From positions 1 through 35,011 of the forward strand of contig JBIOXB010000010.1 of NCBI GenBank assembly GCA_044869275.1: a DNA stretch of 35,011 nucleotides, written 5' to 3'. The position numbers and the translations under genes are program-made. The DNA comes from a bacterium. GTDB lineage: Bacteria > Zhuqueibacterota > Zhuqueibacteria > Zhuqueibacterales > Zhuqueibacteraceae. Shown one piece after another: positions 1 through 35,011 of the stretch; positions within the stretch are counted from its first letter, which is position 1, and each line of letters opens with the position of its first letter. The notes beneath the pieces were generated by a model that saw only the letters and a list, made by a program, of their open reading frames with translations, searched no databases and was not told the origin of the DNA.

Positions 1-2
1 TG

Positions 3-24
3 AGAATTTTGGAATCAAAATTCT
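3..24. repeat. Perfect 9-bp hairpin just downstream of the stop codon of the 534-aa ORF; candidate element-end structure or terminator
   Basis: AGAATTTTG (3-11), loop GAAT, CAAAATTCT (16-24) is a perfect inverted repeat. Confidence 0.8.
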
Positions 25-43
25 TTACAAACAGAGCAAGTTA

Positions 44-1648
44 TTAGACCGTCGCTGGGACTGCAATCATCGCGCGTTTTATCCATTCATCGATGATCTT
101 TGCAGTTTTGTTCAGCGCTTGAGCCAAGTCCGATGGAAACGGTTGCTTGGGGAGGAGCGCCGCCAGTCCCGGACGAAATAGGCGCTCATAAAGTTTAACG
201 AAGAACGTAGCGATTTTGGCACCCAATTCCGTTAGCCTGTAACTCTGAGAATGAGCAAGGCGTTCAACCAACTCCTTCAGTCGCAAGCGTCTTAAATCAT
301 AAGACATCTGCGCACAGGTGTATTCGGATTGCGGAACGCCTATCAGTTGCGCGACAATCGGGCGCAGGGTTTTGTTGCGGAGTTCACCTGGCACATGCGA
401 ATAGTTGATCAAAGCCGCGAACACCGCCATGACGCGCCGATCACCAAAGCGCAATGCGGAGGCGCGTTGGCCATCGGGGCCAACTGTGGACTGGCTCAAT
501 CGCCGGATGTCCTCGATCGGGACATAACAATCTTGTCGGATACGCTCCTGCTCTAATAAGCGGCGATTGATTTGTCGTCCGAGTTGTTGCAAACGATCGA
601 AATGGACGAGACCGCGTGGACAATCAAAATCCCGGGGATTGTTGAACATGGTTTCGGTGCGTAAACCGCGTCCGTCTTTAAAGTACTGTTTGAGCGCACT
701 ATGCTTGTAGCCAATCTTGATGCTGGGCAGAACGCCTTTGCGAAGCACGCGCGTGTAGAACTCACTGCGCGTTCTTTTGGTGACCCGACGATTAAAGATC
801 AGGCTGATCCGGTCCGGGCGGCCGAGATCGAGGTTATCTCGAATGAGATTCTCGACAAAGGCGCGCCCTTGTTCCGCATCTGCAAACACCTGTGTGCGGC
901 TGACTTCCATCTGCCAAATGCTCAATAGGTGTTGATACCCGGCCGCGCGTTGTTTCGCGGTGAGCGGCCAAGGCAATTGGTCGATCCAGTGATCGAAAAG
1001 CGCCTGAATCTTTTCCTGATTTAATTGGTCACAAATTTCCTGTAAACGTTGCGGAGCTTCGCAACTAGCGAAGCCGTTACTCAAGGGCTCGAAGGTGATG
1101 CGCGCTTTGCGCAATTGTTGTTTGGCCCTTTCATGGCCATTGAAGCAGACTTTGACTTCAAATGGAAAGTAGGTACAAACTTTGATGAAGATCAGGCCAA
1201 AATCTTGATCCATGATATAGAAATAGTAATGGATCACATTCACCGTACGACGAAAATATTTGAACCAGACTCTCTTGCCGTGGTCCTCGCGACGAGCGCC
1301 ATAGGTGCTGGCTTTCTCTTGGGCCTTACCAATCAAAACCACACCGTGCTTGGTTTTGAGATGTTCGGCGTGTTGACGCGCCACTTCATCTTTATCTTCG
1401 CCTTTGCTAAAGGTGTAGATTTTCAAACCCTGTGCTAGGGCATACTGTTCGACGGCTTGGCGAAATTGGTCTGACATTTGATACATGCCTTTGGGAGAAG
1501 GAATGGGCCAGCCAAACTGTCGGCAAATAAAATTGATGACGCCACCAGGCATTTGAAGAAACTTGACGTAACCATTCAAGTAAACACGATCGACGCATTC
1601 GATGTCTAATGTAATTTTGCCTGGGAGTATTTCATGAACGGTTGGCAT
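44..1648 (-). CDS. Putative transposase or rolling-circle initiator-like protein with C-terminal winged helix-turn-helix (534 aa)
   Basis: Intact long ORF. Motifs TLDIECVDRVYLNGY, IWQMEVSRTQVF, SALKQYFKDGRGLRTET (Tyr322, Glu332), LRFGDRRV and a wHTH-like MSYDLRRLRLKELVER...YRLTELG. I saw no DDE triad or HUH motif. Confidence 0.6.
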   Translation of the reverse strand: MPTVHEILPGKITLDIECVDRVYLNGYVKFLQMPGGVINFICRQFGWPIPSPKGMYQMSDQFRQAVEQYALAQGLKIYTFSKGEDKDEVARQHAEHLKTKHGVVLIGKAQEKASTYGARREDHGKRVWFKYFRRTVNVIHYYFYIMDQDFGLIFIKVCTYFPFEVKVCFNGHERAKQQLRKARITFEPLSNGFASCEAPQRLQEICDQLNQEKIQALFDHWIDQLPWPLTAKQRAAGYQHLLSIWQMEVSRTQVFADAEQGRAFVENLIRDNLDLGRPDRISLIFNRRVTKRTRSEFYTRVLRKGVLPSIKIGYKHSALKQYFKDGRGLRTETMFNNPRDFDCPRGLVHFDRLQQLGRQINRRLLEQERIRQDCYVPIEDIRRLSQSTVGPDGQRASALRFGDRRVMAVFAALINYSHVPGELRNKTLRPIVAQLIGVPQSEYTCAQMSYDLRRLRLKELVERLAHSQSYRLTELGAKIATFFVKLYERLFRPGLAALLPKQPFPSDLAQALNKTAKIIDEWIKRAMIAVPATV

Positions 1649-1702
1649 AGGTCACACTCGGCAAAGTGAGACGCAAGCAAGATAAAGAAGGTCAATCCAA
1701 TC

Positions 1703-1929
1703 TAACTGTCAAACAGAACAAGCGCAAACCGTTCTTTTGAAATATAACGCTGATCAAACAAAGACTCGTCTCAAACACGATGCCCATTCCGTGGGAGTTC
1801 TGATTCCGTGGGCGAAGTTTCCAACAGATTATTGCCGGCGCTCATCCGTTGGTCTTTATCTATCCGTTGGAAAAAATAAAGAACTCTAGACACTCGTCGG
1901 TTTGAGGCGAAGCTTCGCTGGACAGTTAC
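1703..1929. repeat. Nested inverted-repeat (MITE/REP-like) region between the element ORF and nagB
   Basis: TAACTGTCAA (1703-1712) / TGGACAGTTA (1919-1928). CGTCTCAAAC (1767-1776) / GTTTGAGGCG (1900-1909). TTTCCAACAGAT (1818-1829) / ATCCGTTGGAAA (1862-1873). Direct repeats ATTCCGTGGG (1786, 1803) and ATCCGTTGG (1844, 1862). Palindrome GCGAAGCTTCGC (1907-1918). Confidence 0.55.
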
Positions 1930-1961
1930 GAAGTGTGAATTATTGTTGAGGGAGGTGCGCC

Positions 1962-2705
1962 ATGCTGGTTTTGGTGAAAGAAAGCTTTGAAGAAATGAGC
2001 CAGGTGGCGGCGCAATTGGTCGCCACATTGATTCGCAGAAAACCAAACTGCGTGCTGGGTTTTGCCACCGGCGGCACGCCTCTGGGACTGTATCGCGAGC
2101 TGATTCGCATGCACCACAGCGAGGGCCTGGATTTTTCCAAAGTCACTACTTTTAATTTGGATGAGTACGTCGGGCTGCCGCCGGAACACGATCAAAGCTA
2201 TCATTACTTCATGTGGGAGAATCTATTCAAGCACCTCAACGTCGACCGGCGGTTCGTCCATATTCCCATGGGCATGTCGCATGACATCGAGGCGCACTGC
2301 GAATGGTATGAGGCGCAAATCGAAAAATGCGGAGGCCTCGATCTGCAAATTCTCGGCATTGGAGCAAACGGGCACATTGCGTTCAACGAGCCGGGCTCTT
2401 CCCTGGGTTCGCGCACACGCATCAAAACGCTCACCGGCACGACGCGTGAAGCCAATGCCCGCTTCTTCAAAAATCCCGACGAAGTACCGCAGTATGCCAT
2501 CACCATGGGTGTGGGTACGATCATGGATGCGCGCGATCTGCTGCTGGTCGCCAACGGCGAGGGTAAGGCCGACGCAATTAAAGCGACGATCGAAGGCCCG
2601 ATCACGGCTTTGGTGCCTGCGACCATCGTGCAGATGCATCGCCGCGCCACCATCATCGTCGATCGCGCCGCCGCCAGCAAGCTGCAGGGCCGCTACACCG
2701 ATTGA
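1962..2705 (+). CDS. nagB: Glucosamine-6-phosphate deaminase
   Basis: Motifs VLGFATGGTP, TFNLDEYVGL, LGIGANGHIAFNEPGS, AITMGVGTI. 247 aa. GGAGG RBS at 1951-1955. Confidence 0.97.
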   Translation: MLVLVKESFEEMSQVAAQLVATLIRRKPNCVLGFATGGTPLGLYRELIRMHHSEGLDFSKVTTFNLDEYVGLPPEHDQSYHYFMWENLFKHLNVDRRFVHIPMGMSHDIEAHCEWYEAQIEKCGGLDLQILGIGANGHIAFNEPGSSLGSRTRIKTLTGTTREANARFFKNPDEVPQYAITMGVGTIMDARDLLLVANGEGKADAIKATIEGPITALVPATIVQMHRRATIIVDRAAASKLQGRYTD

Positions 2706-2721
2706 GTTGCGCAATCATATC

Positions 2722-2844
2722 TGGGGCGGAGGAGATGCCTGCATGCACAGGCATGACACCTCACTTTGCCCCCAAGTCATTCCGACAATTCCGGTTGTCC
2801 CAGAATAAGAAATGCTTCGCAGATTTCCGCAGAGGCACACAGAC
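2722..2844. repeat. Cluster of REP-like palindromes between convergent nagB and AI-2E genes
   Basis: ATGCCTG-catgca-CAGGCAT followed by GAC (2735-2757), and an inverted partner GTCATTCCGACAA-ttccgg-TTGTC (2776-2799). Outer stem GGGGCGGAG/CTTTGCCCC. A 10-nt-period triplet CGCAGAT/CGCAGAG/CACAGAC (2818-2844). Confidence 0.6.
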
Positions 2845-2848
2845 AAAT

Positions 2849-3979
2849 TCAATTGCGCATGCGAAAGTCGCGCGCCATCCTCAAGCTTTCCTGCAAAACA
2901 ATTTTGATCACAGCCAATAGCGGCGCCGCGAGAAAAAGCCCCCACACCCCAGCCAGGCCTCCTCCGACGATTATTCCCAGGATCGTTTCCAGCGGCCTCA
3001 AAACCATGCCAGCTTTTAAGAAACGCAGGGACATCGCCGCGTCTTTCATCAGATCGATCGTCGCGAAGGCCAGGAGCATGGGAAGAATCAAGCTGTAAGC
3101 ACCAGCCGCCACCACGCCGATCATGAGCGCCATCGTCGCGCCCAGGAGGCTCCCGAAATACGGCGTGAGGCTGCTGAGGCCGGCGAACATTCCCAGGATC
3201 AAAAAGCAGGGCACCTGCATCAAATAAAAAGCGAAGGCCATGAGGGCGGTGACGGCGCAGGCGGTTAGCGCCTGCGCCCGCCACAACTGTTGCAGGCGTG
3301 TGGGCAGCGTATGCAGCAGCCAGACGGTTTTTTCCAAATGGCGATTGGCAACGGCTTTGATCAGCGCACGGCGCATGATCTGGCCCTCGGCCAGCAAGAC
3401 CAGAATCAAAATCGCCAACAGAACCAGGGCGGGCCAGGTGGTGAGCAGAACGGAAGTGAGGCTCAGCGCGCTGAGCTCGACGGCTTTCTTCCAGTGGTCA
3501 TAGTCAGCGAGCAGCCGTTGTTTGAACATGGCGTTTTGCAGCCAGGGCAAAACCTCTCCCAACCAGGACACCGCGCGCCCGCCGAATTGCTCCGGTTTTT
3601 TCGACGCAAAGAAAGAGGAAATGGCTTCTGCCTCTTGCGCCAGGCGCTGGGCAAAAGGCGGAAAAACGCCAAAGAGAATCAGAGCGGAGAGCGCAAAAAC
3701 GGCAGCGACTCCGGTAGAACGCGACCAGCCTTTTTTTTCAAAAAAAGAGACGGCGGGCTCGAACAAAGAGGCAATGATGACGGCCAGAAAGAGCTGGCCG
3801 GCAGCGAAAGTTACATACGAATACAGCCACAGCAGCGCGGTCAAAACCGCGAGGCCGGCAATTAAAAGGCGGCGCGCAGGAGCTGGTGGCTGGGGTGGCG
3901 GAGCAGGTGGTGTTGGCGAATGTGAGGGGCGAGCCGAGCGTCGAGTCTTGACTTTGAAATAAGCCCGCTTCGGGGTCAT
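2849..3979 (-). CDS. AI-2E family transporter
   Basis: Multi-TM protein with IIASLFEPAVSFFEKKGWSR, GMFAGLSSLTPYFGSLLG and GGGLAGVWGLFLAAPLLAVIK motifs. Pro-rich N-terminus. Start overlaps the stop of the upstream gene (ATGA, 3976-3979). Confidence 0.88.
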   Translation of the reverse strand: MTPKRAYFKVKTRRSARPSHSPTPPAPPPQPPAPARRLLIAGLAVLTALLWLYSYVTFAAGQLFLAVIIASLFEPAVSFFEKKGWSRSTGVAAVFALSALILFGVFPPFAQRLAQEAEAISSFFASKKPEQFGGRAVSWLGEVLPWLQNAMFKQRLLADYDHWKKAVELSALSLTSVLLTTWPALVLLAILILVLLAEGQIMRRALIKAVANRHLEKTVWLLHTLPTRLQQLWRAQALTACAVTALMAFAFYLMQVPCFLILGMFAGLSSLTPYFGSLLGATMALMIGVVAAGAYSLILPMLLAFATIDLMKDAAMSLRFLKAGMVLRPLETILGIIVGGGLAGVWGLFLAAPLLAVIKIVLQESLRMARDFRMRN

Positions 3980-4536
3980 ACGACGAGATCCGCGCGCTCG
4001 AGTTGCGCGCGCAGTTTTTGCATTTCCGAGTTGCTGTATTTCAGACGCTCACCGATAATGAGCGCGAGCTGGAACAAGAACTTGTTGCCCAGGCGCGGTT
4101 TGCGGTCCAGCAAGCTGAACAGGTCGGGCCGGAACAGGCCGAGAATTTTGGTTTCTTCTTTGGCAATAGCCGTGGCAGAGCGTGGCGACTCGTCCAGCAG
4201 TGCCAACTCGCCGAAGAATTCTCCTCCTTTCAACGTCGCCAGCACTTTGCGTTCTTCGGAGGAGAAATACTTGCTGATGGTGACGCTGCCGCGATGGATG
4301 ATGTACATGCCCACCCCGGGCTCGCCTTCCCAAAAAATCGTTTCGCCGGCCTTGAAGCTGCGGCGGTGAATGATCTTCTCGAACTCGCGCAATTCGCCGT
4401 TGTTCATATTGCTGAAGAGCGGCACCTGGCGCAGCACGTGCAAGATGTCTTCAGCGTCGCCGGCTTTTTTACCGAAGATATTGCCCCACACGGAGTCGGC
4501 AGCTGGTGAAGCAGCCTTGGGATGATCGTCCTTCAT
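3976..4536 (-). CDS. Stand-alone cyclic-nucleotide-binding domain protein (no C-terminal HTH)
   Basis: LRQVPLFS...GETIFWEGEPGVGMYIIHRGSV...GEFFGELALLDESPRSATA phosphate-binding cassette. Protein ends shortly after the C-helix. Confidence 0.92.
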   Translation of the reverse strand: MKDDHPKAASPAADSVWGNIFGKKAGDAEDILHVLRQVPLFSNMNNGELREFEKIIHRRSFKAGETIFWEGEPGVGMYIIHRGSVTISKYFSSEERKVLATLKGGEFFGELALLDESPRSATAIAKEETKILGLFRPDLFSLLDRKPRLGNKFLFQLALIIGERLKYSNSEMQKLRAQLERADLVV

Positions 4537-4542
4537 GGCGCC

Positions 4543-4571
4543 AATATACTGATCGCCACCGCCGCTGTCAA
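4543..4571 (-). promoter_or_regulatory. Sigma70-type promoter, probably giving a leaderless mRNA for the cNMP protein/AI-2E operon
   Basis: Minus strand TTGACA (4571-4566), 17 nt, TATATT (4548-4543), 6 nt, ATG (4536). No SD sequence. Confidence 0.75.
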
Positions 4572-4618
4572 GTTTTTCCTCGGTAACAAATTGAAACCCG
4601 AGCTGCTGGCCGGAGCCT

Positions 4619-5605
4619 TTATGGCAGGGATGAATGCGAACCCATCCCGCTGGAAAAATTGGATTTCAGAAAATCTAAAACCCTTTGTTCGTACAGTGCC
4701 GGATTGCTTGCAAACGCCGCGCCGTGTTTTGCTCCCTCAACGACGACCAGCTTTTTGTGCGTGCTGGGAGAATGGTCGTAGAGCAACTGCGAGATTTCCG
4801 GCGGCATGCGCACGTCCGCGCTGCCGGCAATGAAAAGAATGGGCCGGTCGCCGATGCGCTCGAGCGCACGGCGCATGTCGAATTGCCCGGCATTGAAGCC
4901 CACGCGCCATTTGGTGAAGAGAATGATTTCATCCGCCACCGGAAAGCGCGGCAGGCCCAGCCATATTTTCGCGTGGTGGGCGATGAGATGATCGAAAGAA
5001 AGGAAACTGCTGTCCAGAATCAGGCCCGCGATTTCCGGCGTTTCCGCGGCGGCGAGCATGGCGGCGGCAGTGCCCATGGAAACCGCAGAGGCCACAATGG
5101 GCTGCTGCACGTGCAGGCTGTCGCGCAGAAAACGCACCGCACCCAGCATGTCCAGCCTTTCGAGATAACCCGCACCGGTGAGCTCACCGCCACTTTCGCC
5201 GTGGCGGCGGAAGTCAAAGAGCAAGCCGGCATATCCTTGCTTTTGAAAATGCACCGCACGCTCCAGCAATTCCAGACGCGAGCGGAACAGCCCATGGCCA
5301 TAGACCATGGCCACGCGCGAGCTTTCCGCCGGCAGCCACCATCCGGCCAGTGGCGTGCCGTCGGCGGAATTGAAATGCACGCGGCGATAGGCTGCGCCAT
5401 ATTGCTCGGGCGTGACGTTCATGACGCGATCGCTGGGCCGCGAGCGCGCATGGGTCAAGAACCAGGAAAGCATAAAGGGCACTACGAAAAAGACAAAAAC
5501 AAAAATGACTACCCCGAGCCCGATGAGCACTCGCTTGATCCAGCGCCAAAGGCCTGTGCTTCTTGGAGATCGCGAATCTTTCATTTTGTTATCCTGGTGA
5601 TTCAT
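4619..5605 (-). CDS. Membrane-anchored alpha/beta hydrolase (Hydrolase_4/S33-like)
   Basis: N-terminal TM helix. DGTPLAGWW, YGHG, FDFRRHGES, nucleophile elbow AVSMG, GSAD (Asp), GAKHG (His). Confidence 0.88.
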   Translation of the reverse strand: MNHQDNKMKDSRSPRSTGLWRWIKRVLIGLGVVIFVFVFFVVPFMLSWFLTHARSRPSDRVMNVTPEQYGAAYRRVHFNSADGTPLAGWWLPAESSRVAMVYGHGLFRSRLELLERAVHFQKQGYAGLLFDFRRHGESGGELTGAGYLERLDMLGAVRFLRDSLHVQQPIVASAVSMGTAAAMLAAAETPEIAGLILDSSFLSFDHLIAHHAKIWLGLPRFPVADEIILFTKWRVGFNAGQFDMRRALERIGDRPILFIAGSADVRMPPEISQLLYDHSPSTHKKLVVVEGAKHGAAFASNPALYEQRVLDFLKSNFSSGMGSHSSLP

Positions 5606-5620
5606 GCTAATCTTACTGCC

Positions 5621-7090
5621 TCAAACGGGAGATTCTTCCGCGCGCATGGGAATAGGCTGTCGCTTTTTCCTGCTCTCCAACAACGCGAGCACCGGCCCGG
5701 TCATGAAAGTCGTTACCAGCGCCATGCTGACCATCATGGCAAACATGCGCGGGGCAAGGATGCCCAGGTCGTATCCGATATTGAGCACGACGAGTTCCAT
5801 CAAGCCGCGGGTGTTCATCAAAGCGCCGAGGGCGGTGGACTCGTGCCAGCTCATGCCGGTCCAGCGCGCGGCCAGCATGCTCCCGCCAAATTTTCCCACG
5901 ATCGCGACGGCAATAATGCCGGCGCACGTGAGCCAGCTCGATCCGTCATCGAGCAGCGCAATCTGCGTGCGCAAGCCGGTGAAAGCGAAAAAGATCGGCA
6001 AGAGAAAAACCGAGCTAAAGGTTTCGAGGCGTTCGCGCAAAAACGCGCGCAATCCCGGTTGCGCGGGCATGATAACGCCCGCGAGAAACGCACCAAACAG
6101 CGCATGGATGCCGATGATTTCCGTTGAAAGCGCCGCCATGAAGACGAACGCCAAAATACCGGCGACCCGCCCTTTGCTATGCCTCTCGCCGCGCGCATTG
6201 CCACCGAACAAGCGGACGGCGCTCGGCTTGAGCAAGAAAAGCATGACGGCGATAAAAAGCACGGCGAGGCCGATGGTCAACAGCGAGCCGCCCAGGCCGC
6301 GCGACTTCACGATCGCCACTACCACGGCAAGCATGCACCATGCCGTCACGTCGTCCACCGCGGCGCACGCGATCGCCGTCCGGCCGAGATGGCTTTGGGA
6401 CATGCCGCGTTCTTCCAGAATACGCGCCAACACCGGGAATGCCGTGATGCTCATCGCAATCCCCATGAACAGCGCGAATGCCACGAAGGAAACATGCGCC
6501 GGCGCCAGCATGGGATAGAGGAGCAAAGACAAGGCCGCGCCCAAGCAAAACGGAATCAGGATGCTGGCGTGGCTTACCAAGATCGTCGCATGCGCTTTGT
6601 GGCGGAGATGCTGCACATCCAATTCAATGCCGACGATGAACATGAAAAGAATGACCCCGATTTGACTCAGCGCATGCAGCGTGCCCATGGCAGCGGCCGG
6701 AAACAGAGAGGCCTGCACTTCGGGAGACAATATGCCCAACAACGAGGGGCCAAGAATGATGCCGGCAATCGTCTCGCCGATCACCCCGGGCTGGCCGAAT
6801 TTCAGAAACAGCGCGCCGAGTAATCGGGCGGCGGCGATGATCACCAGCAATTGCAGCAGCAAAATGCCCAAAGGGTGCTGCAGGTTTTCGGTCAAGACTT
6901 CGGCAATGCCCGCGGAGGAAGCTTCGGAATCAGGCGCAGTGGGAGAAAAAACATTCAGCGGCTGAGAGCGGGAGCTTTGCTCAGTTTGCACCCCGCTGGG
7001 TTGCAGGCGCGAACCGCGCGCGAGAATGAAATAAAGCCCGGCGCCGCAGATCAAAAGCACGGCGAGATATAAGAAAAGGTTTTTCCGCAT
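5621..7090 (-). CDS. Cation:proton antiporter (CPA2 / Kef-type membrane domain)
   Basis: GQPGVIGETIAGIILGPSLLG, AMSITAFPVLARIL, AAVDDVTAW, LMNTRGLMELVVLNIG. Start moved to ATG 7090 (MRKNLF) because the longer ORF overlaps the upstream gene. Confidence 0.92.
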   Translation of the reverse strand: MRKNLFLYLAVLLICGAGLYFILARGSRLQPSGVQTEQSSRSQPLNVFSPTAPDSEASSAGIAEVLTENLQHPLGILLLQLLVIIAAARLLGALFLKFGQPGVIGETIAGIILGPSLLGILSPEVQASLFPAAAMGTLHALSQIGVILFMFIVGIELDVQHLRHKAHATILVSHASILIPFCLGAALSLLLYPMLAPAHVSFVAFALFMGIAMSITAFPVLARILEERGMSQSHLGRTAIACAAVDDVTAWCMLAVVVAIVKSRGLGGSLLTIGLAVLFIAVMLFLLKPSAVRLFGGNARGERHSKGRVAGILAFVFMAALSTEIIGIHALFGAFLAGVIMPAQPGLRAFLRERLETFSSVFLLPIFFAFTGLRTQIALLDDGSSWLTCAGIIAVAIVGKFGGSMLAARWTGMSWHESTALGALMNTRGLMELVVLNIGYDLGILAPRMFAMMVSMALVTTFMTGPVLALLESRKKRQPIPMRAEESPV

Positions 7091-7113
7091 CCGCAGCCGC
7101 TTTCCTGGGAAGA

Positions 7114-7602
7114 CTATTGCTCGCGCCCTTTGGCTACCATCTCTCGCACAAAAGACATCTCTTGCAAAGTGGAACCGACTGCCAAACGCGCTTCGCGCAC
7201 CAACAACAGGCTGCTGTAGAGCAAGGTGCACGCGCCGCACAAGCCCAGAATTACCGGAATCCAACTGTAGCGCCATTGCAAGGCGGCAATCACGCCAACG
7301 GCGATGCTGGTCATGACCAGGAGGCCGATGGAAATATACAACGCCGCCATCGCCGTGCGCAGGATAAGCACGCGTGAGGTGAGAATGGGCAATTGGTCCG
7401 AGATGAGCCGCATTCTGGTGTGCTCGTGCTCTCCCCTTCCCTTTTGCAATTGTTCTGCTTCGAGCGCCAAAACGCGAACCCGATCCACCACCCGGCTCAG
7501 CCGGTTGGAAGTGGACAATACCAGCGTCCCGCCGGCTGAGATGAGCACCGCGGGAGTGATCATGGCACCGAGGATCTCGTGCGCGGAAGGGGCGATAATC
7601 AT
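7114..7602 (-). CDS. DUF2721-like small membrane protein
   Basis: AMITPAVLISAGGTLVLSTSNRLSRVVDRVR signature and three hydrophobic helices. Confidence 0.8.
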   Translation of the reverse strand: MIIAPSAHEILGAMITPAVLISAGGTLVLSTSNRLSRVVDRVRVLALEAEQLQKGRGEHEHTRMRLISDQLPILTSRVLILRTAMAALYISIGLLVMTSIAVGVIAALQWRYSWIPVILGLCGACTLLYSSLLLVREARLAVGSTLQEMSFVREMVAKGREQ

Positions 7603-7621
7603 AGTTTGTGGACCCGATCTC

Positions 7622-8938
7622 CTACGCCGGAGTCTCGCCGGCGTTTTTTCCTCCCGGCTCGATAATCATCGCCGCAATCACCACCGCCAGCAGGCTCAGC
7701 ACCGCAGCATAATAGCATACCGCTTGGAAGCCATATTTGACGTAAAGAAAGCCTCCGATCGCCGCGCTGAACGCGATGGCGATTTGTGAGGTGGCATTGC
7801 GCAGAGCGATGTAGGCGCCGCGCTGCATCGCCGGCGCAAGCTCGGAAATCAATGCCTGATACGCGCCCTCGCGTGAGGCCAGAATGAAACCGCCGACGGC
7901 GAACAAGGCAAAAATTTGCCAGCGGCTATCGGCGAGCGGTACGAGCAGCAAAACGCCGATCAACAAGAAACTACCCGCCATGATCATGCGGCGTTTGCCG
8001 ACGTGATCCGACAGCCAGCCGCCGCTGATACCGCCGACAGTGGAAAACACTCCGGTGGTCAGAAACACCAACCCGATGGTCGAAAGCGGCATTTGAAAGG
8101 CAGACGCCAAATAGGCACCGAGATACGTGACCAATCCCGAGGTCGTGCCGGAATAAGTGACGGCCAGCAGCAAACCCCGGCGCGTGTGAACGGCGGCCCA
8201 ATATCCCGCATAAGTGCGCAGTTGTTGCCGGATCGCCGGCCACACCGGAATCTCAGAGAGCGCCGCAGCGCTATTCCGGTTGGTGATCACCCCTCGCCCA
8301 TGGATGAAAAATGCCAGCGGCGCCATGGCCACAGCAATGATCACGTAAATCACGCGCCAGCCCCAATGCTCGGCGATCCACGTGGCCGCGGGAATGCCGA
8401 TGATGCCGGCCGCGGAGTACATCATACTGATCAGACCCATGGCCCGTCCACGCTGCTCGTAGGGGAATAAATCCGCCATTTGCGCCATCACACATGCCGA
8501 TATGGTGCCGCCGCCCAGTCCAGCCATGAAGCGCGCGAGCAAATATAGGCCGAAATATTCCGACAAGAAAACGACCACGGCGGAAAGCGAAAACGCCACG
8601 GCCGCGAGCCGTAAAAAGACCAAACGGCCGAAATGATCTGACAGCGGCCCCACTGCCAGCGTCCAACCCGCGGAGGCAATGGAGTAAACGGTCACCGCCA
8701 TGCCGGCGCTGGCCGTCGAGATATGAAAGTCTCTCATCACCTCCGGCAGCAGCGGAGAAATGATTTGCGCGTCCAAAATTCCAAGGAAAATGAGCAAGAG
8801 CAATTGTACGATCAATCCGGTGCGCAAGGCATTGAAGCTGACCGCCGGAGCGGTTAACTCGGGCTGGCTCAGAGTGGCAACAGGTGCTGGCGGTTTGGTC
8901 ACAGTGTTTGGCGTCAAGTTCGTGAGTTGCTTTCTCAA
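7622..8938 (-). CDS. MFS transporter (DHA1-like); start uncertain (TTG)
   Basis: 12-TM pattern. Motif A GPLSDHFGR and repeat GWLSDHVGKRR. FPYEQRGRAMG. Confidence 0.9.
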   Translation of the reverse strand: MRKQLTNLTPNTVTKPPAPVATLSQPELTAPAVSFNALRTGLIVQLLLLIFLGILDAQIISPLLPEVMRDFHISTASAGMAVTVYSIASAGWTLAVGPLSDHFGRLVFLRLAAVAFSLSAVVVFLSEYFGLYLLARFMAGLGGGTISACVMAQMADLFPYEQRGRAMGLISMMYSAAGIIGIPAATWIAEHWGWRVIYVIIAVAMAPLAFFIHGRGVITNRNSAAALSEIPVWPAIRQQLRTYAGYWAAVHTRRGLLLAVTYSGTTSGLVTYLGAYLASAFQMPLSTIGLVFLTTGVFSTVGGISGGWLSDHVGKRRMIMAGSFLLIGVLLLVPLADSRWQIFALFAVGGFILASREGAYQALISELAPAMQRGAYIALRNATSQIAIAFSAAIGGFLYVKYGFQAVCYYAAVLSLLAVVIAAMIIEPGGKNAGETPA

Positions 8939-8950
8939 AATGAAGTTTCT

Positions 8951-10315
8951 TTATCGGGGTTCATAGTTGGTCACGAAGTAATCATCGATCAACCCGGCGG
9001 CTTTGAGGCTGTCGGCGGCGACGCGTGCCCGCCGCGCGGAGGGATATTTTCCCACGCGCACGCGATACCAACCGCGGGAGGAATGGGGTTCCAGCACATA
9101 TACCTCGAGCCGGCGGCGTTGCAACAATCCGGCCGCCGCATCGGCGCTGCGCTTGTCTTTGAGCGCGACGACTTGCAGCGAGAAGTAGTGCGTGGTATCC
9201 GGCGCGGTGGAGGCTTGCGGCGCAGCCGCCTCGGGCAGGCGTGAAAAAGAGAACGACCGCGTCAAATAGATGATTCCGATCAGGGACAAAATCATCAAGC
9301 CCAGCGTGAGCTCGCGCTTGTACGGGCGCAGCCAGGAGAGGCCTTCCCACAGCCACTGGCGCAATTGAAACTGCAAGTGCGCCACCTGCTCATGCGCTGA
9401 TTTTTTCTCAACCTGCTTCTCCGCTTTCAGCCAGCCCGCTTTTTCTTCCGGCGTGAGGTGCGCGGCGCGGGAAGCAACTTGCTGTGCCAGCGCATCATAT
9501 CGGCGCGCTTTTTGATAAGCGTCATGCAATGCATACAAAGCCTGGCGCACGCGAGGGTCGTGCCCGGCACGGCGGTCGAAAGCATGCATGAGGCACCAAG
9601 CGGAAAAATCATCACGGCGAGGATGCTGCAAAACTTTCCGCAGGCACAAGGCGAGAATTTCATCTGTCAGCGGCCCGCCCCGGGACAAATACTTCGCATA
9701 AAAATATTCGGCGCGATAATGCGTTTTTCTTTCTTTCAGGAAATGCTCGACAAAAAACGTCGCGAGTGTTTCATCCTCCGGGCGGTAATCGAGCAGTTCC
9801 TCGGCAAGATTGGCAACCTCCAGCGTCAGCGTTTTCTGATTGAGAACATGAGATTTCAAAACATGATAAGCTTCTTCCGGGCGCACGCCGGAGCGCATGG
9901 CCATGACGAGCTGCTCTTGAAAATCGCTGCGCTCGGGATGCTCGGCGTAAAACGGAAAATAGCTGCGCAACAATTGCCGTTGCAGGCCCCGCTGTTTCTG
10001 TGCCGACAACAAACCGCCGCGCAGCAATTGCAACAGCAGTGCGAAAACTTCCTGCACCTCGTTTTCGCGGTTGCTTTCCAGCAGCAGTTTGCCGCGATTG
10101 TGCAGAAACTCAAAACGCCTTTCGCCTTCGCGCGTGAGATACTGGCTCGCCAGCGCGAAAAGGCCGAGGCCGAGCAACGCGACCATGATTTCATCAAACA
10201 AATTGCTTTGCGGCAGGAAAACCTCATGCACCAGCCAGAGCACTAAGAACGCCGTGGGAAGCAGCGCCACCAGGCTCCAAAACAGCCGCAAAACGAGCCA
10301 GCGAAAAGTGGTCAT
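8951..10315 (-). CDS. Membrane protein with C-terminal SPOR (peptidoglycan-binding) domain
   Basis: Two N-terminal TM helices, long helical region, third TM, Ala/Pro linker, then YFSLQVVAL...GWYRVRVGKYPSARRAR...LKAAGLIDDYFV. Confidence 0.8.
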   Translation of the reverse strand: MTTFRWLVLRLFWSLVALLPTAFLVLWLVHEVFLPQSNLFDEIMVALLGLGLFALASQYLTREGERRFEFLHNRGKLLLESNRENEVQEVFALLLQLLRGGLLSAQKQRGLQRQLLRSYFPFYAEHPERSDFQEQLVMAMRSGVRPEEAYHVLKSHVLNQKTLTLEVANLAEELLDYRPEDETLATFFVEHFLKERKTHYRAEYFYAKYLSRGGPLTDEILALCLRKVLQHPRRDDFSAWCLMHAFDRRAGHDPRVRQALYALHDAYQKARRYDALAQQVASRAAHLTPEEKAGWLKAEKQVEKKSAHEQVAHLQFQLRQWLWEGLSWLRPYKRELTLGLMILSLIGIIYLTRSFSFSRLPEAAAPQASTAPDTTHYFSLQVVALKDKRSADAAAGLLQRRRLEVYVLEPHSSRGWYRVRVGKYPSARRARVAADSLKAAGLIDDYFVTNYEPR

Positions 10316-10568
10316 TCTGATTTGTGCGCTTGAGTTCTAGCCACGTAACCAAACCTGTAAGCCCGGAAACCGGTTGTGCGTTCCTGCGTTCAAATCTTCA
10401 CAGAGCGTATTGTCCAAAATTCCTATGCGAGAGCAAAATGCAAGTCGAGTATTCGCCTGGCTTTTCTTCGTGAAACTCTGTGATACAAACTTGCAAAACT
10501 CTGCTTTTTTAGCAAAGTTTCTGGCGTAGTCAGCCAGAAGTGATAACCCTGCAAAAAATAATAATTAA

Positions 10569-10637
10569 TTCCACGCGGATCAAAACACCACGCGGATAGT
10601 TTATAATTTTCCGTGTGGTGTTTTGATCCGTGTGGAA
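10569..10637. repeat. 28-bp-arm hairpin built from two CCACGCGGA units per arm
   Basis: Arm 10569-10596 pairs with 10610-10637 around a 13-nt loop. The only two non-Watson-Crick pairs are G:T on the plus strand. Followed by GCGGC-TCA-GCCGC (10649-10661). Confidence 0.9.
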
Positions 10638-10743
10638 CCATTTTGGTTGCGGCTCAGCCGCGCTGTGTGCTTTGTGTTGTTCTTTTGGGCTGAGATTGAT
10701 TCTAAATGTAACATAGTCACGTTACATACTCTACAGATTATGA

Positions 10744-12693
10744 TCACGGCCAAAAACCATCCGACTGGGCCTCCGCGGGCACGACCACGGCGATGCCTTC
10801 TTCCGGATTGGACACTTCGTTGCCCGTGACCGGATCGACGTACAACGTGCGCAAACCCTCTGGCACAGCGAATTCACGCGCGGGATAAAGTTCCGTGGCG
10901 CGCTTCATGAAATTCGCCCAAATCGGCGCGCCGCCGCGCGCGCCATCGACCTCCCGGCCTTCTTTGGTGCGCATGACAGAGTCACGGTCGTATCCCACCC
11001 ATACCGAAGTCGACAAGCTGGTGGTGAAGCCGGTAAACCAGGCATCGGTCGCTTCCGTGCTGGTGCCGGTCTTGCCGGCAGCAGGCGCCGTGAAGCCCAG
11101 GCTGCGAATCACGCGGCCGGTGCCTTGCTCGATCACCCCCATCATCATGTCCAGCAATTCATACGTTTGCGCGGGATCAAAGCGCGGCTCGCCGAGGCCA
11201 AACAGGCTCACGGCAGAATCCAGCACGATGCCGTTGAGGTCTTCGACCCGTTTGATCAGAGCCGGGCGATGATATTCGCCGTTATTGGCAATCACCGCAT
11301 ACGCCGAAGCCATCTCCATGGGCGAGACGCTGGAGGTGCCCAGCGCGATCGACAAAACTTCTTCCAGCGGCGCGGTCATGCCGAAGCGCCGCATGGTTTC
11401 CACCACTTTTCTCGGTGTGGCTTGAGCGGTGAGCTGCGCCGCGATCAGATTGACGGATTGCATCAGTGCGGCTTTCAAGATCAGCGCGCCGCGATAACGC
11501 CGGTCATAATTGCGCGGCCGCCAGGGCCGCGTCCCCGGCGGATTGAACGTCATGGCGGTGTCATAAACCACGCTGCGCGGGGAGAGGCCGAGCTGCTCAA
11601 TCGCCGTCATATAAATGAACGGCTTCACGCCCGAACCGATGTGGCGGTTTTCAGTGACCGCGCGGTTGAAGCCGCCGGGCACGTATTCCCGTGCCCCGAC
11701 CAGCGCCTTGATCTCGCCCGTGGGCACCGTCACCACCGCCATCGCGCCTTGCAGGCGATTGCCGGTGGAATCGAGCGCGGCTTCGAGCTGGGCCACGCCC
11801 TCGCGCAATTCCTCCTCGGCCAGGCGCTGGAGCGTGGGATCGAGGGTGGTGTAAATGCGCAAGCCGCCGAATTGTACGGCCTCGCGGCCATAGCGCTTTT
11901 CGGCTTCGGTGATCACGTAGTCGAGAAAGTCATTGCCCAGCGTGCGGCGCCGCGACAGCCGCAGCGAATCCGCAAAAGCGCTTTGCATCTCCTCCGGAGT
12001 AATGAAGTCATTTTTTACCATGCGACCCAGAATGAGCTTCTGCCGTGCTTTGGCTTTGTCTAAGTGCGAAAACGGATTCAGAGTCGAGGGCGAGTTGACG
12101 ATGCCCGCCAGCAATGCGGCTTCGGGCAGATTCAGCGCCGCAGCTGGTTTGTTGAAAAACTGCTGCGCCGCGTCCTCGACGCCATAAGCCGCGCCGCCGA
12201 AATAAACCAAGTTGCAGTACGCCTCCAGAATCTGCTCTTTGCGAAAGGTGGTCTCCATCTGAAAGCTGATCAGAATCTCCTTGACCTTGCGCAGCAAAGA
12301 CTTCTCGAAAGAGAAAAAAAGATTCTTGGTGAGCTGCTGCGTAATCGTCGAGCCGCTTTGCAGCGAATGGCCGGTGAGGCTGCGAAATGCTCCGCGCAGC
12401 GTGGCGAGCTTATCCACGCCGTGATGCCGGTAGAATCTGCCATCCTCTGCCGCCACCACCGCTTGCAAGAATTGGGGGCTGATCTGCTCGATGGTGACGT
12501 AGGAACGGCCACCGAGGCGGTACACCAAGCTGCCATCGGCCGCATAGATTTCCGTCGGCCGCGCATACACCAGACTGCGCAAATCTTCGGGAACATAGGG
12601 CAGGTCTTGCAACACCACAAAAAAACCGACGATGGTGATGAGCAAGAAAATGGTCATGCATACGACGAGGCTAAAACTGAGACGGGCTTTCAT
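10744..12693 (-). CDS. Class A penicillin-binding protein (PBP1A family transglycosylase/transpeptidase)
   Basis: TG motifs EDGRFYRHHG, GSTITQQLTKN, RKVKE. TP motifs SGVK (SxxK), SVN (SxN), KTG. Start taken at ATG 12693 (MKARLSF), just before the TM anchor. Confidence 0.95.
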   Translation of the reverse strand: MKARLSFSLVVCMTIFLLITIVGFFVVLQDLPYVPEDLRSLVYARPTEIYAADGSLVYRLGGRSYVTIEQISPQFLQAVVAAEDGRFYRHHGVDKLATLRGAFRSLTGHSLQSGSTITQQLTKNLFFSFEKSLLRKVKEILISFQMETTFRKEQILEAYCNLVYFGGAAYGVEDAAQQFFNKPAAALNLPEAALLAGIVNSPSTLNPFSHLDKAKARQKLILGRMVKNDFITPEEMQSAFADSLRLSRRRTLGNDFLDYVITEAEKRYGREAVQFGGLRIYTTLDPTLQRLAEEELREGVAQLEAALDSTGNRLQGAMAVVTVPTGEIKALVGAREYVPGGFNRAVTENRHIGSGVKPFIYMTAIEQLGLSPRSVVYDTAMTFNPPGTRPWRPRNYDRRYRGALILKAALMQSVNLIAAQLTAQATPRKVVETMRRFGMTAPLEEVLSIALGTSSVSPMEMASAYAVIANNGEYHRPALIKRVEDLNGIVLDSAVSLFGLGEPRFDPAQTYELLDMMMGVIEQGTGRVIRSLGFTAPAAGKTGTSTEATDAWFTGFTTSLSTSVWVGYDRDSVMRTKEGREVDGARGGAPIWANFMKRATELYPAREFAVPEGLRTLYVDPVTGNEVSNPEEGIAVVVPAEAQSDGFWP

Positions 12694-13528
12694 AGGCGCG
12701 AGAGCGGGCCACAAAGGGAGTCGTCCATTCTTCCGGCAAATAATAGATGCGCGCGCGGGCGTCGTCGAGCGCAAATGCGGTTTCCATAAAGCCGGCGGTG
12801 ATTTCATTGGAAAACGCCACGCGCACGATGGGTGTGCCGAGATCGGTGAGCACGGGCAATTCGCGGATCATGCGCGTACGATCGTCCACAAATTGGCGGT
12901 CCAGAATCTCGAAGAATTCCGCGCTGGTCAACAGCCGTTCTTTGAAGCGCGGCGCACCGCGCAGATCGAGCACGACCTCGCGGCCGTGATTGGCCAGCAT
13001 GGTGATTTGTTCCTGCAACAGTTCGCTGCGATAGGCGGCTTGCTTGTCCGGCGTGATCAGCAGAATTTCCAATTTGTCTTGCCGCCGCTCGATGAGCACT
13101 TCGGCCAGGCCGCGTTCACGCGGGATTTTCAGCAGCTCTTCGGCAGGCACCAACAGCGGCCGGAAGAACTCCGGCAGGCTGTGATACACCACACTGAATT
13201 GCTCCGGTGCCAGAGTGATGCTGGGATTGACATTCAAAAACGCGATGAGCTCGTCAAAGGTGGTGATGCTGGAGAGCGCACGCACGCGCTCGCGCATGGT
13301 GCGGGTGATTTCTTCCACCTTGGTGTGCGCCACCAAGCGATTTTCGCCTTCTTGCCAGGTGCGGCCGACTTTGGGGCGTCCGGAATTTTGCCGGACGAGA
13401 TAATGCCCGATCGCCCGCTCAACGAGGTTGAACGCGGTTTCCGCCGCCAACAAAAGGACCATCACCCCAGCAGCGAGATACAAAGGCTTGCGCACAAAGC
13501 GGAGATATTCGGACTGAGTTTCGGACAT
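12671..13528 (-). CDS. Hypothetical membrane-anchored protein (285 aa), overlapping the PBP start by 23 nt
   Basis: Codon usage like neighbours, N-terminal TM helix, own promoter. No family recognised. Confidence 0.75.
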   Translation of the reverse strand: MSETQSEYLRFVRKPLYLAAGVMVLLLAAETAFNLVERAIGHYLVRQNSGRPKVGRTWQEGENRLVAHTKVEEITRTMRERVRALSSITTFDELIAFLNVNPSITLAPEQFSVVYHSLPEFFRPLLVPAEELLKIPRERGLAEVLIERRQDKLEILLITPDKQAAYRSELLQEQITMLANHGREVVLDLRGAPRFKERLLTSAEFFEILDRQFVDDRTRMIRELPVLTDLGTPIVRVAFSNEITAGFMETAFALDDARARIYYLPEEWTTPFVARSRAYESPSQF

Positions 13529-13533
13529 ACGGG

Positions 13534-13562
13534 AATATAATCACCCCAATCGCCGTGTGCAA
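13534..13562 (-). promoter_or_regulatory. Sigma70-type promoter, probably leaderless, for the hypothetical/PBP1A operon
   Basis: Minus strand TTGCAC (13562-13557), 17 nt, TATATT (13539-13534), 5 nt, ATG (13528). Confidence 0.65.
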
Positions 13563-13626
13563 GTGGTGAAAAAAGTCGAGAGCTGGCTGCGCGGTGCCTG
13601 CAATGAAATCGCGCGGGCTCCGGTTC

Positions 13627-13665
13627 AAACAAAAAATGCCCGCGACGGTTTCTGCCTCGGGCGTT
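13627..13665 (-). terminator. Possible intrinsic terminator after ppk1
   Basis: Minus strand imperfect stem GCCCG...CGGGC followed by ATTTTTTGTTT. Confidence 0.45.
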
Positions 13666-13709
13666 GGTGTGCGCGAACAAAAACAAGCAATCCTAAACCG
13701 GAGCGTGAC

Positions 13710-15863
13710 CTATACCGCACGTTTCACCATCTCATACAACAAATCCTGCGATCGCCTCGCGACTTCCGTGGCGGGCTTGTGCACGCTCGTGCCTTCCGGT
13801 TGCAAAACTCGCGATTTGACGTTGTCGGACCATTGCAGATCCAAGATTTGCCGCACTTGCTGGCGGCCTTCCGCTGCCAGAATGGGAAACGCGACCTCGA
13901 CGCGGCGGTCGAGATTGCGTGGCATCCAATCCGCGCTCGCCAGAAAAATTTCGGGCTGCCCGTCATTCTCAAAATAATAGATGCGCGCGTGCTCGAGATA
14001 ACGGTCGATGATGCTAATCACGGAGATATTCTCGCTCAAGCCCGGCACGCCTGCCCTCACGCAGCAAATACCGCGTACGATCAAGCGCACCGGCACGCCC
14101 GCCGCGCTGGCGAGATAGAGCTCGTCGATCATCGCGGTATCGGCCAGAGAGTTCATTTTGAGGATGATGCCGGCGCGTTTGCCGGCAGAGGCGTTCTGCG
14201 TTTCGCGGCGGATGCGAGCGACGAAAGCGCCGCGCATGTGCTTTGGTGCCACCAACAAGTGCTGGTAGGTTTCGCGCTCGGCGTAAGCCGTCAGCATGTC
14301 GAAGACTTGCTCGACTTCCGCCGTGAGCGCCTCGTTCGCCGTCAACAACCCGAGATCGCCGTAAAGTCTGCTCGTGCGCTCGTTGTAATTTCCCGTGCTC
14401 AGATGGCAATAGCGGCGGAAGCCCTCGGCTTCCTGGCGCACCATCAGCAGCATCTTCGCATGCGTTTTCAAGCCGGGAAAGCCGTAGATGACGTGCACGC
14501 CGTCTTTTTCCAATTTGCGTGCCCACGAAATATTCGTCTCTTCATCAAAGCGCGCTTTCAATTCCACCAGTGCGATCACGCGCTTGCCGTTCCTCGCCGC
14601 CCGCCCCAGCGCCTTGGCAATCGGCGACTTGTTGGAAACGCGATACAAGGTCATTTTGATATCGCGCACGCCGGGGTCCTCCGCGGCGGCTTCGAGCCAC
14701 TGCACGAGATAATCGAATTTTTGATACGGATGGTGCAGCAAAATATCCTGCGCGCCCATTGCCGTGAACATATCGTGGCTTCTTTCCAGGATGGCCACGG
14801 GCAAAGGCGGCATCGGTGCAAATTGGAGCTCGAGCATCTCGAAACCGGGAAATTGCATGAAATCGGAAAAGGAATGATAGCGCGCACCGGGAAAAAGCTT
14901 CGCGGGGTCGAGCTTGAGCTGCTCGACAAACATGAGCAGCACGCGCGGCGGCATAGCGGGGTCGTACAAAAAGCGCGTGGCCGGGCCCTTTTTGCGTTGC
15001 TGCAAACTGGCTTCGATCGTTTCCAATAAATCTTGCGCTTCCTCTTCCACGTATTCGAGCTCGGCGTCGCGCACGACTTTGATTTCGTAGCATCCCATCA
15101 TGGTCTCGCCCGGAAAGATCTCATGCAAATTCAAGCGGATGATGTCATCCAAGCGGATAAAATACTTTTGCTGATCATGGGCCGGCAATTGCACGAAGCG
15201 GCCGAGCGCACTCGAGGGAATCTGCACCAGCGCCAGGCGCAGTTTCATTTTGAGCTTCGACTTCTTGCGGTGGCCCAATTCCACACAAAAATAAAGCGCC
15301 TTGTTTTCCAAACGCGGGAAGGGGTGGGTCGCATCGATCGCCAGGGGGGTGAGCAGCGGCTTGACGTTTTTGTGGAAATACTTGCTCGCGAACGCGACTT
15401 GTTCGGCGGTGGCCGTGGTTTCATCAAGCAGAAAAATATCGTTCCGTGCCAGTTCCGGTACGATTTGTTCGTTGAAGCAGCGGCCAATGCTTTCATGCGC
15501 GCGATTCACTTTCGCGGTGATCAAGTCCAGTACTTCCTGCGGCGTGAGGCCGTCGGGCCCGGGCGAGGCCACGCCGGCTTCGATTTGCCGCCGCACCGAA
15601 GCCACGCGCACCATGAAAAACTCGTCCAAATTCGAGGCGTAAATGGCGAGAAACTTCACGCGCTCCAAAATCGGCACGCTCGCATCGCGCGCTTCCTCCA
15701 GCACGCGTTCGTTGAATTCCAGCCAGCTCAACTCGCGATTGACAAAACGTTCCCTCGCCGGAAAGCGCGCCTGCAACTGCGCCAGCGCCTCGGATACTTT
15801 TTTCTCGGCACGGGCAGGGCCGGCCAGCGCCGGCGGGGAAATCACAGTCGAAGATTTTTCCAT
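13710..15863 (-). CDS. ppk1: Polyphosphate kinase 1
   Basis: NRELSWLEFNERVL, SNLDEFFMVRVA, HPFP, LHHPY, ELKARFDEETNI, KTHAK, STGNYN, YLEHAR, SADWMPRNLDRRVE. 717 aa. Confidence 0.97.
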   Translation of the reverse strand: MEKSSTVISPPALAGPARAEKKVSEALAQLQARFPARERFVNRELSWLEFNERVLEEARDASVPILERVKFLAIYASNLDEFFMVRVASVRRQIEAGVASPGPDGLTPQEVLDLITAKVNRAHESIGRCFNEQIVPELARNDIFLLDETTATAEQVAFASKYFHKNVKPLLTPLAIDATHPFPRLENKALYFCVELGHRKKSKLKMKLRLALVQIPSSALGRFVQLPAHDQQKYFIRLDDIIRLNLHEIFPGETMMGCYEIKVVRDAELEYVEEEAQDLLETIEASLQQRKKGPATRFLYDPAMPPRVLLMFVEQLKLDPAKLFPGARYHSFSDFMQFPGFEMLELQFAPMPPLPVAILERSHDMFTAMGAQDILLHHPYQKFDYLVQWLEAAAEDPGVRDIKMTLYRVSNKSPIAKALGRAARNGKRVIALVELKARFDEETNISWARKLEKDGVHVIYGFPGLKTHAKMLLMVRQEAEGFRRYCHLSTGNYNERTSRLYGDLGLLTANEALTAEVEQVFDMLTAYAERETYQHLLVAPKHMRGAFVARIRRETQNASAGKRAGIILKMNSLADTAMIDELYLASAAGVPVRLIVRGICCVRAGVPGLSENISVISIIDRYLEHARIYYFENDGQPEIFLASADWMPRNLDRRVEVAFPILAAEGRQQVRQILDLQWSDNVKSRVLQPEGTSVHKPATEVARRSQDLLYEMVKRAV

Positions 15864-15933
15864 TGCTATTCCGCGTAAAATTTAGATAATTGCACACCAC
15901 CGAAGTGGCTACAAAAACAAAAAAAAAGCAGAA

Positions 15934-18102
15934 ATGCAACCAAAATTCCGCGACGTCGTCCGGCACGATTGGGGTCTGGCCTCGAGTCTTGGCGCTATGC
16001 GCCGGTTCGCGCGCGGATGCCGTTGCTCCCTTCCGGTCCACCACTCCGCTTATATCTTGCTTGCTGGTCTCCCGCTCTTGTCTCTCTCTTGCCAAGACCG
16101 TGAGGCACCATCGCTGTCGCGCTTCATTTTGCCCCCTCAAGCCGAAAATTTGATCTTGCGTGGCACATGGCAATTCCACGCCGGTGATATCATTCCGCAA
16201 AACTCTTCAGATTCACTGCCCGGCTCTTGGCAACCACTGTCTGTTCCGGGTTTTTGGTCGCAAACCGGCCATCCGGTCACGGGAATTTCCTGGTACCGCA
16301 CGCGGCTGGAATTGCCCGAAACCCTAAATCGCGCGCAAAGCTGGGCGCTTTCGCTGCGGCAAATTCTCGTTGCCGCGGAAATCTATTGGGACGGCCGCCT
16401 GGTCGCTAAGGACGGCAAAGTCGGCGCCTCTAAAAACGAAGAAATACCCGGTTGGGACGATCACATGTTCGTGGTGCCCGCGGAGGGTTTGCAGCCCGGC
16501 GTTCACGAGCTGGTTTTGCGGGTTTCCAATTATCACTGGTTTGAAGGCGGCATGTTTCAACCTCCGGAGTTTGGCCGTCTTGACCTGCTTTTGGAACGCC
16601 ACGAAACGCGCAAAGCTTTCGTCGGATTCGTGGCGGGGTTGTTTTTGCTCTTCGGCGTTTTTCATTTGATTCTGTACATGTTCAATCGTTCCCAGCGCGA
16701 ATACTGGCTGATGGCAGTGCTGGGTCTGGGCGTCACCTTCCTGGTGATTCTGTTCGAATTGCCAGATCTCTTCAACCTGAATGCCCGATACCCCGACGCA
16801 CGCCCGCGACTGATTTGGATCTTGATGATGATCGTAGTCGTTTTCATGTATCGTTTTCTCACCACGCAATTCGACTACCACCCTCGCGGTTTGACGCGCG
16901 TGATGTTGGGTGGATCGAGTTTAGTCCTGCTTCCCGCCTTGTTGCCCGTCGACCTGCCGAGCTTGCGGATCTTCGCGTTGCTGCGTGATTATTGGTTTGT
17001 ATTGACGCTGTTCATTGGCATGCACGTCATCACCTGGGCGGTTCGCCAGGACAAGCCCGGCAGCCGCGTGCTCGCGTGGGGCGTCTTGCCTTTGGTCATA
17101 GGCGGCACGCTGTCCACGCTTCGCTACGAAGGCATCTGGGCTTTCGCCGGTTTCATGCTGTTTGCCACGGCCATGGCGACCAGCCTGTCGCGCAAAGTGG
17201 CCGGCATTTCGCGCGAAGTGCGCCGCGCCCGCGACGTGTTCCGCTTGTTCGTGCCCGAGCAATTGCTCGACAAAATCGCCAAACGCGGCCTGGACAGCAT
17301 CAAGCTCGGCAGCGCGGAAGAGGGCACGGCCACGGTGTTGTTCACCGACATCCGCTCCTTCGCCGCCATCGCGGAAAATCTTGCGCCAGGCGAGACGCTG
17401 TCATTTTTGAACGACTTCATGCAGCGCATGTCGCCGGTGATTCACACGCACGGTGGATTCATTTGCCAATTCGTCGGCGATGAAATCATGGCGATTTTTT
17501 ACACGCCGGAGCAGGCGGCGGCGGCCGTGCGCTGCGCGATTGGGATGCGGCACGCTTTGGAGGCGCACAACCGCGAGCGGACGGCGCGCGGCGAGCCTAC
17601 GCTCGAGATCGGCATTGGCGTAAACACCGGCCGCGTGATTTTGGGCACGATCGGTTCGGACACGCGCATGGAGTCCTGCGTCATCGGCGACACGGTGAAT
17701 CTCGCCTCGCGCATTCAAAGCCTGACCAAGCAATATGGCGTAAAGATTTTGATTGCGGAATCGACCCGGCGCGCGCTGTCGAACGCCGCGCCGTTCCGCC
17801 TGCGCGAAGTGGATGTCGTGCAAGTGAAAGGCAAAACCCGGCCCGTGGCGATTCACGAAGTTTTCGATGCCGACCCGGAGCCGATCCAGATGCAAAAGCT
17901 GCGGGGTTTTTCCCGCTATGCAGATGGTCTCATAAACTTTCGGAAGCGAGACTGGACCGAAGCGCAGGCTTGTTTTTCCGCGTGTTTGCAGCTTTGCCCG
18001 GAAGACGCCATCGCGCAAATGTACGTGCAGCGCTGCGCAGAATTTCTGCGCACACCGCCAGGCGCGGAATGGGATGGGGTGACGGTGTTGCAGGAGAAGT
18101 GA
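15934..18102 (+). CDS. Membrane class III nucleotide cyclase: extracytoplasmic sugar-binding-like domain, 7TM-DISM-like region, cyclase domain, short TPR-like tail; start may be ATG 15997
   Basis: LRGTWQF...VPGFW...WYRTRL (GH2 N-terminal-like beta-sandwich), about 7 TM helices, VLFTDIRSF, FVGDEIMA, GIGVNTG, VIGDTVNLASR, VKGK. Confidence 0.9.
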   Translation: MQPKFRDVVRHDWGLASSLGAMRRFARGCRCSLPVHHSAYILLAGLPLLSLSCQDREAPSLSRFILPPQAENLILRGTWQFHAGDIIPQNSSDSLPGSWQPLSVPGFWSQTGHPVTGISWYRTRLELPETLNRAQSWALSLRQILVAAEIYWDGRLVAKDGKVGASKNEEIPGWDDHMFVVPAEGLQPGVHELVLRVSNYHWFEGGMFQPPEFGRLDLLLERHETRKAFVGFVAGLFLLFGVFHLILYMFNRSQREYWLMAVLGLGVTFLVILFELPDLFNLNARYPDARPRLIWILMMIVVVFMYRFLTTQFDYHPRGLTRVMLGGSSLVLLPALLPVDLPSLRIFALLRDYWFVLTLFIGMHVITWAVRQDKPGSRVLAWGVLPLVIGGTLSTLRYEGIWAFAGFMLFATAMATSLSRKVAGISREVRRARDVFRLFVPEQLLDKIAKRGLDSIKLGSAEEGTATVLFTDIRSFAAIAENLAPGETLSFLNDFMQRMSPVIHTHGGFICQFVGDEIMAIFYTPEQAAAAVRCAIGMRHALEAHNRERTARGEPTLEIGIGVNTGRVILGTIGSDTRMESCVIGDTVNLASRIQSLTKQYGVKILIAESTRRALSNAAPFRLREVDVVQVKGKTRPVAIHEVFDADPEPIQMQKLRGFSRYADGLINFRKRDWTEAQACFSACLQLCPEDAIAQMYVQRCAEFLRTPPGAEWDGVTVLQEK

Positions 18103-18139
18103 GCATTGATGGCAATTCACGCACCAACCGGAGGGTGTC

Positions 18140-19624
18140 ATGCTTTACGTCGCGGTCGTCGTGGTATATTTACTCGTGCTGTTTGCGGTAGGCTTGTCGA
18201 AAATGCGGTCGGTGAAGACACAGGAAGACTTCATGGTTGCGGGCCGCAAAACGCCGTGGCTGTTGCTGGTGGGCACGCTGGTGTGCACGTGGATCGGCTC
18301 CGGCAGCTTGTTCGGCGGGGCAGGCCTGGCGTTTCGCATGGGCTTTTCGGAATTGTGGATGAGCGCGGGCGCCTGGGTCGGCATTGCCTGCATTTATTTT
18401 CTCGCACATCGCGTGCGCCGTATCGCGCAATTCACACTGTCCGACATTCTCGAAACACGCTACAATAAATGGGCGCGCGTGCTGGGCACGACTTCCATCA
18501 CCATCGCCTATTTGACGATCGCGGGCTATCAATTTCGCGGCGGCGGCCGCTTACTCAACATTCTCACCGGCATCGATCCGCTGTACGGCGGAATGATGAC
18601 CTGCGCTGTCACCATCGCGTTCACCGTCGTCGCGGGCCTGGTTTCGATCATCACCATCGACATTTTCAACGGCATCATCATGACGCTGGGCGTGGTGATC
18701 GGCGTCCCGCTGGCCATTTCCGCCATGGGCGGCTGGGGCCAGGTGGTGCAGAACCTGCCGCCGGATCATTTCGCCGTTTTCGGCAAGAGCGACTGGGTGT
18801 GGGCCGCAGGGGTATTTTTCCCGACCTTCTTCCTGTTGATGGGGGAAGGCAGCATTTATCAAAAATTTTTCGCGGCTGAAAACGAAAAGGCTGCGCGCAA
18901 GGCCGTGATCGGTATGATCGTCGGCGTCGTTTTGATCGAAACGTTGTTGTGCGCGCTGGCCGTGATCGGCAGCTCGAAATATTATACGCTCGCGCCTTTT
19001 GCCAATCCCGACGGCTCACTCGACAAGAGCGCGACGGAAACGATCATCTTGCATCTTGCGCGTTTTGATTTGCCGGTTTACGCGGGCGCGCTCTTGATTG
19101 CCGCCGGCGTTGCGATCATTCTTTCCACGGCCAACAGCTTCTTGATGACTCCTTCCACCAATATCACGCGCGATTTATACCAGCGCTTTATCAATCCTGA
19201 GGCCTCACAAGAAAAAATCGTGGCGTTGCAGCGCGGGCTGATCGTCGTGCTCGGCATCGTAGCTTTCATTCTGGCCGGTTTTTTCAAGAGCATTTTGGAT
19301 ATGGCCTTCACCGCATACACCATCGTGGGCGCGGGCGTGACGCCGGCGCTGTTGGCCGCGTTTTTGTGGAAACGCACCAGCGTATCCGGGGGCGTGGCTT
19401 CCATTGCGACGGGCATGTTCGTCACGATTCTCATTACCATTGCCAATTTCGCGCTGGAAGGCACGACGAAAACCTTCTCATGGCTTGGCGTGAAACTACT
19501 GCCCATGGAAACCGATTATATTATTTTGCCCGCCGCCGCCGCTTCCATTCTGACCCTGATCGTGGTGAGCCTGGTCACTCCGCCGCCCCCGGAAGCGAAG
19601 TGGAAGCCGTTTTGGGCGGCGTGA
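18140..19624 (+). CDS. Sodium:solute symporter (SSS/SLC5) family protein
   Basis: EDFMVAGRK, TWIGSGSLFG, TLSDILETRY, IYQKFFAA, AIILSTANSFL, TRDLY. GGAGGG RBS. Confidence 0.93.
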   Translation: MLYVAVVVVYLLVLFAVGLSKMRSVKTQEDFMVAGRKTPWLLLVGTLVCTWIGSGSLFGGAGLAFRMGFSELWMSAGAWVGIACIYFLAHRVRRIAQFTLSDILETRYNKWARVLGTTSITIAYLTIAGYQFRGGGRLLNILTGIDPLYGGMMTCAVTIAFTVVAGLVSIITIDIFNGIIMTLGVVIGVPLAISAMGGWGQVVQNLPPDHFAVFGKSDWVWAAGVFFPTFFLLMGEGSIYQKFFAAENEKAARKAVIGMIVGVVLIETLLCALAVIGSSKYYTLAPFANPDGSLDKSATETIILHLARFDLPVYAGALLIAAGVAIILSTANSFLMTPSTNITRDLYQRFINPEASQEKIVALQRGLIVVLGIVAFILAGFFKSILDMAFTAYTIVGAGVTPALLAAFLWKRTSVSGGVASIATGMFVTILITIANFALEGTTKTFSWLGVKLLPMETDYIILPAAAASILTLIVVSLVTPPPPEAKWKPFWAA

Positions 19625-19678
19625 AGCGGCTGCTGCACAGAACTCTGGATTTGTCACGTTCACGAAGGGAGCGAAACC

Positions 19679-20878
19679 GTGTTTGGGAAAATGATCTCTG
19701 TGACGCGATTTCTCAACACCGCGCTTTTTATTTGCTTCGTCCTGGCCGCCTGTAAACGGCTGGAAAAGGACACGCCACCGGCGGTGACGGAGGCGATCGC
19801 AGCGGTACAGAAAAGATATTGCCCCGACCGGCGGCTTTGCGTGTTTGACGTCAGCGTGCAGATGCGCGGTGCCAATCTCAAATTGACCGGCGAGGTTTCG
19901 GAGCTCCGGGCCAAAAAGGAAATTGTGCAGGCCGTGAAGGAGGCCGTGAGCAATTTCAAAGTGGAAGAGGAAATCCGGGTACTACCGGACGAAGCGCTGG
20001 GCAGCGCTGGTTACGGCCTGGTGCGGGTGAGCGTGGCAAACCTGCGTGGCAAACCGGCGCATGCGGCGGAATTGGTGCATCAGCAACTGCTCGGCAGTGT
20101 GCTGCGCTTGATGAAGCAGGAAGAAAACTGGTATTATGTGCAAACCGAAGACGGCTATCTGGCGTGGGTACCGGCGGGCTCCGTGCAAATTGCCGATAGT
20201 GCCGCTGCGGCGTCATGGCGGGCTTCCGATTTGGTGGCTTTGCGCGTCTTGAACGGCACCTTGCGCGCTGAACCGCGAGAAGGCGCGGCGCCGATTTCAA
20301 CAATCGTGCTCGGCGGCGTAGGGCGAAAATTGGCGGAAGTGAGCGACGCGAATCCTTCTTCAAAAAGGAAATGGCTCCAGCTGGAATTGCCCGACGGCAG
20401 AAAGGGATTCATCGAGCGTGAAAATGTCACCAGCAATGCCGAAATCTTTCCGGCCATGCCGCAGGCGGCGCAAAAGCTGTTGGCGCGGACCGAACAATTC
20501 CTCGGCATTCCATACCTCTGGGGTGGCACTTCCGTCGCCGGCTTCGATTGTTCCGGTTTTACGCAAACCGTATATCGCTTGAATGGTATTTCATTGTGGC
20601 GTGACGCCAGCCAGCAGGCGCGCCAGGGCGAGAGCCTGGATCCCGGCGATGAGTTCTCACATCTGCAACCCGGCGATTTGTTGTGCTTCGGTGAAAAGCC
20701 GGGCAGGATCACACATGTCGCCATCTCGCTCGGAGGGCCGCGCTTCATTCATGCCTCGGATTTCGTGCAGAGCAACAGTTTGAATCCCGAGGATACCGAC
20801 TACGCCGGTGATCGCCGTGAAACGTTCCAGTTTGCCAGGAGGTTTCCGCTGCAGGCACCCAGCAATGGCAAGCATTGA
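19679..20878 (+). CDS. NlpC/P60 (C40) peptidase lipoprotein with SH3b domains; YkfC/dipeptidyl-peptidase VI-like gamma-D-glutamyl peptidase
   Basis: Lipobox LAAC. VSVANLRGKP...ELVHQQLLG...WYYVQTEDGYLAW (SH3b). PYLWGGTS..GFDCSG, PGDLLCF, ITHVAI, FIHAS (Cys-His-His). Confidence 0.92.
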   Translation: MFGKMISVTRFLNTALFICFVLAACKRLEKDTPPAVTEAIAAVQKRYCPDRRLCVFDVSVQMRGANLKLTGEVSELRAKKEIVQAVKEAVSNFKVEEEIRVLPDEALGSAGYGLVRVSVANLRGKPAHAAELVHQQLLGSVLRLMKQEENWYYVQTEDGYLAWVPAGSVQIADSAAAASWRASDLVALRVLNGTLRAEPREGAAPISTIVLGGVGRKLAEVSDANPSSKRKWLQLELPDGRKGFIERENVTSNAEIFPAMPQAAQKLLARTEQFLGIPYLWGGTSVAGFDCSGFTQTVYRLNGISLWRDASQQARQGESLDPGDEFSHLQPGDLLCFGEKPGRITHVAISLGGPRFIHASDFVQSNSLNPEDTDYAGDRRETFQFARRFPLQAPSNGKH

Positions 20879-20946
20879 AGCAGTGCGAGAAAACGTTTCG
20901 GGTTCTGAATGGCGCAAGGTTCTGGAAAACCACTTGAAGGGAAAAG

Positions 20947-20969
20947 AGTCATGACTATGAATATAGTCA
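20947..20969. promoter_or_regulatory. Palindromic candidate operator upstream of the second SSS gene
   Basis: TGACTAT-gaat-ATAGTCA (20952-20969), overlapping palindrome AGTCATGACT (20947-20956). Confidence 0.35.
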
Positions 20970-20997
20970 GGCTGCGCAAAACCGGGGATCGCGAAGA

Positions 20998-22488
20998 GTG
21001 TTCATGACGGAAACCTCGCTTTATTACTGGCTCGGATTTCTGACTTTCTGCTGCATCGCGATCGCGATTGGCTATTTCTCCTATCGCCGTCTCCCCTTGC
21101 TGGCTCCTGGCCAGCATGAATTCTGGACCGCCGGCAAAAAAATCTCCGGCTGGTCTGCGGGCCTGTCGATCTCAGCGAGCATGATGTCGATCAGTTGGTC
21201 TTGCGTCTATGGCGTGCAATTGTTCTATTGGTACGGCGTGGGCGGGCTGTGGCTGCTCGCCATTCCCTGGCTGCTGGCGATGATCGGTTTTTTTGCCGTG
21301 GCGCCGCGCCTGCATCGCATGACTTCTTTTTCGCAGCCGGAGATGGTGGGGGCGCGTTTCGGCTTGCGCGCGCGACGAATGCTGGCGATTCCGCTAGCGT
21401 TCGTTTATCTGGTGTGGTGCGGAGCGGAAATTTATGCGGCCGCGCAGGTGCTCGCGCCTTTGCTCGATACCTCGCCTCTGCTCATGCTGGTGTTGATCGC
21501 CGGCGTGGTGGTGACTTATTCCTATTTGGGCGGCCTATCTGCCGTCGTCGCCACCGACAGATTTCAATATTTTCTGGCCGCCTTTTTCATCGCAACCATC
21601 GCCGTTTTGGGGGCAAATGCCGTTCTGCAGCGCGCCGGTTTTTCGGCTTTTCTCGCCGCACTTCCAGTTCCTCCCAAGGCGCAGGCCCCTGCCACTTCAT
21701 TGCGCTCCACCGGTTTGGCTTTGTTGGTGATGACATTCATTGCCTACCTACCGGGCTGGCTGGTCACCACCGATGTATGGATCAAAATGCAAGCCACACG
21801 CAACAGTTTTGAGGCGCGCAAGGGCGTCGCCATCGCAGCTCTAAATTCTCTTGTGTTTATCACGGTCTTGCCGCTATGCATCGGTTTGTCTGCGCTTTAT
21901 CTTTATCCGCCGCAAGACGGCGTCATTCCCGAGCGCTTGCAGGACGGCGCGCGCATTTTCACGGCCCTGATGCAGGATTTCTCGCCGTTGAGCTTGAGCG
22001 TGTTCCTGGCGGTGGGATTGGCTGCCGTCGCCATGTCAACCATCGATACCACCGGCAATGTGCTCGCGCTTTCGCTTTCCTATGACCTGCTGGAGATTTC
22101 CAATATTCGGTGGTTTTCTGCCCGGCTGCGCGCGAATCTGCCGCGCTATATCACTGTGCTGGCCATCGCGCTGGCGTTGCTTTATGCCTTGCTCATCGAA
22201 TCGCTGTGGGATATTTTTTATCTTTCCTCTGGTATCTTAACGACAACGATTTTCATTCCCATGGTCGCGATTTTTCTGCCGTCCGCAAAACCCAGACAAG
22301 TCCATGCCGCGATCATCACCGGTTTTATCAGCACCTTGTCGTTTTATTTTCTTGAAACACGCGGTTATCTCGTCAGCCTGCTACCCGATTGGCTGGCGGC
22401 AACGGGGTTGGGTTATATCTTGTGGGGATTCATCGTGGCTGTGCTGGCGTTTATTGGTTTTGGCTGGCAATCACGAGTCAACATTTGA
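20998..22488 (+). CDS. Second, divergent sodium:solute symporter family protein (start may be ATG 21004)
   Basis: EFWTAGKK, SQPEMVGARFG, YSYLGGLSAVVATDRFQ, AVAMSTIDT. About 13 TM helices. Confidence 0.88.
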   Translation: MFMTETSLYYWLGFLTFCCIAIAIGYFSYRRLPLLAPGQHEFWTAGKKISGWSAGLSISASMMSISWSCVYGVQLFYWYGVGGLWLLAIPWLLAMIGFFAVAPRLHRMTSFSQPEMVGARFGLRARRMLAIPLAFVYLVWCGAEIYAAAQVLAPLLDTSPLLMLVLIAGVVVTYSYLGGLSAVVATDRFQYFLAAFFIATIAVLGANAVLQRAGFSAFLAALPVPPKAQAPATSLRSTGLALLVMTFIAYLPGWLVTTDVWIKMQATRNSFEARKGVAIAALNSLVFITVLPLCIGLSALYLYPPQDGVIPERLQDGARIFTALMQDFSPLSLSVFLAVGLAAVAMSTIDTTGNVLALSLSYDLLEISNIRWFSARLRANLPRYITVLAIALALLYALLIESLWDIFYLSSGILTTTIFIPMVAIFLPSAKPRQVHAAIITGFISTLSFYFLETRGYLVSLLPDWLAATGLGYILWGFIVAVLAFIGFGWQSRVNI

Positions 22489-22540
22489 GCATTATACAAT
22501 TAGCTCATCAAACTTAAAAAAAATCCCGAAAGCTTCTTGC

Positions 22541-22604
22541 CCAACGGATGAAGAGCGACCAACGGATTCAGAGTAAGTCCGTTGGTCGCTTTTGAATCCA
22601 TTGG
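22541..22604. repeat. Hairpin built from two CCAACGGAT units and their inverse; same architecture as 10569-10637
   Basis: AAGAGCGACCAACGGATT (22551-22568) pairs with AGTCCGTTGGTCGCTTTT (22576-22593) with two G:T pairs. Outer CCAACGGAT (22541-22549) / ATCCATTGG (22596-22604). Confidence 0.85.
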
Positions 22605-22624
22605 CTAATTGGGAAAACAAACTC

Positions 22625-23386
22625 ATGATCGTTATTCTAGTATTGCTGAGCCTTAACTCCGCTTTGGCGCAGACGGCTGAAACAAGGCAAGATTCAGAGG
22701 CGTCGTTGATGACTGCCCTGCGAGCCGGCGATGAAGCCTATCACCGTTTCGACAATGTTGCGGCCCTTGCCGCTTATCAGCGCGCGCTGGGCCTCGATTC
22801 CACGGATTATCAAGCGCTTTGGAAAGCGACGCGCGCCTATGTCGATGTCGGTCATGCGACGAAAGGAGATGAGCAGAAGCAGAATTATCGCCTGGCGGAA
22901 AAGCTGGCGCGGCGCTGTCTGGCCTTGCATCCGGATTCGGTGGAAAGCCATTTCGTGCTGGCCATGGCTTTGGGGCGCGTGGCGCTGCAAGTCGGCGGGA
23001 AGAAGAAAATCGAGCTTTCCAAAGAAATCAAAGCCGAAGCTGAGCGCACGCTGGCGCTGGACTCTTGCCACAATGGGGCCATGCACATTCTCGGCCGCTG
23101 GCACTACGAACTGGGCAATCTCAGTTGGGTGCTAAAATCGTTCGCAAAAGTCCTATACGGCGGTGTCCCGCCCAGCGGCGGAAATGAAGAAGCGCGGCGA
23201 TGGTTCGAGAAAGCCATCGCATGCGATCCGCGTTCTCCCTTGCATTACTTGTGGCTGGGGAAAACCTTGCTGAAATTGAAGGAGGAGAAATTAGCCCGGG
23301 AAAGCCTGGAAAAATGCGTGCAATTGCCGCCGGTTTACTGGGACGATGATATGAACAAGCGTGAAGCCGAAAAATTGTTGCAGTAG
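22625..23386 (+). CDS. Secreted TPR protein resembling regulator-of-microtubule-dynamics (RMDN) proteins
   Basis: Signal peptide MIVILVLLSLNSALA. ALWKATRAY, HILGRWHYELGNLSWVLKSFAKVLYG...EEARRWFEKA resemble RMDN-type TPRs. ATG 22625 preferred over TTG 22592. Confidence 0.75.
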   Translation: MIVILVLLSLNSALAQTAETRQDSEASLMTALRAGDEAYHRFDNVAALAAYQRALGLDSTDYQALWKATRAYVDVGHATKGDEQKQNYRLAEKLARRCLALHPDSVESHFVLAMALGRVALQVGGKKKIELSKEIKAEAERTLALDSCHNGAMHILGRWHYELGNLSWVLKSFAKVLYGGVPPSGGNEEARRWFEKAIACDPRSPLHYLWLGKTLLKLKEEKLARESLEKCVQLPPVYWDDDMNKREAEKLLQ

Positions 23387-23520
23387 ACTATTTCACCAGC
23401 GGCACCGAACCCATGAGGCCATACTGTACCGCCGCATCCATGCGGTTCTCCATTTGCGCCTCTTGACGCCAGGGTGTGATGAGCGCACCAGCTCGCTGCC
23501 GGCATGAAAGCGAGGCATGC

Positions 23521-24132
23521 TCAGTCAATCAGCCCTTGCTTTTTGAGCTCGCGCGCTGCGGCCTCCGCGACGTCGTCGACCACTTGCCGCAGGCCGCTGG
23601 GGTCGCTGGTCTCGCTGATGCCCGCCCAAACCATTTTTTCGTCGGCCAGGGAGAAGATTTTCGTTTCCACTTGGAGGATGCGAGTGGTTTCCACGAATCC
23701 CGACTCGTACACCATCGGCCAGGCATAGCTATAATAATTCCAAAAAGCATAAGGATCCGGATAATAACGTCTCGAGACATAATTCGTCTTTTCGCTGGCG
23801 TGTATGGCTTGCAGGGTCACCGCGCCATCAATGCCTAATTCTTTGACTTTCGCCTTCGCCAATGCGACGCTGTCAATCTCTTGCTTGGTGAGAATGGTAT
23901 GGGAGGGTATGCCTTCCCCGCGTTTGATCTTGGCCGCCATGCGATTTTCGACCGCTTGCCGGACGCTTTCATCCGGGCTGATCATCAACACCAGCACTTT
24001 TTTGAACTTCAAAGGCGCCGTATCGGGATTCTTCCAAGTGTCTTGAAACGCGGTAGACCCCCCACAGGAAACAAAGAGCAGCCCGGCCCAAACGATTGCG
24101 ACTAAACGCCTGAATGGATTCTTGCCAGCCAA
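23521..24132 (-). CDS. DUF4136-like lipoprotein
   Basis: TTG start at 24132 with AGAGGA upstream. Lipobox FVSC. FKKVLVL, RQAVENRM, aromatic loop YYPDPYAFWNYYSYAW, VETKIFSLADEKMVWAG. Confidence 0.7.
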   Translation of the reverse strand: MAGKNPFRRLVAIVWAGLLFVSCGGSTAFQDTWKNPDTAPLKFKKVLVLMISPDESVRQAVENRMAAKIKRGEGIPSHTILTKQEIDSVALAKAKVKELGIDGAVTLQAIHASEKTNYVSRRYYPDPYAFWNYYSYAWPMVYESGFVETTRILQVETKIFSLADEKMVWAGISETSDPSGLRQVVDDVAEAAARELKKQGLID

Positions 24133-24197
24133 AGTTTTTCTCCTCTTGAAAGCTGATTGATTTATAAAGCCGCACTGCAAAAGTGTAGTACTCGGGA

Positions 24198-24271
24198 AGC
24201 GCCTATCCCAAAACCTCATTTTGACATACCCCTGTTGCGGGATGACGTTTCAGGGCTTTCGAATAGGCTCT
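24198..24271. repeat. Degenerate 74-bp MITE-like inverted repeat
   Basis: AGCGCCTATCCCAAAACC (24198-24215) versus the reverse complement of 24254-24271 (AGAGCCTATTCGAAAGCC), 14/18 identical. Internal TCATTTTG...CGGGATGA stem. Confidence 0.45.
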
Positions 24272-24432
24272 AAGCATAAGCCGGGTATGGCAATACGGCG
24301 ACTGCCTCACGGCGAACGCAGAAAAGCAAAACAATCTCGTCGCATTGGAATTTTGATTTTGCCTCATCGTCTGGCGGTTGATTATTCTGCCTTTCCGCGC
24401 TCTTGCGCCACCCGGAGTTCACTCCTGTCAAG

Positions 24433-25224
24433 TTAGGGCAGCACGCCCTCGGCAACTTCGAAGGTGAAGAATTTCACAGTGGCCCAGCTCGCCTTCACCA
24501 GAGGATCATTTTTGAGAAGAGACTGGGCGTCTTTCAGCGATTTCGCTTGCAGAACGGCAAAGCCCCGGGGATCGTCGCGATCATCAAAAGTGCCATAGAA
24601 TTTCAGCGAGCCTGCTTGTTGCAGTTTCAATATGTTCTCAATATGCTTGCCCAGAAGCTTTCTGGTGCTCTCACTTTCCTCGGCGCTCCATTTGTCCCCT
24701 TTGGACAAAACAGCCAAATAGTGAGTTGACTTGGCGGCGGTGCCGATAGTGCTTGGCTTGAGGCCGGTGGGAATATTGCTGCCCACACCCTTGGTGCCCC
24801 AAATCTTGCGAAACTGCGGGGAAAAACGTCCCGCGCTCACCGCAGGGGCGGCCGCGGTAAGGGTTTGCACTTGGGCCAGCGAGTCTCCTTTGAAGAACAG
24901 CAGCCATCCCCAATCCTCACCTTCGAGCACGCGGCCCGCGCCCACGAGCTTTTTTGACGCAACCAAATCGGCCAAATATACCCGATTGGCTTTGGCGATC
25001 TCATCCAATGCATTGCTCTCCGTGGCAACCCAGTTTGGTCCACGGCGCGCGATGCCGACGTAGTATTTGGTGAGCGAGGCGGCGAATATGGACATCGCGT
25101 CACCCTGTTGAGAATTAAGCTCGGCAGCGGCCTGAGCACGGTTTTCGCCGAGCTCCCCGGGAGCGAAAGCATGGCCAGACCAAAGCATTACGCTCCACAA
25201 CAACACGCTAGTGAGGTGCATCAT
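24433..25224 (-). CDS. Secreted protein with two tandem YciI-like domains
   Basis: Signal peptide. Repeat 1 YYVGIARRGPNW...KLVGAGRV. Repeat 2 HYLAVLSKGDKW...HIENILKLQQAGSLKFYGTF...NDPLVKA. Confidence 0.75.
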   Translation of the reverse strand: MMHLTSVLLWSVMLWSGHAFAPGELGENRAQAAAELNSQQGDAMSIFAASLTKYYVGIARRGPNWVATESNALDEIAKANRVYLADLVASKKLVGAGRVLEGEDWGWLLFFKGDSLAQVQTLTAAAPAVSAGRFSPQFRKIWGTKGVGSNIPTGLKPSTIGTAAKSTHYLAVLSKGDKWSAEESESTRKLLGKHIENILKLQQAGSLKFYGTFDDRDDPRGFAVLQAKSLKDAQSLLKNDPLVKASWATVKFFTFEVAEGVLP

Positions 25225-25258
25225 AGTTCCTTCCTTTCCAGAATATGGTTTTTGAAAG

Positions 25259-26755
25259 TTAAGGCGTGAACCTCAGCGTGAACAGAACATTGTGAGAAGC
25301 AATGGTCTGCTCGGCGCCGCTGTCGTTGCCGGTCTGCTCGTTCTTGTTTTCGCCTCGCCAGCCATAGGCATATCCCAGGTCGAAATGCATAAAGTCGTTC
25401 GAGTTGATGCCGACTCCGGCCGTCAAAAACTTTTGGCCATTGCGCGAGGGGTCGTTCAAATAAGGAGAAGGTCGATACATGCCTCCCGCACGCGCGCTCA
25501 GTCCGGTGAAGGGCAGGCGGAATTCCACTCCGGCGTTCAAGTTCACCACCGCTGACAACTCGTCATTGATCCGCTTGTTGATCGAGGTCCGGTCCGGAAG
25601 ATCGCCTAAACCCGAGGTGATCTTCATCGCAGAATAGTCAACATAGTTGAGCTCCGCGGTGCCGGTGAGAATCCACAGATTCATCATCGCGCCGACCGTC
25701 ACCTCGGAGGGCGGCCTGAAATGGTAGAGCGACTGGGTCTCTGTTTCAGGAACGACGATGCTGTGATTTGAGGCAAACTGGCTCTTGCCGCTGATGAAGA
25801 TATTTTCGTCCACCTTGTGGGACGAGGGCACCTTAAAGGAAGCGCTCACGCCGATGAAATTCGCCAATTTGTACAGAATGCCAAAGCGGACATCCCAACC
25901 ACGATATTGCTTGCTCCGCACCACACGGTAGTCTGTGCTGACGAAGCCATCAGTCTGCAAATCGCCCGGGATGGTCTGCACGCCTGTGGGGTACGCATCG
26001 TTGATGTCGGCAGCGGACAATTCGAGATCGCTGTTGTAGTAACCGGTGTTGTAGCTGCCACTCAAGCCGACAAAGATGTTGTGCGCCGCTTCGACCGAAA
26101 AGCCAAAGGAAAAATGCGTCAGGCCTCCGTCGTCAAGCAGATAACCATTCTCGTACATGTTGGCACCGAGGATGGTGTGGTCTCCGAGATAGTGGTTGGA
26201 GGAGTCGTATGTCGGGTAGGAGAGGCCGAGGGCCCTCGCCGTCGGATCGGCACGAGCAGCAAGCACTTCTACAAATGACGGCGATCCGCCGTTGAGGCCC
26301 TCATACTTGAAGCCGAGGTCGAAATCTTTGGGCTGGGTATACCCCAACCCGATGACCCAGTTGCGTGTCGAGTCGAGCCGGAAGGGAATGGTGATCCCGA
26401 TCTGGCCCGCCGGCGTGCTGGTGGTGGTAAAATCGGTGTGCGTGCCATAGTAGTCCGAAGTGCTCTTGAAGGCATTGGTGTTCCAGGTTGCGGTATAGCT
26501 GGCTTTGCGGCCCACGGCCATCGTCGCTGGGTTGAAACGGAGGGCGGAGAAATCGTACCCAATCGTGGAATAAGCGTTGCCCAGGCCCAGCGCCCGGGCA
26601 TTGAAGTGCAAGCCCTGCCGCGAGACGCGGATCGCGTCCGCAATCTGCTGGCTGAAGGCGGCGTGGGAGGCCAGGAGAATCATTAGCGTTATCAGGCGGG
26701 GTATGACGGCGGAAAGCTTCGGCTTTGTTTCATTTGGAATAGTTGGTTTCATCAT
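25259..26755 (-). CDS. Outer-membrane beta-barrel, FadL/OmpP1-like transport protein
   Basis: Signal peptide. ARALGLGNAY...DFSALRFNPA N-terminal hatch motif. Alternating beta-strands, LNAGVEFR, ARAGGMYRPSPY, DLGYAY. Confidence 0.8.
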   Translation of the reverse strand: MMKPTIPNETKPKLSAVIPRLITLMILLASHAAFSQQIADAIRVSRQGLHFNARALGLGNAYSTIGYDFSALRFNPATMAVGRKASYTATWNTNAFKSTSDYYGTHTDFTTTSTPAGQIGITIPFRLDSTRNWVIGLGYTQPKDFDLGFKYEGLNGGSPSFVEVLAARADPTARALGLSYPTYDSSNHYLGDHTILGANMYENGYLLDDGGLTHFSFGFSVEAAHNIFVGLSGSYNTGYYNSDLELSAADINDAYPTGVQTIPGDLQTDGFVSTDYRVVRSKQYRGWDVRFGILYKLANFIGVSASFKVPSSHKVDENIFISGKSQFASNHSIVVPETETQSLYHFRPPSEVTVGAMMNLWILTGTAELNYVDYSAMKITSGLGDLPDRTSINKRINDELSAVVNLNAGVEFRLPFTGLSARAGGMYRPSPYLNDPSRNGQKFLTAGVGINSNDFMHFDLGYAYGWRGENKNEQTGNDSGAEQTIASHNVLFTLRFTP

Positions 26756-26933
26756 CTCTCTTGAGTGAGGTTAGCCTTCATCTTCAAAACCAGAAGCAGC
26801 CTATGGCCGTTTGGGCTTTGAAGTTTACAATTTAAATTTTGGGTTTTGCGCTTCGCCTGCTGAGCTCATGCCTCTCTTCGACACCGCCGTCTTGCGGGCC
26901 TCGGAAATTGTCAGGCAGCGACAAATGTTAATT

Positions 26934-26962
26934 AGAATACACATTTTTTTCTTGAATGTCAA
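26934..26962 (-). promoter_or_regulatory. Sigma70-type promoter for the FadL-like gene with about 170-nt 5' UTR
   Basis: Minus strand TTGACA (26962-26957), 17 nt, TATTCT (26939-26934), in an AT-rich tract. Confidence 0.65.
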
Positions 26963-27027
26963 TTCAACTGAGCATTGCATTTTGTGCCGCAATTTTGATA
27001 CGTCATAGTGCAAAAAATTCCACTTTA

Positions 27028-27957
27028 CTATTCAGGTCCAGACGGCTTGAGAATCGCCAGTTTTACCCATATCGGCTTATGATCGCTGGAACGCGAGGCG
27101 GTCACCGTGCCGGCGTCGAGGCGGCGCAAGCCTTTGACAAAAACATGATCCAGCGGCGCTACAAAAATCCAGCGCTTCGCCGTTGGTTCTAAGGGCGACG
27201 AGGCGAGCACGTATTCATTTTTTCGGAAAAGAAAACTGTGCGCGTAGAGGCTGGCACGCGAGGCGGTGTTAAAATCGCCGCCGATGATCACGTGCGGGAA
27301 TTTCGCCGGGACGCTTTTCAAAACGGCTTCCGCTTGCTGGAATTTTTTCTCCTCGCCTTGCACCCAAGTGGCGGTGTGCACGCAATACGTCAGAATCTCA
27401 ATCCCGGCGATTTCGATGAGGGCGGCGACGGCGATGCGCCGCGTTCCGTTGCCCATCAAAGCGTAGGGCAGAAGAATTTTCCTGTCTTCGCGGATCGGCC
27501 ATTTCGCCAAAATTGCGTTCCCAAAATTTTTGCCGCTTTGGGGATGCAGCGTCGCGGGATAATAGACATAGTTGCAAGCCAGCGCGCGCGCAATGGCATC
27601 CACACCGGCTTCGTCCATTTCCTGAAGCAGGAGAATATCCGCATTCTGCAGCTCGGTAAATGCCGAGAGCTCATGAGCAGCGAGCGCAATGCTATCGGCA
27701 AATTTAATGTTGAACGAAACGAGCTTGAGAGTATCGTTGAAAACCCGGCCCGGCGCGGCATACTGGCCCGAGAATCTCGGCCCCTCCGGATCGAGATAGT
27801 TTTTCGCCGGGGTGCACGAAAAAATGGCGGCACCTGCCGCCATCACAGCCAACAAAACTAGCGGGCGGCTCCAAAGCAGCCGCCGATTGCGGAGTGCAGG
27901 CGCGCTGGAATTGCCACGATCGCCGCCCGCGGAATCCTCATTCAAATTTGCCCACAT
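27028..27957 (-). CDS. Endonuclease/exonuclease/phosphatase (EEP) family lipoprotein; start uncertain
   Basis: Lipobox AIFSC. SFNI, LLQEMD, GNAIL, GGDFN, LDHVF, SSDHKP. Confidence 0.88.
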   Translation of the reverse strand: MWANLNEDSAGGDRGNSSAPALRNRRLLWSRPLVLLAVMAAGAAIFSCTPAKNYLDPEGPRFSGQYAAPGRVFNDTLKLVSFNIKFADSIALAAHELSAFTELQNADILLLQEMDEAGVDAIARALACNYVYYPATLHPQSGKNFGNAILAKWPIREDRKILLPYALMGNGTRRIAVAALIEIAGIEILTYCVHTATWVQGEEKKFQQAEAVLKSVPAKFPHVIIGGDFNTASRASLYAHSFLFRKNEYVLASSPLEPTAKRWIFVAPLDHVFVKGLRRLDAGTVTASRSSDHKPIWVKLAILKPSGPE

Positions 27958-28008
27958 GCCCTTCCAAACAATTTTGTCGGGTAACAGTTCCAAGGTGGCG
28001 GCATTTGC

Positions 28009-29664
28009 TCACGGCTGTGCCGGCACTTCGAACCATTTCTCCTTGGGCACCCACACCGGGGCCGGTGGATCGGCTTCGTAGTGCGGCGACATGATCTGCA
28101 CGCCGTGTTCGTTGAAGACATCCTGAATATGAGCGTGCAACACGCTCAAGGCGCGCACGCGTGCCTGGGGTATTTCCAGATAAGCGCAAAGCCGGTATTC
28201 AACATAGAAGTCGGAGAGCGCGGCCTGCAGGACGAATGGCGGCGGCTCCCGGCGCAAGTCCGGCGTGCGCTCGGCCGCCATGATCAACATCGCATGCACC
28301 TGGCGCCAGGGCGTGGAATATCCGATGGTCACGGCGGTGTCAATGATGACGCCGCGCGCGTCGGCCAGGCGCGAGAAATTTTTGACTGTGGTGCCGAGAA
28401 TGACGGCATTAGGAACGCTTACTTCCTCGCGTTTGTTGGTTTTAATTTTGGTGGTGAGCATGCCCAGCGAAGTCACCGTGCCCTCGGTGTCGGCGATGCG
28501 CACATAATCACCGACGCGAAAGGAGCGCGAATACATGAGCACCAGCCCGCTCATCGCCTGATTCATGATGCCGGTAGAGCCCAGCGACAACACCAGCCCG
28601 ACGAATACGCTGATGCCTTTGAAGGCCTCGCTGTGGCTGCCGGGCAAATAAGGATAGGCCACCACCAACGCCAACACCCAAAGCAAGGCCATCACGATGC
28701 GCCGGGTGGGAGATATCGTCTCGAGGTGCAGCCAGGGCATGTCGATGCGGCGCGCCTCAACCGCGGAGAAAAAGGCGCGCACCAGGCGAATGGCAAAGCG
28801 CGTGAAGACAAAAATCAAAGCGAGGGCGATCAGGTCGGGAATGGTGCCGACGATGGCCAGCGCGAATTGCTTGAGCAGAGCCAGAAAGTTTTCGCGCATG
28901 GCGTCGCCCCAGGGCCGGGTGAGCGGAAAACGCCGCAACGAAAACGTCAGCCACAGATATGCCGCCAGCACACCCAAAATCCAGGCAAGCGCGGTGATTG
29001 TACGCTGTATAAAAGCGAGGGTGCGGCTGGCGCTCACGACCTCCAAATGCTCGGTGGCGACTTTGGTCACGCGCGCATTCACGACTTTTTGGATGCGGCT
29101 GGACAAGAAGCGATGGCCGAGCACAATGAGCCTGACCAAAAACCAGAAAATGGCAGTGGCGAGCGCGGTGAACAGCACCCCTTGGAGCAGGAAGGTAAAG
29201 CTGCGATGTTTCTTTTCGTCGGCCAGAGCTTGCGCGAGAAGATCCACGCTTCGTGCGCCTGCTTCCTCCAGCGTTTCACCGGAGAGCGGATCGAGGTCGC
29301 CGGCGGTAATGACGAATGCGCCTTGCCCGTTGACTGAGATTAGCAATCCCTGCGGGATGTTCCGCGAGGCCACGCTGTCCGCTTTGCCGGAAGCGATAAT
29401 GCGTTCGAGGCGCTGGCGTGCGTCTTGCGCGCGCTGCGGCGGCGCATAACCGAGAACCGGGGCGCGAAAAATCATGAGCGCGCGGCCCTGGAGCACGAGG
29501 GTATCGGGCTTGGCCCCTGCCTCTGGCAAAGCAATGAGCGTATCCGAAAAAGATGAGCTCCTTGCGGGAGGCTGTGCCGCCAGCATGGCGGGAAATAGTG
29601 CCACCACCAGCATTGCCGCGCGAGTCAACTCGAAAGTGCGCGCGGGGCGATCTGGAGTGATCAT
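28009..29664 (-). CDS. MscS-family mechanosensitive channel with N-terminal periplasmic domain
   Basis: SGLVLMYSRSFRVGDYVRI...EGTVTSLGMLTTKI...VPNA, VTIGYSTPW, IQDVFNEHGVQIMSPHY. Confidence 0.92.
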   Translation of the reverse strand: MITPDRPARTFELTRAAMLVVALFPAMLAAQPPARSSSFSDTLIALPEAGAKPDTLVLQGRALMIFRAPVLGYAPPQRAQDARQRLERIIASGKADSVASRNIPQGLLISVNGQGAFVITAGDLDPLSGETLEEAGARSVDLLAQALADEKKHRSFTFLLQGVLFTALATAIFWFLVRLIVLGHRFLSSRIQKVVNARVTKVATEHLEVVSASRTLAFIQRTITALAWILGVLAAYLWLTFSLRRFPLTRPWGDAMRENFLALLKQFALAIVGTIPDLIALALIFVFTRFAIRLVRAFFSAVEARRIDMPWLHLETISPTRRIVMALLWVLALVVAYPYLPGSHSEAFKGISVFVGLVLSLGSTGIMNQAMSGLVLMYSRSFRVGDYVRIADTEGTVTSLGMLTTKIKTNKREEVSVPNAVILGTTVKNFSRLADARGVIIDTAVTIGYSTPWRQVHAMLIMAAERTPDLRREPPPFVLQAALSDFYVEYRLCAYLEIPQARVRALSVLHAHIQDVFNEHGVQIMSPHYEADPPAPVWVPKEKWFEVPAQP

Positions 29665-29677
29665 CTCGATCTCTTCT

Positions 29678-31042
29678 TTAAAAGTTAAAACCGAACAACA
29701 GTTTTATCCTGCGGAACGACAATTTGGTGTCGCTCGCCGCGCCCCACAGCCCGGCTTCTTCCGGGTTGGAAAATTCAAACAGTTCCTGCACGGTTTCGCC
29801 GCCGAAAGAATACGCCAGGCCCACCGTGATCTCCGCATTTTTCACCTGAAAAGAAGTTCCGCCCGAAATGTGATAGATGTCCCATCGCGAAAGCGTGAGA
29901 TTCGTCTCTGAGCCTTGTTTGCGCGCGGTAAAATCCGTGACAAAACTGCCGGAAATAAGAGACTTCTCGCCGGTGCGATACTCGAACCCGATGCCGAAAT
30001 TGGTCACACTGGCAAGCTCATGGGTGAGCGGGTTGGAAAGTGTGTCGCCGGAGCTTTGCGCAACGTAGTCCTCCGTCTGTAACACGTCGAATTTATTCAC
30101 GGCGGCAAACCATTCCGCGCTGACGTGAATTTTGGTTTTGCCGAAATCGTAAGCGCCGCCGGCACCGGCGGCCCAGGAGGAGGCGTAATCGGATTTCACG
30201 CCTTCCTGGAAATTGCTGGAGAATTCATTGTCGGCCACGCCATCGCCGTCCCGATCCACGCCATTCAGGAAATAATGCGCCCCGGTGGAGCCCTGGCCCA
30301 GCAAATTCACGCTCGGCGTGGTGACGGTCAGACCTAAGGTCAAGGGTCTGAGGTTGAGGCCCAGCCCGGTCTTGGCGAGCAAGCGGTAATTCTGGTACCG
30401 AAACGAGCGAATGTCCGTGAGCGAGGCCGCTCCGCCATCGCTTTCCAACGCTTGCATTATAATTTCCCGGCTCAGCTTTTGATTGCGATAGGCGACGTAA
30501 GGCGAAATCCCGAGACCGATCTTTTCACTGAGCTTGCGCGCCCAGGTCAAGCCCACCCAAACCTCCTCAAAATCCTGGTCAAAGGAGAGGCCGCCGGCGA
30601 AATCTTCCAATCCGGGGGCCGCAGGAATGACGTCCTTTTGTTCGATGCGGCGCGTGGTGACTTCCACATTCATCTTTTGGCGGGTCAATATCGAGATCGC
30701 GATCTGATCCGCTCCCAGCAATCTGAATTTCAACGCAGCTGCCACAAAACTGGGCGAAGGAGAAATAGACGAAGCGGAAAGGTCCTTTCCCGGCCCGCCG
30801 CCGTTCGAGGCGGTGACTGTGTTGTGTTCATAAACCTTGGCGCTGAGGATGAAACCCGGATTCTCGAATAACGCGACCGCGCCCGGGTTGTAATAAGTTG
30901 CGCTCAAATCCGATACGCTGCCAATGACCGCACCGCCCAAAAGAGTCGCGCGCGTGCCGTATTGGATGTTCCAATACTGGGTATCCTGCGCCGCGGCCGC
31001 GGCCGTGAGCAGCACCCATACCGTGAGCACCCGTACATACAT
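29678..31042 (-). CDS. Second FadL-like outer-membrane beta-barrel
   Basis: Signal peptide. YGTRATLLGGAV...DLSATYYNPGA hatch-like motif. C-terminal LLFGFNF beta-signal. GGAGGA RBS. Confidence 0.75.
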   Translation of the reverse strand: MYVRVLTVWVLLTAAAAAQDTQYWNIQYGTRATLLGGAVIGSVSDLSATYYNPGAVALFENPGFILSAKVYEHNTVTASNGGGPGKDLSASSISPSPSFVAAALKFRLLGADQIAISILTRQKMNVEVTTRRIEQKDVIPAAPGLEDFAGGLSFDQDFEEVWVGLTWARKLSEKIGLGISPYVAYRNQKLSREIIMQALESDGGAASLTDIRSFRYQNYRLLAKTGLGLNLRPLTLGLTVTTPSVNLLGQGSTGAHYFLNGVDRDGDGVADNEFSSNFQEGVKSDYASSWAAGAGGAYDFGKTKIHVSAEWFAAVNKFDVLQTEDYVAQSSGDTLSNPLTHELASVTNFGIGFEYRTGEKSLISGSFVTDFTARKQGSETNLTLSRWDIYHISGGTSFQVKNAEITVGLAYSFGGETVQELFEFSNPEEAGLWGAASDTKLSFRRIKLLFGFNF

Positions 31043-31166
31043 TTTGTTCCTCCTCGTTCAGTCTTTCGATTGCAGCCGCCCTTCAAAAATCGCCTCATTT
31101 GTTTTGCTGCTCGAACTTTTCCCTCACCGCTCGCGTTCCGCCCCTGGTGTATCATGCCTTCCCGGG

Positions 31167-31697
31167 TCACAGTCCGATCACCAGCAGCACTCGCAAGTCG
31201 GGAATGTCTCCTGACCCAAACCTGGCTTCGACGTTCAACGGCCTTTTCAAGTTGGGAGAAATGCGCATGCCGGCAACGACCGTCAGTCCCACGTTCCAAC
31301 TGGACCCGGAGCCGTGAGGATTCATAAACGCCACCGTCGGGCCAGCGCCGCCATAGATGACGCGCGTGGTGCCTTCGACGCGCAGACGCCAAATAAAATC
31401 AAAGTTCAAGGCGATCGTGGTGATATTGTCGCCGAATCCAAAATCCACACTGGGCACCAGGCGCGGGGGCTTTTTGCGATCCACGCCGAAGCGAAAGCCG
31501 ATGACAAATTGCTCCGGGTTCAGCCCGACTCCCACGCGCACGCCCGGACCGCGATCAGCGTTCTTCTCGAGTGCCTCCTGCCCCTCCTCTGCCACTTTCT
31601 TTACGGCTTTCGCCGTGGCTTGGGCAAATCCCTGCTGCACGCCGCAACCTCCTATTAACACGGCAGCGATGATGCCAGTCGTCAGCTTGCTGTTCAT
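31167..31697 (-). CDS. Small (about 8-stranded) outer-membrane beta-barrel protein
   Basis: Signal peptide. Alternating strands GVRVGVG, LVPSVDFGFG, IYGGAGP, LNVEARFG. Confidence 0.7.
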   Translation of the reverse strand: MNSKLTTGIIAAVLIGGCGVQQGFAQATAKAVKKVAEEGQEALEKNADRGPGVRVGVGLNPEQFVIGFRFGVDRKKPPRLVPSVDFGFGDNITTIALNFDFIWRLRVEGTTRVIYGGAGPTVAFMNPHGSGSSWNVGLTVVAGMRISPNLKRPLNVEARFGSGDIPDLRVLLVIGL

Positions 31698-31763
31698 CTT
31701 TGCACGAGGTCAAGTGTTTGTAAAAATCACCATAACTGCATTCAGCGCAGCAGTCGTTCGACA

Positions 31764-32645
31764 TTAAAATGTAAACGACGCGCTCACCTTCAATGCTTCC
31801 AACGTCAGCGGCCGCTCGGTGACGAAGGGCCAGTTCATCTCTTCCCGCATTTGCCAGTAAAAAACGTAAGCCAAGCCGTTGCGCAGGGCAAAAGTAATCA
31901 ACGGGCCGAGCACGGGGCTCGCATCGACGATGGCATCGGAATAGCCGACGATGGCGGAATAGCCGATGCTTTGTATCATCATACTGCCAAACCATTTTCC
32001 AAAGAGATGTCGCGGAAACACGACGCCGAATTCATATCCGCCGGAGACCGCCAAGCTCTTGCCCAGCCTCACTTTCATGCCGGCTTCGGAAACTTGCCCG
32101 AAGCGATAGCTGCCTTGGTAGCGTTCGACAATGGTGAGGGCCTCCGGGTCAAGAGCCTCCTTATTTTCAGCCTCGATTTTGGTCCACGCCAGCCCAAAAT
32201 AACTGTACGGCAGCAGCGCCAGAGGGCCCATTTGGTAGCCATAGCCCTGGCGATTGCCCAGGCCGAAGCGCGTGGCTTTGGCCAGGCCTTCATTCTGGCT
32301 TTCCTCTCCCGAAGACAAGTCCTTGGAAAAGTAGCCGCCGAACAGGTAGCTTTCGTTGATGGTATACACATAGTCTTTGTATTGCTGGATCTGGCTAAAG
32401 CCGAGGCGGAACTCCGCCAGGCCCGTGTTGGAAAATTCGTCGGGGAAAGATTTGTGCTTGGGCGCACCGGCTCCGTAGGCTGATTCAAAGTATGGGCGGA
32501 AGTTGCCTTGGCGGATGCGCTCCATGAAAGTCTGGCCTTCATAACTATACTGGCCGGCGGAGTCTGAAGCCGCTTGTGCCAAGACCGGCCGGGGTATGGC
32601 AAACGAAATCAGAAACAGCACGAGAACGATTCGAATAAAAGTCAT
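31764..32645 (-). CDS. Hypothetical outer-membrane protein with an internal hydrophobic helical insertion
   Basis: AAGGAG RBS before ATG 32645. Signal peptide ending VLA-QA. Beta-strand pattern. C-terminal KVSASFTF. Confidence 0.65.
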   Translation of the reverse strand: MTFIRIVLVLFLISFAIPRPVLAQAASDSAGQYSYEGQTFMERIRQGNFRPYFESAYGAGAPKHKSFPDEFSNTGLAEFRLGFSQIQQYKDYVYTINESYLFGGYFSKDLSSGEESQNEGLAKATRFGLGNRQGYGYQMGPLALLPYSYFGLAWTKIEAENKEALDPEALTIVERYQGSYRFGQVSEAGMKVRLGKSLAVSGGYEFGVVFPRHLFGKWFGSMMIQSIGYSAIVGYSDAIVDASPVLGPLITFALRNGLAYVFYWQMREEMNWPFVTERPLTLEALKVSASFTF

Positions 32646-32677
32646 GAAAACTCCTTGCACATGGTTTCAAACATTCT

Positions 32678-33376
32678 CTAAAACAAGAAAAATAATCCGG
32701 CGGAGACGTCACCCTGCAAAATCGCGGAGCCGCCGCTCACACCGACACCGGAGCCGCCGCTGCCGAACCAGAAGCTGGTGCCGTAAAAATTCATGGGCAT
32801 CAAGAGACGTGCCTGCAGGCGCAAGCCGGCGCGCTCGCCGAGGTAACTTTTCACGCCCACGCCCAAGGACATGGCAAAGCGCCATTCATCTTCAATCTGA
32901 AAGTTTTCAAAGCTTTTTTGTTTGGGCGCAAAGCGTGCCGCGCCCAGCGTAAAGCCGCCGAATGGTGAAACGCTGCCCATCCGGCGATTGTACATGGCGC
33001 CAATTTGATAGTATTCCACCGCCGCGTCGAAAAGGGTTTCGGTCGCACCGGAGGGATAGGCCTTCAAATCAACGCTGGTGTTCTGCCGGGAGTAACCGAG
33101 CTCCACCATGGCTTCGGGCCGGGAGGGAATGGGAAAACCGATGCTGCCACCAAAACTTTCATTGTCCTGAATCTCAATCTCACCCTGATAGGCGGTGAAA
33201 TCGCCGCCATACTGCCAGCCATAGAAGCCGCTGAGCTCGATGCCTTTGGTGTTCGAAGAACTGGGCTCGCGATTTGCCCTCCTTTGCGCCTTCGCATTGT
33301 CAAAAGCGGATATCATGGCGGCCAGCGCCATGACGAACATGGCGCGCGCCGTCATGCTTTGAGACTTGCTCTTCAT
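32678..33376 (-). CDS. Outer-membrane beta-barrel domain protein (OmpA/OmpW-like barrel)
   Basis: Start at ATG 33376. IELSGFYGWQYGG, VELGYSRQ, PFGGFTLGAARF, SLGVGVKSY, GLRLQAR, C-terminal SAGLFFLF. Confidence 0.8.
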   Translation of the reverse strand: MKSKSQSMTARAMFVMALAAMISAFDNAKAQRRANREPSSSNTKGIELSGFYGWQYGGDFTAYQGEIEIQDNESFGGSIGFPIPSRPEAMVELGYSRQNTSVDLKAYPSGATETLFDAAVEYYQIGAMYNRRMGSVSPFGGFTLGAARFAPKQKSFENFQIEDEWRFAMSLGVGVKSYLGERAGLRLQARLLMPMNFYGTSFWFGSGGSGVGVSGGSAILQGDVSAGLFFLF

Positions 33377-33499
33377 ATAGAGTCCCTTCTTTAAAAAGAC
33401 GCCCGCAAGGAACACGCGGGTGATCTTATCTTTCTGCGACCGTCCGTTGCGTCTGCCTAACCGCTTCAAGCGATAGGGATTCGGTTTGTAAATAAGCGC

Positions 33500-34120
33500 T
33501 TACTGCTCCCACACGAAGCCGGCGTTCAGTCCCCAGTAGGCGAGCTTGAAATCGTTACCGGCAATGGCTTCGCCGGTGAAAGCATAGTTGAACTTGCCAT
33601 TGATCATGAACTTGGTGGTATAATTGAGAGGAATGACCACACCCACTTCCGGCGCCACGCCCCATTCCCAGCTATCTCTCTGCAGCGAGGCGAAACCCAG
33701 ATCGAAACGCTGCGTCACGATGAATCCGCCGGCATTCAAACCGGCATAAGGCCGGGCGCTGCCTTCCCTCCCGAAGTAACGATGCACGTTCAGCATCATA
33801 GGGAAGGAATTGATATAGCGGTCTTGCACACCGGTGACCGCTCCAATTTTCAGCGGGAATGTTTCGTTGATACGTTCGTGAAAAACATTCCATCCCAAAA
33901 ATAGACCGACCGTGGTCGCCGGCTTAATCGACTTTCTGAAATCCAGGCCGAAGCCGCGAAAGCTGGTGGCATCGGTGAACTTCTTCGCGTCGCCGGTTGG
34001 CAAAGAAACCTCATACGTGGCGGCGCCAAACCATTGTCCCTGCCCCAGGCTAATGGCAGGCAGCAGCGCATTTACGGCAAAGGCCATGACCAGCGCAAAT
34101 ATGGATTTCGTGAATTTCAT
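33500..34120 (-). CDS. Outer-membrane beta-barrel protein (OmpW-like)
   Basis: Signal peptide. YEVSLPTGD...SFRGFGLDFR, PYAGLNAG, WGVAPEVGVVIP, YWGLNAGF. Confidence 0.8.
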   Translation of the reverse strand: MKFTKSIFALVMAFAVNALLPAISLGQGQWFGAATYEVSLPTGDAKKFTDATSFRGFGLDFRKSIKPATTVGLFLGWNVFHERINETFPLKIGAVTGVQDRYINSFPMMLNVHRYFGREGSARPYAGLNAGGFIVTQRFDLGFASLQRDSWEWGVAPEVGVVIPLNYTTKFMINGKFNYAFTGEAIAGNDFKLAYWGLNAGFVWEQ

Positions 34121-34316
34121 TGTCGTTCTCCGTTGGAAAAGGGCCGGAGGTCAAACTCCGCCAAGCTTGCTGCTCAATAAATTTTCCGGTCTTGCACCCG
34201 GCATTGCGATTCTGACTGAATCTTGCTCGAATCGCGCATCGTGTTGCTGCGTCTCAAGATTCATGTCGCAGGACACCGGCACGGGGGTGATAAAAAGCAG
34301 AGGCGACCAGGGGCTT

Positions 34317-34997
34317 TCACTTTCCGGCGCCCAGGTATGACGATTGCGTGAACGCCTGCTCGATGGTATTGGTGAGGCGAGTACTGATTTCCGCCGAGCT
34401 GCCCTGGGCGAGGCCGTTGATAGCCGCCACCCAGATTGACGGAATCTTTTTTTCCTGGGCATCGGCTTTGTCGGGGTCGAACATATCGACCAAAAGCGTA
34501 CCGGTTTGATAGGTATAAGCCGTGCCGCCATAGTAGGGCGGATACCAGGGATACCACCAGCCGTATCCCGGAGGATAAGGGTACCACCAGCCCCAATACC
34601 ATCCGCCACCGATATAGCCGACGTAGCGTGTAGTGGTGACATAGGGGATTACGAGCACGTCAGGGTTCCCCGCCACGGGGTCGGCGACGCGCGTGTAACC
34701 CAATTGCTGCAGGTTTTGGGCAATCTCCGACAAAATCAAATCATCATATTGCCGGTCGATATCGGCGGGGGTTTCCGTGGAATCGGCCACGTGCACGACG
34801 GAATCCGGCATGGCATACGTGCGCTTGGTGGAGAAATCCGCATTGGGATCGAACAGCGTGGCGACGAGATCCAACTCGCCCGTGCTCAGGGGATCGCCCG
34901 GATAGCACGACGCCATGAGCAGTGCGAATCCAGCGACCAGAGGCAACGAAACCAGAATCAGCGGCGAAGTCGAGAATACCTTTTTTGTATTGCGCAT
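34317..34997 (-). CDS. DUF4136 domain lipoprotein (start ATG 34997 or 35006)
   Basis: Lipobox MASC. ADFSTKRTYAMPDSV, LQQLGYTRV, W/Y/G/P-rich loop, YQTGTLLVDMFD, IEQAFTQSSYL. GAGGT lies 9 nt before ATG 34997. Confidence 0.85.
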   Translation of the reverse strand: MRNTKKVFSTSPLILVSLPLVAGFALLMASCYPGDPLSTGELDLVATLFDPNADFSTKRTYAMPDSVVHVADSTETPADIDRQYDDLILSEIAQNLQQLGYTRVADPVAGNPDVLVIPYVTTTRYVGYIGGGWYWGWWYPYPPGYGWWYPWYPPYYGGTAYTYQTGTLLVDMFDPDKADAQEKKIPSIWVAAINGLAQGSSAEISTRLTNTIEQAFTQSSYLGAGK

Positions 34998-35011
34998 CGA
35001 AAACATACCTC

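Follow-up and report, generated by a model that had tools for sequence, protein, structure and literature searches.

The window examined here, a stretch of 35,011 nucleotides that forms the start of contig C10 of genome G000, carries a genuine multi-copy insertion sequence at positions 4-1921 of the minus strand (1,918 bp), which encodes a single protein and inserts 5' of a YYAG target without target duplication. Its only gene likely specifies an undescribed kind of transposase. We judge the odds to be somewhat better than even that the element represents a widespread, undescribed class of bacterial transposons which uses a TBP-fold (Rep_trans-type) tyrosine nickase, has reached the strategy of IS91 and the Helitrons independently of HUH enzymes, and inserts its cargo without a scar 5' of YYAG. 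The features of the element and its surroundings are as follows.

4-1921 (-): whole insertion sequence; flanks diverge among copies, and the exact ends are placed from junctions of mini-elements in genome G016
1918-1921 (-): element-encoded, target-like tetramer CCAG, which opens the left end (G000 and G016 junctions)
1893-1917 (-): conserved left-end motif CGARGCTYCGCCTCARACCGACRAG, common to Burkholderia elements
1907-1918 (-): short palindrome beside the left tetramer; hairpin weak (z 0.67)
1649-1892 (-): 5' leader, whose short internal repeats are found again in mini-elements of G000
44-1648 (-): intact open reading frame (ORF) of a 534-aa putative transposase
533-1615 (-): predicted TBP/Rep_trans-fold catalytic domain, residues 12-372 (structure model and fold searches)
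1589-1591, 905-907, 683-685, 659-661 and 653-655 (-): codons of D20, E248, Y322, R330 and E332, respectively
149-523 (-): MarR/HxlR-like winged-helix (wHTH) domain, residues about 376-500
4-45 (-): right end, with AACTTG motif, terminating in ...AAAATTC
3-24 (-): right-end subterminal hairpin (z -2.28; 8 of 200 shuffles equally good)
1-3 (-): target-derived TCA; the flank syntenic with the window copy (contig C224) has CCAT instead
1922-1930 (-): left half of the target, CGTAACTGT, the end of the host dispersed repeat GTAACTRT-TCAG

Copies and composition of the element

The element shows defined ends, several copies with different flanks, and empty sites. Contigs C98 and C132 agree with window 127-1 over their first 127 bases and diverge after that point, and contig C85 is identical to window 1803-1922 and divergent beyond, so that two contigs of G000 (C10, C85) supply left flanks and three (C98, C132, C224) right flanks. 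Window 1-1922 is found as a collapsed contig (public unitig) in sequencing runs X1, which may be the source sample, and X3; its depth in X1 is 33.8 versus 11.2-11.6 for the flanks, a depth that is not a copy number. An additional insertion site was seen in run X2.

The left end of the window copy lies 40 bases from an ordinary nagB gene (glucosamine-6-phosphate deaminase, window 1962-2705). Contig C224 terminates in 30 bases of the element right end, and the gene at its end is the upstream neighbor of nagB in three of seven relatives (G011, G002 and also G001, which is unpublished; G011 and G002 suffice for the claim), indicating that the element sits between that gene and nagB. The syntenic site lacks the element in G011, G002 and G001. 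The C224 junction (CCAT) is a single contig tip that was not among the run X1 contigs examined, and the TCA at window 1-3 likely came from the C98 or C132 copies during assembly. The last 20 bases of C224 look like a sequencing adapter, an assembly artefact. In a related strain of run X2, the sequence upstream of nagB keeps window 1917-1922 without the element, which is weak support for an element-free allele; the other side of this empty-like sequence matched no G000 flank. Homologues are present in only 24 of the 167 genomes of the phylum, and a search for related loci returned two distant loci only.

The initial annotation had proposed a candidate insertion element at 44-1648 and had named a single-copy gene syntenic across relatives as one outcome that would speak against it. 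The element proved to be multi-copy, with divergent flanks, and is missing at the syntenic site in G011 and G002. Those coordinates correctly delimit an intact 534-aa ORF on the minus strand and fall short of the element itself, whose ends at 4 and 1921 had been missed. The lower GC content noted at the same time is a modest drop (50.2% versus 54.8% for the genome).

Terminal inverted repeats are absent, the first 30 bases being complementary to the last 30 at 5 of 30 positions, and the leader has no match in Rfam. Across the family the right end follows the pattern AACTTGACTCA-N~20-TCAAG-N4. The left-end motif CGARGCTYCGCCTCARACCGACRAG together with the adjoining palindrome is likely a protein-binding or cleavage signal. 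The conserved right-end motif of relatives contains an outward-facing TTGACT, a -35-like hexamer and a possible outward promoter; the window's own variant was not picked up by a promoter scan, which found one site versus 1.9 expected.

The predicted catalytic protein and its family

The motifs QMEVSRT, KQYFK and LRTE begin at residues 246, 320 and 329 of the protein, which places E248, Y322 and E332 where the initial annotation had them. These residues, whose lack of conservation it had named as contrary evidence, are together with R330 nearly invariant among 81 aligned homologues (E248 in 80, Y322 in 79, R330 in 80 and E332 in 79), beyond what chance would give, and KxYxK and LRxE persist in members that are only about 25% identical. 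The originally proposed catalytic set was incomplete, as it lacked a third acidic residue, D20, which is kept in 73 of the 74 ungapped rows of the homologue alignment. All five residues lie on predicted beta-strands.

The full-length structure model (pLDDT 91.5, pTM 0.82) and a model of residues 1-372 (pLDDT 93.4, pTM 0.90) predict an N-terminal domain with a TBP/Rep_trans fold and not an RNase H fold, the match being weak and shared with TBP. Foldseek placed RepSTK1 (4cij) at ranks 1-4 (E 2.9e-4 to 6.4e-4, probability 0.98, TM 0.25-0.34). The top VIA-align rows were TBP and Rep_trans proteins (Z 7.2-8.8, rmsd 3.5-4.8, 174-188 residues aligned), in alignments that span most of the domain and whose scores are moderate and partly tied: RepSTK1 gave Z 7.3 (rmsd 4.5, 188 aligned), RepDE gave Z 7.2 (rmsd 4.8, 178 aligned), and TBP, at Z 8.8, equaled or exceeded the Rep_trans scores. 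The structural alignments begin at 12:1 for RepSTK1 and 13:39 for RepDE, so D20 would fall on D9 and D46, respectively, if the first strand is ungapped. The protein contains no HxH and no HUH motif. Taken together, the models point to a Rep_trans-fold tyrosine nickase as the likely enzyme, in keeping with the original proposal of a Rep_trans-type nickase that is neither a DDE nor a HUH transposase. The C-terminal wHTH that had been read from the sequence was recovered by structure as well: residues about 376-500 match proteins of the winged-helix type, with Z values reaching 9.9 and an rmsd of 2.3 for 88 residues.

Sequence searches place the protein in no named family. The window protein has no Pfam match at E<=1, so neither PF02486 nor PF25227 is detected. 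The 81 members match 29 Pfam families (E<=0.1), and the 25 of these that were listed do not include PF02486. A six-frame Rep_trans search of G000 gave no signal at the element locus, and the same type of search in 167 genomes of the phylum returned three sub-threshold matches only. No family name was obtained from Pfam, NCBIfam or PHROGs, searches of the PDB by sequence and profile gave no identification, and the ESM Atlas contains unnamed clusters only. Of 7,999 scored candidates, 5,966 are homologues, and the family comprises 8,624 clusters at 50% identity. Its named hosts are all bacteria and include Burkholderia, Rhodococcus, Mycobacterium and Bradyrhizobium plasmids (25 of 72,556 records). 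Members are labeled in databases as hypothetical proteins or as HxlR or ArsR regulators, which is the mislabeling that the wHTH had led the initial annotation to expect. With a large family filed under such labels, counts of insertion sequences miss both these elements and their mini-elements of 80-600 bp.

Our literature search, which ran mostly outside subscription journals, returned no description of a Rep_trans-type transposase in the portions of text it covered. The digIS supplements list putative new IS groups and might include this family (PMC8147514).

The Mycobacterium riyadhense plasmid record (L016) has eight family matches, among them two divergent members in tandem at 2986-6406, directly behind IS4-family genes. 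Contig C108 of G000 contains, at 10230-11139 (-), an open frame that fuses a cytidylyltransferase-like start (identified by eye) to a wHTH fragment. This weak match was rejected as a family member, being a weakly similar fragment of the wHTH only.

Insertion junctions, mini-elements and alternatives

The insertion rule is read most clearly from non-coding mini-elements, which have the same left and right ends as the full element. One identical mini of G016 begins with CCAG in all eight copies, and on its right side it is followed by TCAG (four times), TTAG and CTAG on six contigs. It lands in a host repeat ending in GTAACTRT-NNAG. Filled sites in G016 carry CCAG in 13 of 14 cases and TCAG in none of the 14, versus 5 and 39, respectively, of 54 unfilled sites; the Fisher p of 4e-9 for CCAG at filled versus unfilled sites overstates the difference, as the sites are not independent. 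An exact pair is available in contigs C450 (empty) and C332 (filled), which have the same flanks and differ by the mini insert CCAG...AAAATC, with nothing gained or lost. In Burkholderia, the empty alleles carry CTAG (SFA1, NK8) or TAAG (RPE67) and the filled site CTAA; two Burkholderia copies show sharp boundaries and have the left motif in common with the window, and a plasmid search for the empty sites of two Burkholderia flanks found none. The G016 counts, the exact pair and the Burkholderia alleles together indicate that the start tetramer belongs to the element and that insertion takes place 5' of the target tetramer. By this rule the window element spans 4-1921, and the CCAT of the C224 junction fits.

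The left tetramer is CCAG in the window, as in both left junctions of G000, and CTAR in most relatives; CTA precedes a variable purine in 95 of 120 left ends. Among 30 complete elements (counting four rows of one array, at locus L075, as one), the right tetramer is CTAG in 27 and equals the left tetramer in 12. Target duplications of four, three or two bases are ruled out by unequal ends (L076, L017, L133, L111) and again by the C332/C450 pair. A cut after YYA with an element-encoded right trinucleotide was also considered and was dropped given the G016 junctions and the exact pair.

The host repeat GTAACTRT-TCAG is the preferred target of this lineage of elements. Distinct from the element itself is an abundant host repeat family of this lineage, about 100-250 bp long and with inverted ends GTAACTRTTCAG, in which the element and its minis land by preference (window 1922-1930; G000; L270-L280 in G016).

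G000 contains more than ten decayed minis, and the two ends of an element may measure as little as about 30 and 45 bases. The 22-base left-end motif matches an estimated 6000 stretches of metagenome sequence; a homologous ORF lies downstream in 26 of the 59 distinct matches with at least 600 bases available, and many of the remaining matches are minis of 80-600 bp. Several variants were observed. Five mini-elements stand head to tail with 81-bp spacing at L075:2497-2910, the final unit being a different variant. In L138 and L085 (minus strand), the right-end tetramer of the first mini type has received an insertion of another type, about 95 bp long and starting with CTAACCTTGTGCAGG, whose end resembles the right end of a distant homologue in L005. 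Three loci (L040, L056, L074) have an inverted copy of the left-end motif 25-45 bases downstream, giving a long hairpin. In minis of seven G000 contigs (C4, C60, C89, C94, C184, C211, C217), CGAAGCTTCG is replaced by a larger hairpin at the left end, CGAATCCCGAC...TCGGGA.

A stricter version of our main reading is true rolling-circle transposition of the IS91/Helitron type, with one end as origin, the other as a leaky terminator, and flanking genes carried along; we give this slightly less than an even chance. The layout of the ends is IS91-like, and Rep_trans enzymes initiate rolling-circle replication (PMC5714925). Plasmid YI23 has a 7,458-base identical duplication that starts exactly at the element left end and runs for 5.6 kb beyond the right end, up to an IS66 boundary, with more than 17 kb of donor flank in common with SFA1. 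However, a single plasmid of SFA1 carries both the empty site and the donor, in the same orientation; insertion and subsequent recombination between copies therefore account for the YI23 duplication as well as read-through does. A deletion beside locus L258 is also explained by recombination between two copies, and under rolling-circle transfer YI23 and L258 would indicate opposite ends as the origin. The left-end-only loci examined (first 330 bases) show no clear cargo between intact ends.

The head-to-tail array L075 is what concatemers would look like, but tandem arrays were set aside as proof of them, because re-insertion at the element's own start tetramer gives the same outcome. The one right-end/left-end junction of a diverged mini that was seen in run X4 can arise in the same way. 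Among the contigs examined, no excised circle of the full element was seen.

Rhodococcus copies with equal right flanks were likewise discarded as cases of read-through in view of their symmetric placement near linear-plasmid ends. On the Rhodococcus koreensis linear plasmid, one copy lies about 13.8 kb from either end (L176, L180); the outer flanks of the two are identical, so that the terminal repeat appears to have its inner border at the element left end.

It is improbable that both strands are exchanged at a four-base core, as by a site-specific recombinase or an IS110-type enzyme, possibly with a nucleic-acid guide in the leader. A core common to both junctions, the lack of duplication and the long preferred target of this lineage (GTAACTRT-YCAG) would suit such an exchange, but this long target merely forms the end of a host repeat that is abundant, the crossover lies at the core's edge and not in its interior, and the predicted fold is neither DEDD nor tyrosine-recombinase-like. 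An analysis of linear pairing at the left end revealed no Watson-Crick covariation between the left flank and the first 48 element bases in 120 loci, and the top covarying pair (z 8.6) was not complementary when tabulated.

Transposition by single-strand cut-and-rejoin, in which the ORF is the transposase, may also be weighed against two readings that deny the ORF this role. Known transposase families do not match the protein and the elements often adjoin the ends of other mobile elements, as a non-autonomous element moved by another transposase with a passenger replication or regulatory gene might, but we regard this as very unlikely, since the ORF fills the element, the same end motifs accompany it in distant phyla, its catalytic-type residues are conserved, and the minis retain the ends only. 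Equally hard to credit is the reading in which a small plasmid, or the remnant of a filamentous phage, has integrated and its Rep initiates replication: the Rep_trans-like fold and a domain order as in the archaeal Rep-Arvir proteins would fit, but the element is 1.9 kb with one gene and neither integrase nor virion genes, occupies many unrelated sites, and has no match in 50,697 phage records.

Proposed mechanism and comparison with known systems

We consider it probable that the element is an autonomous insertion sequence moved by single-strand cut-and-rejoin through its predicted Rep_trans-type tyrosine nickase, with Y322 as the inferred agent of nicking and cross-ligation. In this model, Y322 would nick one strand at the tetramer and hold the 5' phosphate, with D20, E248 and E332 binding metal and the wHTH binding the end motifs. 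One strand would be released and its ends joined, creating the junction ...AAAATTC|CCAG..., and the same nick in a target followed by cross-ligation would yield an insertion whose second strand is made by host replication. By analogy with IS91, the strand moved would be that opposite the ORF, with cleavage 3' of CTRR, and the right end would serve as origin and the left as terminus; release could occur either by rolling-circle synthesis or by peel-and-paste.

In the literature consulted, the single-strand transposons IS91/ISCR, IS200/IS605, Helitrons and Replitrons use HUH enzymes, and the only roles given for Rep_trans proteins are those of replication initiator and conjugative relaxase (PMC5714925, PMC13107129). 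If our reading is correct, a Rep_trans-fold transposase would be a new catalytic class of transposase, and the second family of rolling-circle nickases would also have given rise to transposons. Short ends, a defined target and insertion without duplication make the system easily tested and a candidate insertion tool.

DDE insertion sequences with CTAG or TA targets (IS5, IS630, IS701) possess terminal inverted repeats and duplicate their target; the element does neither. The TnpA of IS200/IS605 is a small Y1 HUH enzyme, in contrast to a 534-aa protein with no HUH, and linear guide-target pairing of the IS200/IS605 kind was not detected in 120 left ends. The CTRR that follows a hairpin on the strand opposite the ORF resembles the Helitron 3' end. 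IS200/IS605 elements and Helitrons share with the element hairpin-bearing unlike ends, tetranucleotide targets, lack of duplication and non-autonomous derivatives, but both use HUH enzymes (PMC5714925), and the element has no HUH, TnpB or helicase.

Among replication proteins, the predicted domain resembles Rep_trans/MOB_T enzymes (RepSTK1, 4CIJ; RepDE, 4CWC and 4CWE) in its curved TBP-like sheet, a first-strand acidic residue, a second acidic strand, a beta-strand tyrosine (KxYxK) and a downstream RxE. PMC4797284 and PMC13107129 give the RepDE active site as D46, D142, E214 and Y191 and state that Rep_trans proteins share the sheet of TBP. Unlike these proteins, the element protein has QxE in place of the Rep_trans RxD motif, lacks a PF02486 match, is 9-13% identical, and has about 100 extra residues in the domain and a C-terminal wHTH; it is also encoded by an insertion sequence, whereas Rep_trans proteins occur on replicons and conjugative elements. 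A CT/AA nick site of MOB_T relaxases was not confirmed in PMC6499999 and plays no part in our reading.

Alike in domain order are the Rep-Arvir proteins (DUF7845, PF25227; RepSNJ2), in which a TBP-fold domain is likewise followed by a MarR-like wHTH, and which share a viral structure match (A0A2N9QVX7) with the element protein. According to PMC13107129, their residues E25, D207, Y283 and E303 stand in the same order as D20, E248, Y322 and E332, and the tyrosine and two acidic residues are essential. The same text reports Rep-Arvir from archaea only, where these proteins act in replication and are found on viruses, plasmids and integrative elements, whereas the element is found in bacteria; there is no sequence match between the two.

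Like IS91/ISCR, the element has no inverted repeats and makes no duplication, and it shares with IS91 a target-like tetramer upstream of the ORF with an adjacent palindrome and a target tetramer beside the downstream end; only the bottom-strand circle of IS91 inserts (10.1101/2025.01.24.634351). The enzymes differ, as IS91 uses a HUH (Y2) enzyme with its tyrosines in a helix, while the element protein has no HUH, a different predicted fold and its tyrosine on a predicted strand, and the targets differ as well (CTTG/GTTC for IS91, YYAG/CTRR for the element). The tests that define IS91, IS200/IS605, Rep_trans and Rep-Arvir place the element outside each of these groups; at the DNA level, as its junctions show, it works like IS91.
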